64,000 nucleotides of DNA from IMG/VR virus record IMGVR_UViG_3300046660_000488, positions 1 to 64,000 of that record; one strand, written 5' to 3'. Both the position numbers and the translations under genes were made by a program. The notes beneath the pieces were generated by a model. It saw only the letters and a program-made list of their open reading frames with translations. It made no database searches and was not told where the DNA came from. This document shows positions 1 through 64,000 of the stretch, one piece after another; the stretch's first letter is position 1; every line of letters starts with the position of its first letter.

Positions 1-161
1 TCACCATCACGTTCCCACCCGGCACAACCGGGCAGGAGGTGAGGGATTACGGCATGAGCATGATCGCCACGATGCTCGTGGAAGTGGCCAGAGCGACGCC
101 GGGCGGCATGGACGTTCTCATGGCGGAATTGGCCAAATGGGAAGCGCTCGATCAAGCCTGA
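1..161 (+). CDS. hypothetical protein, 3' part (truncated by window start)
   Basis: Open frame from position 3 to TGA at 159-161 with GC3-rich codons. Confidence 0.5.
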   Translation, partial: TITFPPGTTGQEVRDYGMSMIATMLVEVARATPGGMDVLMAELAKWEALDQA

Positions 162-170
162 ATCATATTG

Positions 171-188
171 AATCTGGTTAACCAGATT
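171..188. promoter_or_regulatory. palindromic operator-like site AATCTGGTTAACCAGATT
   Basis: Perfect 18-bp intergenic palindrome; variants recur across the window. Confidence 0.55.
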
Positions 189-202
189 TCTAAGATGGGG
201 AC

Positions 203-511
203 ATGGATAGCATGTCGCCCCTCACCCCTGCTCAGCGCCTTCAGGAGACCTACCAAATTTTGGAAGGTCTGAAGCCTGCTGTCGAGTTCGAGGTGTCCAT
301 TTACTCGGACGTCAAGCTGCGGATGCGGGGCTCGAACCACGCGGATGTCCCACTGGACACGGTCGATTTTGGGTTCGAAGCGGTCGGTGACGCCCGGCAA
401 GCCATCGGTCAAATCCTGACTGACCCGGCCAATTTGGAGCCGTGCCAGTTCATTTTCTGGTCGCTCGCCGACCTGCATCACTACGTCGTTCACCTGAAAT
501 CGAGCGCGTAG
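203..511 (+). CDS. hypothetical protein
   Basis: 102-aa ORF between intergenic gaps. Confidence 0.6.
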   Translation: MDSMSPLTPAQRLQETYQILEGLKPAVEFEVSIYSDVKLRMRGSNHADVPLDTVDFGFEAVGDARQAIGQILTDPANLEPCQFIFWSLADLHHYVVHLKSSA

Positions 512-615
512 TTATCCCCATTCCGACCCGGATTTAAGGCGGCATTTTACGCCCCCGGCTCGGCCTAAATACCCGTCCGCAAATTTGTTCAAGTCATTTT
601 CTGGAGACCATTTCT

Positions 616-1635
616 ATGTCCGCACCTCCTGCCATGCTTCTCGATCCCGGCTTCAATCTGACATTGCGTCCGATGAAGTACCCGCAGTTCTACGACATGT
701 TCGTCAAGGCTCAGGAGAACAACTGGTCGGTGCAGGAGATTTCGTTCTCGACGGACCTGATTGACCTTCGCGAGAAGGTCACGGCGCCGGAAGTGCACAT
801 CATCAAGCGCATCGTGGCCTATTTCGCGACCGGCGACACCATCGTCGGCAACAACGCGGCCCTGACGCTCTACCGTCACGTCAACAGCCCGGAAGCCCGC
901 CTCTATTATGGGCGCCAGATTTTCGAGGAAGCGCTGCACGTGCAGTTCTACCTCACCCTGCTGGACAACTACATCCCCGACCACGGCGAACGTGAGGCGA
1001 TGTTCGACGCCATCAACAACGTCCCGTCCATCAAGGCCAAGGCCGACTGGACGTTCAAGTGGATGGATCAGATGAACGGCATTGACCGTCTGGAGACGGA
1101 CGAGCAGCGCAAGACCTTCCTGATGAACCTGCTCGCCTTCACGATGGGCGTGGAAGGTCTCTTTTTCTTCGCCGCGTTCGCCTACGTCTACTACCTGCGT
1201 GACCGTGGCCTGCTCCACGGGCTGGCCTCGGGTACGAACTGGGTGTTCCGCGACGAGTCGTTCCACATGCAGTTCGGCTTCTCCGTCATCGACGCCGTCC
1301 GCAAAGAAATGCCGCACCTGATGGATGCGGACATGGAGCAGCGCATCTACGACATGGTCGATGAGGCCATCGAATGTGAAATGATGTTCGCTCACGACGT
1401 GCTCGACATTGGCATTCTTGGACTGTCTGTCAACGACATGCACGAATACCTCCGCTACGTCGCGGACGGTCACCTGACCCGGCTGGGTCTGGCGAAACGC
1501 TACAACGCGAAGTGCCCCTTCGACTTCATGCTCAAGCAGGACATCCAAGCCCTGACGAGTTTCTTCGAGCGCACTGTTGCAGAATACACCGTGGGTATCG
1601 GTGGTGAAGTCAGTTTCGACGACGCTGACTTCTAG
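616..1635 (+). CDS. nrdB: ribonucleotide-diphosphate reductase beta (R2) subunit
   Basis: Di-iron ligands and radical Tyr: FATGD, EEALHVQFY, VEGLFF, RDESFH; C-terminal FFE..V.EY. Confidence 0.96.
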   Translation: MSAPPAMLLDPGFNLTLRPMKYPQFYDMFVKAQENNWSVQEISFSTDLIDLREKVTAPEVHIIKRIVAYFATGDTIVGNNAALTLYRHVNSPEARLYYGRQIFEEALHVQFYLTLLDNYIPDHGEREAMFDAINNVPSIKAKADWTFKWMDQMNGIDRLETDEQRKTFLMNLLAFTMGVEGLFFFAAFAYVYYLRDRGLLHGLASGTNWVFRDESFHMQFGFSVIDAVRKEMPHLMDADMEQRIYDMVDEAIECEMMFAHDVLDIGILGLSVNDMHEYLRYVADGHLTRLGLAKRYNAKCPFDFMLKQDIQALTSFFERTVAEYTVGIGGEVSFDDADF

Positions 1636-1661
1636 TTTACCCGAATAGTTCCTTCTGGGAG

Positions 1662-1693
1662 AGGGTCGATTTCGCGAGAAATCGGCCCTTTTT
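1662..1693 (+). terminator. intrinsic terminator
   Basis: AGGGTCGATTTC-gcga-GAAATCGGCCCT followed by a T-run. Confidence 0.8.
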
Positions 1694-1818
1694 CATGTCT
1701 TGGTTTGAAAGTGTGCTTGTTTGTATACTGTGACTGTACTTATAGGCCAAGTATCAAACCGTTTGACCATTATGTGGGACGTGGTATAATTGCATCATTC
1801 CTTCAACGGAGAGCAACT

Positions 1819-2118
1819 ATGCCTAAACCTACTTCTGAGCACCAAAACCGCATCTGGATTGAACTTGAAAAGCCCCCGAAGAAAATGGCGTCGGCGGAAA
1901 CCCACTTGCTTGGTCATGCTCGCGCCAAACTGGCCAACAACCTGATCGACCGGTTGATGGAGCCATCAGAGCGTAATCCCACCAAGACCCACGTTTTTTG
2001 GAGCGAGCGGGATTACGCATACTGCTTCATGAGCGGTGGGTGGGGAAGCTACGTGGTGGCTGAAGACAATGGACATTGGTACAGCCTCGACTACTTTGGG
2101 CGGCCCTTAACAGAGTAG
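1819..2118 (+). CDS. hypothetical protein
   Basis: ATG 1819 with GGAGAG SD. Confidence 0.65.
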   Translation: MPKPTSEHQNRIWIELEKPPKKMASAETHLLGHARAKLANNLIDRLMEPSERNPTKTHVFWSERDYAYCFMSGGWGSYVVAEDNGHWYSLDYFGRPLTE

Positions 2119-2296
2119 TTCGGGCCTCTACATGCGAGGGGAAGTGGAGGTGTGCACCTCCATTTTCCCCTTGTATTTCAAGGTATCGCATTACGTGTTG
2201 AAAAATATCTGGGTTGTGGACGCAATTTTCGTTGACGAAAGTTGGTTCCCCCTCCATTATGCGGCTCGTAAATGTAACCCTCTCAGAGGAAGCCAG

Positions 2297-3055
2297 ATGG
2301 CTGACGAAAATAAGGGCGGTTTTCTCGGTCGAGCCTTCGGGGCACTCATGGACGAGATCAGCGAGCCACCGCCCGGCTCTGCCCCGGTGAAAAAGTCGCG
2401 GGCCAAGACGCCGCCGATTCCGGCGCTCGATGAAGCACCGGCCGCGCCCGCCAACTATGTCCCGCCTCCGGTCAGCGCGCCGATGAGCATGACCCCGGCC
2501 GCAGCCGCCTACGCGCAAACGCCGTTCTCGGCGGCGATGACCGTGGCCGCCGCACCGCCCGTCGATGAGAAGACCTTGGGTCTGATCAACGAGAGCGTCT
2601 TCACGGCCGAGACCAAGTACGTCCAATTCGACAACGTCTGGAACGCGCTCAACCGCACCGGCGACGTCGGTCAGGTCGTCACCGTCCTGAAGATGACGGT
2701 CAAGGACGCCACGCCGGACAACATCATCGCCGACATCGACGTCCATCTGAAGGCGCTGGCCGCCACGCAGAAGACCGCCAACGAAGAGTTGGAGGGAGCC
2801 GCCAAGTCGATGCTGGGCGGCGCCGACCAACTGGTCGCCGACCTCGTCGCCCAGAACGCCGCAGCGCAAGCCGAGATCGAGCGCCACCAGCGCGAAATGG
2901 GCGAGCGCAACACGCTGATGAACCAAACTCAGCAGAAGCGTATCGCCGACGAGCAGAACATCGCCAGCGCCAAGGCGCGAACCGAAGCGGCGATCCAATT
3001 CGTTTCCGCCCGCTTGAGCACGGCCAAGGCCGCGCTCAGCGCCCTTCCGAAATAA
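2297..3055 (+). CDS. Pro/Ala-rich coiled-coil protein, first gene of the ABC/OmpA operon
   Basis: ATG 2297 after GAGGA; helical heptad-like C-terminal half. Confidence 0.75.
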   Translation: MADENKGGFLGRAFGALMDEISEPPPGSAPVKKSRAKTPPIPALDEAPAAPANYVPPPVSAPMSMTPAAAAYAQTPFSAAMTVAAAPPVDEKTLGLINESVFTAETKYVQFDNVWNALNRTGDVGQVVTVLKMTVKDATPDNIIADIDVHLKALAATQKTANEELEGAAKSMLGGADQLVADLVAQNAAAQAEIERHQREMGERNTLMNQTQQKRIADEQNIASAKARTEAAIQFVSARLSTAKAALSALPK

Positions 3056-3068
3056 GGACCATCCCAAC

Positions 3069-4160
3069 ATGGCTCTGAACGATCTCACCACCACGAGCGG
3101 TGGTAGCCCCCAGCGCTGGGTTCCGCCCGGCGAGAAGAAACTGAAGAATTGGCTGATGATCGGCACCGTGGGTGTCGTCGGCGGCGGGGTCTTCCTGTTC
3201 TTCGGCAACCAAGTCGTGCCCCTGTTCACGAAGGCGGTGGTCAACATCACCGACCTGCTGAACACCGGCATGGGCATGGTCTGGGTGGCCGCTGGCCTGC
3301 TCGCCTCGGTGATCGCCTTCAAGGAAATCTTCCTGCCGGGCGGCAAGATCAACGGCCTGATCCAGCAATTCTATTCCAGCCTCGCCTACCGGGCGCGTAT
3401 GGAATTGCTGGTCGAGGACCCGATCTCGCCGCTGAAGGACAACCGCGAGCGGGTCGCCCGCGAGAAGGAAATCTACTCGAACGAATTCGCGAAATTCGAC
3501 GGGCAGGTCTCGGCCTTCAAGCAAAGCCAGCAGGAATTCCTGCTAAAGGCCAAGGAAGCCGGGAAGCGCGCTAAGGCCGCGCATGACGCCCTCGGTTCGC
3601 TGGGTCAGGACGGCGATCCGGATGTCGTCGGCCGCTATCAGAAGGCGTTCCGCGACGAGAGCTATCGTTCGCAGGAAGCCAAGAAGACGGCGGACAACTT
3701 CGCGGAAGGTATCGAGACTCTGTCTCGCATCCGCAAGATCATCCTGCGTCTGGACGAGGCCGCCGACGAGATCATCCGTCGTCTGGACATCGACATCGAA
3801 AATCTGACTGCGCGTTGGAACATGTCGAAGACCATGCGCTCGATGCGCGACGCCGCCAACAAGATCATCAAGTCCGACAGCAAGACTTCGCTCGCGAAGG
3901 AAGCTGAGGCGATGATCAACCAAAACTACGCCCAGTCCATCGGCATGCTCGAAAACATGCGCGATCAGGCGATGCCGATGCTCCAGTCCATGGACCTCGA
4001 TCAACTGGCCGCCGCGAACGACATGCTCGACCAATGGGAGCAGGAATTGGTCGCTCTTCCGTCGTCGGGCGACAGCAGCGGCGTTCGCGTCGGCGCCGTC
4101 CTCCCCAACGCTCACCAGCAAGGTGCTGTTGCCCCCGGCAAGTTCACCTCGCTGCTGTAA
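3069..4160 (+). CDS. membrane-anchored coiled-coil protein (PspA-like architecture)
   Basis: Two N-terminal hydrophobic segments followed by long charged helices. Confidence 0.7.
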   Translation: MALNDLTTTSGGSPQRWVPPGEKKLKNWLMIGTVGVVGGGVFLFFGNQVVPLFTKAVVNITDLLNTGMGMVWVAAGLLASVIAFKEIFLPGGKINGLIQQFYSSLAYRARMELLVEDPISPLKDNRERVAREKEIYSNEFAKFDGQVSAFKQSQQEFLLKAKEAGKRAKAAHDALGSLGQDGDPDVVGRYQKAFRDESYRSQEAKKTADNFAEGIETLSRIRKIILRLDEAADEIIRRLDIDIENLTARWNMSKTMRSMRDAANKIIKSDSKTSLAKEAEAMINQNYAQSIGMLENMRDQAMPMLQSMDLDQLAAANDMLDQWEQELVALPSSGDSSGVRVGAVLPNAHQQGAVAPGKFTSLL

Positions 4161-4211
4161 CCCTTTTCCACCGCGTACCCCCTTTCCGTTTGCAACAGAG
4201 GGCCACAACAC

Positions 4212-5984
4212 ATGGCTATCAAGAAACAATACCAGTACATCGGGTACGGCCTCGCGGCCCTGCTCGTGGTCGGCGGCCTGAAGCTCGGCATGAACTCGGG
4301 CGTCATCCCGACGCCGTCGCTGTTCAAGTCCAAGGTTCCGGAAAAGTCCGAGAGCTTGGCGGGCAACGTCGCCGTCAGCAAGCCGACGCAGGTCTATGAA
4401 CTGGCCGCCAGCCCGGTCGGCGCGCCGTCCGCGCCGGTCAGCATCGAGTCGATCTCGTGGAACGGCACGGCGCCGACCACCTTCGCCAACGGTGGCCCGA
4501 CCACCACGCCGGATTCGCTGATCGCGAAGTACACCGGCGCGACGGTGAACATCAGCGCCCAAGACAACTACGACAACATGAAGACGAACCTGATCAAGTT
4601 CGCCACCGGCGTCTCGAAGGGTGAATCCGCGCCGCAGGGCTCGGCCTTCGTCCAGATCATGGGCGACGGCTACCCGGCGTTCGTCTCGACCCTCCAGAAG
4701 GCCATGCCGAAGGGCCAAGAAGTCGAGGTGGTCTACGTCACCGGCTTCTCTTACGGCGAGGACAAGTGCATGGGTCCGGCCGCCGCCAAACAAGGCAAGG
4801 ACGGCGCCAAGGGCCTGCTGATCGCCGCCGTCCCCTATGACGGCGACTGGAACATCTGCGTGAAGTGGGCCTCGGACAACGAGATCGCCATCAACACCGA
4901 CCAGAAGACGTTCGACCCGAACGCGATCAACTTCGTCGATACGACCTCGTTCCAAGAAGCCGACGAGAAGTACATCACCGGCGCCTCGGAAACCCGCGAC
5001 GAGATCGTCAACGGCAAGAAAACCGGCAAGAAGGTCACCGTGAAGGTCAACGGCGTCGCCACGTGGACGCCGGGCGACGTGGCCGTGGCCAAGCAAAAGG
5101 GCGGCCTCGTCACCCTCGCCTCGACCAAGGACTACAACCAGCAGATGCCTGCCGTCCTGATCGGCAACAAGCAATGGATGGCCGAACACAAGGCCTTCGT
5201 TGTCAACCTGATCAAGGCGCTGGACCGCTCGGCCTTCGCGATCCGCAACGGCGACACCGGCTTCGGCAAGACCCAAGCCGCCGTCTATGGCACGGCCGGT
5301 GGCCCGCCCTCGACCGCCGAATTCTGGATCAAGTACTACAACGGCTACAACGACACCGACGCGACCGGCATGCCGATCTCGCTGGGCGGATCGCGCGCCG
5401 TGACCGCCGCTGAAGTCAAGACCTACTTCGGTCTGACCCCCGGCTCGTCGAACAAGTACAAGACCGTCTACGACGTGTTCGGCGGCTACGCTCGGGATTA
5501 CTACCCCGACGCCGTGCCGGAGATCATCCCCTACGAGAAGGTCGTGAACACCGAATACCTGCTGGCCGCGCTGGAAGGCGTGAACGTCGGGGCCGCCAAG
5601 TCCGAATTCGAGACCAAGCAAGCCATCACGCAAGCCGTCTCGACCAAGGCCTACGCCATCCAATTCACCACCGGCACGGCCACGATCACCCCCGCTTCGG
5701 TCCGCCTGCTGACCAGCATCCAAGAAAGCGCCGCAATCGCCGGTGGGCTGCGTATCCAGATCAGCGGCCACACGGACGACACCGGCTCGGTGGCGACCAA
5801 CACGGCCCTGTCCAAGGCCCGCGCTCAGGCCGTCGCCGACTGGCTGTCCAGCCGCTACCCGAACGACTTCCCGGCCAACCGCATGGAAGTGATCGGCTAC
5901 GGCTCGGATATGCCGAAGGCTTCGAACGATACGGAAGCGGGCCGCGCCCAAAACCGTCGCGTCGAAATCCTGCTCGGCAAGTAA
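4212..5984 (+). CDS. ABC substrate-binding (NMT1/SsuA-like) domain fused to C-terminal OmpA-like peptidoglycan-binding domain
   Basis: N-terminal TM/signal segment; OmpA motifs ISGHTDDTG, LSKARAQAV, GYG..P.ASN, NRRVEI. Confidence 0.85.
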   Translation: MAIKKQYQYIGYGLAALLVVGGLKLGMNSGVIPTPSLFKSKVPEKSESLAGNVAVSKPTQVYELAASPVGAPSAPVSIESISWNGTAPTTFANGGPTTTPDSLIAKYTGATVNISAQDNYDNMKTNLIKFATGVSKGESAPQGSAFVQIMGDGYPAFVSTLQKAMPKGQEVEVVYVTGFSYGEDKCMGPAAAKQGKDGAKGLLIAAVPYDGDWNICVKWASDNEIAINTDQKTFDPNAINFVDTTSFQEADEKYITGASETRDEIVNGKKTGKKVTVKVNGVATWTPGDVAVAKQKGGLVTLASTKDYNQQMPAVLIGNKQWMAEHKAFVVNLIKALDRSAFAIRNGDTGFGKTQAAVYGTAGGPPSTAEFWIKYYNGYNDTDATGMPISLGGSRAVTAAEVKTYFGLTPGSSNKYKTVYDVFGGYARDYYPDAVPEIIPYEKVVNTEYLLAALEGVNVGAAKSEFETKQAITQAVSTKAYAIQFTTGTATITPASVRLLTSIQESAAIAGGLRIQISGHTDDTGSVATNTALSKARAQAVADWLSSRYPNDFPANRMEVIGYGSDMPKASNDTEAGRAQNRRVEILLGK

Positions 5985-6040
5985 GCTGGAAGGGGAGGGC
6001 TCCGGCCCTCCCCGACCTTCCCTCTCTTTAAGGGCCAGTT

Positions 6041-6817
6041 ATGAAAAACCTCCACCTACCCACGGCCGTGCTCCCCAACGAAACGGTCAAGTCCAACGTC
6101 ACCCTGATGATCGGGCTGGGTTGGATCGCTCTGGTGGCCCTGTTCTGGGCGACCGTTCAGGTCCCCATGGTTCCTGCCCCCGGCCCCACGCTTGGCGAGA
6201 TCGTCAACCAGTGGAACAAGGGCGCCTTCTATCAATTGCTCGCCAGCCTCACGATCAGCTTCGAAGCGATCCTCTGGGCCATCGGCATCGGCCTCGGCCT
6301 CGCCTATCTCGCCACCATCCCGCTGTTCAAGCCATTCGTTAGCGCGCTGGGAAAGCTGCGCTTCCTGAGCCTCAGCGGCACGGTTCTGGTTTTCGTGGCC
6401 TCGTTCTCGGGCCACGGCCTGAAGGTCGCCGTCCTGACCTTCACCATCGTCACCTTCCTGCTCAACGACATGCTTCGGGTGATCGACTCGATCCCGCAGG
6501 AGAAATTCGACCACGCCCGGACGCTCGGCTTCAACCGCTGGGAAGTCCTGCGCGAGGTCGTCATCCGGGGCACGCTGCACGAGGCCTTCGACTCCCTCCG
6601 CATGAACGCCGCCATCGCGTGGATGATGCTGACGGCCGTCGAGACCCTGTCACGCTCGGAAGGCGGCGTCGGCGTCCTGTTGCTGGCCTTGCAGAAATCC
6701 TTCAACCTCCCGGCCGTCTTCGCCGTCCAGATCATGATTTTCGCGGTCGGCATTGCCCAAGACCAGATCATCAAGGGCGCCAAGGCTGCGTTCTGCCCCT
6801 ACACGGTTCGGAAGTGA
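6041..6817 (+). CDS. ABC transporter permease (SsuC/TauC-like)
   Basis: Multiple TM helices; EAA-like loop DHARTLGFNRWEVLREVV. Confidence 0.88.
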   Translation: MKNLHLPTAVLPNETVKSNVTLMIGLGWIALVALFWATVQVPMVPAPGPTLGEIVNQWNKGAFYQLLASLTISFEAILWAIGIGLGLAYLATIPLFKPFVSALGKLRFLSLSGTVLVFVASFSGHGLKVAVLTFTIVTFLLNDMLRVIDSIPQEKFDHARTLGFNRWEVLREVVIRGTLHEAFDSLRMNAAIAWMMLTAVETLSRSEGGVGVLLLALQKSFNLPAVFAVQIMIFAVGIAQDQIIKGAKAAFCPYTVRK

Positions 6818-6822
6818 GCATC

Positions 6823-7767
6823 ATGAGCCTCATCGACGGTCTTCTGTCGGCCAACGAGCCCGACGTCCAGCCGGTGTCCAACGCGGTCACCAACCTCAAC
6901 CCCAACGTCGCGGTGGACGATTACCAGTTCACCAAGAACGAAAACCTGCTCCGGATCACCGGGCTCGGTGTTTCCTTCGGCGATAAGGTCGTCCTGCGGG
7001 ACGTGAACCTCGACCTGCGGAACATCGTGCGGCCGGGCCACAGCCAAGGTCAGGTCACCGCTCTGATCGCCCCTTCGGGCATGGGCAAGACCCAACTGTT
7101 CCGCTGCATCGCGGGCATCCAAGTCCCGACGACCGGCGCGGTGTTCATCAACACCACCGGAGGTGAGGTCGATCCGGCGACGCAGACGCCAGTTCGTCCC
7201 GGTCAAGTCGGCGTGGTGGCCCAAAACTACCCGCTGTTCATGCACCTGACGGTCATGGCAAACCTGCTGATGGCCGCCAAGAAGCGTGAGAAGAACACCG
7301 CTCACGCCAAGGCGATCTGCCTCGACTATCTGGAGCGCTTCGGCCTGTCCGACCGCGCCGACGTCTATCCGCACCAGCTTTCGGGCGGCCAGCGCCAGCG
7401 CGTCGCCATCATTCAGCAAATGGTCTCCTGCGGCCACATGCTGCTGATGGACGAGCCTTTCTCGGGCCTCGACATCCTCGTCAAGGAAAAGGTCGAGAAC
7501 CTGATCAAGGCCGTCGCGGCTCAGGACGAACTGAACACCGTGATCATCACGACTCACGACATTCAGGCCGCCATCGCCTGCGCTGACACGATTCTGCTGA
7601 TGGGCCGCGAGCGTGACCCGGAGACCAACGCGATCATCCCCGGCGCCAAGATCGTCGAGGAAATCGATCTGGCCTCCATGGGCCTGACGTGGCGGCCGAA
7701 CGTCACCGAATTGCCCCAATTCTTCGAGTTGGAAAAGATGATCAAGGCTCGCTTCCACGACCTCTGA
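6823..7767 (+). CDS. ABC transporter ATP-binding protein (SsuB/TauB-like)
   Basis: Walker A APSGMGKT, signature LSGGQRQR, Walker B LLMDEPFSGLD, H-loop THD. Confidence 0.93.
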   Translation: MSLIDGLLSANEPDVQPVSNAVTNLNPNVAVDDYQFTKNENLLRITGLGVSFGDKVVLRDVNLDLRNIVRPGHSQGQVTALIAPSGMGKTQLFRCIAGIQVPTTGAVFINTTGGEVDPATQTPVRPGQVGVVAQNYPLFMHLTVMANLLMAAKKREKNTAHAKAICLDYLERFGLSDRADVYPHQLSGGQRQRVAIIQQMVSCGHMLLMDEPFSGLDILVKEKVENLIKAVAAQDELNTVIITTHDIQAAIACADTILLMGRERDPETNAIIPGAKIVEEIDLASMGLTWRPNVTELPQFFELEKMIKARFHDL

Positions 7768-7792
7768 TCCACAACTTTCTTAACCAAGATTG

Positions 7793-7824
7793 ATGGCGCG
7801 CTCTGGACAGGGGCGCGCCATTTT
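7793..7824 (+). terminator. intrinsic terminator
   Basis: ATGGCGCGC...GCGCGCCAT hairpin followed by TTT. Confidence 0.7.
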
Positions 7825-7872
7825 CGTATGCTGGAAATGTGGTAAACCAGATTTCAGCGTAGACACATTTCG

Positions 7873-8202
7873 ATGCTCACCCTTGACGAAACGCTGTACT
7901 ACTATGACGAGCCCTTGCTGGCGACGTTCCGAGACGAGACGGGTGCACTGTTCATCGGCGTCAAGGTATACGATCCGAAGAAAGAGGAATTCTCGGAGCA
8001 CGACAACCCGTATTTGATCACCGATCTGCTCGACAGCACGTATCAGCAGATCATCAACAACCAGATCAAGCTACACGATGCGTTCCTACTCGGGACGAAA
8101 TGGCGGGTCTACAACTACGACCACGACGATTTCTTCTTCACGCCTGTGTCGCTGAAGAAAGCCCAGCCGCACTTTCCGGGTAAGACCTACCTATCAAGGT
8201 AA
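7873..8202 (+). CDS. hypothetical protein
   Basis: 109-aa ORF. Confidence 0.7.
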   Translation: MLTLDETLYYYDEPLLATFRDETGALFIGVKVYDPKKEEFSEHDNPYLITDLLDSTYQQIINNQIKLHDAFLLGTKWRVYNYDHDDFFFTPVSLKKAQPHFPGKTYLSR

Positions 8203-8233
8203 TTGACGTAGAATTTCACGTCCGTCAGGATGT

Positions 8234-8415
8234 GGATACTCTCTGAGTGTGTCCCAGACGGGGCTTACCTCTTCGGCGACGGCCGAAAGGCATGAGGGGA
8301 GTCTAAAGAACACTCGTTGGCGTGGTTCGGGCCGTTAACCCGAGCGCATGGCGAGTATAAACAAACCCTGAACCGGTGCAGGGAGTGTGGACGTGGGTCG
8401 CTCCTACGTCCACAC
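8234..8415 (+). ncRNA. candidate structured RNA upstream of argS
   Basis: TTGACG-N17-CAGGAT promoter; nested helices ATACTC/GAGTAT and GAGTGT/ACACTC, GCC-GAAA-GGC tetraloop, terminal GTGTGGACGT/ACGTCCACAC stem. Confidence 0.55.
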
Positions 8416-8458
8416 GGCCGGGCTTGACCTAATCTGGTCAACCAAATAGTGTGCCGGG

Positions 8459-10063
8459 ATGAAAAACCATTCCGCCTTGACCGCAGCCTTCGAAATGGAA
8501 GGTATCGATCCCGCGCTCGCGGTGCTCGTTCCCTGCGAAAAGCCCGATCTGGCCGATTTCCAGTGCAACGGCGCGTTCCTCGCCGCGCGCGACATGAAGA
8601 CGAACCCGCGCGCGCTGGCTCAGGCGGTTGTTGATCGCATGGGGGACGACCGGTTTTCGGTGGCCGGACCCGGCTACATCAACGTCAAGCTCACCCTCGA
8701 CGACCTCATCACGGCGCTGTTCGTGGACGAGAACGTCAGCGCCGCGCCCAAGAAAATCTACCTCGACTTTGGCGGCCCCAACGTGGCCAAGTCCATGCAC
8801 GTGGGCCACATGCGCTCGCTGTTCATCGGCGACGCCCTCCAGCGCATCCTACGGGCCGCCGGGCACACCGTGGTGTCGGACATCCATCTTGGTGATTGGG
8901 GCCTTCAAATGGGCCTGCTGACGGCCGCCCTGATGAAGACCACGCCGGAGTCCGAAATCACCCTGAAGATGCTGGAGGAAGCCTACCCGGCCGCCTCGCT
9001 TCGCGCCAAGGAAGACCCCGAGTTCAAGAAAGCCGCCCAACAGGCGACCCGGACTATTCAGAACCCGATGTGGGCGACCGAAGAGCGCTCTTTCTGGGAA
9101 GCGATGGTCCGGGTGTCGGTTGACGACATCAAGCGCCAGCTAAAGCGCCTCGGGATCGAGTTCACGCTGTTCCACGGCGAGAGCACCGTCGCCCGGCTGG
9201 TTCCCGGCATCGTCAAGCAGTTCGTCGATACGCTCATGGCCGTCGAGTCAGACGGCGCCATCGTCGTGCCATCGCTCAACGAGGATGAGCCGCCCATGAT
9301 CCTCCGCAATTCGGAGGGCGGATACCTCTACGCCGCCAGCGATCTGGTCACCATCTTCGAGCGGGCCAAGGACGAAGCCGACGAGATCATCTACGTCGTC
9401 GATCAGCGTCAGGCGTTGCACTTCAAACAACTGTTCGCGTTCGCGGAGAACATTTTCTCGGCCAAGCTGGTCCATGCCGGGTTCGGCACGGTCAACGGCC
9501 CGGACGGCAAGCCGCTGAAGACCCGCGACGGCGGCGTTCCCAAGCTGGACGATCTGGTCCACCAGACCTATCTGGCCGCGCACGCCAAGAACCCTGAGTC
9601 GATCACACGGTCGGAGCAGGTCGGTCTGGCGTGTCTGAAGTTTGGCGACCTGATGAACCCGCGCGAGTCGAGCTACAATTTCGACCCGGACAAGTTCACC
9701 GCCCACGAGGGTAAGACCGGCGCCTACCTTCTGTACCAGTGCGTGCGGATCAAGAGCATTCTGCGTGATCAGCCGGAAGATGACCTGTCGTTCGCCGAAG
9801 TCGCCAACGTCGGCGAGGAAGAACGCACGCTGGTGTTCAAGATGGCCTATGGCTTCACTCAAGCCATGGAGCGCGCCGTTACGCGCCTGTCGCCGAAAGA
9901 GATCGCCGATTACACCTACGATCTTGCACAGACGTTCTCCAAATACTACGCGCACAACCAGATCGCGGGTAATCGGGCGCGTCTTGCTCTGGCGAAGGGC
10001 GTTCACGACCGCCTTGTATACTGCCTCGACTTGCTTGGCATCCAAGTCCCCGACAAGATGTGA
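8459..10063 (+). CDS. argS: arginyl-tRNA synthetase
   Basis: ADFQCN, VAGPGYIN, PNVAKSMHVGHMRS (HIGH), GDWGLQMG, YVVDQRQ.LHF, KTRDGG, YLLYQCVRIKSIL. Confidence 0.96.
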   Translation: MKNHSALTAAFEMEGIDPALAVLVPCEKPDLADFQCNGAFLAARDMKTNPRALAQAVVDRMGDDRFSVAGPGYINVKLTLDDLITALFVDENVSAAPKKIYLDFGGPNVAKSMHVGHMRSLFIGDALQRILRAAGHTVVSDIHLGDWGLQMGLLTAALMKTTPESEITLKMLEEAYPAASLRAKEDPEFKKAAQQATRTIQNPMWATEERSFWEAMVRVSVDDIKRQLKRLGIEFTLFHGESTVARLVPGIVKQFVDTLMAVESDGAIVVPSLNEDEPPMILRNSEGGYLYAASDLVTIFERAKDEADEIIYVVDQRQALHFKQLFAFAENIFSAKLVHAGFGTVNGPDGKPLKTRDGGVPKLDDLVHQTYLAAHAKNPESITRSEQVGLACLKFGDLMNPRESSYNFDPDKFTAHEGKTGAYLLYQCVRIKSILRDQPEDDLSFAEVANVGEEERTLVFKMAYGFTQAMERAVTRLSPKEIADYTYDLAQTFSKYYAHNQIAGNRARLALAKGVHDRLVYCLDLLGIQVPDKM

Positions 10064-10124
10064 TTGACTGGCGGTTCGAACTGTGCTTTAACGCGGGTTC
10101 CTGCAATATTGGAGGCCTGCAATA

Positions 10125-10934
10125 ATGGCATATTCGGATCGTCACGTTATCAAGAGCGTGAACCCCAGCATCGAGCGCGGCATCACCACGCACTGCGGGG
10201 AGACCTACGACAATTCGCTCTTGCATTCGAGCCGTTATCTGACGGACGATCCGGTTCGGGACGGCGCGGTCCTCTGCTCCAAATGCTCGACCAAGGCTTT
10301 CGCCGCGATCCTGAAGAAGGAACCGAACGGCTTCACGCTGGGCGAGCGCACCGACCAGTCCAAGACCATCGGCTACAGCAGCTTCCGGTCGGTCTACCCC
10401 GTCTACGACGCCACCGGCGATCTGGTCGCCTACATCGCGATCAAGAGCGGTTGGGGAGGATCGTGGAACATCTATCCGCTGGAATCCCGCCTGACGCTGC
10501 GCGCGGCGCGCGAGGGCGCTGAGACCCAAGACCCAGCGATGTCCAAAGAGCCCGCCAAGCGGACGCGCTATCTCTCGGACGGCGCGCCTCTCGTGGTGGC
10601 CCATTCGACCTACACTTCGAAGGAACATGCCCTGACGGCGGTTCCTGCCGCGCTGGCCAACGGCCATATCAAGAGCCGGACCACGATCATCGCTGAAGAG
10701 CAGGCCGCTCGCAAGCGCTGGATGGACGATCAGGCTGAGCGTGAACGGGAAGCCGTCGAGCGCGAGGTCGAGCGCGTCGAGAACAAGCGCATCCGTGACG
10801 AGAAAATCGCGCACATCACCGAAGCCTTCACCGCCATGTGCCGGACCGACAGCAAGCTGTCCAACTTCGAGCGCGACGCTGTCGCAACGGCCGCCGAAAT
10901 GCTCGGCATCAAGATTCCGGACGTGGTCCTATGA
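10125..10934 (+). CDS. hypothetical protein
   Basis: ORF with GGAGG SD; ATGA coupling to the next gene. Confidence 0.75.
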   Translation: MAYSDRHVIKSVNPSIERGITTHCGETYDNSLLHSSRYLTDDPVRDGAVLCSKCSTKAFAAILKKEPNGFTLGERTDQSKTIGYSSFRSVYPVYDATGDLVAYIAIKSGWGGSWNIYPLESRLTLRAAREGAETQDPAMSKEPAKRTRYLSDGAPLVVAHSTYTSKEHALTAVPAALANGHIKSRTTIIAEEQAARKRWMDDQAEREREAVEREVERVENKRIRDEKIAHITEAFTAMCRTDSKLSNFERDAVATAAEMLGIKIPDVVL

Positions 10935-11158
10935 ACATCGACGCCCTGATCGCGGACGCCAAGGAATTCAAGGTCCCTGTTCCCGAATTGGGAACACTGA
11001 CTTCGGAGGCTGCGGCCCAAGTCACCGCCTGTTATGCGGCGGCCGACTGGCTGGAAAGCCAAGGACGGCACGCCGACGCCAAGGAAGCCCGACGCTGGGG
11101 CGCGATCCACAACGCCCGCTTCGTGCGGCTGTGGGCCACGGCGGAGGCCGCCCTGTGA
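10931..11158 (+). CDS. hypothetical protein
   Basis: Translationally coupled ORF. Confidence 0.65.
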   Translation: MNIDALIADAKEFKVPVPELGTLTSEAAAQVTACYAAADWLESQGRHADAKEARRWGAIHNARFVRLWATAEAAL

Positions 11159-11436
11159 GCCTCCTGACACCGGAACAGTCGCGCGAGATCGAGATCAAGC
11201 AAGTCCGCGCCCGCGATTACATCGCAGTCAGCCCGTATCTGGTGCATGGTGGGATCGACAGCCTGACCACGATCAAGTCGGCCGCCGCCTTGGTGGGCGG
11301 CGTTTTCGATGGTGGTGAGTGGAACACTCCCATGTACGTTCGCTGTATTCGCCACCTGTCAGACGAGGACATCGGCTTGCTTCTGGACCTCCTGAAGGAA
11401 GCCACGCATGACAAACCAGCAAAGATCAAACTATGA
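11155..11436 (+). CDS. hypothetical protein
   Basis: GTGA-coupled ORF. Confidence 0.6.
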   Translation: MSLLTPEQSREIEIKQVRARDYIAVSPYLVHGGIDSLTTIKSAAALVGGVFDGGEWNTPMYVRCIRHLSDEDIGLLLDLLKEATHDKPAKIKL

Positions 11437-11978
11437 ACGACACCAAGATCAGCAAATTCCTGTCCCTGATCCTCCGGCATGATCCGGCGGCCGGGGGCAT
11501 CACACTCGACGCCTACGGCTGGACGCCCGTCGCCGACGTGGTCAAGGCCGTGCAGAGCAAGGTCGAGCCGACGTTTGCCGAAACGGACCTGAACCGGATC
11601 GTCGAGGAATCTGAGAAGAAACGCTTCGCGTTCAGCGACAACTACATCCGGGCCAACCAAGGCCACTCGGTCGAGGTTGAACTTGGTCTGGAGACCACTC
11701 GTCCGCCAACCAAGCTGTTCCACGGCACGACGGCCAAGGCGTGGGACATGATCCGGTCCAGCCGTGGGCTGAACAAGATGGAGCGCCACGCGGTCCACCT
11801 GTCGCCGGACGTCGCCACGGCCACGATTGTCGGCGCCCGGCGCGGCAAGCCGTTCATCCTCGTCATCGACACCGACGCCATGTTCGTGGACGGCCACGAC
11901 TTCCAAGTCTCGGCCAACGGTGTCTGGCTGACCGACGAGGTCCCGCTGAAGTACATCAGCGTGCTGACCGATGGCTGA
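11433..11978 (+). CDS. kptA: RNA 2'-phosphotransferase (Tpt1/KptA)
   Basis: SKFLSLILRH, KKRF, IRANQGHS, LFHGT, M.RHAVHLS, NGVWLTDEVP. Confidence 0.95.
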   Translation: MNDTKISKFLSLILRHDPAAGGITLDAYGWTPVADVVKAVQSKVEPTFAETDLNRIVEESEKKRFAFSDNYIRANQGHSVEVELGLETTRPPTKLFHGTTAKAWDMIRSSRGLNKMERHAVHLSPDVATATIVGARRGKPFILVIDTDAMFVDGHDFQVSANGVWLTDEVPLKYISVLTDG

Positions 11979-12204
11979 TTATCCGGGCGACCCGACCAAG
12001 CAACCGCCGGAATGCAAGGACGTGTTCACGCCGTTCTCGGACTCGTTTCCGCGCGATCCGATGGTGGACGGTCCCTTCGGCTCTGGCCGCTGGAGCAAGT
12101 GCCCGAACCTGAAGGAACGGGACGATACCAGCATGGAAGCCGAGACATGGGAGTGCAGCGTCTGCGGCAAGAGCTACAAGCTCCACTACGAAGACATGGC
12201 ATGA
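11971..12204 (+). CDS. small Cys-containing protein
   Basis: CxxC (CSVC) plus further Cys; coupled to neighbours. Confidence 0.65.
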   Translation: MADYPGDPTKQPPECKDVFTPFSDSFPRDPMVDGPFGSGRWSKCPNLKERDDTSMEAETWECSVCGKSYKLHYEDMA

Positions 12205-12443
12205 CGTTCCGGACCAAGTACGATGACCCGAAGTTTGGCGTAAAGCGCCCGGCAGACGACTATGAAGACATGGTCCGGCAGGTCAGCGTCTTGCGTCCGG
12301 ACGCCTACATCGAAGGATCGGCCGGGTTCGACTGGATGATCATGAGCCGCGACAACCGCGAGCAGGTCGGCGTTGCCCGAGCCAACCCGACGACCGGGAA
12401 GTACTGGTTCAGGCTGCTGGAGGCGGGATCGCTACCTTGGTAG
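12201..12443 (+). CDS. hypothetical protein
   Basis: ATGA-coupled ORF. Confidence 0.6.
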   Translation: MTFRTKYDDPKFGVKRPADDYEDMVRQVSVLRPDAYIEGSAGFDWMIMSRDNREQVGVARANPTTGKYWFRLLEAGSLPW

Positions 12444-13029
12444 CCGCCACGTAGCCCATCAGGGCGCGGATCGCCGCCTTGCCGCTGGCCAGCAGGTCAC
12501 GGCTCCCAATACCGGCCCAGACGCCGTGCGGAACCGGCGGACCCTCTGGCAGATGGTTCCAGCCCAGCTTGGCCTTGCCCACCCAGACGTACCAGCACTC
12601 GTCTTTCTGGTCGAAGACGTAGGCCTCGCACGGCCCACCGTCGAAACGGTCGATGAACATCTGCACCGCCCACGCCGTGCCGCCCGACACGATGCCCTTG
12701 TTGTCGATGGTGGCGACCGCGTAGACGCGCTCGGCGTCGCGGACCTGATACCAGTTCCGACGCAGCAGGTTGGCGATCCACGGCTTGTGGCTCGGGAAAT
12801 AGCGGCCGAGCGTCTTGGCGGCGCGCTCGCAGTACGGGTCAGCCTGATTGAGCATTTCCTGCGGCAGGACGACGACCTCGTTCACCGGCGCTTCGGACTT
12901 GGCCGCATGCTTGGCGAAGCTCCAATGCACGACGGTGTGCCCGGCCATGCCTGCCGTCATCCCCCACTGGAGGTCCGCGCCTTCGGCGCCGCCGCTGAGG
13001 CAGACGTTTCCGTTGAGGATGTTGGTCAT
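12409..13029 (-). CDS. SLOG-superfamily (DprA/YspA-like) nucleotide-binding protein
   Basis: SGGAEGAD..W, LLRRNWYQV, GGTAWAV, AGIGSR. Confidence 0.65.
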   Translation of the reverse strand: MTNILNGNVCLSGGAEGADLQWGMTAGMAGHTVVHWSFAKHAAKSEAPVNEVVVLPQEMLNQADPYCERAAKTLGRYFPSHKPWIANLLRRNWYQVRDAERVYAVATIDNKGIVSGGTAWAVQMFIDRFDGGPCEAYVFDQKDECWYVWVGKAKLGWNHLPEGPPVPHGVWAGIGSRDLLASGKAAIRALMGYVAATKVAIPPPAA

Positions 13030-13517
13030 TTGGGCTTCAGCAAATCGAGGGAGTCGAGGGTGAACATGGGCGGACCTTCATGGTCGTAGGTGAGGACTGG
13101 CGAGGTTTCGCGCAGGCCTCGGCCCTTCCCCATGAACGTGCTCAGGTAACTCTGCATGACGTTGGTCTTGCCGCTGGAGCCGTTAGCCCCAAACACCTTG
13201 GTCATCAGGGTTTGTAGAACTCGCTCGCGAGCGGTGCGCTCGTCGATGATCTCTTGGACGCTGGTCAGGTGGTCGGCGAAGAACAGCTTGAAGAGGACCG
13301 CGTCTCGCTGGTCGTCTTCAAGGAAGACCGTGAAATAGACCGTATGCAGCGTCCCCATCATCGGGTTGAAGAAATCTGCGACCGGGCAGAGCTTGGACCG
13401 ATCCATGACGTAGCTACCCTTGGACTGGTTTTCGAGCCAATCCTTCGCCGCGTCGTATTCGCTCTCTGGGATGTTGAAGTGCATCCAGTCTTCGTGAACT
13501 TCAGCTTCTTCAGTCAT
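13026..13517 (-). CDS. hypothetical protein (DAVLFKLF paralog family)
   Basis: RDAVLFKLFF motif. Confidence 0.7.
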   Translation of the reverse strand: MTEEAEVHEDWMHFNIPESEYDAAKDWLENQSKGSYVMDRSKLCPVADFFNPMMGTLHTVYFTVFLEDDQRDAVLFKLFFADHLTSVQEIIDERTARERVLQTLMTKVFGANGSSGKTNVMQSYLSTFMGKGRGLRETSPVLTYDHEGPPMFTLDSLDLLKPK

Positions 13518-13902
13518 AAGATAGTTCCTGCAACTGTTTGCTGAATTCGGTGGCAGAAATCAAGTTTTGTTCACGAAGATGTATCAGTCTTGCCATCTGT
13601 ATTTGGTATTTCTGGATGCTCAACACTTGAATTTCACTCAATAGTTCGTCAGAGTGGAACAGCTTGAACAGCACGGCATCGCGATCTGCTTCCAAACGCA
13701 CGACGTAGAAATCGCCCCGATCATCCCAACAGTAATCTTCTTCTTCGTATTTCCGGAAGAACCCAACCGTTATGCGTGCCGATCCGATGGCCTGCGTCAT
13801 CAGCCAGTCGTTGGCGCTGACGATATAGCCCTTTGGGACGAGGAACCTATGCCAGTTCGACCGATCCGGCTCGTAGTCGATATGGGTGCAGACGGAGATC
13901 AT
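13510..13902 (-). CDS. hypothetical protein (DAVLFKLF paralog family)
   Basis: RDAVLFKLFH motif; start chosen by ATGA overlap. Confidence 0.7.
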   Translation of the reverse strand: MISVCTHIDYEPDRSNWHRFLVPKGYIVSANDWLMTQAIGSARITVGFFRKYEEEDYCWDDRGDFYVVRLEADRDAVLFKLFHSDELLSEIQVLSIQKYQIQMARLIHLREQNLISATEFSKQLQELSYD

Positions 13903-14261
13903 TCCGCGCCGACCAGTGCGCGATAGGACGGCGTGAAGCAATAGAACGGCTCATCCCGATGATTGCAGGTCCACTGGTTGTCAGAATAATGCTGTCTGAT
14001 CTTGGCTTCGACGATCAGGTCTTTGCTGTTGTACAGATCGTCGCTGAACACCAGTTTGAACAGCGGGGCGCCGCGTGCATCGTTAAGCACTCGGACACGA
14101 TAGAAATTGTGAACGATGAACGCGCCCTCGTCGGGCAAGACATCGTAGCCCAGCATGTTGCTGTAGCCGTAGGGCACGATCTCGTGCTCCACGGAATTGT
14201 GGACCAGCCATTCAACGGCCGCGTCCTTGGTGGATTTGCGGATGTAGAAATCGTGGGCCAT
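13899..14261 (-). CDS. hypothetical protein (DAVLFKLF paralog family)
   Basis: GAPLFKLVF motif. Confidence 0.7.
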   Translation of the reverse strand: MAHDFYIRKSTKDAAVEWLVHNSVEHEIVPYGYSNMLGYDVLPDEGAFIVHNFYRVRVLNDARGAPLFKLVFSDDLYNSKDLIVEAKIRQHYSDNQWTCNHRDEPFYCFTPSYRALVGAE

Positions 14262-14809
14262 CAGGTGTTCGCCAGATTGAAGGGTTCCATGACCCCGCCG
14301 GAGAATTTCGCAGCGGCGGCCAGCGCCTTCTCGACTTTCTCTTTCGGGGACAGCTTGGCAGATTTCTCGGTGGCGTGCAGCGATCCCAAGGCGAAGCTCT
14401 CGCCGCAGCCCACGGCCTCGTAGCCGTCAAGGCTCTCGCCGACTTGGAAGTCGCTGTCGATCCGGAACAGACGGCCGCGCACGCCCACGAGGAACGTGCC
14501 GCCGGTCTCGCGGTTGGAGTCCACGTAAGCGTAGCCTTCTTCCTTGAAGACCTTGCGGACGGCCGGGATGAACTTCTTGACCATGTACGCCATCATGTCG
14601 TCCTCGTCGGCCTTGGTGACCTCCGGCGGCGTGAAGACGTACTGGAGGATTTGCCCCATCCGGAATGACGAGGTGAAGCCCATGACGAACTCGTCGTTCA
14701 GGAACACCTTCTTATCCTTCCGGGCGGTGAGGTCGAGGCCGGACACACCAGCGCTATCGCCTCCGAGATAGACCTTGCCCTTCTGGGCGACGCCGACAAT
14801 ACACGTCAT
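14261..14809 (-). CDS. HslV/proteasome-beta-like Ntn threonine protease
   Basis: N-terminal M-T-CIVG, GGDS, K33-like KKVF, AVGCGESFALG. Confidence 0.8.
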   Translation of the reverse strand: MTCIVGVAQKGKVYLGGDSAGVSGLDLTARKDKKVFLNDEFVMGFTSSFRMGQILQYVFTPPEVTKADEDDMMAYMVKKFIPAVRKVFKEEGYAYVDSNRETGGTFLVGVRGRLFRIDSDFQVGESLDGYEAVGCGESFALGSLHATEKSAKLSPKEKVEKALAAAAKFSGGVMEPFNLANT

Positions 14810-14838
14810 TTGGGAACCTTGAAATGGTAAACGAAAAT

Positions 14839-15543
14839 CTACGCGGCCAGAGCCAGACGAGCAATACCCTCGTGCAACGCCTCGATAGTTTTCTCGTTGT
14901 GCAGCGTGACGTCAACGGGATAACCGATCCACGCCCACTCGGATTCGTGGGCTTTCTTCTCCAGATCGTAGCGGATGAAATCGTTGAGCGGATAATGGCC
15001 GCCGTCCGCGATCCAGCCGCCCCGGAAGGTGTCTCGGATGTATTGGTCGTTCTGGGTCTTGTAGCCATTGACGATCATGGCCTGATCCCACCACGGCGGC
15101 TCCGGGCCGCGCTTTACGCGGATGACCGTCGAGCCGTATTTCTTGCGGCCGAGATCGAGTTCGTTGGGGAAGCGGCCGTCGATCAGGACCACCCGCGAGT
15201 CGGCCGGGAGCAGGCTCAGCTTGCGGTCGATGTTGTTGATCCAGATGTTCTGGTTGAAGTGTTCGCGGAACAGGTTCGTGCCGACCAGTTGCATGGCCAT
15301 GCGCGGCGAGAAGCCCTTGATCCCGAGGCGTTCTTCCCACCATGGATCGACCTGCTCGCGCCACGCCCGGCTCTGCGGCGTGATGCCTTCGAGCATGGAT
15401 CGTTCCCAGCAGAAAATCGCGGCCAGCGCGTCTTTCAGGGCTTCGGCGAAGCTGAAGGGGATAAAGCCGTGCTGCTCAACGAGGTGGCGGGCGGCTGTGT
15501 CTTTGCCGCTCTTGGCAAAGCCTACAAGTGAAATGACCTGCAT
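14839..15543 (-). CDS. deoxynucleoside monophosphate kinase (T4 gp1-like)
   Basis: GFAKSGKDT P-loop, SFAEALKD, PRMAMQLVGT, DGRFPNE, H.SE. Confidence 0.9.
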   Translation of the reverse strand: MQVISLVGFAKSGKDTAARHLVEQHGFIPFSFAEALKDALAAIFCWERSMLEGITPQSRAWREQVDPWWEERLGIKGFSPRMAMQLVGTNLFREHFNQNIWINNIDRKLSLLPADSRVVLIDGRFPNELDLGRKKYGSTVIRVKRGPEPPWWDQAMIVNGYKTQNDQYIRDTFRGGWIADGGHYPLNDFIRYDLEKKAHESEWAWIGYPVDVTLHNEKTIEALHEGIARLALAA

Positions 15544-15608
15544 GTGAAGAACACCTTAAAGTATTCTTCATCATACTTCGGACGAAAATTCCGGGTCACT
15601 ATTCCCGT

Positions 15609-15824
15609 TCAGAAATCGTCGTCGTACACGCCCCAAAACGGCAACTCGTACTGTTCGGGCTCAGGCGGCGGCTTAGGCCTAGACGACAGCCACTCTCGGC
15701 ACTGTTGAATGTGGGCCAGATACTTGTAGTGGACTTTGTCGTAGCTCATTTCGACATAGTCGAACGCGATATGACGGATCAGTCCTTCGGCGTCGAGCCG
15801 GTTGGTGTACTTGGCGTATGACAT
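15609..15824 (-). CDS. hypothetical protein
   Basis: Short ORF MSYAKY... Confidence 0.55.
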   Translation of the reverse strand: MSYAKYTNRLDAEGLIRHIAFDYVEMSYDKVHYKYLAHIQQCREWLSSRPKPPPEPEQYELPFWGVYDDDF

Positions 15825-16159
15825 TGCTTGAACCCTCTCGGGCGCGGCGTGGTGGCGTCGTGCAGGGCGACCGCCTGCCTCGTCATGCCCATCCATGCCA
15901 ACACCTGCACGAGCGGGTGCGCGACGACGTTGTGGAACGCCCACGCACCCTTCTTCCATTTCAGGCGCCGACCCTCCATCGCGGAGGGCTTCATCACCCA
16001 CACGGCCTCGATGGCGTCGAAGCCGATAGCCGTGTAGGTGTCGCCTTGGAAGGTGATGATGTCCACTTCCTGCTGCTCAAGGCGCTCGATGTCGAGCCGC
16101 TTGACGTCGTCGAGCGGGATCAGGACGTTCTGAGCCTTGAGGCAGATCGGGGGTTTCAC
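15779..16159 (-). CDS. hypothetical protein
   Basis: GTGA-coupled ORF with W.FHN..AHP...LHD motif. Confidence 0.6.
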   Translation of the reverse strand: MKPPICLKAQNVLIPLDDVKRLDIERLEQQEVDIITFQGDTYTAIGFDAIEAVWVMKPSAMEGRRLKWKKGAWAFHNVVAHPLVQVLAWMGMTRQAVALHDATTPRPRGFKQCHTPSTPTGSTPKD

Positions 16160-16353
16160 CCGAGGAACAGGACCGGCCACACCGGCGTCTTCAGCAGGAT
16201 CGACACGCGGCTCTTGGCGTTCTCGCGCTGCACGTCCGTGCCATGGGCTTCGACGATCATGTGGACCCAGTTGTAGCCGAAGAAGGCCACGGCCGGGACC
16301 AGCCACAGGACCAGCAGGACGTTGACGACGATGTGGAAAATCGTTTCGATCAT
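16156..16353 (-). CDS. small membrane protein
   Basis: Hydrophobic helix; AAGGA SD. Confidence 0.6.
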   Translation of the reverse strand: MIETIFHIVVNVLLVLWLVPAVAFFGYNWVHMIVEAHGTDVQRENAKSRVSILLKTPVWPVLFLG

Positions 16354-16378
16354 CACAAATTCCTTTATAAACAAATAG

Positions 16379-16633
16379 TTAAATCTCAGGCCCAAATACG
16401 GCGACGACGTCCGGGTGGGACATGGGTAGAGCCTCGGCGGTTTCCCGGCTCATGGTGTTGCCGCTCGGCTCGTAGAGAAACCGCCCATCGGGCTTCCGGA
16501 TGAAGACGCGGCCCAAGTCGTCCTTGACGATCATCGGCGAGACCAGCATGGCCGCGTGGATGCTATAGGCATCCTGATCCAAGCGGCCCACGCTCTGACG
16601 CACAACGAATAGATCACCAACGGCGAAGGTCAT
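16379..16633 (-). CDS. hypothetical protein
   Basis: ORF MTFAVGD... Confidence 0.55.
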   Translation of the reverse strand: MTFAVGDLFVVRQSVGRLDQDAYSIHAAMLVSPMIVKDDLGRVFIRKPDGRFLYEPSGNTMSRETAEALPMSHPDVVAVFGPEI

Positions 16634-16664
16634 GATCAACTCGTAAACCAATCGTAAAAAGGCG

Positions 16665-17009
16665 TCAATCTTTTGGTGTGACGAACTCGGCCAGCTTGGC
16701 GAAGTAGCGCCCGGCGCGCTCATGTAGGGCCTTGACCGCCTCCGCCTGTGTTTTCTTTCGCGCCACGACCCGCTTATCGAAGAATTCCTCTTCGGTGAGG
16801 TTGCGGTTGTCACGGCCCATCTTGCCGGTGACCCGGACGATTGGCGCGGTGACACGGACCTCCCACATCCCATCCGGCGCCTTGTAGATGGTCCCGATCA
16901 GGATGCAGGTGGGCGTCGTCTCGGTCATTTCGAACGCGGACAGGAACTCCATGAACAAGGAGCCTGAGCCGTCCGGGTTCATCCGCCAGTAGAACGGGTT
17001 CGCGGCCAT
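16665..17009 (-). CDS. hypothetical protein
   Basis: Coupled ORF. Confidence 0.65.
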   Translation of the reverse strand: MAANPFYWRMNPDGSGSLFMEFLSAFEMTETTPTCILIGTIYKAPDGMWEVRVTAPIVRVTGKMGRDNRNLTEEEFFDKRVVARKKTQAEAVKALHERAGRYFAKLAEFVTPKD

Positions 17010-17554
17010 CAGGCGGCCCGCCAGCGATGGTCGAGGATGCGACGCTCTTCATCCCGCTTGGCGGCGGCCATGGCCGCCTGCGTGTAGAACGAGGCGATGC
17101 GGTAAAGGCCGACGCTCAGGGCAAGCATCTGCTCGAAGGTGTCCACGATGTAGACGTTCGGATGTGGGTTGGCCGCCAGATGGGCCTTGACCAAGGTCCG
17201 GGCGCGCACGCTCTCCTTGAACGCCACGGCGTCAGCCTTAAGGGCTTCGCAGGGCTCGGGGGAGATCATCACGATCACGAAGCGACCTTCGTTGAGGTCG
17301 GTGACCGCTTGGAGGATCGAGAAGCCGACCTCAGCCAGCGATCCGCTCCCGTAGGTCTCGTCGGTGACGGGGAACAGGATGATCTCGTCGGTGCGAAGGT
17401 GCTCGGCTTCGACGGCCGCCAATTCCGGCTTCCAGTCCTTGACCTTCGGGTTGAAGTAGTCAATGCCGTAGCCGTTGTAGTGGACCATGAACGGACGTCT
17501 CCACTCGGAGTCGCCGCAAGTGCCGAAGAGGCCAATGGTGGGGCGGTAATTCAT
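17009..17554 (-). CDS. nucleoside 2-deoxyribosyltransferase-like protein
   Basis: GLFGTC..WR, YFNP...W...E, ILF, SLAEVG pattern. Confidence 0.6.
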   Translation of the reverse strand: MNYRPTIGLFGTCGDSEWRRPFMVHYNGYGIDYFNPKVKDWKPELAAVEAEHLRTDEIILFPVTDETYGSGSLAEVGFSILQAVTDLNEGRFVIVMISPEPCEALKADAVAFKESVRARTLVKAHLAANPHPNVYIVDTFEQMLALSVGLYRIASFYTQAAMAAAKRDEERRILDHRWRAA

Positions 17555-18096
17555 CGCCAGAATGCCTTCCGGTTGTTGGTCTTGGGGTGCACGAACTCGC
17601 GATCATCCGGGGATGACCGTGTGTTCCATTTAATGAGCACCCCATCAATCGACGGAGAAGCAGTTGCGGCGATGCTGCAACCGAAACACTGTATCTGGAA
17701 AAAGTTCGCTTTCCAAATCCTTTGTGAAACGTAGGCTCCACCCCCGGCCGGGCGCTCCAACCACTTCATGTGTGGTGTGCAGTCGCAGAACGGGCACGGC
17801 AATACACCGACGCCTTGGAAATGAAACTCGTCCTCGACTTCGTCGCCGGTGACACAGCGCCACTGAGTTCCGGCCGGGACCTTGTACTCCCAGCCGTTCC
17901 AGTGTGCGAAATCCGGCAACATTTCCCGGCGATCCTTCACGCCGTTGCTGTGCGGCGATGCAGGCTCGACCCACGCCGGACGGTCGATGTTCTTGCTACC
18001 GATCACGGCCACCATGTCGAGGCGCCACCAGTACAGGCCGCGTTCCGTGGGAAACGTGGCCTCATCCTTCGGGTCGAGGGTGATCCAATCGCTCAT
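17551..18096 (-). CDS. hypothetical protein with Lar-like Zn-ribbon
   Basis: LPCPFC ... QCFGC ... KWNTR. Confidence 0.6.
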   Translation of the reverse strand: MSDWITLDPKDEATFPTERGLYWWRLDMVAVIGSKNIDRPAWVEPASPHSNGVKDRREMLPDFAHWNGWEYKVPAGTQWRCVTGDEVEDEFHFQGVGVLPCPFCDCTPHMKWLERPAGGGAYVSQRIWKANFFQIQCFGCSIAATASPSIDGVLIKWNTRSSPDDREFVHPKTNNRKAFWR

Positions 18097-18488
18097 CCGG
18101 GGTAGCTCGACGAATAGCGCGATCCCATGGATCGCAGGCGAACACCATGGAAGTGAAGCGTGCCGCACACGAAATTGTGGCGGTAGCCTTTGTTCTTGAG
18201 GAACGCGGTCATGTCGCTCTCGCTGATCGAGACGTCTTCCGTCGCTTCACGCTGCATGAAGCGCATGAAGTCATCCTTCCAAATCCAGTTGTACATGTCG
18301 CGGGCTTTCGCTTCCGCGTCATGGGTTTTGTCCAGACAGCGTTCATGCCACGTTTCGAGCAGGTGAAGCTCGTGAGTGCTTAGACGCGGGAGCGGGAATT
18401 TCGAAACAAGCGGAGTGACCGAAACGACCAGAGCACCGGATTCGGCCATGGTCCGCTTGCCTTTGCGGCCGAATAGTCCGAACTTCAT
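18093..18488 (-). CDS. hypothetical protein
   Basis: Coupled ORF. Confidence 0.6.
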   Translation of the reverse strand: MKFGLFGRKGKRTMAESGALVVSVTPLVSKFPLPRLSTHELHLLETWHERCLDKTHDAEAKARDMYNWIWKDDFMRFMQREATEDVSISESDMTAFLKNKGYRHNFVCGTLHFHGVRLRSMGSRYSSSYPG

Positions 18489-19351
18489 GCTTCCAACACC
18501 CGCTTGGCCCATGCCGTGAAATAGGACGACACCTGATCAATGCACCGATCCAGCGGGATATGGCCGCGCGGCTGGGTGTTGTCGAACAATTCCTGAGCCT
18601 TGGCCATCACCTCTTCCGTGGTGAACGTTTTCGGGATGGTCGTCTTGGGCTCGCGACGGCATCCTTCCCAGATGGCGCGGTACGGCTGACCGAAGTTGGT
18701 CGGGAACGGACGGTAGGTCATCCAGATATCCATGATGTAGGCGATCTCGTCATTAGACCCCACGGTCTGGCCTTCGCGAGCCAGAAAGGCGATGGTCCCA
18801 TGCTCCCGCGACATGACGACATCGTGAAGGACGCCGTCCTTCTCGAACGTCAGCAGTAGGTCGCCGTACCGAACGTGGGAGCAGTCTTGGACATGCCACT
18901 TGACGATGGTCGATTGACCGGGTTGATCCTTGCCACCAATCTCATCACGTGGCGACAGCGAACACAGACACTCGCAATAGCCCGGATCGCCACTCGCTTT
19001 TTTCTTCTCGAAGCGTTCAATGAACTCGGCCCGCGATATCGGCGTCGGCGGGTAGATGTCACACACGTGTTCGCCGGGGTGGACGACGCCGTCGTGCGCG
19101 TAGGCGTAATCGACATAGCCGTCGATTGGCGCGCCGTACTGGACGATCAGGTCACCGCCTTGCAGACCGACTTGTCCGGCGATCTCGAACACGACCTCGC
19201 CTTTGGCAACGTAATCGCCGCCCTGCTTGACCCGCGTCAGATTCTTGACCTTGGGGTTGAACTGGTTCCCGTCATTGAACCAGTCCCCGGCAGTCATTCG
19301 CCATTCGCCGCGCTCGACCTCGAAGCTTTTTCCGTAATCGGTGTCGGCCAT
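18485..19351 (-). CDS. protein with two degenerate biotinyl/lipoyl-like domains
   Basis: IVKWHVQDCSHVRYGDLLLTFE...GTIAFLAREGQTV and GDYVAKGEVVFEI...APIDGYV. Confidence 0.55.
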   Translation of the reverse strand: MADTDYGKSFEVERGEWRMTAGDWFNDGNQFNPKVKNLTRVKQGGDYVAKGEVVFEIAGQVGLQGGDLIVQYGAPIDGYVDYAYAHDGVVHPGEHVCDIYPPTPISRAEFIERFEKKKASGDPGYCECLCSLSPRDEIGGKDQPGQSTIVKWHVQDCSHVRYGDLLLTFEKDGVLHDVVMSREHGTIAFLAREGQTVGSNDEIAYIMDIWMTYRPFPTNFGQPYRAIWEGCRREPKTTIPKTFTTEEVMAKAQELFDNTQPRGHIPLDRCIDQVSSYFTAWAKRVLEA

Positions 19352-19353
19352 GA

Positions 19354-20118
19354 TCAGCCTTGCACGGCGGCGATGAAGGCGGTGCGGGCCTCTTCAGTGG
19401 CGAACGTCATCGACTGGGGGAGGCCGATGTTGGATTGAGCGACGACGTCTGTATAGCGCGCGAAGACGTCATTCGAGTTGTCGGCGATCCACTGGTTGAT
19501 GTTTGCCACGTCCTTGGCCGTGGCGTCGATCAGCAGCAGTGGTTGGGCCTTGGGATGGAAGCCCGAGGCCTTGTGGTTGAACATGCCGTGGAAGGGTTCT
19601 TCCAGCTTCACGCCGAATTGGCTGGCCTCGTAACTGATCCCCTCTTCGATCAGGAACGGCAAGTCGATGCCCAATTCCTTCAGCGCGTCAGCGCCACGCT
19701 CGGAGACTTGATACAAGCCGAGATAGAACAGTCCCACGTAATGGGCTTCGATCTCTTCTTCAGACTGGACAGTGAAGACTTCGTTCAAGCTGGCGCGTTG
19801 AAGAGCCTTCTCGGCCTTGTCTTCATCGTCGTCATCTTCGTTGTCCAGAATTTCGCAGAGATCGACCGTTTCGCCCGTATTGACCTGAGCGAAAATCTCG
19901 TCAAAGCGGGCGATGACCTTGGCGGCGTCCCAGCCGATGATCCGCCCGGTGTTGATGTCGATCTCAAGCTCGATCTCGTCACTGCCACCCTCGCCGATCC
20001 CGAGGCCATCGGGGACGTAGCCGTCGTGTTCGATCTCGCGATCACCCAGCGTGAGGGTCGCGCCGAGCAGCCCATGGGTCGGCGCGCCGATGGACATTTT
20101 GCGGACGGGATTGGTCAT
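19354..20118 (-). CDS. acidic hypothetical protein
   Basis: 254-aa ORF in operon. Confidence 0.7.
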   Translation of the reverse strand: MTNPVRKMSIGAPTHGLLGATLTLGDREIEHDGYVPDGLGIGEGGSDEIELEIDINTGRIIGWDAAKVIARFDEIFAQVNTGETVDLCEILDNEDDDDEDKAEKALQRASLNEVFTVQSEEEIEAHYVGLFYLGLYQVSERGADALKELGIDLPFLIEEGISYEASQFGVKLEEPFHGMFNHKASGFHPKAQPLLLIDATAKDVANINQWIADNSNDVFARYTDVVAQSNIGLPQSMTFATEEARTAFIAAVQG

Positions 20119-21443
20119 GCGACGAGGCCACCGGTCTTTTGGCTGAGATCGAAGTTGCGCTCGATGAAGTCAATGACCTTGCGAGCGGGCGTGTGGCGGC
20201 TGAAGACGATGTTCGGCCCGTGGTTGTCCAGCATGACGACCTTCAGCGACCGGTCATCGGTCAGCCCGAGATTGTCCGACGTGTTCTGGCCACACTGGTG
20301 GCTTCCGCACTCGTTGGGCCACTGCGCGGCCACATTGACCGGGTCCGCGTGGTCAGCCTTCAGCGGGCAGTGGAAGTGGACGATGCAGTCGGCGTCCGGA
20401 TGCTCTTTGAAGATGATCCGCTGCGACTGGCCGCCGACCGAAGGCTTGGCGCCGAACGCGATGACGTTGTCGTCGCCTTGGTACTCGATCTGCACCATGC
20501 CGATTTCGCGCAGGTTGTTGAAGTTGGCCTTGCGCTTGGAGGTGATGATGGTCTGGTCGTTGTACTTGAAGGCGAAGTGACCAACGGTCGCGCCACGGAA
20601 CAGCTTGTAGGCGCCGTGGTCGATGCAGTGGTTCACGACCTCGCGGAGGTTTTCCGGAACCAGCGGCGAGTCCCACGGCACGGGCTCGCCCGGCACGACG
20701 GTCGAGCGGGTGAAGGTGTTGGACGACCGGGCCATGACGATGTCCACCAGACGCTTTAGGGCGGCCTTGCGATCCGTGCCGAAGTCCTCGTTGGTCTCTT
20801 CCGGCATCACGATCATGTTGCGGCGGGTGACCGTGTCGTTGGCGAACACCAGATTGATCCCAGCGCCTTTGAGGCTGTCGAGGGCGATCCGGTATTGCTC
20901 TTCAGGCGTCGCGTTGGTGGTGGTCTTGAAGCCGACCACGAAGATGTCCTTGCGATCCCGGCGGATGGTCTCCAGCAGCTTCGGCGCGGCCGTCAGACGC
21001 AGGTCCACCGGACCATCGCGGCTCTTCAGGCGCTCGGCGTGAGAGCCGCGCGGGATGGGGATGGAGATTTCACCCAGAGAGCCGTTGGCGTAGTTCACCT
21101 CGACCACGTCGGCGACGTAATCGCAGAGCGCCACGTTCATGATGATGACGCGGGTCTCCGGGTCAGCCTTCAACTGCTCCAGCAGTTCAGCAACGTCATC
21201 GTTGGTGACCAGCGTGCTCTGATGCGGCGCGGCCAGCACCGTCTGGTGCAGGGTGACGCGCTCGGCTGCGACACGGTTGGCGACGCTCGATGGAATGGAC
21301 GAATCCACATCGGCGGCAACCCGGCGGACGAACAGCCCGTAGAGTTCGCGCGCCGTGCCGCCACGGGCTGGAGCCGCCAGCGCCAGATGGTTGCGGATGA
21401 AGCTGAGCGTCCCGCCGCCCAGAACGTGGATTTTGTTGCCCAT
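20115..21443 (-). CDS. CoaB/DFP-like domain fused to class II aldolase/adducin-like domain
   Basis: CoaB-like GGGT...GGTA, NVALCDY, VVGFKTT, LVFANDT; aldolase-like HPDADCIVHFH and LDNHG. Confidence 0.7.
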   Translation of the reverse strand: MGNKIHVLGGGTLSFIRNHLALAAPARGGTARELYGLFVRRVAADVDSSIPSSVANRVAAERVTLHQTVLAAPHQSTLVTNDDVAELLEQLKADPETRVIIMNVALCDYVADVVEVNYANGSLGEISIPIPRGSHAERLKSRDGPVDLRLTAAPKLLETIRRDRKDIFVVGFKTTTNATPEEQYRIALDSLKGAGINLVFANDTVTRRNMIVMPEETNEDFGTDRKAALKRLVDIVMARSSNTFTRSTVVPGEPVPWDSPLVPENLREVVNHCIDHGAYKLFRGATVGHFAFKYNDQTIITSKRKANFNNLREIGMVQIEYQGDDNVIAFGAKPSVGGQSQRIIFKEHPDADCIVHFHCPLKADHADPVNVAAQWPNECGSHQCGQNTSDNLGLTDDRSLKVVMLDNHGPNIVFSRHTPARKVIDFIERNFDLSQKTGGLVA

Positions 21444-21453
21444 GTCGGACCCC

Positions 21454-22122
21454 TTAGTACTGGCCAGCCTTCAGCAGAGCTTCGTTGTAGACCATGCCAG
21501 CGGTTATCATCGCGGCCTTGAGTTCGTCGAGCGTGCCGCCGGAGACGTAGATCATGTTCTCGCTGGCCTCGTCGAATTCGATCTCGTCGGGGATGTTCGG
21601 GAACAGGTGGCAAATCATCGGCGAGACGTGCCAGTCGGTGATGCACTTGTTCTTGTCCCAATAGCCCTTGGGACAGGTCATCATGCTGATCGACTCGCCG
21701 TCTTCGCTCATTTCGAAGTCGTCGTCGAACGCGGCGATCACGAAATACATCGGCTCGGTGGTGGTCAGATACGGCGGCGGATAGTCGTAGTCTTCGACCA
21801 CGCCGTTGATCGACGCCCGGTGGCCCGTCGAAGGGCTGGCCAGCATAATGTAGTCGGCGTCATCGTCGGCCGGTTCGGTCAGCACCCAGTCTTGGATGCC
21901 GGTCTTGATCGCGATCATGTTGATCGCGTCCCACGCGGTTTGGTTGTCAACCTGCTGGAGGTCGTCGCCCACCGAACGGATTAGCAGCTTGTGCTGCGTG
22001 TTCTCGAACAGCCGGGCTTCGACGCCGCTGACCTTCCGTTTGCTGAGACGCTTCCACTGGGACGCCTCCGTGCCCGGAAACTTGGCGACGAGGGCTTGCT
22101 TGATTTCGTCAGAAGCAGACAC
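21454..22122 (-). CDS. hypothetical protein
   Basis: 222-aa ORF. Confidence 0.7.
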   Translation of the reverse strand: MSASDEIKQALVAKFPGTEASQWKRLSKRKVSGVEARLFENTQHKLLIRSVGDDLQQVDNQTAWDAINMIAIKTGIQDWVLTEPADDDADYIMLASPSTGHRASINGVVEDYDYPPPYLTTTEPMYFVIAAFDDDFEMSEDGESISMMTCPKGYWDKNKCITDWHVSPMICHLFPNIPDEIEFDEASENMIYVSGGTLDELKAAMITAGMVYNEALLKAGQY

Positions 22123-22138
22123 AGTGGAAGCTCACAGG

Positions 22139-23152
22139 TTAGGGGTGGAGGCGGTGGTTCTTGACCTTCGGCTTCGCGTTTTGCTTGCGGCCGAAGACGG
22201 CGCCAGCCGTGTCCAGAGGGACGTGGTAGAACGCCCGGCCGTCGCGGACCGGATAGGACGGATCGTGGGTCAGGACGGCGTAGCTCTTGCCGTCCTCCGA
22301 GCCCGCCGCGATGGTCGCAGTCAAGGCTTCGTGCGAGGTGGCTTCCAGACAGATGCACGTGCCGAACCCACCGGCCGAGATCGACCAGTCGAGCAGGGCG
22401 TACAGCAGCGGGTTGGAATAGGTGTCGTGCTGGACGATGTGATCGACCTTGTCTTGCAGGGCGCGAACCCGGTCGGCGAAGTCCTCGACGGACTTGACGT
22501 CCTTGCCGAACAGAATTTCCCAGACCAGTTGGTTGGCTGCGTGCGTGCCTTGGGCGATGGCCTTACCGGGGTTCATCGACTCCAGATCGTTGCGGACCAG
22601 AACGTAGAGGATCGGCAGGTCGGCGTACTCGTCGTACGCTTCGACCTCTTCGGCGACCTCGTCTTCCGTCTCCGACATGGCGCGAAGCGCGTCCAGAAAC
22701 TTGGAGGCGCGATCCAGAATGTCGTCGGTGTCGCCGAACGTGTAGGCGCGCCGGAAGCTCTCGGCGGCCTTGAAGACCGCCGCTTCGGACGGGGTCGGGT
22801 CGAAGCTGATGTCGTTGACGACCTCTTGCTCGGCCGCCTTGAATTGCTTCCACAGGGCCGGGTCGATCACGCCCTTGGTCAGGCTGGCGTTGGGGACCAT
22901 CTGGCCGTCAACCACCCGGAGCAGGTGCTGGGAGACCATGATCTGCGTCACGGCCAGAAACTTGCCGAAAGGACCGGTGTCCAGATTGAGATCGGACAGT
23001 TGGGCGGTCGGGAAATCTTGGAAGACCGGGACGTCAGCGGTCATGACCGGGCGCTGAATCTCCGCCAGTGCATCGCCGACATCATAACCAAGCTCGATGG
23101 CTCGGCTGATCGACATGCGGACGAGGACTTCGCGTTCTTTGGCGTCGGTCAC
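22139..23152 (-). CDS. protein with C-terminal peptidyl-tRNA hydrolase 2 (Pth2)-like domain
   Basis: YVLVRNDL.SMNPGKAIAQGTHAA ... D ... T..AVFG; start set at GTG after GGGAG. Confidence 0.7.
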   Translation of the reverse strand: MTDAKEREVLVRMSISRAIELGYDVGDALAEIQRPVMTADVPVFQDFPTAQLSDLNLDTGPFGKFLAVTQIMVSQHLLRVVDGQMVPNASLTKGVIDPALWKQFKAAEQEVVNDISFDPTPSEAAVFKAAESFRRAYTFGDTDDILDRASKFLDALRAMSETEDEVAEEVEAYDEYADLPILYVLVRNDLESMNPGKAIAQGTHAANQLVWEILFGKDVKSVEDFADRVRALQDKVDHIVQHDTYSNPLLYALLDWSISAGGFGTCICLEATSHEALTATIAAGSEDGKSYAVLTHDPSYPVRDGRAFYHVPLDTAGAVFGRKQNAKPKVKNHRLHP

Positions 23153-23191
23153 AAATTTCTCCCTGACAGTGGAGCGTGACACTTACTACAC

Positions 23192-23440
23192 CTATTTGTT
23201 TTGGTCAACCAGTTTTGGACGGTCCCGGTAGTAGAGATAAAACTGCCAAAACTTCAGACATGCCCAAAACCCTTCGGCAAGACCGAAGGGCCAAGCTCCC
23301 TGAAGGAAGCCGTAGGCCGACCCCGCCAGACAGGCGAAGCCGAACAGGAACGTGTACCAGTGGTTCTTACGCTCAAGGCCGTCACACACGATCATCGCGG
23401 TGACGGCCAGAAGCCCGAACCCTGATAGAGGGGTGATCAA
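23192..23440 (-). CDS. small multi-pass membrane protein
   Basis: Three hydrophobic segments, YGFLQGAWPFG..E. Confidence 0.65.
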   Translation of the reverse strand: MITPLSGFGLLAVTAMIVCDGLERKNHWYTFLFGFACLAGSAYGFLQGAWPFGLAEGFWACLKFWQFYLYYRDRPKLVDQNK

Positions 23441-24621
23441 GCGTCTACGGCGTGCGGGAGGAACCGCGCGCTGTCTTCGTCCACGATCAGCTTGGAAGCC
23501 TCGCGGATGCTGACGCCACACGGCTCGCCGCCGACGATCCACGAAGCGATGATCGGAGCATGATCGCCCAGCGGGACGACGCGCTCTTGGTACATCACCT
23601 CGGAGCCCGCGTATCCACCACCGGTCTGGTCGATGACCTGCCCGGCGATGTCACGGATGACGATGTTCTGACCACCGTGGCCGTTCAGCGGCTTGGCCAC
23701 CGACTCGAACCACTGGGCCTGCGGCGACGTCGCCGAATGGACCAGCAGCGGGTGGTAGGCGTTGCCGTCCCACATGTCCACGAACAGGCGGTTGTTGGAC
23801 GCCAGCATCTTCCACGCCGGTTCGATCAGCCGGAGGCGATTGTTCATCGCTTCGTCGATCAGCTTGGGGCCGAACTGGTCGTTCAGCATCCACGCCAGCG
23901 GGCACAGCTTCAGCATCGTGGTGATCGACTGCCCGTCGCCGTCCACGAAATGCTCGGAGTAGTCGTCTTCCGACAGGCCGACATCGGTCAGCAGAAGGAA
24001 ACGCGCATCCACTCCGGCTTCGTTGGCGATATTGCCCAGATAGTCGGCCACGCCTTGCTGATCCGGTTCCGGCATGCAGGTGACGTGGACGAGGCTACCC
24101 CGGCGCCGTTCAGTGTCGGTCATCACCCGCGTCCGGCTCTCGCCTGCGATACGCTGGAACATGTCGAACAGCCGGTCATGGATGCCGTTGAACTGGTTGC
24201 CGCCCGGATAGGTGGCGTCCAGCCATTGGCGCTGCATGATGCTGGCCTCCAGCAGGCCCGAAGGATTGTCCCCGTTGAACGAGATCACCTTCGGACCTTC
24301 GGCGGTCATGGCGATGTTGAACCGTCCGTACAGGGACGGTTGCTGATCGCTGTCAGACCAGCTTTTCTCGATCAACGCGATCTGGTCGGGGTTGTACCCG
24401 TAGAAAATCAGTTCGCGCCGCTCAATGACTCGGCCGATGGTCTCCAGAAGCATCGCGTAGGCTTCGCGGGTTGCTTCGAACAGACCACCAGCGTCAGCGT
24501 CGGTCAGGCTGTAGTAGGCCGATTCATCCCAGTACGGGCGACCCGGCGTGTGCCAGTTGAAGCCGATGTCCGAGGCGTTGGCCTGCCAGTCCGGACGCGG
24601 CGTGATGCTGATGCGCTGCAT
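23437..24621 (-). CDS. glutathionylspermidine synthase family (YgiC/YjfC-like) ATP-grasp protein, degenerate active site
   Basis: PRPDWQ, YWDESAYY, SLYGRF, LLEAS..Q..W, QFN.IH, IEPAWK, SWIVG. Confidence 0.88.
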   Translation of the reverse strand: MQRISITPRPDWQANASDIGFNWHTPGRPYWDESAYYSLTDADAGGLFEATREAYAMLLETIGRVIERRELIFYGYNPDQIALIEKSWSDSDQQPSLYGRFNIAMTAEGPKVISFNGDNPSGLLEASIMQRQWLDATYPGGNQFNGIHDRLFDMFQRIAGESRTRVMTDTERRRGSLVHVTCMPEPDQQGVADYLGNIANEAGVDARFLLLTDVGLSEDDYSEHFVDGDGQSITTMLKLCPLAWMLNDQFGPKLIDEAMNNRLRLIEPAWKMLASNNRLFVDMWDGNAYHPLLVHSATSPQAQWFESVAKPLNGHGGQNIVIRDIAGQVIDQTGGGYAGSEVMYQERVVPLGDHAPIIASWIVGGEPCGVSIREASKLIVDEDSARFLPHAVDA

Positions 24622-24627
24622 GGATGC

Positions 24628-25566
24628 TTACCGGCGACGGCTGGAGGACGACGAGGACTTGTAGCTGCTCGACGACGAGGACGACTTGTAGGACGAGGAC
24701 GACGACGAGGACGAACCCCACGACGAAGACGATTTCGACGGCGACTTGTAGCTGCTCGACGAAGACGACGAACCCCACGACGAGGACGACGGCGCCTTGT
24801 AGCTGCTGCTGCTCGACGGCGCGGCCTTGTAGGACGACGACGCCCAGCCCGACGAGGTCGGCTTGGTCTTGTAGCTGGCCGAGTTGTCGTTCGCGGCCGT
24901 GGCGCCGAAGCCGCCGCGTTTGGCGGTGTTGTAGCTCGAAGCCGACGTGGCCGGGCTGTTGTACGACGAAGCGGGCGAGGCCTTGTAGCTGCTGGCCGAC
25001 GTCGAGGCGGTCACCGGGACGGCGCGAGCCTTGTCATAGGACTTGTTTGCGGCCGTCTGACCGAAACCACCGCGCTTGACGGTCGGCGCCGGAGCGTAGT
25101 TGTCGTTCGAGTACGAGCGAGCGTAGCTCGACGCCTTCGGCGGGTGATAGGTGCGGAAGTTGGGGTTGGAGGTCGAGTACGACCGGTAGTAGGTGCGGTA
25201 GTTGTCGCCGCGCCAGTAGTTGTTGTCGCGCCAGCCGTTGTTGTTGCTGTTCAGCATCTGGCTGATCAACATGCCGGTGATCAGAGGACCGTAGATGTCC
25301 TGACCGTTCTCGCTGCGGCTTTCGCAGTTGCCGTAGCCGAATTGGGCCTCGCACTGCGACTTGGCGCTGTAGCGCGGCGCGTTCTGCTGGGCCGACGACA
25401 CGGCCTGCACGCAGGCGTCACGGTTGGGATTGTCCATCCCGGCCATGCAGTCGGCGACGGCGACGTCAAATTTCGACAGCGGCTGCTGGGGTTGTTGCTG
25501 GCCGCAGGCGGCCAGCGAGAGGCTGACCACCGACATGGCGGCGAGGGCGAGGATGCTCTTACGCAT
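24628..25566 (-). CDS. DUF1190 (YgiB/YjfM-like) lipoprotein with Ser-rich tail
   Basis: Lipobox LAAC; APRY..K..CE.QFG.GNC; P.ITG...SQ; RGGFG motifs. Confidence 0.8.
   Translation of the reverse strand: MRKSILALAAMSVVSLSLAACGQQQPQQPLSKFDVAVADCMAGMDNPNRDACVQAVSSAQQNAPRYSAKSQCEAQFGYGNCESRSENGQDIYGPLITGMLISQMLNSNNNGWRDNNYWRGDNYRTYYRSYSTSNPNFRTYHPPKASSYARSYSNDNYAPAPTVKRGGFGQTAANKSYDKARAVPVTASTSASSYKASPASSYNSPATSASSYNTAKRGGFGATAANDNSASYKTKPTSSGWASSSYKAAPSSSSSYKAPSSSSWGSSSSSSSYKSPSKSSSSWGSSSSSSSSYKSSSSSSSYKSSSSSSRRR
24640..25000 (-). repeat. low-complexity Ser-rich coding repeats (SSSSYK / SSSWG)
   Basis: Repeated CTTGTAG-CTGCTC/GACGAGGAC units on the + strand. Confidence 0.7.
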
Positions 25567-26377
25567 TGGAGGTGGTTCCGATCTGGAGGGGAGCCGCCGT
25601 GGCCGGAGCCGGGGCGCCCAGCGCCGCGAGGCGTTGCGAGAAGGGGAGGCTCGACGAAGTGCCTTTGACTTCGGCGAGAGCGGCGAGAACGTTCGGGTCT
25701 TCGAGCGAGCCGTCTTCGACCTGCGTCAGGACCGTGGCCTTGATCTTCAGGGCTTCGGCGTTGCCGCGCGCGGCGTCCGTCTGGCGCTTCATCGACGTCA
25801 GCGCCGAGTTCAGGCCGTCCGGCTCGTTGTTGCGGAGACCTGCGACTTCAGCCGCTTGGTTGGCGCGCATCTGGGCCTGCTCTTCGGCCAGCTTGGCGCG
25901 GGCCAGTTCGCGGGCGCCCTGCGTCAGGTTCTTCTGGGCCGTCCGAAGGGCTTCAGCCTTCTCGCGGTAGATGGTCTCGGTCTCGGTGACCAGCGCCTTG
26001 GCGTCGGCGGCTTCGGAGACCTCGCGGTCCATTTCGACCTTGGCCTCTTCCAGCGTGTTCAGCAGGCCGTTCAGGCTGGTGGCCAGAGCGGCTTTCTGCG
26101 GACCTTCCGGCGCGGCCTCGTACTTGGCGTTCAGCACCTGCGCGCCTTGTGCGAAGCGGTCGAACTTGGCCTTGGCCGCGACCGCTTCAGTTTCTTCACG
26201 CGCGGCGTCGGTTTTCACCTTCGCCAGCATGACGCCGACCTTGTCGAGGTTCTGTTCCATCATCGCCAGTTGCGCGTCCGAAGCGGTGGACGGGTCGAGG
26301 TTGACGATGGCGTCAGTGACTTCTTGGATGGCTTTCTTGCCGTGCGCGCCACCAAGGGCGCGAAGGAAACCAAGCAC
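25559..26377 (-). CDS. PspA/IM30 (YjfJ-like) coiled-coil protein
   Basis: All-helical Ala/Glu-rich protein with DP motif and C-terminal RLAAL; sits directly upstream of ygiB/ygiC-like genes as in yjfJ-M-C loci. Confidence 0.65.
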   Translation of the reverse strand: MLGFLRALGGAHGKKAIQEVTDAIVNLDPSTASDAQLAMMEQNLDKVGVMLAKVKTDAAREETEAVAAKAKFDRFAQGAQVLNAKYEAAPEGPQKAALATSLNGLLNTLEEAKVEMDREVSEAADAKALVTETETIYREKAEALRTAQKNLTQGARELARAKLAEEQAQMRANQAAEVAGLRNNEPDGLNSALTSMKRQTDAARGNAEALKIKATVLTQVEDGSLEDPNVLAALAEVKGTSSSLPFSQRLAALGAPAPATAAPLQIGTTSNA

Positions 26378-26453
26378 AGGGTATCTCCCGTTGGGTGGAG
26401 TTGGAATAAGGCTCGCACCGTAGCGGGTATTATGGATTTGGTCTACTAAAATC

Positions 26454-26753
26454 TCACGAAAGGGGTTTCGGTGTAACCCCATGATTTTTCATGATATTTT
26501 CCATCGTTTCGATGGCGTGATCATGGTCGCTGATTTTGTCCTCGAATCGAGAAATCATGATTTCAATCATGCGCTCACCGTCGCCGTTGCCCATGAAGGA
26601 CCAGCGCTGCGACAAGTCTTTGTGCTGTGCACGGACGTTCTGCAACTGCAAGGTTGCCATTCGGTGCATTTCCGGTATGACCCGGAGAGGCACAGTTTCG
26701 AAATCTCGCAAGTCACCGTCGTTGTCGTAGATGACGTAGTCAATCTCGTCCAT
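26454..26753 (-). CDS. hypothetical protein
   Basis: Short ORF. Confidence 0.55.
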   Translation of the reverse strand: MDEIDYVIYDNDGDLRDFETVPLRVIPEMHRMATLQLQNVRAQHKDLSQRWSFMGNGDGERMIEIMISRFEDKISDHDHAIETMENIMKNHGVTPKPLS

Positions 26754-27354
26754 GGTGATCCACCGGCCGATAGGGAGGGAGTGTTGCAAGGCGACGCTTG
26801 ACGTCTTCCCAGCTTGCGGGCTTCAGCCCCCAGCAATCGGCGCCGATGTCCGTGCGTTGGTCGCACTCGGCTTCCTTGAGTGAGCCGTGGCTGTGACCAT
26901 AGAGCATGATCGAACCGTGGTGCGACTTGTTCCAGACCATCGACGCATAGTGGAAGATGCAGATCATCTTGCCGTCCAAGCGGATTTCCATGTAGGGCTC
27001 GGACGATTGCCAGAGGCTGGACAGTCGAATTTCCACGTTGTCGTGGTTGCCCCAGACGAAATGCTTGCGGCCGTTCAGGCGCTCCAAGTATTTCTCTTCA
27101 GCCCCATGGGCCATCGCGAAGTCACCGGCGTGGTAGACATCGTCGTCGGGGTCAACCCGCTCGTTCCAGTAGCGGATCATGTCCTCGTCCATGCGCGCGA
27201 CGTCTAGGAAGACCTTCGGCTGACCCTTGTCGTCGAGGACCGGGCGGTTCTGGCTATCGAGGATGGGCTTGGAGTACGGCCGGTTGCAGTACTTGATCAC
27301 GTTGCGATGGCCAAAATGCGTATCGCTAGTGAACCATGTTTTTCTCTTTCTCAT
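26740..27354 (-). CDS. calcineurin-like metallophosphoesterase
   Basis: SDTHFGH, GDF, GNHD, FHY, GHSH. Confidence 0.92.
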   Translation of the reverse strand: MRKRKTWFTSDTHFGHRNVIKYCNRPYSKPILDSQNRPVLDDKGQPKVFLDVARMDEDMIRYWNERVDPDDDVYHAGDFAMAHGAEEKYLERLNGRKHFVWGNHDNVEIRLSSLWQSSEPYMEIRLDGKMICIFHYASMVWNKSHHGSIMLYGHSHGSLKEAECDQRTDIGADCWGLKPASWEDVKRRLATLPPYRPVDHHGRD

Positions 27355-27361
27355 CCACCCA

Positions 27362-27721
27362 TTATGCGGGAGGGAGATATTTTTGGTCAACCACTTCGTA
27401 ATCGGCGTCGATCACCCCGTCGTCGGCCTTCGCCTTAGCACGGGCGCGGAGGATTGCTTTTTCGTGCTCGATCTCGCGCTCGTACATATCGCGCATGAAC
27501 TCCATCATGACCTCAGCTTGAATGCCGAGCGCGATAGCCTTGCGGGTCTCCGGATCGTAGCTGGACCAGTCGTCGTCGAGGTGGCGCGCCTCGCGCTTGG
27601 CCCGAAGCTCGGCCATGCCGCGATCATGCTCGTCCCAGATGTGCTTGGCGTACAGCAGCGGGGCGAAGACGATGGCGAACAGGAAGATGGTCATGAACGC
27701 ATCCATGAATTCACGCATCAT
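27362..27721 (-). CDS. membrane-anchored hypothetical protein
   Basis: N-terminal TM; GGAGG SD. Confidence 0.65.
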   Translation of the reverse strand: MMREFMDAFMTIFLFAIVFAPLLYAKHIWDEHDRGMAELRAKREARHLDDDWSSYDPETRKAIALGIQAEVMMEFMRDMYEREIEHEKAILRARAKAKADDGVIDADYEVVDQKYLPPA

Positions 27722-28163
27722 CGTCCCTCCAAGCCGTCAGTTGGCCCTTTTCCGGAACCGCGTGAACGGCGCTGTCCAGAACCGTTACGATGGCGGGAAA
27801 CAGGCGACCGCCGCCCATTCCTCGGATGATCAGCACCGCGCCGCTTTCTTTGTCGGTGACGACCTCATGCTCGTCCGTGGGATCGTAACGACCGGCCGCG
27901 ATCTCCCGCAGTTTCGCCCGGTGCGGTTCGAGGTCGATTTTCACGACCCGTTCAAGATAGCGCAGCAGCGCATGGTCGCTGACATGCAGCATGTCTATCG
28001 GCGCTTCGGCTTGCCGTATCGCTTCGTTGACCATCGTGAGGCGATGCTGCATCGACTTGGTCTCGCTCGACATCGAGCTTAGGGCCGAGCGCAACTCGCG
28101 CTGCATTTGACGCATGTCTTCCGGCGACAGCCCGAGCATGTAGAGCGGATTCAGATCAGACAC
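27711..28163 (-). CDS. hypothetical protein (SDHALLRYLER motif)
   Basis: Motif resembles RelE/BECR-like phage proteins. Confidence 0.6.
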   Translation of the reverse strand: MSDLNPLYMLGLSPEDMRQMQRELRSALSSMSSETKSMQHRLTMVNEAIRQAEAPIDMLHVSDHALLRYLERVVKIDLEPHRAKLREIAAGRYDPTDEHEVVTDKESGAVLIIRGMGGGRLFPAIVTVLDSAVHAVPEKGQLTAWRDDDA

Positions 28164-28167
28164 TAAT

Positions 28168-28581
28168 TCAGTCCCAGAGTTCAACGGGAACGATGTGCCC
28201 GTCAGATTCAAGCTCGCGCTGCGTTGAAAGCGCGAGGTCGAGCGCTTCCTGATTGCTGTTCTCGTAGTCGCCGTGGTCCTTATCGACCAACGGCGTGCCC
28301 GGCTGAGCCCACCCACCCGGAGCTTCCTTCCACTTGTGGGAGAGGTACTTCCATTCGAGATCGACGGCCAGCCTATGGTCCGTGAACAGCGGGATCGGCG
28401 GATCGGCCATGTAGTGCAGGACGCCGTCGATTTCCTTCAGCCAGCCGCGCGAGACAACGCGAGGCACGCCGTTGGAGAACGTCGCCTTCTCGTCGTAGCT
28501 GATCTTGTAGACCTCGTCTTCCGCGTCATCTTCCAGCCGACGCTGGGAGCGGGATTTCGCGGCCTTGTTCTTGGCTGACAT
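28168..28581 (-). CDS. hypothetical protein
   Basis: Coupled ORF. Confidence 0.65.
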   Translation of the reverse strand: MSAKNKAAKSRSQRRLEDDAEDEVYKISYDEKATFSNGVPRVVSRGWLKEIDGVLHYMADPPIPLFTDHRLAVDLEWKYLSHKWKEAPGGWAQPGTPLVDKDHGDYENSNQEALDLALSTQRELESDGHIVPVELWD

Positions 28582-29082
28582 TCACTCGGTCTCGTTCAGG
28601 ATCGCGCGTTGCTCGGCCGGAAATTCGCCAACGCGGGTCTTGGTCCCGGCCGCCACGTTCACGATGGTGTCGCGCGTGTCAACGGCGTCTTCGATCTCGG
28701 CCAGCACCTTGGCCAGCAGGGCGCGGGCGCCGCCGGTGGCGTCTTGGGTGCGTTCCAGATGATCGACGACGGCCCGGTACAGGTCAAGGCCGTGATCTTG
28801 GGTGGCTCGACGCAGACGGTTGCGCGTCCAGAATTCGTTCTCACGACCGATGCGACGGCCGCCGCTGGCGATCAGGTCGTCGATGGCGCCCTTGGCGTCT
28901 TTCACAGTCTGGAACCACGCCGCGCCGGGCATGTCCTCGACCGTGCCGAATTCGGCCGGGAAGACGTTATAGCCCTGCGTGACCTTGTGGCCGTCGATCA
29001 GGAAGCCGTCGCCGAAATCGCGCTTATGCGTGATCTTGTAGCCGCGATAGAGGACCGCGTATTGGGGATCGGTGTAGAGCAC
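28582..29082 (-). CDS. hypothetical protein
   Basis: GGAGG SD with GTG start. Confidence 0.7.
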   Translation of the reverse strand: MLYTDPQYAVLYRGYKITHKRDFGDGFLIDGHKVTQGYNVFPAEFGTVEDMPGAAWFQTVKDAKGAIDDLIASGGRRIGRENEFWTRNRLRRATQDHGLDLYRAVVDHLERTQDATGGARALLAKVLAEIEDAVDTRDTIVNVAAGTKTRVGEFPAEQRAILNETE

Positions 29083-29091
29083 GGTGACCTC

Positions 29092-29340
29092 CTAGTCCTT
29101 GGGCTGACGCACGCGCCAGACCTTGTTGTCGAAATCCACGAGGCCAGCCTTGCGGGCTTTCTGGAGAAGGCGGTTGGCCACCTCTTGGCGAGCCCACAGG
29201 TCGTTGGGCTCGTAACCGGCGCGGCCGAGAGCCGACGCGATTTCGAGGTTGGTGAAGACGCCGGTCATGTGACGCAGGGCCGAACGAACCTGCTCTTCAG
29301 TGGCGATCTTGCCCTTGTAGTTGATGGCGCTGTCGAGCAT
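29092..29340 (-). CDS. small putative winged-helix protein
   Basis: GGAGG SD; helix-helix-W strand pattern. Confidence 0.6.
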   Translation of the reverse strand: MLDSAINYKGKIATEEQVRSALRHMTGVFTNLEIASALGRAGYEPNDLWARQEVANRLLQKARKAGLVDFDNKVWRVRQPKD

Positions 29341-29395
29341 GTGGCCTCCGCAATTGAACAGAGCCACACAGTACTACATTTTGAAGTAGTGTCAA

Positions 29396-29929
29396 CTACA
29401 GTTTTGAAGTTTTCACGTGCGAGAGGCAAGACGTATCAGCTAGAAGGATATCTGCTTGCTCGGTCCCGTAATTGTCAGGGATGATCCATCCTTCAAATCC
29501 TTGACGACGAAGGTGTTGCATCAGGTCCATGGCATACTCGCGCATACCGTTTCCGTCATCGACGCCTTCGTATTCGGCGTAGTAATCCATGATGGATCGG
29601 GTGAGAACCGCGAGACGGACCGGCCGTGAAACCGTGTACGTGATCAGTCGAGGCTTTCCGTCTTGATCAGACCAAGTAGAAAAATACTTTGCTGTATCAA
29701 CAGAGTTGGTTACCCACGAGAAATCATCGAGGCCATTACGCTCGTCGAACTTGGCGTTTGTTCCGTGATACACCGTCGTTCCTTTCTGAAGAACGTACTC
29801 GTCCGGGGCCGGAGGCCCATCGTCCTCATCTTCATCCTCATTGTCGTAACCGTCGTCATCACGGTCGTCGCCGTACTCTTGGAGGTTCAGGCTCTCCATG
29901 AGGGAGATAAAATCACGAAACTGGCTCAT
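29396..29929 (-). CDS. late, putatively virion-packaged ADP-ribosyltransferase-like protein
   Basis: TAAATA 5 nt before ATG; MSQFRDFISLMES leader; VYHGT, WVT...A.YF, GFEGW. Confidence 0.6.
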   Translation of the reverse strand: MSQFRDFISLMESLNLQEYGDDRDDDGYDNEDEDEDDGPPAPDEYVLQKGTTVYHGTNAKFDERNGLDDFSWVTNSVDTAKYFSTWSDQDGKPRLITYTVSRPVRLAVLTRSIMDYYAEYEGVDDGNGMREYAMDLMQHLRRQGFEGWIIPDNYGTEQADILLADTSCLSHVKTSKL

Positions 29930-29987
29930 GCCCGTATTTATGTGGTAAATAGGAATTGCGGACCATCCCGGTCCGAGGAGAAAAGTC

Positions 29988-30683
29988 ATGAAAAGGCTTC
30001 TTGAAATCCGCTCCGCTGAAGGCGGCGCCGATTCCCAACTGTTCGTCCAAGACCTGACCAAGTCGTACCTGCGTCTCTTCGCTCGCAAGGGCTGAAAGCA
30101 CCGCGTCGTTCGGGAACGGCCGTCAGACGCGGGCCTCTACGAGATCACCATCGAAGTCATTGGCTCTGGGGTCTCCAAACTCGAAAATGAAATCGGTGGC
30201 CACCGCATCCAGCGTGTGCCGCCAACAGAAAAACGGGGCCGGGTTCACACCAGCACCGTGACTGTCGCTGTCGTCGATCCTGACGTCGCGGTGTCGGACG
30301 TCTATGCCAAGCGCTCAGACAAAGACTTCCGCATCGAATGGTTCAGCGGCTCCGGCGCGGGCGGTCAACACCGCAACAAGCACCAGAACTCGTGCCGCGT
30401 GCACCACATCCCCACTGGAGTCTGTGAAGCACGTCAGGGCCGTGAGCGTATCTCCAATCTGAAGGACGCCATGGCCGCCATCAACGTCACCCTCGACAAG
30501 ATGGAGCGCGGGGATGTCGGGGCCACCTTGGCTTCGGTTCGCAAGGACCAAGTCGGGAGCGGAATGCGCGGCGATAAGACCGTGACAATCCGTTTCCAAG
30601 ACGATAAAGTGGTGCACGAAAATGGAAAAGCCATGACCGCCACTCGTTATATGAAGGGCTTCATGGACGATGTGTGGAGCTAA
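29988..30683 (+). CDS. RF1-like class I peptide chain release factor with in-frame UGA (30093-30095), probable readthrough
   Basis: LLEIRSAEGGADSQLF...RKG*KHRV continuing in the same frame to E.GGHRIQRVPPTEKRGRVHTSTVTVAV and SGAGGQH.NK; GAGGAG SD. Confidence 0.85.
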
Positions 30684-30685
30684 TT

Positions 30686-31129
30686 ATGGCGCGTTGGGAA
30701 ATCGGGGTCGCGAGCACCACCAGTGATGAGACCAACTGGACCGGTGAATACGTGCTCGCCAACCACGAAGGCCAAGCGCTTGAGCAGGCGGAGTTCAACG
30801 GGTACTATCGCAATGTGCGCGTGCGGCCGGAGCAGATTGACGTCGCTCCGGCCTTCGACCCGGACACAGCCTTCACGACCCGATACGCTTACATCGACCA
30901 GTCGAAACCGTTTGGTGACGGCTTCACCGGCGTTCGGATCGAGGAAGACGGGAAACCGGACAAGATCATATACGCCATCGACCCCTCTGGCGCGCCAAAG
31001 GTAGAGCCTGAGCCCGAGTACGATCTTCTTGACTTGCATGGCAAGACGATGGGGATCATGGCCATCATCGCGAGTGCTTGCTTTGTGCTCGGAATGCTGG
31101 TAGTCGGGCTCACTCAACTGTTTAGGTGA
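30686..31129 (+). CDS. hypothetical protein with C-terminal TM helix
   Basis: ORF immediately after the RF stop codon. Confidence 0.65.
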   Translation: MARWEIGVASTTSDETNWTGEYVLANHEGQALEQAEFNGYYRNVRVRPEQIDVAPAFDPDTAFTTRYAYIDQSKPFGDGFTGVRIEEDGKPDKIIYAIDPSGAPKVEPEPEYDLLDLHGKTMGIMAIIASACFVLGMLVVGLTQLFR

Positions 31130-31132
31130 CCC

Positions 31133-31711
31133 ATGAAACTGATCGTAACGACCGTCGAGAGCGTCGAGCCTTGGGGCGAAAAGCTGTCCCTCGTGAAGGT
31201 GGCCGGTGTCGAACACACCGTCGTCGCCAACCGTAAGGACGATGGTTCGTTCCGCTGGGAAGTCGGCCAACCGGTCGTCTACGTCCCCGAGAACGCGATC
31301 CTGCCGCAGGACGTCCTGCTCCTGCGCGGGTACTGGGAAGCCGGAGCCAAGAAGGGCATGCTGGCCAGCGGCAAGGGCAACCGGGTCAAGGGTCGCACCT
31401 TCGGCAAGGTCACGGCCGAGGACGGCACGGTCACCGATCCGGGCGTCGAGTCCAAGGGTCTGCTGTTCAAGGTCGATCCGAAGTTCACTGACACCGGCCG
31501 GAAGATGAACGTCAGCCGGGTTCGGGTGGACAACGACCTCACCGTCGTCGGCGATCCCACCGAAGAATACACCATCGACTTCGACACCAAGACCATCGGC
31601 GGCGACTATCACTCCGAAGGCTTCTCGGGCAAGCAGGTCGTTGTCTTCAAGAACGTCCAGATCGGCGACGACGTGACCGAATTCTTCGGCGCCACGGAAT
31701 TCACCGGCTAA
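31133..31711 (+). CDS. stand-alone OB-fold (tRNA-binding / RNA ligase N-terminal-like) protein
   Basis: VG..VVYVPE.AILP, RVK...F, S.GLL, GDDVTEFFG. Confidence 0.6.
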   Translation: MKLIVTTVESVEPWGEKLSLVKVAGVEHTVVANRKDDGSFRWEVGQPVVYVPENAILPQDVLLLRGYWEAGAKKGMLASGKGNRVKGRTFGKVTAEDGTVTDPGVESKGLLFKVDPKFTDTGRKMNVSRVRVDNDLTVVGDPTEEYTIDFDTKTIGGDYHSEGFSGKQVVVFKNVQIGDDVTEFFGATEFTG

Positions 31712-31733
31712 CCGTTGATCTGGTGACCAAATG

Positions 31734-31762
31734 AAAAGGCTCCCCAATCGGGGAGCCTTTTT
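31734..31762. terminator. bidirectional intrinsic terminator
   Basis: AAAAGGCTCCCC-aatc-GGGGAGCCTTTTT. Confidence 0.85.
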
Positions 31763-31764
31763 AG

Positions 31765-31995
31765 TTCGGTGAACGAGATTCGTCGTTGACCCGACACAAG
31801 ATACGGTTAACTTAAGCGCCAGCCGCGCCCCGGCTGAGACTTGAGCCGCAGCCAATGCGTTCCAGTCCGCAGAGAAAGCAGGATCGGTCTCGAAGGCCCG
31901 CCGGAGCCGCCCGGCGGGCCTTCACACGTGCGACCTTACGCGCCCCGAGCTTCACCCACACAAAGCTTGGTAGGTAGGTCGTCCACCCGTGGCTC
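31765..31995 (-). ncRNA. candidate late structured RNA
   Basis: TAAATA on the minus strand at 31996-32001; no credible ORF; 13-bp GC hairpin plus nested stems. Confidence 0.4.
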
Positions 31996-32005
31996 TATTT
32001 AGACG

Positions 32006-32037
32006 AAAAAGCCCGCCGCATGAGCGACGGGCTTCTT
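32006..32037 (-). terminator. intrinsic terminator
   Basis: AAAAAGCCCG...CGGGCTT hairpin; T-run on the minus strand. Confidence 0.7.
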
Positions 32038-32083
32038 CAGATGGTGCTACAAAACAGCACACCCCAAGGTGGAGTTACCGGTG

Positions 32084-32341
32084 TCAGCGAATCTTGCCGA
32101 GGAGTCGGTTGGCGCGGGTCAGGATCGCGGCGACGTCTTCGGCCAGAGCGTCGGTCTCGCCGATGCGCTTGATCTCGCTCAGAACCTGAGCGACTTCGCG
32201 CTCGATGCGCTGGACTTCGACATAGGTGAAGGCCAGCTTTTCCAGTTCGCTCTTGCGAGCCTTGGTCTGGATGCCGCTCAGGATGTCGGCGAAAGTGGCG
32301 GTCTCGGCGGTGGGAACAGCAGCGGCAACGGCGTCGGTCAT
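32084..32341 (-). CDS. hypothetical protein (paralog of 32429-32725)
   Basis: SELEKLA..Y...EIKRIGET. Confidence 0.7.
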   Translation of the reverse strand: MTDAVAAAVPTAETATFADILSGIQTKARKSELEKLAFTYVEVQRIEREVAQVLSEIKRIGETDALAEDVAAILTRANRLLGKIR

Positions 32342-32428
32342 GAAATGGCTCTTCTGAATTGGTGAGCGAATGAGGCCCTATGGTTAGCAGCCGTTAGGCG
32401 CCCTTGCAAGCATTTCGTTTACGAGATT

Positions 32429-32725
32429 TCAGAGGCGGAACGGCAGGCTTGGCTCAAACGCACGCCATTTCGTCGGGACCATGTCCGGATCGCCAGCCGT
32501 GGCGTTCTGCGCGCGGCGGTAGACGTCCCAGACGATACCTTCAGGCGGATGGCCTTCGGTCTCGCCGATACGCCTGATCTCGGCCTTCAGCGGGTCCAGA
32601 ACGTTGCGGATGAACTCGTCGATGCTGTGGTAGGCGTTGGCGAGGTTTTCGAGGTCGCTGCGGCGGTGCACAAGCGATTGCTCGGCAAGCACCTTCTCAA
32701 AATCGGTCATGACAAAATGGCTCAA
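32429..32725 (-). CDS. hypothetical protein (paralog of 32084-32341)
   Basis: SDLENLA..Y...EIRRIGET. Confidence 0.7.
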   Translation of the reverse strand: MSHFVMTDFEKVLAEQSLVHRRSDLENLANAYHSIDEFIRNVLDPLKAEIRRIGETEGHPPEGIVWDVYRRAQNATAGDPDMVPTKWRAFEPSLPFRL

Positions 32726-32769
32726 AGGAAATATCCCTTATGCCTAACATGTCGTTTACCAAACTGCAA

Positions 32770-34437
32770 TTAATCTGCGCTTTGGCCCTTGAGCCATTCG
32801 TAGAAATCTTGGATCGTCAGACCGTGATGGTGGGGCTGCTTGATCATCGACGGATCGAAAATCATGTAGGTCCACGCGGCCTTGGCGTTGGCCAGCTTGC
32901 GGATTTCAATGGTCTCGGGGAATTTGATGCCGGTGGCGCCCAGCGCTTTCAGGTGATCGACGAACTCCGGCTGGTCCAGCAACCACCACCAGTGAGCTTG
33001 GATCAGGCTGGTCGTTGACGTTCCGTATTCCTCCTGCACGAGACGCAGGCCCAGCTTGCGAACGCTGACCGGCGATCTCGCGTAGTCCAGCACCTTGCTG
33101 GTGTCCACGTAGCAACGGAGCACGTCATAGTTGGCCCCGCTCTCAGCGCGGTTCGAGCCGAAATAGTTGGCCAGTTCCTTGCTGTCGGTCAGGAAGACGC
33201 CTTGGTTCTGAACCGTGCGGATCGACCCGAGGAACCCACCGCGCTGGCCCTTGGTCAGAGCAAAGCCGCTGGCCTTGATCTCGGCCGCCAGATGGCGCGG
33301 TGTGCCGTGGTAGAGGGGCGTGAGACCTTCCAAGGGTTTCTGGGCTTCCTCGCGCTTCTGCATCAGCAGAGCGTTGAGCGCTTGCAGCTTGTCCTTCGGG
33401 GCTCGACGCAGGCTGTCGGTGAACGCCTCGTAGCTGGACATGTCGAGACCAGACATATCGGGAGCATCCTCGGTGACCGGCTCCTTGAACATGTCGCCCA
33501 GTTCGCGACCGGTCAGGCCGGTCCCGTACTTGGTGTTGAACGTCACGTCGTCGCTGTTGAAATAACGACGCAGGCATTGCTCGACATTCACCGTGTCAGG
33601 AACCCCAACAACCGCGACGGTGTCGTCATACGGGCTGAGGCTCGCGTCGATCCGCTGCTCGGTGTCGTAGGGAATATGCAAGGCAATCGCGCCCTGAGCG
33701 TGGATCGCATATCGGGCGACCCAGAGGTAGATGTCCGCACCGACGACGAGACCCCGCAGGTCGCCGGTTTGGCACAGCTTCGTTATGGCTTTGGGGCTGG
33801 GGTTCTTGTAGGCGCGAAATCGCGGGTCAGCGGCCGGAAGCTCAGCTTCCGTGATCGCCTGTCCTTTGAATTCCTTGACCCACTGCATGACGCGCGGCTT
33901 GACCGACGCCATGGAATCTCGCCACTCGCGGTTCCGCCGGAAGAATGCCGGATCATGCGCGTGTGCGCGATCTCCAAGAGCTTTGACATCTTCAGCGTCG
34001 ATGTTCAGATCGACCACCGTGCCGTCTTCGAGCTTCAGAAACTGGTGGTCCCAGCTTCCTTCGATTTGGCCGCCGAACAGTTGCTGCGCGAACAGTGATG
34101 TGAACTTGCAGGAATACGACAGATCGGCCGGTTCCGGCGCGTAGCGTTCCTTCGCGCGCTCTTTCCATTTGGCCATCGCGAACTCGCGAGCCTTGGCGAT
34201 GTTCTCCGGAGTGGGCTCCAGCAGGCCAGCCTCTTCGGTCATCAGCTTGGCGATCCGGGGCTTGAACAGCTTCTGGTCGCCCTTGTCGGTCTTCAGGACA
34301 GGCTGGTTGTTCTTGTCCTTCGTGAAGCCCTTGACCTTGGCCTTGCGGTTCTTGAACTTGCCGACCAATACAGTGTCACCGACCTCAATGTCAGGCAACT
34401 CCAGAGTTTCGGATTCCAAGATTTCTTTCCAGCGCAT
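32770..34437 (-). CDS. late multidomain internal-virion-like protein with C-terminal ART-like domain
   Basis: TAAATA 4 nt before ATG; MRWKEILESE; LYHGT...GVFLT...A.YF. Confidence 0.7.
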   Translation of the reverse strand: MRWKEILESETLELPDIEVGDTVLVGKFKNRKAKVKGFTKDKNNQPVLKTDKGDQKLFKPRIAKLMTEEAGLLEPTPENIAKAREFAMAKWKERAKERYAPEPADLSYSCKFTSLFAQQLFGGQIEGSWDHQFLKLEDGTVVDLNIDAEDVKALGDRAHAHDPAFFRRNREWRDSMASVKPRVMQWVKEFKGQAITEAELPAADPRFRAYKNPSPKAITKLCQTGDLRGLVVGADIYLWVARYAIHAQGAIALHIPYDTEQRIDASLSPYDDTVAVVGVPDTVNVEQCLRRYFNSDDVTFNTKYGTGLTGRELGDMFKEPVTEDAPDMSGLDMSSYEAFTDSLRRAPKDKLQALNALLMQKREEAQKPLEGLTPLYHGTPRHLAAEIKASGFALTKGQRGGFLGSIRTVQNQGVFLTDSKELANYFGSNRAESGANYDVLRCYVDTSKVLDYARSPVSVRKLGLRLVQEEYGTSTTSLIQAHWWWLLDQPEFVDHLKALGATGIKFPETIEIRKLANAKAAWTYMIFDPSMIKQPHHHGLTIQDFYEWLKGQSAD

Positions 34438-34507
34438 GCTTTATTTAGTGCATGTAATTGATGCTGGGTTGTAGTATTCATCTACAACTCTTAGGCATAT
34501 TCGCTAC

Positions 34508-35209
34508 ATGACTGCTCCCCCGATTCCGATCCATCAACGCATTGTAACTGCCGCGTCTCGTAAGGTCGATGCCGTTACACACCAGATGCTTGGTCGCAAG
34601 AACATTCGCACGATGAATGTTTCGGTTGAACAAGGTTTGGAAAACGACTACGAGCTTTCAACCGAAATCGTCTCCGTGGTCAGCGACCAGATCGCCGTGG
34701 AATGCGCGACCGAAGCGCTGGCCAAGGCCAGAGCCCTGACCCACCGGGATGCCTTCAAGATCGCGTGGGTCGATGATCTATCAATCGGCGATTGGGCTGT
34801 GGAACGCCGGGCTGAAAATGCTCGTTTCATCGCGGCTCTGTTGAAGCACACCACGCGCGAACATCACGACCAATCGGATCGCGTGGTGTTCATGTCGCCC
34901 ACCGTCTACAGCATTCTGGCCGCGTTCAAGGTGATCAGCATCCTAGACGGCGACGAGGCAAAGACCTTGGACGACGACGCCTTCCTGCAATCGCGTGGAA
35001 CGTTCAATGGCGCCAAGGTGCTGGTAGAGACCGGCGCTGGGCCATACGACGCTGTGGTCGTGGCCAAGGAGGGATGGCTGACCTATGCGGGTGAGGGCCT
35101 GAGCGCCAGTCCGGCCGGGTCAATCGTTCTGGATCGAATTGTTGAGGTCGATCCGTCGAAGGTGGTCATTCTGCTGACCAATTCCGATTTCCATTCTGCC
35201 GAAGGCTGA
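34508..35209 (+). CDS. truncated major-capsid (gp23/gp24)-like paralog
   Basis: A.SRK, ELSTEI, VFMSPTVYSIL, GTFNGAKVLV resemble T4 gp23 P-domain segments. Confidence 0.45.
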   Translation: MTAPPIPIHQRIVTAASRKVDAVTHQMLGRKNIRTMNVSVEQGLENDYELSTEIVSVVSDQIAVECATEALAKARALTHRDAFKIAWVDDLSIGDWAVERRAENARFIAALLKHTTREHHDQSDRVVFMSPTVYSILAAFKVISILDGDEAKTLDDDAFLQSRGTFNGAKVLVETGAGPYDAVVVAKEGWLTYAGEGLSASPAGSIVLDRIVEVDPSKVVILLTNSDFHSAEG

Positions 35210-35211
35210 CG

Positions 35212-35886
35212 TCAGGATGACGCGCCAGCATCCTCACCGATGTTGGCGCTGTCATCGTCGTACGTGCCAGCGTTGAAGATCGACTTGACTTGGTTCGGGT
35301 TGAACACGCCGAACGTCAGGTGACCGTCTTCGATCATCTGCACGCCATCGAAGCCGAACACGTCGAAGATGCTCCGGATGATCGCCGCGCCTTGAGCGCC
35401 GAACATCGACGTCGAGTGCAGCCAGAAATCGAAGCGGTCGTAATGCGGGCCGCTCTCTTCCATCCGAGCGTAGTATCGAACCTGATCAATCAGGGCGCTC
35501 AGCTTCTTCGACACGTCGTCGTTGATCGCAAAACCGTTCTCCATGGCCTGCTCGGTCATGGCGTAGAAGAATTCGCCAACCGTCACTGTCTTGGATAGGC
35601 CCAAATCTGCATTGAACGGGTTCTCGATCCGCATGTAGAGCGGGATGACGTTCGCGTGGCCTTGGCCATAGTCGTCGCGCATCTGCGCGTAGTCGTTGGC
35701 CAGTTCGTTGTTGACGCTGGCCCAAACCATGCCCTTGAACGAGTCGAAGGTCTGCCCCGTTCCGTGGAACAGGACGAGAGGATTGCCGCTGCTGTCTACA
35801 GCCTTGCTGTTGCGGAACCAACGCTTGAACGCATCCGAGAACGTGCGTTCATGGTGGCGTTCGACGATCTCGATGAACTCGCGCAT
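35212..35886 (-). CDS. ART-PolyVal-like ADP-ribosyltransferase-fold protein
   Basis: MREFIEIVE; FKRWF..SK.VD..G.PL.LFHGT; A.DYA; VIPLYMRIENP; GFDGV; F.P.QVKS. Confidence 0.75.
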   Translation of the reverse strand: MREFIEIVERHHERTFSDAFKRWFRNSKAVDSSGNPLVLFHGTGQTFDSFKGMVWASVNNELANDYAQMRDDYGQGHANVIPLYMRIENPFNADLGLSKTVTVGEFFYAMTEQAMENGFAINDDVSKKLSALIDQVRYYARMEESGPHYDRFDFWLHSTSMFGAQGAAIIRSIFDVFGFDGVQMIEDGHLTFGVFNPNQVKSIFNAGTYDDDSANIGEDAGASS

Positions 35887-35887
35887 C

Positions 35888-36850
35888 TTATTGCCCCGTG
35901 CCAGCGTTGCGGCGCCGGGCGCGGCCGTTGTCCAGTTGGTTGGCGGTCTTGCCAGCTTCGACGAACTTGACCTTGAAGGGGCTGGCCTTGAATTTCGCGA
36001 TCAGAGCCTGATACTCGGCCAAGGCCTTGTCGTCGTAGTCGTTCCACCACAGTTTGTCGCGATCCGCCGGTTCGGGGTCAGCGTACTTGGCCGGGATCGC
36101 CACGACGATCTGGGTGGACGGCGGGACTTTCAGGGTCTCGTTGGGGACCAGCCATTCGGCTTCGTCCGCATAGACGTTGGCTTGACGAACGACGGCGCCA
36201 GACACCGCCGGATACCACTTCGAGCGGTTCTGCGGCGAGAAAAAACGGACGTACTCAGTGCCGTAGTAACCGGCGGCCTTGGCCGCCTGATAGTAGAGGT
36301 TGGCGTAATCGGCGATGGACGACAGGCGAAGGCCGTTGGCTTCATAGTCACCGAAGCTGGCATCATCGACGGCCGGATACTTCGTGCTCGGAGCGACGCC
36401 CTTGCGGAGCAAGTCGGCGATGTAGGAGGCGTTGTTGGTCACGGTTCCGCCGTCACCCTGAATCTTCAGTTTCGGGAAGCACCCATAGATCAGATTGTCG
36501 CCCTGCGAGCGCGCGACGTCCTTGATGCTGAGGATGCGGCCGATGATCGCCGAGTTATTGGCGACCAGCTTTTCAGGATCGTTGTAGCCGACGCGCGTCA
36601 CGCGGTTCATCCGGACAACGTCCTGAGCGGGCATGACGAAGAAGACGTTGCGGCCGACGTTAGGGCTGAAGTTGGCCCAGATCGTCTTGGACGAACTGAT
36701 GCCCTTCACGCCGTGCAGGATGCCGGTCTGGAAGAAATCGTCGTTCAGGTGCTCTGGGCGTGCGGCCAGATAGAATTTGTCGCCGCGCAAGCCGACATCG
36801 GCGAAGCTACGTTCGAGCAGGGGCTTGGGGAGGATTTCACGAAAACGCAT
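35888..36850 (-). CDS. late internal-virion-like protein
   Basis: TAAATA 5 nt before ATG; MRFREIL...LLE; DEAEW (ExE). Confidence 0.7.
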   Translation of the reverse strand: MRFREILPKPLLERSFADVGLRGDKFYLAARPEHLNDDFFQTGILHGVKGISSSKTIWANFSPNVGRNVFFVMPAQDVVRMNRVTRVGYNDPEKLVANNSAIIGRILSIKDVARSQGDNLIYGCFPKLKIQGDGGTVTNNASYIADLLRKGVAPSTKYPAVDDASFGDYEANGLRLSSIADYANLYYQAAKAAGYYGTEYVRFFSPQNRSKWYPAVSGAVVRQANVYADEAEWLVPNETLKVPPSTQIVVAIPAKYADPEPADRDKLWWNDYDDKALAEYQALIAKFKASPFKVKFVEAGKTANQLDNGRARRRNAGTGQ

Positions 36851-36858
36851 GCCCGTAT

Positions 36859-37074
36859 TTAGGGTCGCCAGAGGTGCTTTCGTTTCCGGGTTTTGACCAC
36901 GACCTTGCCATCATCGTCCACGTACATTCCGACGTAAACCTCTTCCTCACCAGCCTCGCGTTTCTCGCGGACCATCTGCTCGCCGTTGACGATCAGGTCG
37001 CACAGGACGCGGATAGTCGCGGCCGTCAGGATGGCGAGGATCGTGACGCCGACGAATTGAACGAGCGGGATCAT
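36859..37074 (-). CDS. small membrane protein
   Basis: N-terminal TM; ATGA coupling. Confidence 0.55.
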   Translation of the reverse strand: MIPLVQFVGVTILAILTAATIRVLCDLIVNGEQMVREKREAGEEEVYVGMYVDDDGKVVVKTRKRKHLWRP

Positions 37075-37400
37075 TCGGCGACCAAGCCTTCGAAATTCTC
37101 CATGTTCAACTCGTCGGCGCCGTAGATGCCGATTGCCCGGCGAACGAACGAATTCCACTGCGTCAGGTGCGGGCGGCCCATGTAGCAGCAGCGGATGACG
37201 CAGATCAGGGCGTCCATGTTAAGGTCCGCCGGATTCGTGCGCTCATAGAAATCGTCGATGACGCTGAACTGGCCGTCCACCATCAAGTCCTGAAGCGCAT
37301 TGAAGATAATGCACACCTGACCCGTGGTTAGCTCGTCCAGTTCAGCAGGAAGCAAGGCCTCCCAGTCAGTCGTATTCGTATTCAGGTCGGGCACGATCAT
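37071..37400 (-). CDS. hypothetical protein (start uncertain)
   Basis: ORF filling the gap in the operon. Confidence 0.5.
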   Translation of the reverse strand: MIVPDLNTNTTDWEALLPAELDELTTGQVCIIFNALQDLMVDGQFSVIDDFYERTNPADLNMDALICVIRCCYMGRPHLTQWNSFVRRAIGIYGADELNMENFEGLVAE

Positions 37401-38214
37401 CACCATAGCCGGGGCGGTCCACGGGTTGCCCGTAGAAATTCCCCTGCTGGTAATTTGCCACACGAGTGCCCAACAAGTCCAAATCAAAGATGGCCTTCCA
37501 CATTTCCATCTGGCCGATGTAGCCTTTCTTGCCGCTCTGGGCCTGCGCGACGACCTTCTCGAAGTCCTCCTGTGACGGCATCCACCGGAATTCGATGAAA
37601 TGCGTCTTGTCGTCTTCGGCGTTGTAGCCGGGGATCGTCAGGATGGCTTCCTTGACCGTCTCCGCCGGTTCATCGGCCATTTCATCGCTCCACGAGTGCT
37701 TGCGCTTGCACACGAACACGTCCTCTCGCGCCAGCAGGATTTCCGCCAGCTTCTTGAGGTCGTACCGACCATTGTGCATGGCCGCGTCGATGTAGTCGGC
37801 CCGCTGGCCCATGGGCAGAAGACGGCCCTGATAGTCGCGGTACAGGCCTTCGTCGCCGCCGTAGACAAGGTCTTCCAGCGTCGCTTCGCCGTCCTCGAAT
37901 TGCTCGAAGACGCCCTTGGGCGACTTCGTCTCGGCCGAAGGCCGGTGGAAACGACCGAACCGGCGGATGTGCTCGCGGCGTTCGGCGTTCAGGACGGCGA
38001 TATGCTTGGCGAATTCACCCTTGCCGAGCTTGAGCTTGGCCATGACGGAGTCGGTGCAGAACCCTTGGGTCAGCGAGTTGCTGATCACCGTTCCGCTTTC
38101 CTTGACCGTGCGGATCGTCCGCCGGGCCACGTTGAGGTTTGGCGCCAGAACGATGTGTTCGAACTTGCGCTCGTAGCGCACGGTCTCGACCTTCTCGAAC
38201 GTCACTACTTCCAC
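37366..38214 (-). CDS. hypothetical protein
   Basis: AGGAG SD; 282 aa. Confidence 0.7.
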   Translation of the reverse strand: MEVVTFEKVETVRYERKFEHIVLAPNLNVARRTIRTVKESGTVISNSLTQGFCTDSVMAKLKLGKGEFAKHIAVLNAERREHIRRFGRFHRPSAETKSPKGVFEQFEDGEATLEDLVYGGDEGLYRDYQGRLLPMGQRADYIDAAMHNGRYDLKKLAEILLAREDVFVCKRKHSWSDEMADEPAETVKEAILTIPGYNAEDDKTHFIEFRWMPSQEDFEKVVAQAQSGKKGYIGQMEMWKAIFDLDLLGTRVANYQQGNFYGQPVDRPGYGDDRARPEYEYD

Positions 38215-38346
38215 AACGGTCTCCTTCTAAGTTTTCAGACGAGTTCTATACTACAGGAGCAACCACAGGTCAATGGGCTAAAAGCCATTATTTGCAACGG
38301 GGTTGAACCCATAAATAGAGGTCAACTTCATCCAGAGGACGACTTC

Positions 38347-40176
38347 ATGGGCATGGTCTATCGCGGCGGTTTCCGCACCATTACGGGTCTCACGCACCCC
38401 TCGCCGGTTCCGGGCGTGACTTCGCGTTTCATCCCCAACGGCATCGGCTTCCGTCCGGGTGGCGGCCAAGTGATGGCCACGTGCAGCAACATGACCGCAG
38501 TCGGTTACATTGCCAACGGCCCGAAGGTCAACGGCACGGTCAACAACTTCGACGGCAAGGTTGACATCTATCAGACCGACGTTGATGGCGCCATCGTCAG
38601 CAAGATCGTCGAGATCACCCCGGACCCGAACACCTTCTATGCCAAGGCTGTTCCGCAGGGCATCTGGTTCTCGCCTGACTCCAACTACATCGCCATCAAA
38701 TGGTCGATCACCGGCAACACAGCAGCAACCGGCATCTATGTCTACAGCCGTAGCAACGCCGACTTCACGCTGTCGCAGTTCATCCAGTATGGCAACTCGC
38801 TCATCTGGCATTCCAACAGCATCAACTTCCTCGTCACGCGCACGACCGGCCAAGGCTATCCGCAGATCGGCCGCGCTGATCTTGGCGCTCCGCTGACCAC
38901 GCTGGCCAATGCTTCGCCGACGCTGAACCTTGGCATCCAAGGCTTCCAGTGGGCATGGTGTGGTGATGACCTGCTCGGCGTCTATGCCGACTCGGTTGAC
39001 GCCAGCAAGAACAAGCTGGTGACCTATCGCAAGGGCGCGGCCAATGCCGTCAGCGCAACCCGCCTGTCGTATGGCGCTTTGGTTCTGGGCGGCGCGGGCA
39101 ACACACGCATTCTGGGCCTAAACGAAACCAACCGCGTCGTGCTGTACGGACCGAACGCGGCCATCAACTTGATCAATGACTACAACTACGCCAACGGCGT
39201 GCTGACCGCGCGTCCGGGTCCTTCGGTCAAGAGCGCGACGACCTACGGCGCCATCAGCTACTCGAAGACCAAGAAGCGCATCATCATGGACAACGGGACC
39301 GAAACCCGCATCTTCCAAGATGTGGGCGGCGTGTTCACCTCAGTGTCCAGCAGCAAGATCGCGGTCGATTACGGCGCGGTCGTAGACATCAAGCAGAACG
39401 AAACGTCTGGTGCTGTCATGGTGCTTGGTACGGATGAAATCACGACCTACCAAATCCCCAGCGTCGGTTTCTCGCCGGTCAACAACACCAAGCGCACCGG
39501 CGCCAACCAGTTGATGTACTCGTGGGATTTCCAGACCAACATCAACCCGACCGTCGAGACCAGCTTCGGCTCAGCACCGACCATGGTGGTCAAGGGTTCG
39601 CCGACCATCGCTCCGGCGCCGGGCAACGCGGGCAAGAACGCGCTCTATCTGGGCACGGCTGGCGTGGACATGATCGCCCTGCCGCGTCAACGCGATCTGG
39701 AGTTCATGTACAAGGCCTACACGCTGGAATTCTGGGTCTACCAGATCGCCAAGACGGCTCCGGGCATGATCATCGGCGACTCGGCCAACCGTGGCCTGCA
39801 ATTCACCAGCAGCAGCAGCACGTCTTCGACTGTTCAGGTCTCCACGCTCGGCCAGACTTCCACGTCGGCCGGTTGGTCCAGCAATGGCATCACGGTCAAC
39901 AAGTGGCACTTCGTGTCCATCGTCATGAACGGCACGACGCTGACGACTTACCTCAATGGCTATCAGGGATCGGGCACGACGGTGTCGATGCTTCCGTTCA
40001 ACGGCACATCCTACTATCCGTCTGATCTTGACTGGGCTTATTTCTGCCTTGGCGGCAAGGTCAACGCTGACGGCTCGGTGGCCGGTAGCGGCTTCAAGGG
40101 CTATCTGCGCGGCGTGAAGCTCTACAACTACGCCAAGTCCTACACCGGCATCCCGTTCGCTCTGCCGACGTTCTAA
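38347..40176 (+). CDS. tail fibre / receptor-binding-like protein (beta-rich, C-terminal LamG domain)
   Basis: TAAATA at 38312; FSPDSNYIA propeller-like blade; YTLEFWVY...WHFVSIV...YLNG...F.GYL. Confidence 0.75.
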   Translation: MGMVYRGGFRTITGLTHPSPVPGVTSRFIPNGIGFRPGGGQVMATCSNMTAVGYIANGPKVNGTVNNFDGKVDIYQTDVDGAIVSKIVEITPDPNTFYAKAVPQGIWFSPDSNYIAIKWSITGNTAATGIYVYSRSNADFTLSQFIQYGNSLIWHSNSINFLVTRTTGQGYPQIGRADLGAPLTTLANASPTLNLGIQGFQWAWCGDDLLGVYADSVDASKNKLVTYRKGAANAVSATRLSYGALVLGGAGNTRILGLNETNRVVLYGPNAAINLINDYNYANGVLTARPGPSVKSATTYGAISYSKTKKRIIMDNGTETRIFQDVGGVFTSVSSSKIAVDYGAVVDIKQNETSGAVMVLGTDEITTYQIPSVGFSPVNNTKRTGANQLMYSWDFQTNINPTVETSFGSAPTMVVKGSPTIAPAPGNAGKNALYLGTAGVDMIALPRQRDLEFMYKAYTLEFWVYQIAKTAPGMIIGDSANRGLQFTSSSSTSSTVQVSTLGQTSTSAGWSSNGITVNKWHFVSIVMNGTTLTTYLNGYQGSGTTVSMLPFNGTSYYPSDLDWAYFCLGGKVNADGSVAGSGFKGYLRGVKLYNYAKSYTGIPFALPTF

Positions 40177-40182
40177 ACAAGC

Positions 40183-40217
40183 AAAGGCCCGCTGGTAATT
40201 ACTCCAGCGGGCCGTTT
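40183..40217. terminator. intrinsic terminator between convergent units
   Basis: AAAGGCCCGCTGG-taattact-CCAGCGGGCCGTTT. Confidence 0.75.
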
Positions 40218-40390
40218 GCCGTCTCACTCTGCTATATTGCCGGTTCCGTCTCTCGGATGCTCCGGCCGGAGCATTCCGAGGTTCTTCACCACTATGCGCT
40301 GGAGGGAGTCGAACCCTTCAGCTTCCAGACTTGCACTGCGCTTCAAGCAGAACCCTACTACCGTTCAGGTGGGTGACCTCGTAGACAAGC
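40218..40390 (-). ncRNA. candidate tRNA-like ncRNA
   Basis: TTGCAC-N17-TATATG promoter; paired termini; D-like, anticodon-like and AGGG-TTCGACT-CCCT T-arm hairpins; no CCA end. Confidence 0.6.
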
Positions 40391-40521
40391 CTCCATATAG
40401 CACCACGACATCGTGGGTGCAACCCCTCTCGTAAACGAAAACAATACTTCAAAACTGTGCTTGACGTTCCAAGCACAGTGTAGTAGAAGCTTGTTCAACG
40501 TCATCAACACGGAGGCCTCTC

Positions 40522-40938
40522 ATGTCGCTCGGTAAAACTCTCGCCACCCAAGCTGACGAACGCGCCGCCGCCCATATCGCCGCCGAGCACGCCAAGTCCG
40601 TGGCCGCGCTGGCGAAGATCAAGGCCGACAAGGCTGCGGTCACCGCGTTTCTGGCCACCGTCCGCGCGGCCATCGAGTTCGCCGCCGATACCTCCACCAC
40701 CTACAAGTCGCCGACCACGCAACGAGAGCGCGGCGACGCCTTCAGCACCTATTCGTGGAAGGAACGCACCAAGGACGTTCCCTACGCCAAGGGCTCGTGG
40801 GAAGACCCGGCCAGCCCCTACTATCCCGAGTGGAAGGAATTCGCCGACTGGGCGACCTCGGAAGACCTGAACCCGCGCCTCGTCTACGAGCACGACGGCA
40901 TGGGCATGGAGTCGTGGTACGTGGTGCGGATCGACTAG
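40522..40938 (+). CDS. hypothetical protein
   Basis: GGAGG SD; TTGACG-type promoter upstream. Confidence 0.75.
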   Translation: MSLGKTLATQADERAAAHIAAEHAKSVAALAKIKADKAAVTAFLATVRAAIEFAADTSTTYKSPTTQRERGDAFSTYSWKERTKDVPYAKGSWEDPASPYYPEWKEFADWATSEDLNPRLVYEHDGMGMESWYVVRID

Positions 40939-40940
40939 CC

Positions 40941-41171
40941 ATGAGCGAGGTCCACATCAACAAACGGGTGGCGATCTCGGCCTTGGCCCTCAAGGCGGGG
41001 ATCAAGCATCTGCACGACAACGGGTTCAACGGCGCGGATGAATTCAACATCCGCTCGACGACCTACCGCGTCTATTTCGTGGATTTTCTCCGCGAAACCA
41101 TCCAGTCTTCGGACATGCCGCCGGAGGCCATTCCGGTCCTCGAAGGCATGATCAGCGAACTGGTGCACTAA
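40941..41171 (+). CDS. hypothetical protein
   Basis: ORF in operon. Confidence 0.65.
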   Translation: MSEVHINKRVAISALALKAGIKHLHDNGFNGADEFNIRSTTYRVYFVDFLRETIQSSDMPPEAIPVLEGMISELVH

Positions 41172-41172
41172 C

Positions 41173-41505
41173 GTGGAAGACCGAACGCCCGAAGGCTACC
41201 TCGACTGGATGCGGGAATCCAACCCGAACATCGTCCACATCGAGTTGATCGACGACGAGCGCTGGGTGATGATCGAGCGCTTGATGTACCACTACACGAT
41301 CAAGACGGGCACGGTGAATGACTTCTTCACCGGCTACGAGGATCGCTGGTGCATCGCGAACCTCCAACGGGCGCTGATCTCGTTCGCAGAATGGAAGACC
41401 CGTGGCTTCGAAGGCGAGCCCACGCTGTGGCATCGTCATCCCAATTCCGGGCGGCGGCGTGATCAAGACAACCCGGTCGCAGCAACCGAACACATCGCGC
41501 AATAG
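41173..41505 (+). CDS. hypothetical protein
   Basis: ORF in operon (EP..WHRHP..GRRR). Confidence 0.7.
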   Translation: MEDRTPEGYLDWMRESNPNIVHIELIDDERWVMIERLMYHYTIKTGTVNDFFTGYEDRWCIANLQRALISFAEWKTRGFEGEPTLWHRHPNSGRRRDQDNPVAATEHIAQ

Positions 41506-41513
41506 GAGGTCCC

Positions 41514-41660
41514 ATGCTTTCGTCTCTACCAAAGCCCACTGAGGTTCCTCTGGCGACGTATCGTTTCTTCTTGCGGTTCTGGGGAGAGGTCGGCGATCTA
41601 CTAACGAAACCGTGGCCGAAAGCCAATGCGTGGTTCAATGCCAATGTCAAAGATGGCTAA
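41514..41660 (+). CDS. small hypothetical protein (48 aa)
   Basis: AGGAGG SD; fills the gap between neighbours. Confidence 0.55.
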   Translation: MLSSLPKPTEVPLATYRFFLRFWGEVGDLLTKPWPKANAWFNANVKDG

Positions 41661-41943
41661 GCGCAAAGTCTGGCGCCGTCGATCCACTAAGCCCAACACC
41701 GTCGCGGTCTACTATGGTCGCGACGATGATGGGGCGATTGGCTTAATCGGCGGATGGGGCGATGGAGCACGCAGGGGCGACGCGATGTTCCTGATGTGGG
41801 CGCTGGGCGAAGATCGCAACCGGCCGTCGTTCGAGACCTTCCCCGGCCTGAAGAAAGAACCGTCCATCCTCGCCGAGCTTGAGGCGAGAGGATACGACCT
41901 GACCACCCTGAAGATCAGCATCGAAAGGAAGCAAGAGCCATGA
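41653..41943 (+). CDS. hypothetical protein
   Basis: EL..RGYDLTTLK.SI motif. Confidence 0.65.
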   Translation: MAKRKVWRRRSTKPNTVAVYYGRDDDGAIGLIGGWGDGARRGDAMFLMWALGEDRNRPSFETFPGLKKEPSILAELEARGYDLTTLKISIERKQEP

Positions 41944-42125
41944 GCATCATCGCCGACCTCAAGAGCCTTCAGGCTGGTTTCGATAAAGAAACTCGTGACG
42001 CCATCACCGCCTCCAAGGCGCTGACCGGCGCCGCGCGCGACGATCAAATCCGCGCATCGGTCGCCGCCTTCCATAAATCGCAGGGCGTCGCCGCCGCGAT
42101 CACGCTCGTGGAAAATGCAGTCTGA
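41940..42125 (+). CDS. small hypothetical protein
   Basis: ATGA-coupled ORF. Confidence 0.6.
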   Translation: MSIIADLKSLQAGFDKETRDAITASKALTGAARDDQIRASVAAFHKSQGVAAAITLVENAV

Positions 42126-42136
42126 AAAATAAGTGG

Positions 42137-42166
42137 TTGACGAAAACGTCCCACTCAGGATAAATA
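42137..42166 (+). promoter_or_regulatory. promoter of the leader peptide/tRNA-Thr operon
   Basis: TTGACG at 42137-42142 and TAAATA at 42161-42166. Confidence 0.7.
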
Positions 42167-42171
42167 AGAAC

Positions 42172-42213
42172 ATGAACCGGATGACCACACGAACGACAAC
42201 CACCATCGCCTGA
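42172..42213 (+). CDS. Thr-rich leader peptide MNRMTTRTTTTIA (ThrL-like)
   Basis: 6 Thr codons within 7 consecutive codons; near-leaderless; directly upstream of three tRNA-Thr genes. Confidence 0.8.
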   Translation: MNRMTTRTTTTIA

Positions 42214-42261
42214 AGCGCATTCGCGCGCAGGTCTCGATGGTTATTGTGGGTTGTTTCTTGT

Positions 42262-42336
42262 GCCGGTGTAGCTCAGGGGTAGAGCGGAACTTTCGTAAAG
42301 TGATTGTCGGGGGTTCGATTCCCTCCTCCGGCACCA
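42262..42336 (+). tRNA. tRNA-Thr(CGT), atypical
   Basis: Cloverleaf with CCA; loop TT-CGT-AA; U-U in acceptor stem and only 3 Watson-Crick pairs in anticodon stem. Confidence 0.85.
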
Positions 42337-42359
42337 GAAACAACCCACATCCTTGTTCT

Positions 42360-42445
42360 GCCAACGTGGCTCAGTGGCGACAGCACCGGCTTTGTAAGCC
42401 GCCTCCGCAAGGACACCGTGGGTTCGAGTCCCACCGTTGGCTCCA
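42360..42445 (+). tRNA. tRNA-Thr(TGT) with long variable arm
   Basis: GCCAACG/CGTTGGC acceptor, loop TT-TGT-AA, variable hairpin TCC-GCAA-GGA, GTGGG-TTCGAGT-CCCAC, T-CCA. Confidence 0.9.
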
Positions 42446-42458
42446 ACTTTCTTGATAT

Positions 42459-42534
42459 GCTGGCGTGGCACAGTTGGTAGCGCGCTATACTCGTAATATA
42501 GAGGTCATCGGTTCGAATCCGGTCGCCAGCACCA
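42459..42534 (+). tRNA. tRNA-Thr(CGT)
   Basis: GCTGGCG/CGCCAGC acceptor, CTATA-CT-CGT-AA-TATAG, T-loop TTCGAAT, A-CCA. Confidence 0.93.
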
Positions 42535-42939
42535 TCAACTACTCTTTCCTTCAGCATAGCGCACACGCCTAATGTGGCGTCCATTCCCACGGTTCTTGTT
42601 CCGATACGTCGGCGTGAGCGAATGACAGTTGCAGCACAAAAGCCGCAGGTTGCTAAGCGCGTGATTGTCGGCGTTCCCATCCGCGTGGTCAACCTCGACA
42701 TCAACTGGGCGTTTTGTCTGATCCCAAACGCATTCCGGGTCCATGCAGATGTTACCATGCGTAACCAGCATGTATTTGCGTAGGGTCTGTGGATGAACTC
42801 TCACCCCGCTTTTGATTAGCTCGACCGTTGCAGACCACTTGTGTAAACCTTGGCAAGCATTATTACAATACTTACCGTGCGTGTTCTTTTGACGTATTTT
42901 CTCTGTGCCACACTGAAGGCACGTGAATGTTTCAGACAT
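42535..42939 (-). CDS. HNH endonuclease
   Basis: CxxC Zn motifs; VEVDHADGNADNH.LSNLRLLCCNCH. Confidence 0.9.
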   Translation of the reverse strand: MSETFTCLQCGTEKIRQKNTHGKYCNNACQGLHKWSATVELIKSGVRVHPQTLRKYMLVTHGNICMDPECVWDQTKRPVDVEVDHADGNADNHALSNLRLLCCNCHSLTPTYRNKNRGNGRHIRRVRYAEGKSS

Positions 42940-42978
42940 TCACAACTATAGTTCAGATGACTATTTTCCGTCGATTTG

Positions 42979-44067
42979 TTAGCGCGTCGGCGCCCGAACG
43001 CCCTTGTGGATGTCGCTGGCATCCTCGTCGTCGCCCGCCACGCTTTGGGTCGAAACCCGGAAGCTGTTGGCCTTTTCGACATCCCAGAGCACGAACGCCC
43101 GGTGCATGTGGCCACCCAGTCCACGAGGACCCGTGCCGCCCAGTCGCACGCCGCCTTGGTATTCGAGGCCGGTATAGCCAGCATTCAGCAGGTCTTGGAT
43201 CAGAAGCTGCTGGCGTTCCTTGTCTCTGAACACGAAGTAGCCTGAGTGCGTGCCGTTCCAGAAGAAATCCAGCGTCGGGTTCTCGCCCTTGCCGCCAAGC
43301 TGATGGTCGGTCCACGCATAATACGTGCCGTGTTTTTTGTAGCCTTCAATGAAGTCCCAGAACTTGTTCCCATTGCTGTCCGAACCGTAGTGACGCAGGT
43401 CGAACGGACGCTCTTCATCGCCCTTGGCGGCGCGCACGAACGCCTTGTAGACGATGGCAAGTTGATCGTCGGTCAACGGCCGCTCGGCGTGCATGGTGCG
43501 CTCCAGATAGTCGGCAGGGACCTCGAACGTGGTCACGACGCCGGGACGATCTGCCTTGGTCAGGACGAACTCGCCCGTGGTCAACTGGGTGACCCGGACC
43601 TTGCCCCTCAGCGCCTCGAAATCCTTCTTGGCCTTGCCGAACAGGTTCTGGAGAACCTTGCGTTGGCCAGCTTCGAACTCTCCCCGAAAATCGTCGCCAC
43701 GGGCTGCTTTCTCGGCAGGGTCCATGTTCCAGAACCGGCCGTTGGCGTCGGCGCGGTACTGCTGGAGCACCAGATCAAGCTCGTACTTCGTCTTCATGAC
43801 GTGGACGAGGTAGGATTGGATAAGGTCTTTCTTGGATCGGGCGCCTTCGCCCTGATCGGTGCGCTTGCGGAACAGGACGTTCTCGTCGGCCGCCTTGCTG
43901 GCGGTGTAATCTCGCGCGATGGACGGGCTGTCGGTCAAGTACAGGCCCATGCCCAGCAGGGCGTCATAATCGGTCTTGTCGATGTCGAACATTTCGATGG
44001 AGGATGCGTCGCCACGATACAGGGTGACTGTGCTTTTCTCTTCGAACAAGGCAATGAATTCGCGCAT
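42979..44067 (-). CDS. late internal-virion-like ART-fold protein
   Basis: TAAATA 4 nt before ATG; MREFIALFEE; LYRGD, G.GLYLTDS...A.DY, GYTGLEY. Confidence 0.7.
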   Translation of the reverse strand: MREFIALFEEKSTVTLYRGDASSIEMFDIDKTDYDALLGMGLYLTDSPSIARDYTASKAADENVLFRKRTDQGEGARSKKDLIQSYLVHVMKTKYELDLVLQQYRADANGRFWNMDPAEKAARGDDFRGEFEAGQRKVLQNLFGKAKKDFEALRGKVRVTQLTTGEFVLTKADRPGVVTTFEVPADYLERTMHAERPLTDDQLAIVYKAFVRAAKGDEERPFDLRHYGSDSNGNKFWDFIEGYKKHGTYYAWTDHQLGGKGENPTLDFFWNGTHSGYFVFRDKERQQLLIQDLLNAGYTGLEYQGGVRLGGTGPRGLGGHMHRAFVLWDVEKANSFRVSTQSVAGDDEDASDIHKGVRAPTR

Positions 44068-44114
44068 GTCGTATTTAGGTTGACATTTGGTTAACCAAAC
44101 CATAAATACAGACG

Positions 44115-44153
44115 ATGACCATCAAGTTCTACATGGAGTTCGACACCTTTTAG
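44115..44153 (+). CDS. candidate short upstream ORF MTIKFYMEFDTF
   Basis: ATG 6 nt after TAAATA; stops 26 nt before the next gene. Confidence 0.4.
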   Translation: MTIKFYMEFDTF

Positions 44154-44179
44154 GTTACTTGACCTGAGAGGAAACGAAC

Positions 44180-44566
44180 GTGAAATCCCACTACGAGAAG
44201 GCCCAAGGCTACGGAGACGAGCCGGGGCAATACCGCTACAGCCTTAGCTGCGGCGGCTACCACCGTGCAATCCACACCTTCCCCGAACTGCGCGACCGTG
44301 ACGCCGTCATCTACGACGACGAGCTGCGCGACCTGAAGGTTTTCCCCCGCGCCAGCCGCAGCCACGGGGTGCTCGACGCATGGAACGACTTCAACATCAA
44401 GTCCAACTACGGCCGTAGCTGGAAGCGCTACACCAAGCACCGCAAGCAGTGGATGGTTGGCGACGATCCCAAGTCGATCTCCCGCAACGAGAACAACCGG
44501 CTGCTCTGGTCGGCCTACATGATCTACCTGAACATGGGCGGCGATCTGGACAAATACCGTTGGTGA
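44180..44566 (+). CDS. basic hypothetical protein (RSWKRY...RKQW)
   Basis: GAGGA SD with GTG start. Confidence 0.7.
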   Translation: MKSHYEKAQGYGDEPGQYRYSLSCGGYHRAIHTFPELRDRDAVIYDDELRDLKVFPRASRSHGVLDAWNDFNIKSNYGRSWKRYTKHRKQWMVGDDPKSISRNENNRLLWSAYMIYLNMGGDLDKYRW

Positions 44567-44584
44567 GCATGGCCTAAATACGGC

Positions 44585-45253
44585 ATGCGCTTCTTCCAAC
44601 TCGTTGAAACTCCGACACTTCCCCCAGCCTTCAAGGCGTGGTTCGGGCAGAGCAAGGTCGTGGACGCGAGCGGCCAGCCGCTGCGCGTCTACCACGGCAC
44701 GGAAAAGGACTTCGACGAGTTCGGATACGGCATCCAGCCCGGCGCCGATCAGATCGGCTCAGGTTTCTATTTCACCACCGATCCGGCCGAAGCCAGCGGC
44801 TACGCCGGTGGAAGCCAAGGCGCTCGCGTGATCCCGGCCTATCTGTCGATCCAGAATCCTCTGGACGCGGACAAGGTCGGAACCCTGACGCCCGTGCAGG
44901 CGGCCAAGATCATTCAGATGTCACCGCGTCTGGAGGATGTCTTCGGAGACTGGGACGACGGCTCGGGGAACAAGCGTCAGGTGATGGCGACCATGGCCAA
45001 CACCTACGCCTTCCAGAACGGCAACATCGTCCGGCGTCTGTTCTCGATGGCCAACGACATCTACGGCGACCAGCATGCAGACGCCTTCAACAAGGCGCTG
45101 CATGTCGTGCTCGGCTATGATGGCGTGTTCAAGACGCACGACGACTGCGTCCACTGGGTGGCGTGGTTCCCGCAGCAGGTGAAGGCCGCGACCAACAGCG
45201 GGACATTCGACCCGGCCAACCCCAAGTTCACCGAAGCCTTCAGAAGGCCTTAG
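44585..45253 (+). CDS. ART-PolyVal-like ADP-ribosyltransferase-fold protein
   Basis: TAAATA 4 nt before ATG; FKAWFGQSKVVD..G.PLRVYHGT, GFYFT, ASGYA, VIPAYLSIQNP, GYDGV, P.QVK. Confidence 0.8.
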   Translation: MRFFQLVETPTLPPAFKAWFGQSKVVDASGQPLRVYHGTEKDFDEFGYGIQPGADQIGSGFYFTTDPAEASGYAGGSQGARVIPAYLSIQNPLDADKVGTLTPVQAAKIIQMSPRLEDVFGDWDDGSGNKRQVMATMANTYAFQNGNIVRRLFSMANDIYGDQHADAFNKALHVVLGYDGVFKTHDDCVHWVAWFPQQVKAATNSGTFDPANPKFTEAFRRP

Positions 45254-45476
45254 CGAACGCCTTGACGGCGCGCGCGAAACGCTCCGCGAAGGTTGGGCCT
45301 CGCGGAGGTTTCGGCACGGCGTTGAAGTTACTACCGCCGTTGGAGCCGCAGCACAGGTTGGTGCAGGTGATGTAGCCGTCCGAGCAATTCTCGTCCGCCA
45401 CTTCGGCGTCGGTCTCAAGCTCTTTCCGCATGCCGTCTTCACCGCAGATCGGACAGTTCACCCACACCCTCGTCAT
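45240..45476 (-). CDS. small Zn-ribbon protein
   Basis: CPIC ... CTNLCC. Confidence 0.65.
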   Translation of the reverse strand: MTRVWVNCPICGEDGMRKELETDAEVADENCSDGYITCTNLCCGSNGGSNFNAVPKPPRGPTFAERFARAVKAFAKAF

Positions 45477-47050
45477 TCGATCTCACCCTTCACGGCCCGG
45501 TTCAGCAGGTCGATGGTGTTCTGACGCCCGTAGGCGGCCGTGAACGACCCGAAGCGCGGACCCTGCTCGTCACCGAACAGAACCTCGTACAGGCTCTGGA
45601 ACCATGCCCGCAGGGGCTGGAAATCGTGAGCCTTGCCGACCTCGTAGACCTCGAATTGATAGGCCTCCGGGTCGAGCCCATCAGCCATCTTCTCGAACCG
45701 CTCGACCAGATCGAGGAAGGCCGTGGCCTCCTGTTCGGTCGGGGCGCGTCGCTGGCGATCCTGTAGCAGGATGTCGCGGGCATAGTTGATCGCCCCGTCG
45801 ATCAGAGGGGTCAGGAAGGCCAGATCACCGGCCGACAGCGCCTTGTACTGTCGCAGGTAGGCGATCAGGCTCTCACGATCCTTGGCGCCGGACACCACCG
45901 CCAGATTCAGCAGCAGGCCATAGGTCACGTCGCTGCTGTAAGGCGGCGGCGTATCCCCGTGGATGTGCCAGATCGGCGAGTCGAGCTTGGCCGCGCCGGT
46001 GAGAGCCGGATAGGCGACCAGCGCCTTCAGGTACTCGTCGGTGGCGCGCGGAACCGTCTTGGCCGTGAAAATCTTGGCCTCGCGCGGCTTCAGGAACATG
46101 AAGTAGGCCAGCGGCCCCGTGGTGCTGTAGCGGCTCCACGTCTCCATGCTCATGCCGTTGCCGGACGACTTCGATTGCTTGCGGCCCTCGTCGTCGAGGA
46201 ACAGTTCATAGGTGAACGTCATCGGAGGCTTGCCGCCGATGGCCTTGCAGATGCGCGACGACAGCACGGCGCTGTCCATCAAGTCCTTGCCGTGCATTTC
46301 GTAGTCCACGTCGAAGACGACCCAGCGAGCGGCCCAGTCCACCTTCCACTGAAGCTTGGCGGCGCCTCCGCGCACGTCGATCAGCATGTCCACGCCCGCG
46401 TCGAACGTCGAATCCTTGAAGAACAGGCCGCGTCCGGCGTCGCCGAAGTCCTCAGACGGTCGGACGCTGGCATCGGCCAGCAAGACGCCGGAGTAAGCCA
46501 GCGGCATGAAGGCCGAGTACGTCGCCTTGCGGGCGTCACGCAGGGTCGGGAGCATGATCGCCTGAACAGCGTCGTAGCTGAGCAAGACGCGCTGTAGCAC
46601 GTCGTCGAACACGCCGTTGCGATAGCACTCGGTCGCCGAAATTAACTCGACGTCCTCGAAGCCCGACTGCTCGATGAAAGCCTTCAGCGCCGCGTTGTTG
46701 CGGTGCGCGAAGCTCTCGTACTCACCGAAAGGATCGGGGACCATCGTCAGCGGCTTGCCGAGGTGTTCGGCCATGCTTTCGGGCATGCCGTCCGGAACCT
46801 TGCGGAAGCCGTCGTAGTCGTCGCTGAAGACGATGAGGCGCGTGGCGACCGTGCCGCCCGTCAACTCGATGAAGGCGTCGCGAACCATCTGGGTGCGCGT
46901 GACCTCGCCGAACGTGCCGATGTGCGGGGCGCCCGAAGGACCAAAGCCGGTCTGGAACGTGACCAGCTTCTTGTCACCGACACGCTTCAGCAGAGCACGA
47001 GCCTGCTCGAACGGCCACGACTTGGCGTTCTGCGCGTCAGGATTGGTCAT
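45473..47050 (-). CDS. class I lysyl-tRNA synthetase
   Basis: SWPFE.A, TGFGPSGAPHIGTFGEV.RT, SDD.DGFRKVP, KLQWKVDW..RW, DYEM.GKDL, KQSKSSGNG, GPRFGSF. Confidence 0.95.
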   Translation of the reverse strand: MTNPDAQNAKSWPFEQARALLKRVGDKKLVTFQTGFGPSGAPHIGTFGEVTRTQMVRDAFIELTGGTVATRLIVFSDDYDGFRKVPDGMPESMAEHLGKPLTMVPDPFGEYESFAHRNNAALKAFIEQSGFEDVELISATECYRNGVFDDVLQRVLLSYDAVQAIMLPTLRDARKATYSAFMPLAYSGVLLADASVRPSEDFGDAGRGLFFKDSTFDAGVDMLIDVRGGAAKLQWKVDWAARWVVFDVDYEMHGKDLMDSAVLSSRICKAIGGKPPMTFTYELFLDDEGRKQSKSSGNGMSMETWSRYSTTGPLAYFMFLKPREAKIFTAKTVPRATDEYLKALVAYPALTGAAKLDSPIWHIHGDTPPPYSSDVTYGLLLNLAVVSGAKDRESLIAYLRQYKALSAGDLAFLTPLIDGAINYARDILLQDRQRRAPTEQEATAFLDLVERFEKMADGLDPEAYQFEVYEVGKAHDFQPLRAWFQSLYEVLFGDEQGPRFGSFTAAYGRQNTIDLLNRAVKGEIE

Positions 47051-47051
47051 G

Positions 47052-47840
47052 TCAGGCGTACTCCTTCACCTTGGTACGGATTTTATCGAAGGCGAACGTA
47101 TAGTTCCTTTTGAGAAGAAGTTCAACCCTCTTTGGCACGATGCACTCCAAGTATTTTGGGTCATCGTCGTAGAAGGAAGTAGGAAACTCAGGGAGGTCAT
47201 ACTTGCTCTTCTTGAGGGTCGCGCGTACGTCCGAAAGCAAAGGGAAGCGGGTGTTCGCATCCCGCTGGCTGAAGAAGCCAAAGCGTTGGATCGGCTTGGT
47301 GAACCCAAGTGTGTGAGCATCGGTGCTGAAGTCGCCGTCGAAGCCGCCGAGATTCCACGGAGACGCGCCCAGCGGCACGATGGTCAAGTGCGTCTGGTCG
47401 GCGCCAGCGGACTTGGCGATGATGGCGACGTATTCTTCTTCGTTCACGTGGCCGAGGCGGGAGACCGTGCAGAACGGGACGATCTTGCGATCCCGTGATT
47501 CCGTCCAGTTGATATGCCGCTGAATGACCGTCCACTCCCCGTTCGTGAACAGGTAGCGGTACTGCCAGCCACAATCCTCCGACAGGAAATTCTCCATCGT
47601 GATGATGCGGCGAGCTTCCTCGCCCCAGCCACCCGGATCGTAGAAGCACGTCTTGGCCTTGGTGGGCTCAAGGGCCTCGATCTGCCGATCCCAGCGGACG
47701 AGAGCGGCGGCTTTGGTCGGGCTGTTGTAATGCTCATGGAGCATGCGGCCCGTCCACGACAGGTAGGCGCTGCTTCCGACGTAATTGCACTCGACCTGTC
47801 CGTCCGGCCGCTCGAAGCCGATCAATCCGCGCGTACCCAT
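47052..47840 (-). CDS. hypothetical protein
   Basis: MGTRGLIG...G.ML.EHYN...Y.YLF..GEW, a phage-type motif set. Confidence 0.7.
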   Translation of the reverse strand: MGTRGLIGFERPDGQVECNYVGSSAYLSWTGRMLHEHYNSPTKAAALVRWDRQIEALEPTKAKTCFYDPGGWGEEARRIITMENFLSEDCGWQYRYLFTNGEWTVIQRHINWTESRDRKIVPFCTVSRLGHVNEEEYVAIIAKSAGADQTHLTIVPLGASPWNLGGFDGDFSTDAHTLGFTKPIQRFGFFSQRDANTRFPLLSDVRATLKKSKYDLPEFPTSFYDDDPKYLECIVPKRVELLLKRNYTFAFDKIRTKVKEYA

Positions 47841-48109
47841 CAGAGACCAACCTTCTCGCAAGGGACCACGACGGCGATCCCGTCATTCATCCGGGGTGAC
47901 GAAATGCCCATGCAGATTCCGCGCTTGTTCTTCACGTAGATCAGGCTGTCGGCGACGAACTGTGCGCGGTCTCGGACCGGGTCAGTCTGGGCCGAGCCGG
48001 GCGCGCGGCGCGGCATGGCGTGATGCGACACGAACCACATGAACAAGAACCCGAACAGCAGGAGTGCTCCGGCGACCACGTTCCAGATTTTGGTGATGGT
48101 TTTCTTCAT
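47840..48109 (-). CDS. small membrane protein
   Basis: N-terminal TM, two Cys. Confidence 0.65.
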   Translation of the reverse strand: MKKTITKIWNVVAGALLLFGFLFMWFVSHHAMPRRAPGSAQTDPVRDRAQFVADSLIYVKNKRGICMGISSPRMNDGIAVVVPCEKVGL

Positions 48110-48643
48110 CGGCTGACCGTGCCAGAGTGGCTAATTTTGGTCAACCAAAACGAAACGAGCCCGCCTGTGTTAAACGGCGGGCTCTGGTCTCAAATGGTTA
48201 AAATATATGAGTTGCCAACGCGAGGCTGGCGGTTGGACCATGCACCTGTGGCCATGGCCCCTGTTGAAATAAGGGTCAAAAATTTTTTAAGTTTCAAAAA
48301 AGCTGTAACCAGCCCCGAGTACTATTTAGTGCCCTAACGTCGTGATTTGCAAGATGTTTCTTTAGATCGCCGAGCAAAGATAGCCGATAAGCTGGACGAT
48401 CAACCAGACTGCAAAGAAGAAACTCGCCGCGAATACCATCGCCAGTATAGCGATCAGCGCGAAGAGCCAATGAGTGAAGCCGATTACTACTTTACGGCCG
48501 CGATTGCCAGCAAGATGAGCCAAGCGAAGAATCCAATGAATGAACCGGTCTCTACCAGTTCGCTATAGTTGCGGTGTTGCATTTTTTCTTTCTCCATTTC
48601 GTACAGCGCTATTTATGCTGCACTGCACAAATGGAGACCGAAT

Positions 48644-48964
48644 TTAACGCATCGCTTTGGCTGCTGAGTCGCCGTACTTGAGGATCGTCAGGTACTTGAT
48701 GGCGTGGCCAACGTGGTTCTTGATCTCCATCAGTTCGTCGATCCGGGTATAGATCGGATAGACGGTGATGCCCTGCGTGCGGGCCACCATCAGAGCGTGG
48801 TTGATCTCGATGGCGGTCTGATTGTAGGCCTCTTCGAAGGCGTTCTCGACGTCCTCGTAGTTCACGCCGTCGAACGCCTTCAGATACTCGAACCCAGCGC
48901 TTACCAGCCGGTGAATGACCAGCAGAGTTGCCAGCGGGCTGAGGCCGTCTTGTTGATCACTCAT
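48644..48964 (-). CDS. hypothetical protein
   Basis: Coupled ORF. Confidence 0.6.
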   Translation of the reverse strand: MSDQQDGLSPLATLLVIHRLVSAGFEYLKAFDGVNYEDVENAFEEAYNQTAIEINHALMVARTQGITVYPIYTRIDELMEIKNHVGHAIKYLTILKYGDSAAKAMR

Positions 48965-49484
48965 CCTTGAGACTTTCGAAACGCACCAATCTGGAGTAGG
49001 GCAGGTTGTAGCAGGCCGCCTTGACTTCCCAGCCATTTGACGGGTCGATGTCGCCGACCTTCAGATAGGTCGCCTTGTCTTTGTAGGCTTCCTTCTCGAT
49101 CACCCCGAGGACGAACCCGCGCTGATAATCCTGCGTGTTCTTCGGCCGGTAGAGCGACACGAACACGTAGAAGTCGGCCTTCTGGGACGTGTTGAAATTG
49201 GCCACCGACGCCTCGTAGTCGATCCGGGGCTCGACCGTGCGATCCTTGGTCTTCACCTCGATGGACAGGTGCTCCATCGTGATGTCGTGCTGGTAGGTGT
49301 TGTGCGAGGTCGATCCGGGGAAAGCCTTGAGCACGACTTCCTCGCCGAGGAAGCCCGCCAGATTGCCTTCGCCGCGCCGGATGGAGTTCCGCAGGGCGCC
49401 CATTTCCTTGGCCTTCTCTGAGGCGCGGGAAACCATTTCCGAGGTGATCTCAACCTCGATGAAGCCGTTGTCGAGGATTTTCAT
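48957..49484 (-). CDS. putative PD-(D/E)xK nuclease-fold protein
   Basis: G.LGE ... HDI....IEVKTK ... DFYVFV. Confidence 0.55.
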   Translation of the reverse strand: MKILDNGFIEVEITSEMVSRASEKAKEMGALRNSIRRGEGNLAGFLGEEVVLKAFPGSTSHNTYQHDITMEHLSIEVKTKDRTVEPRIDYEASVANFNTSQKADFYVFVSLYRPKNTQDYQRGFVLGVIEKEAYKDKATYLKVGDIDPSNGWEVKAACYNLPYSRLVRFESLKDE

Positions 49485-49735
49485 TTGCGGAACATCGCCA
49501 TGAAGATCATCCAGATCAGCGAGATCGGCCAGAAGATGGCCAGCCCGAGGGCGGTGACTTTCTGGGTGGTTTCGTTGACTTCCCAACCCTGTTCCTCGCG
49601 GATTTCGACGATGGCTTGCTCCATCGCGGCGAGGTAGATTTTCAGGAAGGGGTTGATGCCAAGCAGCCAGATCGTCGCCAAGATCAGCGGCATCCAGTGG
49701 ATCGCTTGGAACTGTTGGATCAAATAGTCCATCAT
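49481..49735 (-). CDS. small membrane protein
   Basis: Two TM helices. Confidence 0.65.
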   Translation of the reverse strand: MMDYLIQQFQAIHWMPLILATIWLLGINPFLKIYLAAMEQAIVEIREEQGWEVNETTQKVTALGLAIFWPISLIWMIFMAMFRK

Positions 49736-50073
49736 CGCCTTGCAAAATATCTGGTGGCGAAATCCTTAGCGGACTCCACCACTTGCTTCGAAATAGACGA
49801 GTGATGCTTTCCAGATTGGAACACGTAGGTGAAACCATCACCCGTGTGCTCCAGCGTGAAGATGATCTTGGTTCCGGCGTCTGTCTCTTCAGCCACAACG
49901 ACTGCGTAACGGGGGCCAGACGTCGAGGCTTTGAGCGTGAAGCACGCGCCGTCAACGACGTACCGGCCGTCCTTGGGAGCGCCCTGCTCGACCGTCAAAT
50001 AGGCGGCTCGCGCGAGGAATTCCCCGAGAGACTTGGCATTACCCCACAATACGGGGTTGAACTCTAAAATCAC
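49732..50073 (-). CDS. hypothetical protein
   Basis: ORF coupled to the downstream gene. Confidence 0.55.
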   Translation of the reverse strand: MILEFNPVLWGNAKSLGEFLARAAYLTVEQGAPKDGRYVVDGACFTLKASTSGPRYAVVVAEETDAGTKIIFTLEHTGDGFTYVFQSGKHHSSISKQVVESAKDFATRYFARR

Positions 50074-50130
50074 TTAGACACCACAAATGTCGTTTACCAA
50101 ATTTAGGCGAGAACGATATTGGGTGCAACA

Positions 50131-50163
50131 AAAAAGCGTCCGACCCGAAGGTCAGACGCTTTT
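50131..50163. terminator. bidirectional intrinsic terminator
   Basis: AAAAAGCGTC.GACC-cgaa-GGTC.GACGCTTTTT. Confidence 0.85.
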
Positions 50164-50164
50164 C

Positions 50165-50393
50165 CGATCTGCTCGCTCAATTTTCGCCGAGGGCAAGCGT
50201 TAGGGTTTTCGAGGCCCTGTCGGCGTGACGGCGCCGGAACCCTTTGTATAACCGGAAGCTCAACCCGGCACTGCAATTACGTTCGCAATTACGCCCAGCC
50301 TTCCCGCCGGATTGGGGCCAGAGTTTGTATCGCCAACTCAGGTCAGAACACGGGCTAGTCCTCCAGAGCAGGTGGCCACCCGCCCTCTTGGAC
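50165..50393 (-). ncRNA. candidate ~230-nt ncRNA with its own promoter
   Basis: TTGCTC-N17-TATCCT promoter with operator in the spacer; terminator downstream; no credible ORF. Confidence 0.5.
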
Positions 50394-50441
50394 CTGCACA
50401 GGATAGGCGATCTGGTAAACCAGAGCAAGGGTCCAGATACG

Positions 50442-50474
50442 AAAAATCCCCGGTGAGCCTTGGCTGACCGGGGA
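50442..50474 (-). terminator. intrinsic terminator
   Basis: TCCCCGGT.AGCC-aa-GGCT.ACCGGGGA-TTTTT on the minus strand. Confidence 0.75.
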
Positions 50475-50725
50475 CCAACGAACGCGCCGGAGCGCGCTTG
50501 CTTTGGGCGGTAAGCATTAACCCGCTCAGACTCCCGGCGCCGGGTTTCTGACCAGCCGAATCCCGAGGGATAGGACTGTCCTTAATGACTTAGGAGTACC
50601 TTGAGAAGCATGGCCGGTCAAGGCATCCCAGAGGGCGCGCGAGACATTACGTCCCCGGTGGAGCGCCGACCCGCCGCATGCCTCCGGCCGGAAAGCATGC
50701 GGAAAACTGGTGAGGGGTCGCGCAC

Positions 50726-51040
50726 AAAATAAGAGAGCCGCTTTCCGTTTGGTGACCCCGGTTTGAAGGGGATCAGGTCCACGGTCAGCGGCTCTCCGCC
50801 CAATCTGATTGCTCAGTCGGGTTGCCTCTTACGACCCGCCGTTTCCGGCTCCGCTGGAGGACTTTTTGGCTTCTCCACTGGGTTTGAACCTTGTGGATGG
50901 CCGGTAGCTTTCGACCTTTCGGTCTAGGCCTCGCACTGGGGTTCGACGCCAGTACCGCTTTAGTCCGTAGCTTTGTGGGCCGTAGGACTTCCTTGGGGTT
51001 CGAAGCCAAGGGTTTGCTTCGACTTTCGTCTTAGCGGGGT
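50726..51040 (-). ncRNA. structured RNA segment with repeated T-loop-like and GNRA hairpins
   Basis: Four TC(G/A)AACC-loop hairpins and two GAAA hairpins; ends in a GAGAGCCGCT/AGCGGCTCTC stem plus TTATTTT. Confidence 0.5.
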
Positions 51041-51044
51041 CTCG

Positions 51045-52205
51045 ATGGCTTGAGACTACAGCCATAGAACAACCGATCTTTACCCAAGGGTGTTCTCAAG
51101 GTTGCGGCCCTGAGTTTCTTGGTTATCCACGGCCAGCCCACGTGTTACGGCAGGTCAGGTCGTATCGGTCCGTGTCGCCTTGTTCCTACCTCGCGGTAGA
51201 CGAGTGGCTTTTCTCGCGTCGCTTCATACTACTCGACACTTCCCATCCCTCCTGCTTCGCGGGCAGTTCACGGCTGCAACACCGTTAAGAAATCTTCCGT
51301 ATCGACAAGGGCGACTTTGCCGGTCATTCCCCTGCCCCAATTCTCTTGCGAGTTGGGGATTAGACACTTTTCGTATGAAGCCGGGTCAGGCTTGTGCTTT
51401 TGTTTTGAGGACGGTTTTGACACCGCGACCTACAGCTTGGAAGGCTGTCGCTCTACCACTGAGCTACATCAAATCCACTGGGACGTGCTGACCCGTTGCT
51501 CCATAAGGCTTTCACCCTACAGAATACAACACACCCCGTTCGTTTCATCCTGCTAAGACTACTCCGAGAAACCTTTGGACAACGTGCCTGAGCCCGTCAC
51601 CCTCGATCATGCCGCACGCCCTTTCCCGCTAAGGATCGAACCTTACGACTATCCGTTACTTTCTCCCATGGATGGGTTTGCGTGCCATGGATACCGGGTG
51701 CGAACCCGATTTGAGCTACCTTCCTCGTCGGTTAGGCAACTTCCTATCCCCTCTCGGAGACCCATGACCCCACCTTCCGGAATATCTCCCATCCTCTGGT
51801 AAGGCGTGGAAGACCCTCTCGGGAAGCTCGGACCTGTATAGGTGGACAGCCACCGAAGTGACAGCGGGGTTATGTGGACATACCCCCTTTGAGCCCATTG
51901 CTGGGCCTCATCCTTTACGGCGCTATACCGCCGTTCCGCACCACAAGTGATTACCGTTCCTCTTACGAATACCCGAAGGCATCGTATTTGACCCGGCTCT
52001 GCTTGTGGGCAGATACGCTCAGCACTGTGGATCGTCTTCTTGCGAAGGCCATCCGAAGAAACTAAAGCGCGCCATCCGAAAACGTCGCTACTTCGATCTC
52101 ATCACATGGTCTAAGCGGTCGTTCGAAACCACTTTGCTGCCTCTCGACAGCAGTACCAAGCCACGTCTCCGGAGCGAACCCCGTTGCCGTGCCGATCATT
52201 GACCG
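51045..52205 (-). ncRNA. GOLLD-like giant ncRNA (~1.15 kb)
   Basis: TTGACG-N17-TAAGTT promoter; no coding signal; dense hairpins with GNRA/UUCG loops; embedded tRNA-like element; 3' motifs (GTGTTGTATT...GCAAC, AAAAGTG, GAGTAG, GTGGATAA, GTAGTCTCA) recalled from memory as GOLLD-like, not searched. Confidence 0.6.
51403..51473 (-). tRNA. tRNA-Gly(TCC)-like element embedded in the large RNA (probably not a functional tRNA)
   Basis: Canonical D arm GCTC-AGTGGTA-GAGC and ACAGC-CT-TCC-AA-GCTGT; aberrant T loop; AT-rich acceptor; no CCA. Confidence 0.7.
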
Positions 52206-52212
52206 GAGAACC

Positions 52213-52241
52213 AACTTACCGACTTCTTTATTCCTCGTCAA
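52213..52241 (-). promoter_or_regulatory. sigma70-like promoter for the giant ncRNA
   Basis: TTGACG-17 nt-TAAGTT preceded by an A-tract. Confidence 0.7.
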
Positions 52242-52532
52242 CCACTTTTTTTCGTTCGATCCGAAGATTTTCGCGAACCAGTTTGTCAACCCGGATTTCC
52301 GGAAGCCGCTGAGGTGTTTCCCTCGACCGACCGTGAAATCAACATACCCAGACCCCCTGATCGGTGCAACACAAAAAGTGCGAAAAACCGTCATTTGCCT
52401 GCATGATCTGTGGACAAGTCTGAAACATCGTTTGATTTCAAAGACTTGCGACGCTTCTACCAGATCGTCTTCGATCAATTAACGTGCGTTCGCGCGGATT
52501 TGGTTCAGAGAATGGTCATGCTTCGGACGATT

Positions 52533-53066
52533 TCAGTCCCAACCATTGCCTTCCAGCGGATGGGGCTCGTCGGCTGGGATGGTCCAGAATTTCCCGTCAC
52601 CCTGCGAACAGAGTTTCCACATGGTCGCCTTGCTCAATATGCGCGCGGCGACCGGCTCACCGGGGTTGAGGCGGTCGAAGGTGAACACGGGGTTGTCTTT
52701 CCGCAGTTTGCGGTTCCGCAGGATCGACAGGTAATAATGCTCGGTGGCTTCCCAGTCGATCTCACCGGAGGCCGTATCGACCAGCAGGCCGCGCTGCACA
52801 TAAGAGAGCGCGGCGTCGAGCTTGGGCGTGGGGAACGTCATCACGCACCAGAAGGCGCCGGAGCGGATCGGCTTGTCGATCTCGATGTAGCCGAGGACGT
52901 GGGCGGCCAAATTGATGATGCTCGCGTGATAGATGCGCGCATCTTCTTCGCTGTCGTAGGGGATGCCCTCGATCTCACCCATCGCATAGTCGCGGTTCAA
53001 TGAACCCTGCGACAGCTTGAGCAGATGGTTTTCTTGGCTGGGTGAGAGGCGTGTCGGCAGAGACAT
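52533..53066 (-). CDS. hypothetical protein
   Basis: 177-aa ORF abutting the upstream gene. Confidence 0.65.
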   Translation of the reverse strand: MSLPTRLSPSQENHLLKLSQGSLNRDYAMGEIEGIPYDSEEDARIYHASIINLAAHVLGYIEIDKPIRSGAFWCVMTFPTPKLDAALSYVQRGLLVDTASGEIDWEATEHYYLSILRNRKLRKDNPVFTFDRLNPGEPVAARILSKATMWKLCSQGDGKFWTIPADEPHPLEGNGWD

Positions 53067-53564
53067 TTAGACGATCAGGCGCGAGACCTGTAGGCCGCCG
53101 TTGAACTCGCAGACCGTGCCGATCTTCAGATCGTCGTAGCTGTGGTGGATCGTGACCACGGTCCACGTATATTCTTGGCCTTCCATGGCCGCGCAGAATT
53201 CCCGCGCATATTGCTCTTCGGCGAAGGCGGCGGCGAAATGGCGCTCTTCGTTCAGCCAGCCGGGCTTGTGGCGGAAGACGACGGCCTTGATCTTGTCCGA
53301 TCCGGCGTAGGACGTGAGCATCGGGGCGAACCGGGCATAGGCGGCTTGGCGCTCCAGTTGCTTGGGGTGCATGCCGGTATGGACGGCCGGATCGCCGCTC
53401 AGCGCCGGACAGATGTCGTCCTCGCCGTATTTGCAGCCGCCGAGGTTTTCACCCTCGTTGCAGTGGGACATATGCACGCCATACTGGCGATGGTCGGCTC
53501 GGATGATCTCGCGTGCTTCGGTCATGGCCCTCTCCCGGTTTGTAACCGTTGTCTCATAGCACAT
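53067..53564 (-). CDS. hypothetical protein (start may be 53525)
   Basis: H..HC....GCKYG.D..CP motif. Confidence 0.65.
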   Translation of the reverse strand: MCYETTVTNRERAMTEAREIIRADHRQYGVHMSHCNEGENLGGCKYGEDDICPALSGDPAVHTGMHPKQLERQAAYARFAPMLTSYAGSDKIKAVVFRHKPGWLNEERHFAAAFAEEQYAREFCAAMEGQEYTWTVVTIHHSYDDLKIGTVCEFNGGLQVSRLIV

Positions 53565-53649
53565 TCTGTAGCACAGTCAAGCCCTAAACAGCATTCCTCC
53601 AAGTCTGGCCCGTCATAAATAACCGATCTGCTTTATCGGTGTTTGAATT

Positions 53650-56600
53650 ATGACGACTCATTACTCCGGCCTTCAATTGCGCGGCAACTTGTTCATCAAC
53701 AAGGAACTGCAACCGGCTGTCGTTTGGGTTTCTCCTCTGCGTAAGGCTCTGGGTCCGTATGGCTCGGACCTTAATCCCAGCAAAGATGTTGACATCACGT
53801 TCGTCGCTCACGCAAGCGACCCGAACGCTGTGCTTGTCTATTCCGTCGTCGTGGGGGTTGTTCCGGACGGACTGACGCTCGATTCAGCAACCGGTAAGAT
53901 GGTTGGCACGCTGACCGCGTCCGAAGGTCTGGCCGAATTCACCGTGCGCGCCACGATCCAGAACACTCAACTGTTCGCCGAGCGCCACTTCCGCATGGTC
54001 ATCGGCAACGCCCCGCCGCCCGTCTGGATCACGCCCGCTGGCCTGATCGACGAAGTCGGTGAGAGCGAGACCTACACCACCACCCTGCTGGCCGAAGACC
54101 CCTACGAGCTTCCGGTCACCTATTTCCTCGTGGGCGGCTCCCTGCCGCCGGGCATGTTCCTCAACAGCACCACGGGCCAAATCTACGGTTCGACGCCCGA
54201 CCTCGACGATGACATGATCTGCGACTTCACGGTCTCGGCGTCGAACAACTCGCGCAACACCACGCGCGATTTCACGATCTACCTGACCGCCACGCCGCCC
54301 GGCGACGCGGCGTACTGGATCACGCCTGCCGGTGACGTGGGCGAAGGCTACGAACTGACTGAATTCACGTTCGACCATCTGGAAGCCATCGACCCGAACG
54401 CCCTGCCGATCACCTACGTCCGCGTCGCCGGTAACATTCCGGACGGCCTAATGGTCGATGCCAACAGCGGCGTGATCTACGGAACCATGGGTCCGCAGGC
54501 CGACGACACCCTGTTCAAGTTCATCATGGGCGCGCGCACGTCGGTCTACACGACCAAGCGCATGTTCACGATCATGGTCAAGCACGTCACGCCCCCGAGC
54601 TTCGGCGACGACAACCCGACACAGATCACGATGCGCGGTCTGGAGAACGAGGTGTTCTACAGCAACGCCGTGCACGCCACGAGCCCGACGCCGATCCCGA
54701 TCACCTACACGATCACGAACCTTCCGACCCCGCTGATCTTCAGCCCGTTCACGGCTGAAATCCACGGCATCATGCCGCCGGTCATCGAAGACGCCGACCA
54801 CATCTACAACATGGTCGTCACGGCCTCGAACGGCATCAAGTCAAAGAGCGTCACGGTCCAACTGACCGACGAGAAGAACCTGCCGCCGTATTTCACGGTC
54901 TCGGGATCGCTCGGCGAAGCGCTGGGCGGCAAGCCGTTCAACGCGCCTGTCCCGCTGGCCATCGACCCCAACGGCGTCCAGACCGTCTACACGCTGCTGA
55001 ACCCGGAAGACCTGCCGGAATCCATCACGTGGGACGCCAGCGTCGGCCTGCTCACGGGTACGTATCCGCCTGCCCCGACCGAAGACGTGATCACCACGTT
55101 CCAACTGCAAGTCTTCGACGGCGTGTTCACGACCAATGCGACGCTGACGATCACGTCGTGGCTGAACACGGAGCCGGAATGGATTACCGCACCGGGCCAG
55201 ATCGGCACGATCATCGAGAACCACAACGGATCGTTCGTGGTTGAAGCCCGCGATCCACAGAACGAGCCGATCATCTACTCTCGTGTCGGCGGCGCCTTCC
55301 CGCCGGGCATGGACATTGACCCGAACACGGGCGCGATCAGCGGCCCTGACGTCGGCCCGGTTCTCGATGTCGATTTCGACATCTACGACTTCGTCATCCG
55401 AGCCGACGATGGCGTGCTGTTCACCGACCGCGCCTTCCGCATCGTCGTGACCAAGGACTACCCGCCGATCTGGGACACGCAGCCGGGCGTCATCGTTGAC
55501 GTGCTCGCCGGTAAGCAATTCACCTTCCAGCTTGAGGCCCACGATCCGAACGGCACGACGCCGGTCTATTCGGTGATCGACGATGGCGGTCTTCCGATTG
55601 TCGATCCGACCACGCAACTTCTCTACGAAGAGAGCGGCGTGATCATCAACGGTCGCACCATCCGCGCCAAGATGCCCCAGCCGTCCAACCCGGCCGATGA
55701 GTCCGAAGACTTCAACCTCATCATGTCCATTGATGATGGCTACAACCCGCCGGTTGAGCGCACCTTCACGCTCCGGACCAACCGCAACACGCCGCCGGTT
55801 TGGAACACCAACATCTACGCCAGCAACTTCGTGGTCGTGCCGACCACGGCCAACATCGCCACCTATCAAATTGGCAACCCGCTGGTTAAGACCGAAACGT
55901 TGTCGAACGGCAACGTGGTCATCTACTCGCTGCTCGACCAGTACGAGACCGAAGTAATCGACCTCCAGCTTGGTGCTGACGATCCGCAGACCGGCGTGGA
56001 CAGCCTCTACTACTTCTACTCGGATTCGTCGTCCGTCTTCGAATTCAACGGCCAAGAGGGCGTTGGTGATGACGGCGTGCTGTTCATCAACCAGAACACC
56101 GGGCGCCTGACCGGCCGTGTCCCGACCGTGGATGCCGACAAGTTCTGGCACATCAACGTCACGGCTTACGACAAGACCGAAGTCTCGATGGAAAACCGCT
56201 ACTACGGCACGCCGCAGCGGTTCCTGCTCTCGACCCGCTTCAACAAGCCGCCGGAGTGGATCACCGCGCAGAACATCGGCCGCGTCGAACGTCTGGCCTA
56301 CACCCTGCAATTCAACGCGATCAACAAGGGCAACCTGCCGGAAATGCAGTACGTGCTGAACAGCGGCGTGCTCCCGGCCAACATGACCCTGACGAACACG
56401 GGCGTCCTGTCCACGACCCTGCCGCCTAACAAGACGGAAGCGGTCGAAGAGGACAAGACCTACACGTTCGCGGTCACGGCCAACAACGGCATCAAGCAGT
56501 CCACTAAGTCGTTCAACTTCACGGTCTACAAAAACCTCGAACCGGTGTGGGAACCCGCGACCCTCGAAGGTCTGGGCCAAATCCCGTTCACCGGCCAAAT

Positions 56601-59600
56601 CTCCGCGACCGATCCGAACCAAGGCTTCGGCGATCCTCTGGTTTACACCATCGTGGACCGCTCGCAGGTTCCGTCGTCGGTCAAGTTCAACATCGCCGAT
56701 CCGTTCGGCGCCTCGGTGGTGTCCTACCAGACGTTCGACGCCGACTATGTCGATTACAAGGATGCGGCCCAGTGGTCGTTCGTTGGCAACCCCGCGCTGG
56801 TTCCGGGCAAGTTTGGCAACGCCGTCAGCATGGATGGCACGAGCTACCTGACCGCCGAAGTGGGCGCTCTGGGTCAATCGCCGTTCACGTTCGAGACGTG
56901 GTTCAAGCGCGACGGTGGCGGTCCGGTGCAGCACCTGATCACGCTGGGTGATCTGGGTGAAAACGGCGTCAGCCTCTACCTCGACAACGGCGTTCTCAAG
57001 CTGGACGAAGACACGATCAACGTCCTGAACGGGACCGCGTCGATCTCCGACACCGCGTGGCATCACGTGGCGCTGGTCCGCGACGGCAACGACTACACGA
57101 TCTATCTGGACGGCGTCGTTGACGCGCAGATCACCATGCCGACCGTCGCGTCCCTCTCCGCGACGACGTTGCTGCTTGGCTCGTTCGGCATCACGCCGGA
57201 CACGCTGTTCACCGGCGCTCTGGATGATTTCCGCCTGACAGCCGCCGCTCGCTACACGCAGGCCTTCACGGCGCCGACCAAGGCGTTCGACCGCACGATC
57301 ACGGGAGTCATCACCGGCAACCTGCCGCTGGTGCAAGCCGACGCCTATTACCCGTTCGACGTCAGCGTCTCCGACAATCTCGTCAGCGTTCCGGCCTCGT
57401 TCACGATCCACAACATCCACGACCAAGACCCGATGTGGAGCACGCCCATGGGCCTGATCTACAGCAACTTGGAAGACACGCCGTTCACGTTGACTGTCGG
57501 CGCGGCCGATCCGGAAGCCAACCAAATCGCGTACTCGCTGTTCTCGGGGACCTTCCCGTTCACGCTGAACTCGGTCACGGGTGAGATTTCGGGCACGCTT
57601 CCGTCTGTCTCGACCGATACCGACTACGACTTCACCCTGCGCGCGTCGGATGGCATCCATATCTCGGATCGCAGTTTCCGCATCACGTCTGAAGACAACC
57701 TGCCGCCGGTCTGGGTGTCGTGCAGCACCACGATGGACATGCACGCTCTTGGTGGCGAGTTCTCGTCCTACCAGTTCGAGGCTACCGACCCGAACGGCCG
57801 TCCGACGCTGACCTACGCCATCACTGGTGGCACGACGCCTCCGGGCCTCAACTTCGGAACGGGTGGAGCCCTGACGGGCACGTTGAACACCGTTCAGGCC
57901 GACCAAGACTACACCTTCGACGTCACTGTTTCTGATGGCGTCTTCTTCGTGCCGCGCACGTTCACGTACCGCGCCCTGCTGAACCGCGCGCCGTATTACG
58001 TCCCGAACGCGACGACGATCCTGACCCAGTTCGAGCAGACGTTCATCGCCGATACGCTCGACCCTATCGACATCTACGACCCGGATGGTTCGGAACTGAC
58101 GATCCAAGTCCAGCCGCCGCAATTCCCGCTCCAGTACCACGTTGACAATGCGGGAACGGATCACGCGACTGTTTGGATCACGGGCGGTTCTCTGCCTGCC
58201 GTGATGACCGACACCACGTACCAGATGACAATTCTGGCCGACGATGGCGTCAACTTCCGCTCGCAGCAATACGCCTTCCGCGTCAAGTTCAACTCGCCGC
58301 CGTCGTTCACGTCGCCTGCAACGTTCCCTGACGCGGTCGAGCAGACTCCGTACTATGCCGTGGCCAACGCCGTCTCGAACGGCATGCCGGTGTTCTACGC
58401 CGTCGTCGGCGGAATGCTTCCTCCGGGCCTGACCCTGAACGTAGCCAACGGCGCGATCACGGGTACGGCGCCGCTCGTCGATGATGACCAGCAGTTCCCG
58501 TTCCAACTCCAAGCCACGACCGGCATCAAGGCGACTGTGCAGGACGCCGTCATCACGGTCCGCAAGAACCTGCCGCCGGTGTGGCTGACGACGACGCTCG
58601 CCAACGTGATGGAGAACACGGTCATCACGCCGTTCCAACTGGTGGCGACCGACCCGAACCATCAGGCGATCACCTACACGTGGCTGAGCGGCTTCCTGCC
58701 GCCGGGCCTGACGGCCAACTACGTCATCAACCCGAACACGGTGACCATCATCGGCAACACGCCGATCTTGGCCAACGACACGGTCTACAATTTCCGCGTC
58801 GGCGCGTCGGACGGCTACATCCGCACGGACCGCGATTTCGTCCTGACCGTGAAGTACAACCAGCCGCCGGTCTGGGTGACCAATGCTGGCCTGATCGCCA
58901 CGGTCAACGAACAAGACAGCCTCAGCAACCAGACGCGCGTCATCGCGACCGATCCGGAAGTGCAGGGCATCACCTACGCGATCCACAACACGGCTGCATG
59001 GCCGGGCTGGCTGACGCTGCAAACCAATGGCTTCCTGACTGGCACGGCGCCGCAGACCGCCAACGGTTTCACGACCGCTTTCGAGATCGACGCCAGCGAC
59101 GGCAACCGCTTCGTCACGCGCCAATTCTCGATCAACGTTCAGCACGTCGGCACACCGCCGACTTGGATCACGCCTGCTGGCCAAATTCTGGCTGGAGACG
59201 AAGGTAACTCGGCCGTCTTCACGCTGGTCGCCAACGACAATGTCTACCACGACACGGTGACCTACGCGCTGAACTCGACCGGGTTCCCGAGCACGATGAC
59301 GCTGCTGTCCAACGGCTACATCTACGGCACGTACCCGAGCATTTCGACGACGACCACGTACACCTTCGACGTGGCCGCAATCAACGTCTTGGCCGAAAAG
59401 CGTATTCGCCAATTCAGCATCACGTCGAACAACGTCGATTACCTGCAAGTCACCAGCCCGACCGGCGTCAATACGTACTATGGCAAGGGCGATGTCGTTC
59501 CGATGACGACAGAAGGCGAATGGACGGTTACCGTCCTGAAGCCTCTGAAGCTGAACGGCAAGCTCTGGGGCGCTGGCGGCGGCACGACCAACGGTGGCGC

Positions 59601-60315
59601 TGGCGGCTTCACGACGGGTGACACGGCTACCCTCACGACCGGAACGATCCTCCGGGCATGGGTCGGCGGCGGCGGCTTCGTCGGTAGCCCGACCCTTGGG
59701 CACGACGGTCCCTTCGGCAATGGCGGCAACTGCGGACGTCCCAACGGCGGTGGCATTTCTCTCGGCACGGGCGGTGGTCTCACCGGTCTGTTCCTAAGCT
59801 CCGTCTCGCAAGGCAACGCTCTGCTCGTCGCGGGCGCTGGCGGCGGCGGCGGCACGTCCGGTCCAGCGGCTGGCGCTGGTGGCGGCACGGTCGGCGCGAA
59901 GGGTAACGACTCCGGAAACGGTGGCGGCGGCTTCGGCGGCACGCAAACCAGTGGTGGTGCACGTGGTGGATCGTCCGGTTTCGACACCAACTCTCTGGGT
60001 GGTAGCGCGCTTACAGGTGGCCGTGGTGCGGCCAATATCTCGTCGATTTACTCACCCGGCGGCGGCGGTGCAGGTTACTGGGGTGGTGGCGCCGGTTACG
60101 GCAACAACCAATGGGGCGGCGCCGGTGGCGGTGGTTCGGGCTATCTGGCTGCGAGCATCACCAACGGTTCGCTCACGGCCGGTTCCGGTACGACGCCCGC
60201 TAACGCCAACGATAGTGACCGCCTTACCTACGCACCCAATGCCGGTAGCCCCGGCTTGTCGAACACGTCGAACTCACAAGCTCCGGCGGGTCTCATGGTC
60301 CTTCGGATTCTCTAA
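53650..60315 (+). CDS. giant virion structural protein (tail fibre/baseplate-like): tandem Ig/cadherin-like repeats, LamG domain, Gly-rich C-terminus
   Basis: TAAATA at 53616; repeats N..P.W.T..G ... A.DP ... Y....G.LP.G ... G.I.G ... F...A.DG ... R.F; FTFETWF...WHHVALVR...DDFR; WGAGGG Gly-rich tail. Confidence 0.9.
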   Translation: MTTHYSGLQLRGNLFINKELQPAVVWVSPLRKALGPYGSDLNPSKDVDITFVAHASDPNAVLVYSVVVGVVPDGLTLDSATGKMVGTLTASEGLAEFTVRATIQNTQLFAERHFRMVIGNAPPPVWITPAGLIDEVGESETYTTTLLAEDPYELPVTYFLVGGSLPPGMFLNSTTGQIYGSTPDLDDDMICDFTVSASNNSRNTTRDFTIYLTATPPGDAAYWITPAGDVGEGYELTEFTFDHLEAIDPNALPITYVRVAGNIPDGLMVDANSGVIYGTMGPQADDTLFKFIMGARTSVYTTKRMFTIMVKHVTPPSFGDDNPTQITMRGLENEVFYSNAVHATSPTPIPITYTITNLPTPLIFSPFTAEIHGIMPPVIEDADHIYNMVVTASNGIKSKSVTVQLTDEKNLPPYFTVSGSLGEALGGKPFNAPVPLAIDPNGVQTVYTLLNPEDLPESITWDASVGLLTGTYPPAPTEDVITTFQLQVFDGVFTTNATLTITSWLNTEPEWITAPGQIGTIIENHNGSFVVEARDPQNEPIIYSRVGGAFPPGMDIDPNTGAISGPDVGPVLDVDFDIYDFVIRADDGVLFTDRAFRIVVTKDYPPIWDTQPGVIVDVLAGKQFTFQLEAHDPNGTTPVYSVIDDGGLPIVDPTTQLLYEESGVIINGRTIRAKMPQPSNPADESEDFNLIMSIDDGYNPPVERTFTLRTNRNTPPVWNTNIYASNFVVVPTTANIATYQIGNPLVKTETLSNGNVVIYSLLDQYETEVIDLQLGADDPQTGVDSLYYFYSDSSSVFEFNGQEGVGDDGVLFINQNTGRLTGRVPTVDADKFWHINVTAYDKTEVSMENRYYGTPQRFLLSTRFNKPPEWITAQNIGRVERLAYTLQFNAINKGNLPEMQYVLNSGVLPANMTLTNTGVLSTTLPPNKTEAVEEDKTYTFAVTANNGIKQSTKSFNFTVYKNLEPVWEPATLEGLGQIPFTGQISATDPNQGFGDPLVYTIVDRSQVPSSVKFNIADPFGASVVSYQTFDADYVDYKDAAQWSFVGNPALVPGKFGNAVSMDGTSYLTAEVGALGQSPFTFETWFKRDGGGPVQHLITLGDLGENGVSLYLDNGVLKLDEDTINVLNGTASISDTAWHHVALVRDGNDYTIYLDGVVDAQITMPTVASLSATTLLLGSFGITPDTLFTGALDDFRLTAAARYTQAFTAPTKAFDRTITGVITGNLPLVQADAYYPFDVSVSDNLVSVPASFTIHNIHDQDPMWSTPMGLIYSNLEDTPFTLTVGAADPEANQIAYSLFSGTFPFTLNSVTGEISGTLPSVSTDTDYDFTLRASDGIHISDRSFRITSEDNLPPVWVSCSTTMDMHALGGEFSSYQFEATDPNGRPTLTYAITGGTTPPGLNFGTGGALTGTLNTVQADQDYTFDVTVSDGVFFVPRTFTYRALLNRAPYYVPNATTILTQFEQTFIADTLDPIDIYDPDGSELTIQVQPPQFPLQYHVDNAGTDHATVWITGGSLPAVMTDTTYQMTILADDGVNFRSQQYAFRVKFNSPPSFTSPATFPDAVEQTPYYAVANAVSNGMPVFYAVVGGMLPPGLTLNVANGAITGTAPLVDDDQQFPFQLQATTGIKATVQDAVITVRKNLPPVWLTTTLANVMENTVITPFQLVATDPNHQAITYTWLSGFLPPGLTANYVINPNTVTIIGNTPILANDTVYNFRVGASDGYIRTDRDFVLTVKYNQPPVWVTNAGLIATVNEQDSLSNQTRVIATDPEVQGITYAIHNTAAWPGWLTLQTNGFLTGTAPQTANGFTTAFEIDASDGNRFVTRQFSINVQHVGTPPTWITPAGQILAGDEGNSAVFTLVANDNVYHDTVTYALNSTGFPSTMTLLSNGYIYGTYPSISTTTTYTFDVAAINVLAEKRIRQFSITSNNVDYLQVTSPTGVNTYYGKGDVVPMTTEGEWTVTVLKPLKLNGKLWGAGGGTTNGGAGGFTTGDTATLTTGTILRAWVGGGGFVGSPTLGHDGPFGNGGNCGRPNGGGISLGTGGGLTGLFLSSVSQGNALLVAGAGGGGGTSGPAAGAGGGTVGAKGNDSGNGGGGFGGTQTSGGARGGSSGFDTNSLGGSALTGGRGAANISSIYSPGGGGAGYWGGGAGYGNNQWGGAGGGGSGYLAASITNGSLTAGSGTTPANANDSDRLTYAPNAGSPGLSNTSNSQAPAGLMVLRIL

Positions 60316-60872
60316 TCCACGTCCCACGCATCCGAGGCCTTGCGGCGTTCAACGCCCAAGGTCTCGAAGTCCTGCATCTTCCACAGGATCAGGTCTTTTT
60401 CCTCGACGGGAATCCGCATGACCTTCATCGGGTCAACGGTGTAGCGATGCTTGGTGAAGTAGCTGTGTGGATCATCTTGCAAGACCGCACCATGCTTGGC
60501 TACCGCAACGACCTCCACCAAACCAGCGTCGGTGAAGCGCGAAATCTTGCCGATCATCAAGACTTTTTCTTTTGAATTATAAGTCTTTTTGCCGATGAAG
60601 GTGACGTAATGGCCAGCCTTGATCAGGCGTCCTGTCGTATCCCGGTGGGGCTTGATGACCGGCTGGCCGGTTTCGTCCACCTCATCGAAATGGGTGTAGA
60701 TCAGCGATACCGGGACGTCTTTGCCGATGTCCACGGTGATCTTGCGTTTCTTCTCGTCGATCTCGACGATGTCACCAACCGCGCCCTTGTGGCTTCCCTG
60801 CGCGACGTAGAGCCGGTTGGTCTTCCCAGCCTGATACGCGGCGAGAAGGTCTTCGTACTGCCAGTTCTTCAT
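60312..60872 (-). CDS. hypothetical protein with KOW/SH3-like domains
   Basis: V.QGSHKG..G.IV; D.TGR.IK.G..V. Confidence 0.65.
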   Translation of the reverse strand: MKNWQYEDLLAAYQAGKTNRLYVAQGSHKGAVGDIVEIDEKKRKITVDIGKDVPVSLIYTHFDEVDETGQPVIKPHRDTTGRLIKAGHYVTFIGKKTYNSKEKVLMIGKISRFTDAGLVEVVAVAKHGAVLQDDPHSYFTKHRYTVDPMKVMRIPVEEKDLILWKMQDFETLGVERRKASDAWDVD

Positions 60873-61459
60873 CGGAAACGCATCTTCGCCATTACTGCAT
60901 CATACTTGGATTCGAAGGTCAGCAGGTGACCTGAGTAATTGTAGCGCCGCTTGCAGCAGCGGTCGCACCACTCGATGACCGTGTCGCGATCATCGCCGGA
61001 ATCCACCGCGATGGTGTGCAACGAAAGGTCCGGCAGAAGGTCCCACGTGAACTTCGTGACGTCGATGGGAACGCCCTTCTTCTCGGCCGCCCGGACCATC
61101 TTCCGAAGCTCGGTCTTGACCTTCTTCAATTCGTTGTTCGACAGCCGCAGATAGCTTTCGTCGTACGGCATCAGAAATTGGCTGTGGAACGTCGGGTCGT
61201 CGAAATTCAACTGACCGTGCGACGGCATGTGCGAATTGCGCTGGCGATCACGACGCGAGAGTAAGGCGGCGATCTGGCTTTTCGCCGCGCCGGGGACCAG
61301 CGGTGGTGGGGGCTCTTCGACGAACGCCTGAAAGGCGAAATACTGGCCCTCGAACGGCAACCACATCTGGTTCGGATCATACAGGTTCTTGAGTTTGGTG
61401 ATCGGAGCGTTGGTGTACCACTCCAACGCAAACTCAGAATCCATTTTAACCGGCCGCAT
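60869..61459 (-). CDS. hypothetical protein
   Basis: C-terminal EWC...FESKYDAVMAKMRF, related to the DAVLFKL family. Confidence 0.7.
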   Translation of the reverse strand: MRPVKMDSEFALEWYTNAPITKLKNLYDPNQMWLPFEGQYFAFQAFVEEPPPPLVPGAAKSQIAALLSRRDRQRNSHMPSHGQLNFDDPTFHSQFLMPYDESYLRLSNNELKKVKTELRKMVRAAEKKGVPIDVTKFTWDLLPDLSLHTIAVDSGDDRDTVIEWCDRCCKRRYNYSGHLLTFESKYDAVMAKMRFR

Positions 61460-61515
61460 GAACCAAACCCTTATCGTGTCAGGATATTAGCAAGCGGCAA
61501 TTAATTTCGCAAACA

Positions 61516-61545
61516 AAAACCCGATGCCATTGCTGACATCGGGCC
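61516..61545 (-). terminator. intrinsic terminator
   Basis: AAAAACCCGATG...CATCGGG. Confidence 0.65.
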
Positions 61546-61636
61546 TTGTGGTGGGTGGGTATCCAGAGGGTTTGACCGGGTGGTCATAAGTAGTTATGTC
61601 GTGATTCCGACAGAAAACACCGTCTATAAAACGGTG

Positions 61637-62143
61637 TTATTTGCTTGGGATAACGAGGGACTTAAGCTCGTAAGCAACTAAACGTCGATAAGTTTCGTAC
61701 CGAAGCCAAACTTTGGCAAATTCCTTCGTCAATTTCTTCAAATCGGCGTTCAACTGATAGATATTGTTGCGTTTTCCGGTGCGTCGCCAGCCTGAATTAT
61801 TTTCGATCCGAAGCTGATCTACGACGTTGTCTTTGGCGTCTTTCAGGTTGTAGCAGGCGATATGGAGTTCAGCGAGGTGCGGATACTCCGAGAACGCCTC
61901 GAATTCAGGCGTGGACGGAAGACCTATTGCTCCCTCACTTCGGTCGCAGGTGAGGCTATAGTTTGCGAACCCCCGGTGGTCGTTTTTCTTGCTCGATGCC
62001 GCGAGAGCAAAGAGGTAGATCATCGACGCCTGATAGCGCTCACGCAGATCGAAGATGCACGCCTTGTTCAAGACCTCCGTCATGTGGATGGTCTTGTAAT
62101 CCGTCAGCACACCCTCGGTGTCGATGTAGACGCGATGGTCCAT
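61637..62143 (-). CDS. hypothetical protein
   Basis: TGATG-coupled ORF. Confidence 0.6.
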   Translation of the reverse strand: MDHRVYIDTEGVLTDYKTIHMTEVLNKACIFDLRERYQASMIYLFALAASSKKNDHRGFANYSLTCDRSEGAIGLPSTPEFEAFSEYPHLAELHIACYNLKDAKDNVVDQLRIENNSGWRRTGKRNNIYQLNADLKKLTKEFAKVWLRYETYRRLVAYELKSLVIPSK

Positions 62144-62376
62144 CAATACTTGAACTGGTTGAGGCAGGCGAATTTCTTTTCCGTCATCCAACGGATGTTC
62201 ACCGTGGCCCCGGTGTTGACGAGCACTTGATCGACCGCGTCCGGATCAATGGGCGTGACGCTGTGGACGCGCACGAGGCTGGAGTCCATGGTCAGGAACA
62301 GCACCGGGTCCTTGTCGGTGATGGCCATGTAGTCGGCGAGACCAGACGTGTAGGAGACCAGATAGTGCTTGGCCAT
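62143..62376 (-). CDS. hypothetical protein
   Basis: Short ORF in operon. Confidence 0.6.
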   Translation of the reverse strand: MAKHYLVSYTSGLADYMAITDKDPVLFLTMDSSLVRVHSVTPIDPDAVDQVLVNTGATVNIRWMTEKKFACLNQFKY

Positions 62377-62378
62377 GG

Positions 62379-63740
62379 TCAGTCTTTCTCGTTGAAGGCT
62401 TTGCCGTTCAGGTACACCTCGAACATGAAGTGCTCACGGAAATCTCGCCCGACCAACTCGCGCCGCATGGTGTCGGTGTTGACCCGGCTGCGGGTCCGCC
62501 AGACCGTATCGCTGACCTTCTTCAGGTCGGCCGGAAGCATGTGGTCGATGCCCAGATCACCGACCCACGGCTCCCCGGTCTTGCGGAACGGGCGGCCGGG
62601 CGTGAAATGGACCAAGAACCCGTCGTCGGACTCACGGACCACGAAATAGAATTCCTTGGCCCGGTAGGTCTCGTGGTTGGCCTTGCGAGCCTCTTCGTCC
62701 ATGACGTCGATTTCGCCCGCCAGTTCGTTCCACGGGCGCGGCTTCTTCGGACCCTTGTCGTTCTTTTCCACAACGACCGTGCCCTTGGGCACGAGGCGTT
62801 CGCCCAGATCGCTGACGGCGTAGACCTCGTTCTCGACGCCAGCCTCGTTCAGGATGGCGGCGATCTTCTCAGCCTCTCGCACGGTCAGGGTGACCAGCCA
62901 GCAGCCGGTGGGGCTATTGCGGCGCTTGAACGTCTTGCCGACGTCGTAATCCGCGCTCGATAGCAGAGCGACCACGGCAGGGAGCTTGGCGTCCACGACA
63001 TCGATCTTGCGGTACGTGCCGACCGCGCCGCGCGGGTCGATGATCACCATGTCGGTGTCCGGCGCGCTGTCGGGATCGAAGCCTTCAGGCTCGTCCTCAT
63101 AGACGACCGTTTCGCGGTCCACGCCTTCTTGGTTGGTTACCGCCGTCGCCGACTGGATTTCGTACGAGCCGTCCAGCTTCTTGATGATCCGGATGCCGGT
63201 CACCGCTGTCTCGATCTCGACTTCGCCGTTCATTTCGCTGCTGGGCGGCTTGGCGCCACCGAAGCTGTCGCCGCTCGTGCCGTCCATCATCTTCTTGATT
63301 CTGGAGTCGGACTCTTTCTGCTTGTCGGAGCGCGTGTCCCACGGGTCGTGTTCGGTGAGGCCGAGAATTTCGCCGATGGTGCGGTCGTCGTCCGCCTCAT
63401 CTTCCTCGCGTTCCTTGACGATCCGCATCATGGCCTTGTTGCGGCTCTTGGCGTCGGCGCGATCCTCACAGACTACGATGTCGTGCTTGGCATAGAACGC
63501 GGCGCGCTGGGCTTCGTCGGCGAAGATGATACGGTACGGAGGACGCTTGAAGCCCTTGAAGAAGGGGTCTTCCATCAACTCCGGAACCGGGATGTGCTCG
63601 GCCGCCTGCGCGCCGTAATCCTCTTCGTTGATCACGGCGAGAGCGATGTCGTTGAAGAGGGTGTCGAAGTCTGTCGGCTCATCGGCCGCCACGATCATCG
63701 AAACGAGATCGCCATCACCGCGCTCGAAGGCGTAACGCAT
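62379..63740 (-). CDS. acidic hypothetical protein
   Basis: 453-aa ORF with strong GC3 bias. Confidence 0.8.
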   Translation of the reverse strand: MRYAFERGDGDLVSMIVAADEPTDFDTLFNDIALAVINEEDYGAQAAEHIPVPELMEDPFFKGFKRPPYRIIFADEAQRAAFYAKHDIVVCEDRADAKSRNKAMMRIVKEREEDEADDDRTIGEILGLTEHDPWDTRSDKQKESDSRIKKMMDGTSGDSFGGAKPPSSEMNGEVEIETAVTGIRIIKKLDGSYEIQSATAVTNQEGVDRETVVYEDEPEGFDPDSAPDTDMVIIDPRGAVGTYRKIDVVDAKLPAVVALLSSADYDVGKTFKRRNSPTGCWLVTLTVREAEKIAAILNEAGVENEVYAVSDLGERLVPKGTVVVEKNDKGPKKPRPWNELAGEIDVMDEEARKANHETYRAKEFYFVVRESDDGFLVHFTPGRPFRKTGEPWVGDLGIDHMLPADLKKVSDTVWRTRSRVNTDTMRRELVGRDFREHFMFEVYLNGKAFNEKD

Positions 63741-63743
63741 GCA

Positions 63744-64000
63744 CTAAGCTCCAGACAGTTCGACTCCGAACAGGTTCTCTTCGTTTACCAGATTGAGAAC
63801 GTTCAGCCAATAGGTTCCGGGTGTGACCGGAACGAAAACTGCCGTCAAGTCATCTTCGACGGTCAGGTCAGCATCATGCACACGTATCACGTCGTCCATC
63901 AACGACGACAAATGCCATGTCGCGGGCTGCTTCGCGGGTGCGTAGACGACACCGGCCCCACCCTTCGTCAAGCTGATCCAGCAACGAATGGAGAGGTCTT
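63744..64000 (-). CDS. hypothetical protein (may extend beyond the window)
   Basis: ORF ending just upstream of the 63740 start. Confidence 0.45.
   Translation of the reverse strand, partial: DLSIRCWISLTKGGAGVVYAPAKQPATWHLSSLMDDVIRVHDADLTVEDDLTAVFVPVTPGTYWLNVLNLVNEENLFGVELSGA

Follow-up and report, generated by a model that had tools for sequence, protein, structure and literature searches.

Short translated leaders that sense the supply of charged tRNA are known from ribosome-mediated attenuators of amino-acid operons (thrL of thrABC, also trpL, hisL, leuL, pheL and ilvL), in which an ORF just after the promoter carries a run of codons for the sensed amino acid, rare ones included, and has its stop codon in a hairpin. 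In the pheST attenuator of E. coli, the pheM leader peptide, rich in the cognate amino acid, appears to serve the same purpose for a synthetase. T-box riboswitches sense the charging state of a specific tRNA and control translation-related genes by antitermination, but bind uncharged tRNA directly, without translation, through a specifier codon and a conserved T-box sequence; in tnaC/Rho-dependent attenuation and in pyrBI-type coupling attenuators, a ribosome on a short leader ORF physically masks a termination signal. The locus analyzed here, in a window of 64,000 nucleotides (positions 1 to 64,000 of IMG/VR record IMGVR_UViG_3300046660_000488) of a 578-kb phage genome, places a 13-codon ORF made mostly of threonine codons between a promoter-like site and three threonine tRNA genes. 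Comparable cognate ORFs precede other tRNA clusters in this phage and in unrelated large phages. Thus, these phages probably make tRNAs on demand, through a control for which no earlier description was found in the literature searched.

All of the features of the locus lie on the + strand. The promoter-like site consists of the -35-like hexamer TTGACG at 42137-42142, within a module, AAGTGGTTGACGA, that is shared with a leader preceding Arg tRNAs elsewhere in the genome, and a -10-like element; of the overlapping possibilities TAAATA (42161-66) and ATAAAT (42160-65), the latter is preferred and gives a 17-nt spacer. A σ70 promoter scan does not list this site, which fits the alpha-proteobacterial consensus better than that of E. 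coli. Only 22 sites of this promoter type occur in the 578-kb genome, and 11 of them precede tRNA clusters. The leader ORF, MNRMTTRTTTTIA, starts at ATG 42172, 5 nt after TAAATA and 6 nt after the preferred -10, and ends with TGA at 42211-13 (ORF with stop, 42172-42213), 48 nt before the first tRNA gene. There is no Shine-Dalgarno sequence at normal spacing, and the transcript probably starts at or next to the A of the ATG, making the mRNA leaderless: this start site is inferred from the spacing, which the Arg leader shares (TTGACG-N17-CTAAAT-N6-ATG). Other ORFs of this phage also start 6 nt after the same promoter type, and leaderless mRNAs are common and well translated in alpha-proteobacteria (PMC4117421). 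An in-frame GTG at 42133 would extend the ORF across the promoter. Six of the seven codons at 42184-42204 (ACC ACA CGA ACG ACA ACC ACC) specify Thr. ACA, which accounts for 4% of Thr codons in the phage ORFs but 2 of 6 here, is read by the UGU tRNA of the cluster, and ACG by its CGU tRNAs; half of the Thr codons (ACC), however, are read by a tRNA encoded elsewhere in the genome.

The codon run is also the C-rich 5' strand (A) of a compound leader hairpin. Its upper part, at 42202-42241, pairs ACCATCG (42202-08) with CGATGGT (42235-41) around CCTG/CAGG (42209-12/42228-31) and GCGC/GCGC (42215-18/42223-26), with the stop codon in the 5' arm; RNAfold reproduces this hairpin at -20.7 kcal/mol. A stop codon within a hairpin recurs in the Arg2, Gly/Glu/Asp and Arg/Leu/Met/Lys/Trp leaders and in phage CcrRogue. 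This is the pairing recognized in the sequence-only reading, but it is only the upper part of a larger structure. The G/U-rich strand B (42244-42261), which ends in the U-rich tract TTGTTTCTTGT just before the first tRNA, pairs weakly with A as a lower leader stem (A:B duplex, -13.3 kcal/mol) or perfectly with strand C (AGAAACAACCCACA, 42336-42349; B:C duplex, -23.2 kcal/mol), a 14-nt complement in the tRNA 3' trailer that extends the acceptor stem of the first tRNA to about 24 bp (inverted repeat of 27 nt, 89%). At least 12 other tRNAs of the genome have the same kind of flanking stem; the B:C stem is accordingly a general, processing-type feature of this phage's tRNAs and not a dedicated attenuator part. 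The tail of B resembles the terminator tails of this genome (GGGGTTTTTCTTT) but is weak by classical criteria, by our own estimate: the U-tract is interrupted and the stem next to it is weak and rich in G-U pairs. A terminator scan does not list it, and a canonical intrinsic terminator at the Thr locus is not supported, in agreement with the sequence-only reading. ARAGORN and Rfam both identify the three tRNA-Thr genes: CGU at 42262-42336 (75 nt, CCA encoded, 53 bits), UGU at 42360-42445 (86 nt, with an insertion generating an unusually long variable arm, 53.7 bits) and CGU at 42459-42534 (76 nt, 63.7 bits). An independent Logan contig from the source run covers 41600-43000 with no differences at depth 180, and the DNA reads show no variants.

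Taken alone, the Thr run is only modestly unlikely. Windows with Thr in 6 of 7 codons occur 12 times in the six-frame translation of the 578-kb genome, and an unbiased scan yields p = 0.027 for this locus; moreover, an A/C-rich strand that pairs with a G/U-rich strand yields Thr codons in one frame out of three. The Thr leader is, however, one of six in the same genome, each with an amino-acid and codon content that mirrors the tRNA cluster behind it. The cluster Ser-Ser-Ser-Cys-Tyr-Tyr-His is preceded by SSHSYCYSSSYHS, in which 13 of 13 residues are Ser, His, Tyr or Cys, a window that is unique in the six-frame translation. A 24-tRNA cluster (Ile/Val/Gln/Met/Pro/Asn/Ala/Phe/Thr) is preceded by a 46-codon ORF in which 37 of 39 residues belong to that set, also unique. 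Arg/Leu/Met/Lys/Trp is preceded by MTRRLATLRLKTLRLLKW, Gly/Glu/Asp by a Gly/Asp/Glu-rich ORF, and Arg(UCU)/Arg(CCU) by MNIRANNVLRRRR, a twin of the Thr leader in its promoter and start module and hairpin layout. In a leader-by-cluster matrix, every leader is most enriched for the amino acids of its own cluster, and 5 of 11 clusters reach p <= 0.027 in the unbiased scan, which misses the Arg mini-leader (p = 0.2) because its run is only four codons long. The match extends to codon level, and the leaders contain codons that are rare in this genome and are read by the downstream tRNAs. AGA (2%) and AGG (3%) both occur only in the leader before tRNA-Arg UCU/CCU, whereas the other Arg leader uses only CGN codons, before GCG/ACG/CCG tRNAs; all four Pro codons, and both Lys and both Gln codons, are used before the matching isoacceptors.

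Three leaders in this genome are followed by strong terminators, and in the Ile/Val/Gln leader a 10-nt segment of the ORF is complementary to the 5' arm of the terminator. Equilibrium constraint folding did not reproduce a switch for these three classical attenuators, because their terminators are very stable; only a kinetic argument remains. Two unrelated huge phages, LR756502 and LR756501 (642-735 kb), have the same cognate leaders, each with a textbook terminator and an ORF-internal antiterminator. In phiCbK-like phages of Caulobacter and Brevundimonas (CcrRogue and six other Dolichocephalovirinae), a leader with the consensus MSKTYRQFVRQIQVVR.. is conserved before Tyr/Val/Ile/Gln/Asn/Arg/Phe tRNAs, together with its antiterminator-terminator pairing, in which matching changes occur on both sides. 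A 40-kb piece of Agrobacterium phage Atu_ph07, in contrast, showed no cognate leaders. The comparison of short upstream ORFs with tRNA identity that the sequence-only reading had proposed as a check thus came out positive, and its core claim, that a leader peptide senses cognate tRNA and controls tRNA supply, is supported at class level by sequence evidence.

No relative carrying the Thr cassette itself was found. Protein-based scans of viral contigs with the upstream 105-aa gene and with LysRS found only remote or unrelated contigs without tRNA-Thr; an exact pattern of the first tRNA found unrelated phages, and a pattern built from the promoter and start module gave 0 hits. Searches of GenBank phages with blastn and tblastn matched only tRNA bodies, or nothing. 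Homologues of the downstream 374-aa gene lie on 200-415-kb metagenome contigs at about 40% identity, but next to ArgRS and with no tRNAs nearby, and the neighboring 858-aa and 386-aa genes have no homologues. An exhaustive HMMER search with the 105-aa gene found a 57% relative whose contig lacks the cassette; the best syntenic relative, here called L046, joins the two flanking genes directly and has no tRNA.

A mechanism is proposed, held with a probability of about 0.65 in the absence of transcript, ribosome or tRNA data for this phage: the 13-codon ORF is a translated sensor of charged tRNA-Thr that gates expression of the three tRNA-Thr genes behind it. Host RNA polymerase would start at the alpha-proteobacterial-type promoter, probably right at the AUG, and a ribosome would read the run of six Thr codons. 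If charged tRNA-Thr is plentiful, the ribosome finishes and leaves, A pairs with B, and a long hairpin (-30 kcal/mol) ending in the U-rich tract closes, lowering output by weak termination and/or by locking the tRNA 5' leader. If the ribosome stalls on the Thr codons, A stays covered, the hairpin cannot close, polymerase runs on, and B is free to form the 14-bp processing stem with C. The result would be negative feedback, with tRNA-Thr supplied when decoding of Thr codons is slow; translation, the direction of the response and the output step are inferred. At equilibrium B prefers C whatever the ribosome does, so any switch must be kinetic, and constraint folding shows that a ribosome at the stop codon would also open the hairpin.

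Other readings of the locus are less probable. The ORF might be incidental, the region being an untranslated structured 5' leader of the tRNA precursor (a processing or stability hairpin) whose A/C-rich strand, needed to pair with B, happens to read as Thr codons. The lack of a Shine-Dalgarno sequence, the modest p value, the eleven other Thr 6-of-7 windows with no tRNA nearby and the generality of the flanking stems are consistent with this, as is the existence of several clusters (Cys-Cys-Ala, Val, the CUA suppressors) with the same promoter type and no leader ORF. It is nonetheless unlikely: the Arg twin has the same promoter, the same ATG AAC start, the same 13-codon length and a cognate run containing AGA and AGG, yet no A/C-rich composition; four more cognate leaders stand in the same genome, and others in three further phage groups; and ATG and an in-frame stop bracket the run exactly. 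That the 13-residue peptide is itself the functional product, next to the tRNAs by coincidence, is a remote possibility. Small phage peptides exist and the ORF has a proper start and stop, but the peptide is low in complexity, the six leaders differ in sequence while each matches its own cluster, and in phiCbK-like phages the conserved positions are the cognate residues and the RNA pairing segment.

Two further alternatives retain translation of the leader. In one, output is Rho-dependent, a possibility raised in the sequence-only reading, and works as in the tna operon: the C-rich, G-poor codon run (42183-42210; about 13 C and 3 G in 27 nt) would be a Rho loading site that a stalled ribosome masks, Rho otherwise terminating within or before the tRNA array. 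The absence of a canonical intrinsic terminator favors this notion, but it is doubtful, since the free C-rich stretch is short (about 30 nt) and is followed by a stable hairpin and highly structured tRNAs, the Arg twin with the same layout is not C-rich, and the other leaders of the class use intrinsic terminators. In the other, the polarity is reversed, with tight ribosome-polymerase coupling opening the hairpin, as in pyrBI, so that stalling on Thr codons lowers tRNA output, or the element simply ties tRNA synthesis to general translation capacity. The ORF does overlap the 5' arm of the hairpin, a ribosome anywhere on it opens the structure, and a ribosome stalled early (codons 5-6) would leave the upper hairpin free. 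This is also improbable: it would generate positive feedback, with less tRNA when tRNA is short, it does not explain why the codons are cognate and include rare ones read by the cluster's tRNAs, and the classical members of the class have the standard arrangement, with the antiterminator downstream of the cognate run and covered by a ribosome at the stop codon.

Why phages carry tRNAs is an open question, for which codon-usage mismatch, loss of host tRNAs late in infection and escape from anticodon nucleases have been proposed as reasons. Somewhat more likely than not, large phages regulate their tRNA clusters with "barcode" leader peptides whose codons list the isoacceptors encoded downstream, each cluster being transcribed only when decoding of its own codons is slow; such a demand-driven feedback would be widespread, spanning this rhizosphere phage, the two huge phages and the phiCbK-like phages, among them the cultured phage phiCbK on Caulobacter crescentus. 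The Thr and Arg mini-leaders would be a compact variant, apparently leaderless and without a canonical terminator, acting on tRNA 5' processing or on a weak terminator through a hairpin built from the cognate codons themselves. If so, phage tRNA supply is a regulated homeostat and not a constitutive add-on, and the leaders say which codons the phage monitors. To our knowledge this would be the first case of leader-peptide attenuation that controls tRNA genes, and of leaders that integrate up to nine amino acids at once; it also offers natural parts for circuits that respond to tRNA levels.

Comparison with the described systems places these elements as follows. Like the amino-acid operon attenuators, most members of the class found here (three in this genome, and those in LR756501, LR756502 and the phiCbK group) have an antiterminator inside the ORF and an intrinsic terminator before the regulated genes, but those genes are phage tRNA genes and not biosynthetic genes, so that the product sensed, charged tRNA, is the direct product of the regulated genes, and many of the leaders are multi-amino-acid and list the whole tRNA cluster. 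There is no sequence homology: a covariance-model search at E <= 1 over 41000-44000 finds only tRNAs and chance hits, with no match to Rfam Thr_leader or another leader family, and the other leader loci likewise give only tRNAs. The pheST attenuator probably differs in being cellular, in sensing a single amino acid and in having a clear terminator. No T-box match was found in the same searches, the 48-nt spacer is too short for a T-box, and the signal here is an ORF with many cognate codons. The tnaC and pyrBI systems are a possible model for the terminator-less Thr and Arg mini-leaders, although no evidence for a rut site or for nucleotide-sensitive pausing was obtained. Finally, the B:C complementarity resembles the RNase III processing stems that flank rRNAs and some phage RNAs; cleavage is not shown, and at the Thr locus one strand of the stem is also the partner of the codon run, which links processing to translation of the leader.

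The first 64 kb analyzed here belong to a single 578,292-bp contig with 59% G+C, assembled from a rhizosphere metagenome. It is a very large phage, carrying 69 tRNA genes and encoding within the window an HNH endonuclease, a class I lysyl-tRNA synthetase and an arginyl-tRNA synthetase (45473-47050 on the minus strand and 8459-10063 on the plus strand), an ART-PolyVal protein, ribonucleotide reductase and large Ig/laminin-G proteins. One of these, a 2221-residue protein (53650-60315, plus strand) with seven He_PIG Ig-like domains, a laminin-G domain and an ALK/LTK glycine-rich domain, is probably a fibre or adhesin. The segment at 1-25 kb is syntenic with 200-415-kb metagenome contigs at about 40% protein identity. 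Every statement about the sequence made in the sequence-only reading, which had proposed a threonine-sensing leader peptide in front of a phage tRNA-Thr array, is correct. TTGACG lies at 42137 and is followed by an A/T-rich -10 element (ATAAAT, 42160-65); an ATG at 42172 opens the ORF MNRMTTRTTTTIA, with its stop codon at 42211-13; ACCATCG and CGATGGT pair around an inner hairpin that holds the stop codon. Three tRNA-Thr genes follow, with anticodons CGU, UGU and CGU, called by both ARAGORN and Rfam. A contig made by a different assembler from the source run matches 41600-43000 without a difference.

Taken alone, the case against chance is modest. Windows with Thr in 6 of 7 codons occur 12 times in the six-frame translation of the genome, and an unbiased scan, which finds for each tRNA cluster the best short-ORF window within 400 nt upstream that is enriched for the cluster's amino acids and compares it with random pieces of the genome, gives p = 0.027 for the Thr locus. 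The decisive result came from the comparison that the sequence-only reading had proposed, of short-ORF composition with the identity of the tRNAs downstream, carried out inside this genome. The tRNAs are grouped by amino acid, and other clusters are also preceded by short ORFs that spell their content. The Ser-Ser-Ser-Cys-Tyr-Tyr-His cluster is preceded by an ORF containing SSHSYCYSSSYHS, all 13 residues of which belong to the cluster's four amino acids; a cluster of 24 tRNAs (Ile, Val, Gln, Met, Pro, Asn, Ala, Phe, Thr) is preceded by a 46-codon ORF in which 37 of the first 39 residues belong to those nine amino acids. Both of these windows are unique among about 1.16 million codon positions. 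Arg3-Leu6-Met-Lys4-Trp2 is preceded by MTRRLATLRLKTLRLLKW.., Gly/Glu/Asp by a 47-codon ORF with a Gly/Asp/Glu-rich core, and Arg(UCU)/Arg(CCU) by MNIRANNVLRRRR. In a leader-by-cluster matrix each leader is most enriched for its own cluster's set, and five of 11 clusters reach p <= 0.027 in the scan. In contrast, Cys-Cys-Ala, Val, the two CUA-anticodon tRNAs and His/Ser have no leader and serve as internal negatives. The two CUA-anticodon (amber-suppressor type) tRNAs (genome positions 109999-110155, minus strand) stand behind their own promoter; TAG is the rarest stop codon of long ORFs in this phage, at 38 of 206. Between the two tRNA-Trp genes, a hydrophobic short ORF (genome positions 508038-508265, minus strand) begins MALIFAILVLAGFGFWWMATW.. 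and has four Trp in about 50 codons; it could be a Trp leader or a small membrane protein. A HisRS-like catalytic-core gene (genome positions 104690-106165, plus strand) lies between two tRNA-His genes, appears split between two reading frames and lacks an anticodon-binding domain.

The match extends to the level of codons. ACA makes up 4% of Thr codons in 206 long ORFs of the phage but 2 of the 6 Thr codons of the Thr leader, which precedes tRNA-Thr(UGU). AGA and AGG, at 2% and 3% of Arg codons, both appear in the four-codon Arg run before tRNA-Arg(UCU) and (CCU), whereas CGN codons, which account for the remaining Arg codons, are the only Arg codons in the other Arg-containing leader, before tRNA-Arg GCG/ACG/CCG. 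The large leaders use all four Pro codons, both Lys and both Gln codons, and most Ser and Leu codon types, before the matching isoacceptors. This pattern is frame-specific, and we can explain it only by translation, which is itself inferred. Some of the tRNAs themselves (42360-42445 in the window and genome positions 104252, 508664, 508998, 516221 and 516932) have switched class: long-variable-arm versions (85-90 nt) of Thr(UGU), Lys(UUU), Lys(CUU), Gln, Asn and Cys stand beside normal-length isoacceptors, and there are short (78-nt) Leu tRNAs. The same is seen in the huge phages LR756501 and LR756502 and in phiCbK-like phages, where tRNA-Lys is 87-91 nt.

Only 22 sites in the genome fit TTGACN-N16-18 followed by a CTAAAT/ATAAAT-type -10, and 11 of them precede tRNA clusters. 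The Thr and Arg(UCU) leaders share an almost identical module: AAGTGGTTGACGA, N17, TAAATA, four nt, then CATGAAC. In both, the ATG begins 6 nt after the -10, so that the mRNA, whose start site is inferred, is probably leaderless. ORFs of 52 and 165 codons start at the same distance from the same promoter type. Leaderless mRNAs are frequent in alpha-proteobacteria, with 375 in C. crescentus and 171 in S. meliloti, and in C. crescentus they are translated as well as leadered ones (PMC4117421).

Three leaders of this genome, those of the Ser/Cys/Tyr/His, Arg/Leu/Met/Lys/Trp and Ile/Val/Gln clusters, are followed by strong terminators with tails such as GGGGTTTTTCTTT. In the last of these a 10-nt segment near the end of the ORF is complementary to the terminator's 5' arm, which is the classical attenuator layout. 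The Thr and Arg mini-leaders differ: the cognate codons themselves form the 5' arm of a hairpin, the stop codon lies in the inner hairpin, and the hairpin closes 3-5 nt before the tRNA. At the Thr locus the upper hairpin is -20.7 kcal/mol; with the lower stem, which is rich in G-U pairs, it reaches -30 kcal/mol. The tract that follows, TTGTTTCTTGT, resembles the genome's terminator tails, although it is interrupted and is not reported by the terminator scan; the Arg twin has no U-tract at all. The 3' strand of the lower stem (B, 42244-61) is also perfectly complementary over 14 nt to the trailer of the first tRNA (C, 42336-49), extending the acceptor stem to about 24 bp. B:C is stronger than the pairing of B with the codon run (A), at -23.2 against -13.3 kcal/mol, and it wins in the full fold. 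Such flanking stems surround at least 12 other tRNAs of the genome (e.g., at genome positions 103933, 104363, 123323, 511254, 515552 and 516030), so that at least 13 of the 69 tRNAs have 9-14 bp of complementarity between the 5' and 3' flanks, extending the acceptor stem, including the encoded CCA, with duplex energies of -17 to -37 kcal/mol. This looks like a processing stem, and it would block RNase P until cut. B:C is therefore a general processing-type feature that the Thr leader taps into rather than a dedicated attenuator part. Constraint folding shows that a ribosome anywhere on the mini-ORF opens the hairpin.

The same design is found in two unrelated huge phages of about 34% G+C, LR756502 and LR756501. 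There, the cluster Arg-Ser-Arg has the leader window ..SSRSRSS.., Asn-Asn-Leu-Val-Ile-Thr.. has ..NLNMNLNTLTVVNNTL.., Trp-His-His-Phe-Lys-Ser has ..SKHSKHFSSSSKWF.. and Pro/Asp/Gln has ..DQDQPD... Each of these ORFs is followed by a textbook terminator, and in most of them the 3' part of the ORF carries 6-12 nt complementary to the terminator's 5' arm. The cultured Caulobacter phage CcrRogue has two such leaders, one of which is conserved in phiCbK, RB23, CcrSC, CcrColossus and the Brevundimonas phages Kikimora and Bajun. Its consensus is MSKTYRQFVRQIQVVRxNRAGRS, and it stands in front of Tyr/Val/Ile/Gln/Asn/Arg/Phe tRNAs. The DNA alignment shows a conserved promoter, an ATG about 7 nt after the -10, an ORF-internal CGGGCGGGCC facing the terminator AAGGCCCGCC..GGCGGGCCTTTT, and matching substitutions in CcrSC and Bajun. 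The GenBank records of phiCbK (1509-1670 of its sequence L040) and CcrColossus (1948-2101 of its sequence L043) annotate only a predicted rho-independent terminator upstream of the tRNA cluster, and not the conserved cognate leader ORF in front of it. A 40-kb piece of Agrobacterium phage Atu_ph07 showed nothing of the kind.

No relative carrying the Thr cassette was found. The closest syntenic contig (L046) has a 57% identical upstream gene and joins that gene directly to the ART-PolyVal gene, whereas in the window 2.6 kb lie between them: a 61-codon ORF, the leader, the three tRNAs, the HNH gene and a 374-codon gene. The HNH endonuclease gene (42535-42939, minus strand) ends directly against the 3' end of the third tRNA-Thr. 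Together these facts suggest that the tRNA-Thr cassette lies in a variable, possibly mobile, spot.

The Thr ORF is most likely a translated sensor of charged tRNA-Thr (with a probability of about 0.65, in the absence of expression data for this phage). For the classical members the logic is the standard one: a stall on cognate codons leaves the antiterminator free, and transcription reads through. For the Thr leader we favor the following: a stalled ribosome keeps the codon run (A) away from B, so that the leader hairpin does not close; this prevents weak termination at the U-rich tract and frees B to form the processing stem with C, whereas a ribosome that finishes and leaves allows the hairpin to form. 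The argument is a kinetic one, and it does not resolve which of these outputs dominates. Among the alternatives, an untranslated structural leader is unlikely, though it is the least improbable of them; reverse polarity or general coupling, and Rho-dependent attenuation, are each more doubtful still, and a functional peptide is very improbable.

No earlier description of leader peptides in front of phage tRNA genes was found in the literature that could be searched. As read here, the element works like the attenuators of amino-acid operons, and most like pheST/pheM, which appears likewise to regulate a component of translation. It is not a member of any Rfam leader family or of the T-box family. 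It differs from the known attenuators in that the regulated genes are phage tRNAs and in that many of the leaders encode several amino acids; the Thr and Arg leaders, in addition, probably start at the first base of the transcript and have no canonical terminator.

What the first reader, a model, noticed from the sequence alone, without database searches (positions are those of the whole stretch)
42185..42349. Perfect 14-bp clamp around the first tRNA-Thr, competing with the leader's Thr codons
Seen: TGTGGGTTGTTTCT (42245-58) is the exact reverse complement of AGAAACAACCCACA (42336-49). Pairing would extend the acceptor stem, burying the 5' leader near the RNase P site and the CCA end. The same 5' arm can instead pair with the Thr codons: ACAACC 42196-201 with GGTTGT 42249-54, or CCACA 42185-89 with TGTGG 42245-49. 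This tRNA is also degenerate (U-U in the acceptor, 3-bp anticodon stem). Inference: ribosome position switches the tRNA between processable and clamped states, or tRNA1 serves as a structural part of the switch.
Basis: partly seen in the sequence, partly recalled or inferred. Interest (0 to 1): 0.72.

Follow-up and report, generated by a model that had tools for sequence, protein, structure and literature searches.

The report
Phage tRNA clamp behind Thr-leader attenuator
The 14-bp clamp is real, but it is one of dozens of conserved leader-trailer stems around tRNA precursors in a clade of huge phages, and the Thr-codon mini-gene upstream belongs to an apparently undescribed set of leader peptides whose amino acids mirror the tRNAs encoded downstream, which suggests these phages switch on tRNA operons when the matching charged tRNAs run short.

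Summary
42245-42258 and 42336-42349 are perfectly complementary and continue the acceptor stem of tRNA-Thr(CGU) 42262-42336.

The clamp is not special to this tRNA. The window is the start of a 578-kb phage with 69 tRNA genes. Fourteen of them carry the same in-register leader-trailer helix: -1/73 and G-2/C74 paired, a -3/C75 mismatch, then pairs to about -14. Related huge phages have it too, with 32 compensatory changes against 2 one-sided changes between orthologues. Unrelated tRNA-rich phages have none.

The Thr mini-ORF (42172-42213) is also real. In 19 tRNA operons of five related phages, the leader peptide is built from the amino acids of the tRNAs downstream (0 of 20,000 permutations match this). 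Fourteen of the 19 have a canonical terminator.

My reading has two parts:
- The Thr ORF is a cognate-tRNA-sensing attenuator.
- The clamp is a generic pre-tRNA processing stem that blocks RNase P until it is cut or opened.

The proposed competition between the 5' arm and the Thr codons is no better than chance, so the ribosome-driven clamp switch remains only a minority possibility. I found no published description of leader peptides in front of tRNA operons.

The parts
42137..42165 (+). Promoter-like site: TTGACG, 17 nt, ATAAAT
   Evidence: Motif TTGACN-N16-18-NTAAAT occurs 15 times in the 578-kb genome, 7 of them directly upstream of tRNA operons. The tool's stricter sigma-70 scan did not call this site.
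42172..42213 (+). Leaderless mini-ORF of 13 codons plus stop, with 6 Thr codons (ACC ACA at 42184-42189; ACG ACA ACC ACC at 42193-42204)
   Evidence: The ATG lies exactly 6 nt after the -10 element, as in six other short leaders of this clade. Only 12 windows with 6 of 7 Thr occur in the whole six-frame translation.
42202..42241 (+). Stable hairpin whose 5' arm contains the last Thr codon, the Ile and Ala codons and the stop codon
   Evidence: Centroid structure of the leader; -20.7 kcal/mol on its own; kept in the fold of the full precursor.
42242..42261 (+). U-rich tract (12 U of 20, interrupted by G) between the hairpin and tRNA +1. It is a possible weak attenuator tail and contains the clamp's 5' arm.
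   Evidence: Sequence. It fails my terminator criterion of 5 T in 8. A related phage has a canonical terminator whose T7 run abuts tRNA +1 at the same place.
42245..42258 (+). 5' arm of the clamp (leader strand of the leader-trailer helix)
42262..42336 (+). tRNA-Thr(CGU) copy 1, with U6.U67 and a 3-bp anticodon stem
   Evidence: ARAGORN; Rfam 53 bits.
42336..42349 (+). 3' arm of the clamp, starting at A76 of the encoded CCA
42360..42445 (+). tRNA-Thr(UGU), 86 nt, with a long variable arm; no clamp
42459..42534 (+). tRNA-Thr(CGU) copy 2, canonical cloverleaf; no clamp
   Evidence: 63.7 bits.

Best explanation
Two separate devices sit side by side here.

(1) The Thr mini-ORF 42172-42213 is a leader peptide that reports the supply of charged tRNA-Thr. 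It is one member of a clade-wide family of leader ORFs placed between a strong promoter and each phage tRNA operon. Each is composed of the amino acids whose tRNAs lie downstream. When the cognate charged tRNAs are scarce, the ribosome stalls on these codons and the operon is expressed. When they are plentiful, translation runs to the stop codon and expression is cut. In most operons this happens at a canonical terminator. Here it probably happens at the hairpin 42202-42241 plus the U-rich tract, because the hairpin's 5' arm lies inside the ORF and is masked by a stalled ribosome. The operon's own products therefore feed back on its expression.

(2) The 14-bp clamp is a generic leader-trailer helix of the pre-tRNA. 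It prolongs the acceptor stem to about 21-24 bp. It is conserved by compensatory change on a subset of tRNAs in this phage lineage, and is enriched on tRNAs that are poor RNase P substrates (+1 not G, no encoded CCA). While formed, it hides -1/-2 and the CCA end from RNase P. Most likely it is a double-strand processing stem, cut by a host RNase III-type enzyme as with rRNA leader-trailer helices, after which RNase P, 3' trimming and the phage CCA-adding enzyme finish the ends.

Shown: the helix, its covariation, the leader/operon match, and the terminators elsewhere. Inferred: translation of the ORF, termination at the Thr hairpin, and the identity of the nuclease.
For: Clamp family:
- 14 of 69 tRNAs in this genome have at least 13 of 18 in-register leader/trailer pairs, against 0.2% in shifted registers. 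Relatives: 8/49, 4/41, 4/45, 0/46 and 3/26. Unrelated tRNA-rich phages: 0/58.
- Positions -4 to -14 are 82-100% paired with all four Watson-Crick types. -1/73 is paired in 97% and G-2/C74 in 88%. Pairing falls to 58% at -15.
- Seven orthologous tRNA pairs between this phage and its closest relative show 32 double changes against 2 single changes.
- Clamped tRNAs are enriched for +1 not G (odds ratio 5.0, p 6e-5) and for no encoded CCA (odds ratio 6.2, p 3e-5).
- The phage encodes a CCA-adding enzyme.
- Leader/RCCA pairing inhibits E. coli RNase P (PMC9433436).

Leader family:
- Leader peptides match the tRNA set downstream in 19 operons of 5 phages. The operon's own set ranks best in 17 of 19, and 0 of 20,000 permutations reach the observed sum.
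- Genome-wide, only 2 windows are as rich in Ser/Cys/Tyr/His, and only 2 as rich in the Ile-cluster set, as the leaders standing in front of those operons.
- A GC stem plus T-run lies between the ORF and the first tRNA in 14 of 19.
- A segment in the 3' part of the ORF can pair with the terminator's 5' arm better than 95% of shuffles in 7 of 13.
- The leader peptides are conserved between phages with 75% TerL identity.

Thr leader: hairpin of -20.7 kcal/mol overlapping the last Thr codon and the stop codon.
Against: - No RNA data. No RNA run was listed, so transcription start, translation of the ORF, termination and cleavage sites are all inferred.
- The Thr leader has no canonical terminator. 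Its tail is only 5 U in the first 10 nt. The paralogous Arg(UCU) leader has neither a terminator nor a clamp and folds no better than shuffles, so the short leaders may work differently.
- No RNase III, RNase Z or splicing-endonuclease domain was found in the phage, and the host is unknown.
- No orthologue of this particular Thr cluster with a clamp was found in the leader-bearing relatives. G002 has a Thr cluster without a clamp.
- Operon sets and ORF choices were made by me, although the same maximisation was applied to the off-diagonal controls.
Confidence: 0.65

Rival explanations
1. The 5' arm pairs either with the Thr codons (ribosome absent) or with the 3' arm (ribosome stalled on the codons). 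Ribosome position then decides whether tRNA1 is clamped, and maturation rather than transcription is the regulated step.
For: - The MFE of the leader alone pairs 42179-42192 with 42244-42256 around the hairpin.
- Neither the Thr nor the Arg short leader has a canonical terminator. Both carry a structure ending 3-4 nt before tRNA +1: the clamp arm, or a hairpin over the Arg codons.
- In a relative (G005), the Thr/Ser/Ile/Trp leader has a 9-nt perfect complement between its codons and the G/U-rich tract after its hairpin (read from the sequence).
- Structures next to the cleavage site are known RNase P anti-determinants.
Against: - The leader x arm duplex is at chance level: 42-45% of shuffles do as well.
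- The clamp is twice as stable and wins in the fold of the full precursor.
- The centroid of the leader does not contain the alternative pairing.
- Thirteen other clamps in this genome have no leader ORF next to them.
- The Arg(UCU) leader has no clamp.
Confidence: 0.15
2. The clamp is not a cleavage substrate. It is a holding or protective structure that delays RNase P, orders the processing of polycistronic precursors, shields the ends from exonucleases, or chaperones the folding of weak acceptor stems, and it then simply melts.
For: - E. coli RNase P unwinds short leader/RCCA pairing, and such anti-determinants are proposed to order processing in val operons.
- tRNA1 has a U.U mismatch in its acceptor stem.
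- No phage RNase III was found.
Against: - A 14-pair extension is far beyond the 2-3 pairs that RNase P is known to unwind.
- The uniform length of about 21 bp, and the perfect continuous helices on CCA-less genes, look like a double-strand nuclease substrate.
- Mean acceptor-stem quality is the same in clamped and unclamped tRNAs (6.85 against 6.92 pairs).
Confidence: 0.2
3. tRNA1 is a decaying duplicate or a tRNA-like structural element rather than a working tRNA. The clamp then serves some other role, such as stabilising the leader transcript or ending it.
For: - Three non-standard pairs in the cloverleaf.
- A canonical tRNA-Thr(CGU) with the same anticodon lies 120 nt downstream.
Against: - It scores 53 bits, well above the 29-bit Rfam threshold.
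- It keeps the invariant D- and T-loop residues.
- Clamps elsewhere surround normal tRNAs of 14 isotypes.
Confidence: 0.08
4. The repeat is a chance or DNA-level feature: an assembly artefact, terminal inverted repeats of a mobile element, or a recombination site.
For: An HNH endonuclease-like ORF lies next to the cluster.
Against: - No repeat of 13 bp or more occurred in 5000 random placements.
- There are 33 cases in five genomes, each with its own arm sequence, all in register with the tRNA ends, and changing by compensatory substitution.
- An independent assembly gives the identical sequence.
Confidence: 0.02

Closest known systems
Ribosome-mediated transcription attenuation by leader peptides (trp, his, leu, thr, ilv and pheST leaders of bacteria)
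   Same: A short ORF lies between promoter and operon, with clustered regulatory codons. An intrinsic terminator follows. A segment near the end of the ORF can pair with the terminator's 5' arm (principle as described in PMC1183508, listed).
   Different: - The controlled genes are tRNA genes, not biosynthetic or synthetase genes, so the sensed molecule is the operon's own product.
- Leaders are multi-amino-acid and track mixed operons, for example Ser/Cys/Tyr/His.
- It occurs in a phage.
- A short class is leaderless and, in the Thr and Arg cases, lacks a canonical terminator.
- No report was found in six literature searches.
Leader-trailer helices of bacterial rRNA precursors (RNase III processing stems)
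   Same: Sequences flanking a stable RNA pair into a helix of 20 bp or more that brings the two ends together; it is kept by covariation. The concept is as in PMC10250234 (listed).
   Different: - It surrounds single tRNAs.
- It is directly continuous with the acceptor stem.
- It includes the CCA end.
- Cleavage by RNase III is untested here.
Leader / 3' RCCA pairing and 5'-leader stem-loops as anti-determinants of bacterial RNase P (PMC9433436)
   Same: N(-1) and G(-2) pair with N73 and C74. Two such pairs already lower kcat/Km of E. coli RNase P.
   Different: Here the pairing continues for about 12 more base pairs and is conserved, so it is a designed structure rather than an incidental weak anti-determinant.
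T-box riboswitches
   Same: In function, both couple expression of translation-supply genes to the charging state of a specific tRNA.
   Different: T-boxes bind uncharged tRNA directly through RNA-RNA contacts and control synthetase and amino-acid genes. Here the ribosome reads codons. No T-box or other Rfam family besides tRNA was found in the window.
tRNA-like leader-trailer interactions in eukaryotic precursors (for example the MALAT1 mascRNA, PMC8457004; yeast pre-tRNA leader-trailer pairing, from my own knowledge)
   Same: Leader and trailer pair to extend the acceptor stem and influence RNase P / RNase Z processing.
   Different: Those helices are short, they are eukaryotic, and they are not linked to translation of a leader ORF.

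Membership tests
Leader-peptide (ribosome-mediated) transcription attenuator | Short ORF between the promoter and the first structural gene | tested here: met
   ORF 42172-42213 lies between the promoter-like site 42137-42165 and tRNA +1 at 42262. The same layout is seen in 18 other operons.
Leader-peptide (ribosome-mediated) transcription attenuator | Clustered regulatory codons cognate to the operon's product | tested here: met
   6 Thr in 7 consecutive codons before three tRNA-Thr genes. Across 19 operons the own set ranks best in 17, and 0 of 20,000 permutations match the observed sum. Unrelated tRNA-rich phages give only weak matches.
Leader-peptide (ribosome-mediated) transcription attenuator | Intrinsic terminator between the leader ORF and the first gene | tested here: inconclusive
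   Met in 14 of 19 clade leaders. For this Thr leader there is only a -20.7 kcal/mol hairpin followed by a G-interrupted U-rich tract, which fails the 5-T-in-8 rule.
Leader-peptide (ribosome-mediated) transcription attenuator | Alternative (antiterminator) pairing governed by ribosome position | tested here: inconclusive
   7 of 13 canonical leaders have an intra-ORF partner for the terminator's 5' arm at p < 0.05. In the Thr leader the hairpin's 5' arm lies inside the ORF, so direct masking is possible but no separate antiterminator exists.
Leader-peptide (ribosome-mediated) transcription attenuator | Read-through rises when the cognate charged tRNA is limiting | not testable with these tools
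   No RNA run was listed; this needs reporter or term-seq experiments.
Leader-trailer processing helix (RNase III-type substrate) | Flanking sequences form a helix of about two turns enclosing the mature RNA | tested here: met
   Acceptor stem of 7 bp plus a 14-17 position extension with one mismatch.
Leader-trailer processing helix (RNase III-type substrate) | Helix maintained by compensatory substitutions | tested here: met
   32 double changes against 2 single changes in 7 orthologous pairs; all four Watson-Crick pair types at positions -6 to -14. This was shown for the family. No orthologue of this Thr clamp was available.
Leader-trailer processing helix (RNase III-type substrate) | Cleavage of both strands by RNase III | not testable with these tools
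   No RNase III domain in the phage; the host is unknown; no RNA data.
RNase P anti-determinant by leader/RCCA pairing | N(-1) and N(-2) pair with N73 and C74 | tested here: met
   T42261-A73 and G42260-C74. In the family, 97% and 88% are paired. The inhibitory effect is taken from PMC9433436 and was not measured here.

The most novel reading that the evidence does not exclude
In the short, leaderless, terminator-less leaders (Thr here, Arg(UCU) at G000 262143-262209), the regulated step may be maturation of the pre-tRNA rather than transcription. In that reading, a ribosome stalled on cognate codons remodels the structure that abuts the RNase P site, either the clamp's 5' arm or a hairpin over the codons. 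A tRNA would then be released from its precursor only when that same tRNA species is scarce. This would be a translation-gated RNA-processing switch, with no known precedent that I could find.
Probability: 0.15. Interest if true: 0.9.

Novelty: new variant of a known kind. Interest (0 to 1): 0.8.

Why it matters
Huge phages carry near-complete tRNA sets, but how and when these are expressed is unknown.

Leader peptides that spell out the isotypes of the downstream tRNAs imply a direct feedback. The ribosome measures the supply of exactly those charged tRNAs and opens the matching operon. This would let a phage compensate for codon-usage mismatch or for host defences that cleave or deplete tRNAs, without constitutive cost.

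It would also extend classical attenuation to genes whose products are the sensed molecules themselves.

The conserved 21-bp leader-trailer stems add a tRNA maturation route that is not described for bacteria or phages. They occur in a cultured phage (Sinorhizobium phage Phosso), so the route is testable.

Both features are also practical markers for annotating phage tRNA operons.

Tried and rejected
- Neighbour proteins as anchors for orthologous loci led nowhere. The 105-aa ORF upstream, the 386-aa ORF beside the Ile operon and LysRS (one 8-kb contig with a promoter directly before tRNA-Asn) gave no syntenic Thr cluster.
- Exact DNA patterns failed. The tRNA1 3' end hit only unrelated low-GC phages without a clamp. 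The shared promoter/ATGAAC pattern had no hit in viral contigs.
- Nucleotide similarity to cultured phages covers only the tRNA bodies.
- The built-in promoter/terminator scan missed both the promoter (its -10 rule) and the attenuator terminators (loops over 8 nt). I used my own scans instead.
- A second Thr-rich window at G000 92545 is an out-of-frame coincidence inside a long gene.
- A two-sequence consensus fold of the Ser leaders was uninformative because I gave a truncated range.
- Sequencing runs: one DNA run only, and no RNA run listed.
- I considered and rejected a mobile-element or assembly-artefact origin, a phage-encoded RNase III, RNase Z or splicing endonuclease, and archaeal-type bulge-helix-bulge processing (no bulges in the helix; no EndA).

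Full report
CONTEXT

The window is the first 64 kb of a 578,292-bp virus record with direct terminal repeats and 59% G+C. A DNA run from a rhizosphere metagenome holds it. ARAGORN finds 69 tRNA genes in the genome, and the phage encodes a CCA-adding enzyme. Near the finding are a class I lysyl-tRNA synthetase, an ART-PolyVal protein and an HNH-like ORF. By large terminase, the nearest cultured phages are Sinorhizobium phage Phosso (57% identity) and Agrobacterium phage Atu_ph07 (56%).

THE OBSERVATION

Three tRNA-Thr genes lie at 42262-42336 (CGU), 42360-42445 (UGU, long variable arm) and 42459-42534 (CGU).

The 14-bp arms 42245-42258 and 42336-42349 are perfectly complementary. With the acceptor stem they form 27-nt arms that are 89% complementary. 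The register is T(-1)-A73, G(-2)-C74, T(-3) x C75, T(-4)-A76, then 13 more pairs.

In 5000 random placements with the same geometry, nothing longer than 12 bp was found. The clamp dominates the predicted fold of the precursor.

An independent assembly agrees base for base.

THE CLAMP IS A FAMILY, NOT A SINGULARITY

Scanning all 69 tRNAs showed twelve with 9-16 bp of perfect leader/trailer complementarity, against 0.7% of random sites. All share one architecture.

Counted in register, 14 of 69 tRNAs have at least 13 of 18 pairs, while registers shifted by 1-3 nt reach this in 0.2%.

Relatives were found through the terminase and their tRNA regions were fetched:

| Genome | TerL identity | Clamped tRNAs |
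|---|---|---|
| G001 | 75% | 8 of 49 |
| G002 | 68% | 4 of 41 |
| G003 | 64% | 4 of 45 |
| G004 | 62% | 0 of 46 |
| G005 | 55% | 3 of 26 |

Three unrelated tRNA-rich phages (XacN1, Atu_ph07, LR756502) have none in 58. Phosso, which is cultured, has three, including a tRNA-Thr(UGU) with 17 of 18 pairs.

Over the 33 clamped tRNAs:
- -1/73 is paired in 97%.
- G(-2)/C74 is paired in 88%.
- -3/75 is a pyrimidine mismatch when CCA is encoded.
- -4 to -14 are 82-100% paired, using all four Watson-Crick pair types.
- Pairing drops to 58% at -15.

The helix is therefore the acceptor stem plus about 14 positions, roughly 21 bp. The Thr clamp runs to -17.

Between this phage and G001, seven orthologous tRNAs keep the helix through 32 two-sided changes and only 2 one-sided changes. 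This is strong evidence for a selected RNA helix. No orthologue of this particular Thr clamp was found.

Clamped tRNAs are enriched for a first base other than G (odds ratio 5.0, p 6e-5) and for lack of an encoded CCA (odds ratio 6.2, p 3e-5). Both features weaken recognition by bacterial RNase P. Pairing of N(-1)/N(-2) with the RCCA end is itself a published anti-determinant (PMC9433436).

The phage has no recognisable RNase III, RNase Z or splicing endonuclease, so host enzymes must act. I infer a double-strand processing stem analogous to rRNA leader-trailer helices. This inference is not shown.

THE LEADER ORF IS ALSO A FAMILY

A promoter-like motif (TTGACN, 16-18 nt, NTAAAT) occurs 15 times in the genome, and 7 of these are directly upstream of tRNA operons. 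Between promoter and first tRNA lie short ORFs whose residues match the isotypes downstream:
- Six Thr in seven codons before the Thr cluster.
- Four consecutive Arg codons, including AGA and AGG, before tRNA-Arg(UCU) and tRNA-Arg(CCU).
- A run made of Ser, His, Tyr and Cys before the Ser-Ser-Ser-Cys-Tyr-Tyr-His operon.
- An Arg/Leu/Lys/Trp-rich peptide before the Arg-Leu-Met-Lys-Trp operon.
- A 39-residue stretch, 37 residues of which belong to the nine amino acids of the Ile-Val-Gln-Met-Pro-Asn-Ala-Phe-Thr array.

In the whole six-frame translation there are only 2 windows as rich in Ser/Cys/Tyr/His, only 2 as rich in the nine-residue set, and 12 with 6 of 7 Thr.

Relatives show the same thing, and the peptide changes as the operon content changes:
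- Val/Thr/Ile before Ile-Thr-Thr-Thr-Val.
- Leu/Gln before a Gln/Leu operon.
- Phe/Lys/Arg/Trp before Phe-Leu-Trp-Arg-Arg-Lys-Lys.
- Tyr/Pro/Met/Cys before Tyr-Pro-Leu-Pro-Met-Cys.
- Pro/Leu only before a Pro/Leu operon.
- Thr/Ser/Ile/Trp before Ile-Trp-Thr...Thr-Ser-Ser-Ser.

In a 19 x 19 test that applies the same maximisation to every leader/operon combination, the operon's own set ranks first in 17 cases, and no one of 20,000 permutations reaches the observed sum.

A GC-rich stem followed by a T-run lies between the ORF and the first tRNA in 14 of 19. In 7 of 13 of these, a segment in the 3' part of the ORF can pair with the terminator's 5' arm better than 95% of shuffles. These are the hallmarks of ribosome-mediated attenuation.

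Unrelated phages, and Phosso and Atu_ph07, show no comparable leaders.

Six literature searches found no description of leader peptides in front of tRNA operons.

HOW THE TWO MEET AT THE THR CLUSTER

The Thr ORF belongs to a short class in which the ATG stands exactly 6 nt after the -10 element. There are seven such cases, which implies a leaderless mRNA.

Its last Thr codon, the next two codons and the stop codon form the 5' arm of a -20.7 kcal/mol hairpin at 42202-42241. A U-rich but G-interrupted tract, 42242-42261, follows the hairpin and runs up to tRNA +1. This tract contains the clamp's 5' arm.

In G002, the equivalent Val/Thr/Ile leader ends in a canonical terminator whose T7 run abuts tRNA +1. 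The Thr leader therefore has the same layout with a weaker tail.

A ribosome stalled on 42184-42204 would mask the hairpin's 5' arm. It cannot reach 42245.

The clamp is -21.6 kcal/mol before stacking on the acceptor stem. The full precursor folds with both hairpin and clamp.

I therefore treat the clamp as a constitutive processing element and the hairpin as the ribosome-sensitive one.

There are caveats. The Thr and Arg short leaders lack canonical terminators. The Arg leader instead has a hairpin over its Arg codons that ends 3 nt before the tRNA. G005's Thr-type leader has a 9-nt complement between its codons and the tract after its hairpin. I give that about 15%.

LIMITS

Everything about translation, termination and cleavage is inferred from sequence. 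No RNA run was listed, and the host is unknown.

Noticed in passing
window 42360-42445; also G000 104252-104338 (Cys), 508664-508748 and 508998-509082 (Lys), 516221-516306 (Gln), 516932-517019 (Asn): tRNAs for Thr, Cys, Lys, Gln and Asn with long (type II-like) variable arms, 85-88 nt, standing beside normal-length isoacceptors. Xanthomonas phage XacN1 annotates similar 86-91-nt Thr, Cys, Asn and Gly tRNAs. Their purpose is unknown.
   Followed up: no
G000 109999-110155 (minus strand), outside the window: Two adjacent tRNAs with a CUA anticodon (amber-suppressor type). G002 and XacN1 have such pairs too. This suggests possible TAG reassignment in part of the phage's genes.
   Followed up: no
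window 51403-51473 (-): Rfam calls a tRNA (56.7 bits) that ARAGORN misses. It has a UCC anticodon, an aberrant T-loop, no encoded CCA, and neither a clamp nor a leader.
   Followed up: partly
window 45473-47050 (-) and 44585-45253 (+): A phage-encoded class I lysyl-tRNA synthetase (Pfam E 2e-98) and an ART-PolyVal ADP-ribosyltransferase domain protein lie close to the Thr cluster.
   Followed up: no
window 42535-42939 (-): A weak HNH-endonuclease-like ORF converges on the end of the Thr cluster, starting right after tRNA3. It may be a homing endonuclease next to the tRNA genes.
   Followed up: no
G000 262068-262238 (minus strand); L029: The Arg(UCU) leader shares 13 identical bases around its -35 element with the Thr leader, and the same ATGAAC start. 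It is followed by the tRNA, two small protein ORFs (one Cys-rich, 56 aa) and then tRNA-Arg(CCU). tRNAs and mRNAs are therefore co-transcribed.
   Followed up: partly
clamp arms across G000, G001 and Phosso (for example G000 511254, 516748; L112 6569; L133 1698, 5317): Many 5' arms share a core GATGTGCTT / ATGTGTTTT followed by TG-N, and many 3' arms share AAGCACAT, across different isotypes and phages. This partial sequence conservation on top of the pairing may be a nuclease recognition element.
   Followed up: partly
L027 (uncultured 642-kb phage LR756502) 6605 and 18999: Weak cognate-looking upstream ORFs: a Tyr/Glu-rich window before Glu/Tyr tRNAs and an Asn-rich window before tRNA-Asn, each at p about 3e-4. 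These may be distant instances of the leader principle or chance.
   Followed up: no
L016 2310-2350 (8-kb contig with a 56%-identical LysRS): The same TTGACG ... CTAAATAA promoter type stands directly before a tRNA-Asn without a leader ORF, as at G000 517028.
   Followed up: no

What the first reader, a model, noticed from the sequence alone, without database searches (positions are those of the whole stretch)
50726..51040. Modular T-loop/GNRA repeat RNA directly 3' of the GOLLD-like RNA
Seen on the minus strand: four related hairpins (CTTCGAACCCCAAGG, GTCGAACCCCAGTG, GTTCAAACCCAGTGG, CTTCAAACCGGGG) at + coordinates near 50995, 50938, 50880 and 50759. Two related GAAA hairpins are interleaved (CTAAGAC-GAAA-GTCGAAGC and CTAGACC-GAAA-GGTCGAAAGC). 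The segment closes with a 10-bp stem and TTATTTT. Inference: a duplicated tertiary module, either a 3' extension taking the RNA to ~1.5 kb or a separate ncRNA, perhaps a multivalent protein sponge or tRNA-elbow mimic.
Basis: partly seen in the sequence, partly recalled or inferred. Interest (0 to 1): 0.6.

Follow-up and report, generated by a model that had tools for sequence, protein, structure and literature searches.

The report
Hairpin-array 3' tail on phage GOLLD RNA
A giant soil phage carries a GOLLD RNA (a large cage-forming RNA of unknown function) with an unusual 320-base tail of nine hairpins, four capped by tRNA-like loops and four by GNRA tetraloops; the tail is real but so far seen only in one narrow lineage.

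Summary
On the minus strand, 51035..50726, nine hairpins lie directly 3' of a divergent GOLLD RNA. Four carry the loop motif [U/G]UCRAACC, four carry GNRA tetraloops, and the last is an 11-bp-based compound hairpin followed by UUAUUUU. The window is the start of a 578-kb phage genome with terminal repeats.

A 1.6-kb metagenome contig (L016) has the same tail. Its stems differ but still pair, its GNRA loops change while staying GNRA, and a 33-nt block is identical. Contigs from three metatranscriptome studies run from the GOLLD core into the tail, so transcription does not stop at 51045.

The tail is lineage-specific. Sister phages (L003, L006, L027) have about 65 nt plus a terminator there. 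In most other loci of this GOLLD subclade tRNA genes follow, in 12 of them within 25 nt. No Rfam family, tRNA included, matches the tail, and no second copy exists in the phage.

Best reading: a co-transcribed accessory 3' domain (an expansion segment) of GOLLD that grew partly by hairpin and module duplication. Its function is inferred only: tertiary or quaternary contacts, or a multivalent display of T-arm-like hairpins. Formal covariation statistics are weak because only two full sequences are in hand. It is a new variant of a known kind, of moderate interest.

The parts
51047..51537 (-). Conserved 3' domain of a divergent GOLLD RNA (Rfam RF02032). Its last hairpin (P27, GGCUGUAGUCUCAAGCC) ends at 51047.
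   Evidence: cmscan gives 129.6 bits, E 4.2e-35, covering model positions 1-416, below the gathering score of 150. The relative L016 scores 137.5 and L003 scores 159.3.
51403..51473 (-). tRNA-like insert in the GOLLD linker, with a UCC anticodon-like loop and a degenerate T arm.
   Evidence: Rfam tRNA 56.7 bits. ARAGORN does not call it. The anticodon loop differs in L016.
51538..52298 (-). GOLLD 5' domain; the 5' end is not determined.
   Evidence: It aligns with L016 over its whole length. An RNA-library contig (X4, record 16) reaches 52298, close to the edge of the laid stretch at 52300.
51016..51035 (-). H1: GNRA hairpin GCUAAGAC-GAAA-GUCGAAGC.
   Evidence: In L016 it is UCUAUGAC-GUAA-GUCAUAGA, a perfect 8-bp stem whose loop is still GNRA.
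50991..51011 (-). H2: T-loop-like hairpin CCUUGG-CUUCGAACC-CCAAGG.
   Evidence: The stem is identical in L016 and the loop reads CUUCGAAAC. The X2 variant 51004 A>C makes the loop CGUCGAACC. It is paralogous to H4 (z = 5.8).
50962..50989 (-). H3: irregular hairpin closed by GUCC/GGAC and preceded by AAGUCCU.
   Evidence: In L016 the same outer stem encloses GAGC-CUUCGAUAA-GCUC, a further T-like loop.
50933..50955 (-). H4: T-loop-like hairpin GUACUGG-CGUCGAACC-CCAGUGC.
   Evidence: The L016 stem is GUGUAAGG/CCUUACAC, so different letters still pair. In X4, 50955 C>T together with 50933 G>A turns G-C into A-U, and 50947 C>A turns GUCGAAC into UUCGAAC.
50906..50930 (-). H5: GNRA hairpin GACC-GAAA-GGUC inside GGC...GCU. 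It is the core of a 33-nt block, GAGGCCUAGACCGAAAGGUCGAAAGCUACCGGC.
   Evidence: The block is 100% identical in L016 while the flanks diverge. No change is listed in it for the RNA-library contigs X4 (record 14, all differences listed) or X5 (record 17, listing incomplete).
50868..50902 (-). H6: the T-arm-like hairpin closest to the tRNA form, GGC..CCAC-AA-GG-UUCAAAC-CC-A-GUGG..GCC.
   Evidence: In L016 the outer GGC/GUC stem is kept but the cap is GCUC-GCAA-GAGC.
50824..50862 (-). H7: long irregular GNRA hairpin, AAAAGU-CCUC..GCGG.GCCG-GAAA-CGGC..UCGU..GAGG-CAACCC.
   Evidence: In L016, CCUC/GAGG becomes CCUU/AAGG, GCCG/CGGC becomes GCCA/UGGC, and GAAA becomes GCAA. The module is present twice in L016 (z = 6.4). 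X5 50851 C>T turns a G-U pair into A-U.
50799..50821 (-). H8: GNRA hairpin CCCGA-CUGA-GCAA-UCAG-AUUGGG.
   Evidence: In L016 it is CCC..CGG-GAAA-CCG..GGG, with two compensatory pairs.
50726..50797 (-). H9: compound terminator-like hairpin with an 11-bp base and a cap CCCC-UUCAAACC-GGGG, followed by UUAUUUU.
   Evidence: -37.9 kcal/mol. The RNA-library contig X5 record 17 ends at 50780. No RNA-run contig lies in 50400-50720, while the DNA run X3 covers 50404-50583 and 50695-50844.

Best explanation
The segment is the 3'-terminal accessory domain (an expansion segment) of a divergent GOLLD RNA encoded by a 578-kb soil or rhizosphere phage.

It is transcribed as part of the same RNA, at least about 1.57 kb long. 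It runs from P27, the last GOLLD hairpin (ends at 51047), to an intrinsic-terminator-like hairpin with a U-tract at 50797-50726.

It consists of nine hairpins:
- Four are capped by the tRNA-T-loop-like motif [U/G]UCRAAC(C).
- Four are capped by GNRA tetraloops.
- One (H3) is irregular.

It grew at least partly by duplication. H2 and H4 are paralogues, and the H7-H8 module varies in copy number between relatives.

Shown: its anatomy, its strand, its conservation in close relatives, its absence from sister lineages, and its contiguity with GOLLD in RNA libraries.

Inferred: the exposed T-like and GNRA caps serve as docking modules. They would either make tertiary or quaternary RNA-RNA contacts on the multimeric GOLLD cage (10- to 14-mers in solved relatives), or display many T-arm-like hairpins to a tRNA-recognising factor. 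The tail occupies the slot where most related GOLLD genes are followed by real tRNA genes.
For: - GOLLD identity of the upstream RNA: (E 4e-35, full model).
- Genome context: a 578,292-bp virus record with terminal repeats and 69 tRNAs.
- Strong fold: z = -6.1.
- Clustered loop motif.
- Homologous tail in L016. blastn gives 78% identity over 154 nt. RNAalifold finds 52 shared pairs, 7 of them with changes on both sides. GNRA loops change but stay GNRA, H1 GAAA to GUAA, H7 GAAA to GCAA and H8 GCAA to GAAA. A 33-nt block is identical.
- The X4 variant makes a G-C to A-U swap in H4.
- RNA-library contigs bridge the GOLLD/tail junction in three studies: X4 at 50858-51563, X5 at 50780-51181 and X2 at 50972-51452. 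None lies beyond the terminator.
- No promoter-like or terminator-like site lies at the junction.
- Sister lineages place a terminator about 65-80 nt after P27.
- In 23 of 35 loci of the subclade tRNA genes follow within about 350 nt of P27, in 12 of them within 25 nt.
- Paralogy of H2/H4 and of the H7-H8 modules.
- Frame-breaking indels against L016 and no protein homologue exclude coding.
Against: - Only two full sequences and three partial variants are in hand. The formal covariation test is not significant: 135 of 500 shuffles reach the observed score.
- RNA-library contigs are unstranded assemblies and could contain DNA. They show neither the true 3' end nor whether the tail is later cleaved off.
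- Loop position 1 toggles between U and G. H2, H4 and H9 lack the canonical G-C-closed 7-nt loop.
- H6's T-like cap is a GCAA tetraloop in L016, so individual caps are not strictly required.
- Nothing tested here bears on function.
Confidence: 0.6

Rival explanations
1. The tail is a separate small or medium ncRNA of about 320 nt. It is either made from its own promoter or released from the GOLLD precursor by processing, and it acts independently of GOLLD.
For: The Rfam GOLLD model ends at 51047. The tail is absent from most GOLLD genes, so GOLLD does not need it. In sister lineages the same slot holds tRNAs, which are normally cut out of precursors.
Against: Only 11 nt separate P27 from H1, and no promoter-like site is found there. 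RNA-library contigs from three studies span the junction. The tail is never found away from a GOLLD gene, neither in the phage nor in 355 kb of loci.
Confidence: 0.15
2. The tail is a decayed tRNA gene array. The T-arm-like hairpins are relics of tRNA genes that once followed GOLLD, with no present function beyond termination.
For: tRNA genes follow P27 in 23 of 35 related loci. The loops read like T-loops (UUCGAAC, UUCAAAC). The motif starts lie 57-61 nt apart.
Against: The tRNA model finds nothing in the tail even at E up to 10 on 336 nt, and ARAGORN finds nothing. GNRA caps and stems are kept under sequence change, and a 33-nt block is invariant, which points to selection on a non-tRNA structure. 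H7-H8 type modules have no tRNA counterpart.
Confidence: 0.1
3. The tail is only an elaborate terminator or 3' stabiliser. A stack of stable hairpins would protect GOLLD from 3'-to-5' exonucleases, with loop sequences irrelevant.
For: It ends in a terminator-like hairpin. Sister lineages also have two small hairpins before their terminator. The caps are partly interchangeable, as H6 shows in L016.
Against: Loop classes are conserved: every tetraloop stays GNRA, and the motif [U/G]UCRAAC recurs. An invariant 33-nt block is not expected for a mere physical barrier.
Confidence: 0.12
4. It is a chance or compositional artefact, or a short protein-coding gene.
For: ORFs of 74-78 aa overlap the region.
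Against: The fold has z = -6.1 and the motif clusters. The region is conserved with indels of 1, 3, 1, 6, 4 and 1 nt against L016 that break every frame. No protein homologue is found.
Confidence: 0.02

Closest known systems
GOLLD RNA (Rfam RF02032; Weinberg et al. 2009; cryo-EM structures in Kretsch et al. 2025, PMC12286853, and reviewed in PMC12990946)
   Same: The RNA directly upstream matches the full GOLLD 3'-domain model. It has a tRNA-like insert in the linker, lies in a phage near tRNA and aminoacyl-tRNA synthetase genes, and uses GNRA loops as GOLLD does.
   Different: The described family consensus ends at P27. A 320-nt hairpin array after P27 is in neither the Rfam model nor the papers read here. 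It occurs in only one narrow lineage of the subclade examined.
tRNA T-arm / T-loop structural motif
   Same: The loops read UUCGAAC or UUCAAAC followed by C, as in tRNA positions 54-61. H6 has the G-C closing pair and a 7-nt loop.
   Different: There is no acceptor, D or anticodon arm and no tRNA model score. H2 and H4 have 9-nt loops with C/C flanks. Position 54 is G in H4 and toggles between U and G among relatives.
tRNA gene arrays placed directly 3' of GOLLD in related phages
   Same: Same genomic and transcript slot, starting 11-25 nt after P27, with repeated T-loop-bearing units.
   Different: The units here are not tRNAs, cannot be aminoacylated, and are interleaved with GNRA hairpins.
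Expansion segments and peripheral domains of large RNAs (rRNA, RNase P, group I/II introns)
   Same: A lineage-specific insertion of hairpins capped by GNRA or T-loops at the periphery of a conserved core, varying in module number between close relatives.
   Different: It is appended at the 3' end rather than inserted in a helix. Its contacts are unknown.
Bacterial Y-RNA-like YrlA (tRNA mimics; PMC4201824)
   Same: Phage- and bacteria-encoded ncRNAs that carry tRNA-like T-arm features.
   Different: There is no Rfam match, no D-arm/T-arm pairing module and no Ro-binding stem. The resemblance is recalled from memory and was tested only by the blank Rfam scan.

Membership tests
GOLLD RNA (RF02032), for the RNA to which the tail is attached | Significant full-length match to the covariance model | tested here: met
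   129.6 bits, E 4.2e-35, model positions 1-416 of 416.
GOLLD RNA (RF02032), for the RNA to which the tail is attached | Score at or above Rfam's gathering threshold (150 bits) | tested here: not met
   The window scores 129.6 and L016 scores 137.5. Relatives sharing the same clade-specific sequence pattern do pass: L003 at 159.3, L036 at 204.9 and L040 at 197.7. It is a divergent member.
GOLLD RNA (RF02032), for the tail itself | The segment is part of the family's consensus structure (P1-P27) | tested here: not met
   The model ends at 51047 and the tail lies wholly outside it. It is absent from 33 of 35 loci of the subclade.
T-loop hairpin (tRNA type) | Loop sequence compatible with the U54-A58 pair and the U55 C56 turn (UUCRA) | tested here: inconclusive
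   H2, H6 and H9 fit. H4 has G at position 1 in the window and L016 but U in X4. H2 has G in X2.
T-loop hairpin (tRNA type) | 7-nt loop closed by a Watson-Crick (G53-C61) pair | tested here: not met
   Met by H6 only. H2 and H4 have 9-nt loops with C/C flanks, and H9 has an 8-nt loop. In L016, H4 does have a G-C-closed loop.
T-loop hairpin (tRNA type) | Three-dimensional T-loop fold with an intercalated base | not testable with these tools
   This needs probing or a solved structure.
GNRA tetraloop hairpins | 4-nt loop G-N-R-A on a Watson-Crick stem, kept as GNRA when the sequence changes | tested here: met
   Window loops are GAAA, GAAA, GAAA and GCAA. L016 loops are GUAA, GAAA, GCAA, GCAA, GAAA, GCGA and GAAA.
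tRNA | Cloverleaf detectable by the covariance model or ARAGORN | tested here: not met
   No tRNA hit in 50715-51050 at E up to 10. ARAGORN finds none.
Rho-independent terminator | G+C-rich stem immediately followed by a U-tract | tested here: met
   An 11-bp base stem (9 Watson-Crick G-C/A-U pairs of high G+C) followed by UUAUUUU. The simple scan missed it because the 'loop' is a 44-nt inner hairpin.
Rho-independent terminator | Transcripts end there | tested here: inconclusive
   RNA-run contigs stop at or before 50780 and none lies downstream, whereas a DNA-run contig crosses the site. Contigs cannot show true RNA ends.

The most novel reading that the evidence does not exclude
The tail is a multivalent T-arm decoy or display. 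On a GOLLD cage of 10-14 protomers it would present some 40-56 T-arm-like hairpins plus GNRA docking loops. It would functionally replace the covalently linked tRNA arrays of sister lineages. It might capture a host factor that recognises the tRNA T-arm or elbow, such as a tRNA-modifying or tRNA-processing enzyme or a tRNA-targeting defence nuclease. Alternatively, it might tether real tRNAs to the cage. If so, it would tie the unknown function of GOLLD to tRNA biology.
Probability: 0.12. Interest if true: 0.8.

Novelty: new variant of a known kind. Interest (0 to 1): 0.45.

Why it matters
GOLLD is one of the largest bacterial and phage ncRNAs. It was recently shown to form RNA-only cages, and its function is still unknown.

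This tail is a natural variant in which the slot normally filled by tRNA genes holds an array of T-arm-like and GNRA-capped hairpins. That is a hint that what matters downstream of GOLLD is something shared by tRNAs and these hairpins, the T-arm. It also offers a compact construct for testing the idea by cryo-EM of the RNA with and without the tail, and by pull-downs.

The finding also shows that GOLLD tolerates large 3' appendages. That is relevant to how the cages are decorated and to engineering them. If the tail proves to be only a stabiliser, the finding is a modest note on the variability of GOLLD ends.

Tried and rejected
Searches that found no relatives:
- INPHARED phages by blastn: only tRNA-like hits to the embedded tRNA-like part.
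- IMG/VR pattern scans with the invariant H5 20-mer and with the junction of the GOLLD end and the tail start: 0 hits.
- GTDB genome scans with the same two patterns: 0 hits.
- The neighbouring 177-aa protein has no relative in IMG/VR or in the 5.8-billion-protein set, where it finds only itself.

Trick that failed: I used spurious ORFs over the RNA as protein queries to pull related contigs. It found nothing.

Checks that narrowed the claim:
- A generic GOLLD core pattern hit one unrelated locus, L002, which has no GOLLD.
- The tail is not a tandem repeat at the sequence level: Tandem Repeats Finder finds none and autocorrelation is not above shuffles.
- Covariance model R1 (H1-H5) finds only the window and L016 among 53 loci, and one place in the phage.
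- No known RNA family fits. Only noise-level hits to mir-485 and PyrR204 fall on the terminator hairpin.

Readings I dropped:
- My promoter guess (TTGACG, 17 nt, TAAGTT near 52233-52205). An RNA-library contig reaches 52298, so the 5' end stays open.
- A kink-turn reading of the invariant H5 block. I checked it by hand and rejected it because the tandem G-A geometry does not fit.
- The 1:1 T-loop/GNRA pairing idea. It is weakened by the T-like to GCAA swap of H6 in L016.

Literature: Weinberg 2009 (PMC4140389) and Morgado 2020 (PMC7549688) are not held and could not be read.

Full report
**Context**

The window is the first 64 kb of a 578,292-bp IMG/VR virus record with direct terminal repeats, estimated complete. 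It has 59% G+C and 69 tRNA genes.

On the minus strand Rfam's GOLLD model matches 51537..51047 over its whole length (129.6 bits, E 4e-35, below the curated 150 bits). A tRNA-like insert lies at 51473..51403. The finding lies directly 3' of that match.

**Observation**

Reading the minus strand and folding pieces of it gives nine hairpins between 51035 and 50732:

| Hairpin | Coordinates | Sequence or description |
|---|---|---|
| H1 | 51035-51016 | GCUAAGAC-GAAA-GUCGAAGC |
| H2 | 51011-50991 | CCUUGG-CUUCGAACC-CCAAGG |
| H3 | 50989-50962 | GUCC...GGAC, irregular |
| H4 | 50955-50933 | GUACUGG-CGUCGAACC-CCAGUGC |
| H5 | 50930-50906 | GACC-GAAA-GGUC within GGC/GCU |
| H6 | 50902-50868 | cap GG-UUCAAAC-CC |
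| H7 | 50862-50824 | long irregular hairpin capped GCCG-GAAA-CGGC |
| H8 | 50821-50799 | CUGA-GCAA-UCAG within CCC/GGG |
| H9 | 50797-50732 | 11-bp base, cap CCCC-UUCAAACC-GGGG |

H9 is followed by UUAUUUU at 50732-50726.

- The fold is far better than shuffles (z = -6.1).
- The octamer KTCRAACC is not enriched in the window as a whole (12 found, 11.4 expected). Four of the 12 sit within 245 nt on one strand, each in a hairpin loop.
- The strand is fixed by four points: GOLLD is on this strand, every tetraloop reads GNRA only on this strand, H4 and H7 contain G-U pairs, and the U-tract is on this strand.

It misses two further GNRA hairpins, H7 and H8.

**Is it conserved?**

A pattern from the GOLLD core of this subclade retrieved 41 metagenome loci, and another retrieved 10 viral loci. 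One locus, L016 (1,597 nt), is a close relative. Its GOLLD 3' domain is nearly identical and it carries the same tail.

In the tail the two sequences differ in ways that keep the structure:
- H1 changes its stem and GAAA becomes GUAA.
- H4 has a different but fully paired stem.
- In H7, CCUC/GAGG becomes CCUU/AAGG, GCCG/CGGC becomes GCCA/UGGC, and GAAA becomes GCAA.
- H8 has two compensatory pairs and GCAA becomes GAAA.

RNAalifold finds 52 common pairs, 7 of them changed on both sides. A 33-nt block around H5 is identical in both.

With only two rows the formal test is weak. 135 of 500 shuffles reach the observed covariation. I therefore treat the structure as well supported by several lines of evidence but not statistically proven.

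Partial further variants come from laid contigs. In X4, 50955 C>T together with 50933 G>A turns a G-C pair of H4 into A-U, and U-G becomes U-A. In X5, 50851 C>T turns a G-U pair of H7 into A-U. One listed X5 change gives an A/C mismatch in H4, but the X5 list is incomplete.

**Is it one RNA with GOLLD?**

- Only 11 nt separate P27 from H1, and no promoter-like or terminator-like site is found there.
- Contigs from three metatranscriptome studies cross 51047: X4 at 50858-51563, X5 at 50780-51181 and X2 at 50972-51452.
- No RNA-run contig lies in 50400-50720, while a DNA-run contig (X3) crosses the terminator.
- These are unstranded assemblies from RNA libraries, so they show contiguity but not true ends.
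- Sister phages L003, L006 and L027 have the same GOLLD clade and the same synteny with a class I lysyl-tRNA synthetase at 56% identity. They carry two small hairpins and a canonical terminator 65-80 nt after P27. GOLLD transcripts of this clade therefore run past P27 anyway, and the window's tail looks like an expansion of that short 3' region.

**Distribution**

Among 35 loci of the subclade with a located GOLLD end (five of them hold 210 nt or less of downstream sequence):

| What follows P27 | Loci |
|---|---|
| tRNA gene within 25 nt | 12 |
| tRNA gene at 76-120 nt | 6 |
| tRNA gene at about 300-350 nt | 5 |
| T-run or terminator within about 40-95 nt | 6 |
| This tail | 2 (window, L016) |
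| None of these seen in the downstream sequence held (100-366 nt) | 4 |

Model R1 (H1-H5) finds nothing else in 355 kb of loci and only one place in the phage. Pattern scans of IMG/VR and of GTDB genomes are blank. The tail is thus derived and narrow in distribution. Relatives of it occur in rhizosphere, soil and ice samples.

**Modularity**

- H2 and H4 are significantly alike (14 of 15 identical around the loop, z = 5.8).
- The H7-H8 module occurs once in the window and at least twice in L016 (z = 6.4-7.0).
- Other unit pairs are not significantly alike, and there is no sequence-level period.
- The motif starts lie 57, 59, 61 and 60 nt apart if AGGCAACC of H7 is counted. That inclusion is a post hoc choice.
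- Caps are partly interchangeable. H6's T-like cap is GCAA in L016, and H3 gains a T-like loop (CUUCGAUAA) in L016.

**What it is not**

- Not tRNA or any other Rfam family.
- Not coding, given frame-breaking indels against L016 and no protein homologue.
- Not a second copy of any GOLLD part.

**Mechanism (inferred)**

Solved GOLLD RNAs form 10- to 14-mer cages held together by kissing loops, A-minor and tetraloop contacts. Their tRNA-bearing linker points inward (PMC12286853, PMC12990946).

A 3' domain rich in GNRA and T-like caps is the kind of element that makes such contacts. On a multimer it would be displayed in many copies. It sits in the slot otherwise used by tRNA genes, which makes a T-arm-related role attractive. 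No result here tests that role.

The U/G toggle at loop position 1 and the non-canonical loop sizes caution against calling these true T-loops.

**Verdict**

This is a real, structured, co-transcribed, lineage-specific 3' expansion of a GOLLD RNA. It is a new variant of a known kind with unknown function, and I rate its interest as moderate.

Noticed in passing
window 50440-50600 (-); L003:700-850; L006:1470-1625(-): A second conserved structured element lies downstream of the GOLLD terminator. It has three hairpins (CUGGUCAG..CGGCGCCGG..CUGA.CGG, then UUACCG..AAGC, then a CCCGGUCAGC..GGCUCACCGGG terminator with a U-run). It is shared with the sister phages that lack the tail, and 6 pairs are changed on both sides among 3 sequences. 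Only noise-level Rfam hits fall on it (sX11, anti-hemB). It is a candidate separate small RNA.
   Followed up: partly
window 51403-51473 (-): The tRNA-like insert in the GOLLD linker has a UCC (Gly-like) anticodon loop and a degenerate T arm (GUCAAAA), and ARAGORN does not call it. In L016 the anticodon loop reads CCAUCAC, so it may be a structural tRNA mimic rather than a working tRNA.
   Followed up: partly
G000:C1:109999-110155 (outside the window): The phage encodes 69 tRNAs, including two adjacent ones with a CUA anticodon, which ARAGORN labels 'Pyl'. These may be amber suppressors, so TAG may be read through in part of the genome. I named no alternative code.
   Followed up: no
window 52274-52279 (-) and L016 about 45-55 in RNA sense: A site in the far 5' region is complementary to the H2 loop in both relatives, with matching differences. 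In the window GGUUCG faces loop CGAACC. In L016 GUUUCGAA faces loop UUCGAAAC (8 nt). This may be a 5'-3' or intermolecular kissing contact. It is a post hoc observation resting on two sequences.
   Followed up: partly
window, 15 sites (e.g. 6543, 20782, 37285, 50858, 50984): The heptamer AAGTCCT occurs 15 times against 4.9 +/- 2.1 expected, and 0 of 100 shuffles reach that count. Two of the sites start modules of the tail. The rest are unexplained.
   Followed up: no
L025, L042, L051 (about 350 nt after the GOLLD end); L021, L036 (about 300 nt): Other GOLLD lineages carry different conserved stretches of 300-350 nt between P27 and the first tRNA. GOLLD 3' appendages may therefore be a more general, unexplored feature. 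They show no similarity to this tail.
   Followed up: no
window 45473-47050 (-) and 53650-60315 (+): Two notable genes flank the region. One is a class I lysyl-tRNA synthetase (Pfam PF01921, E 2e-98). The other is a 2,221-aa protein with 12 He_PIG Ig-like repeats, a Laminin_G_3 domain and an ALK/LTK glycine-rich domain.
   Followed up: no
L020:1-203: A metagenome contig joins a GOLLD of this subclade to a piece of eukaryotic LSU rRNA. This is probably a chimeric assembly, possibly of a metatranscriptome, which I could not check.
   Followed up: no
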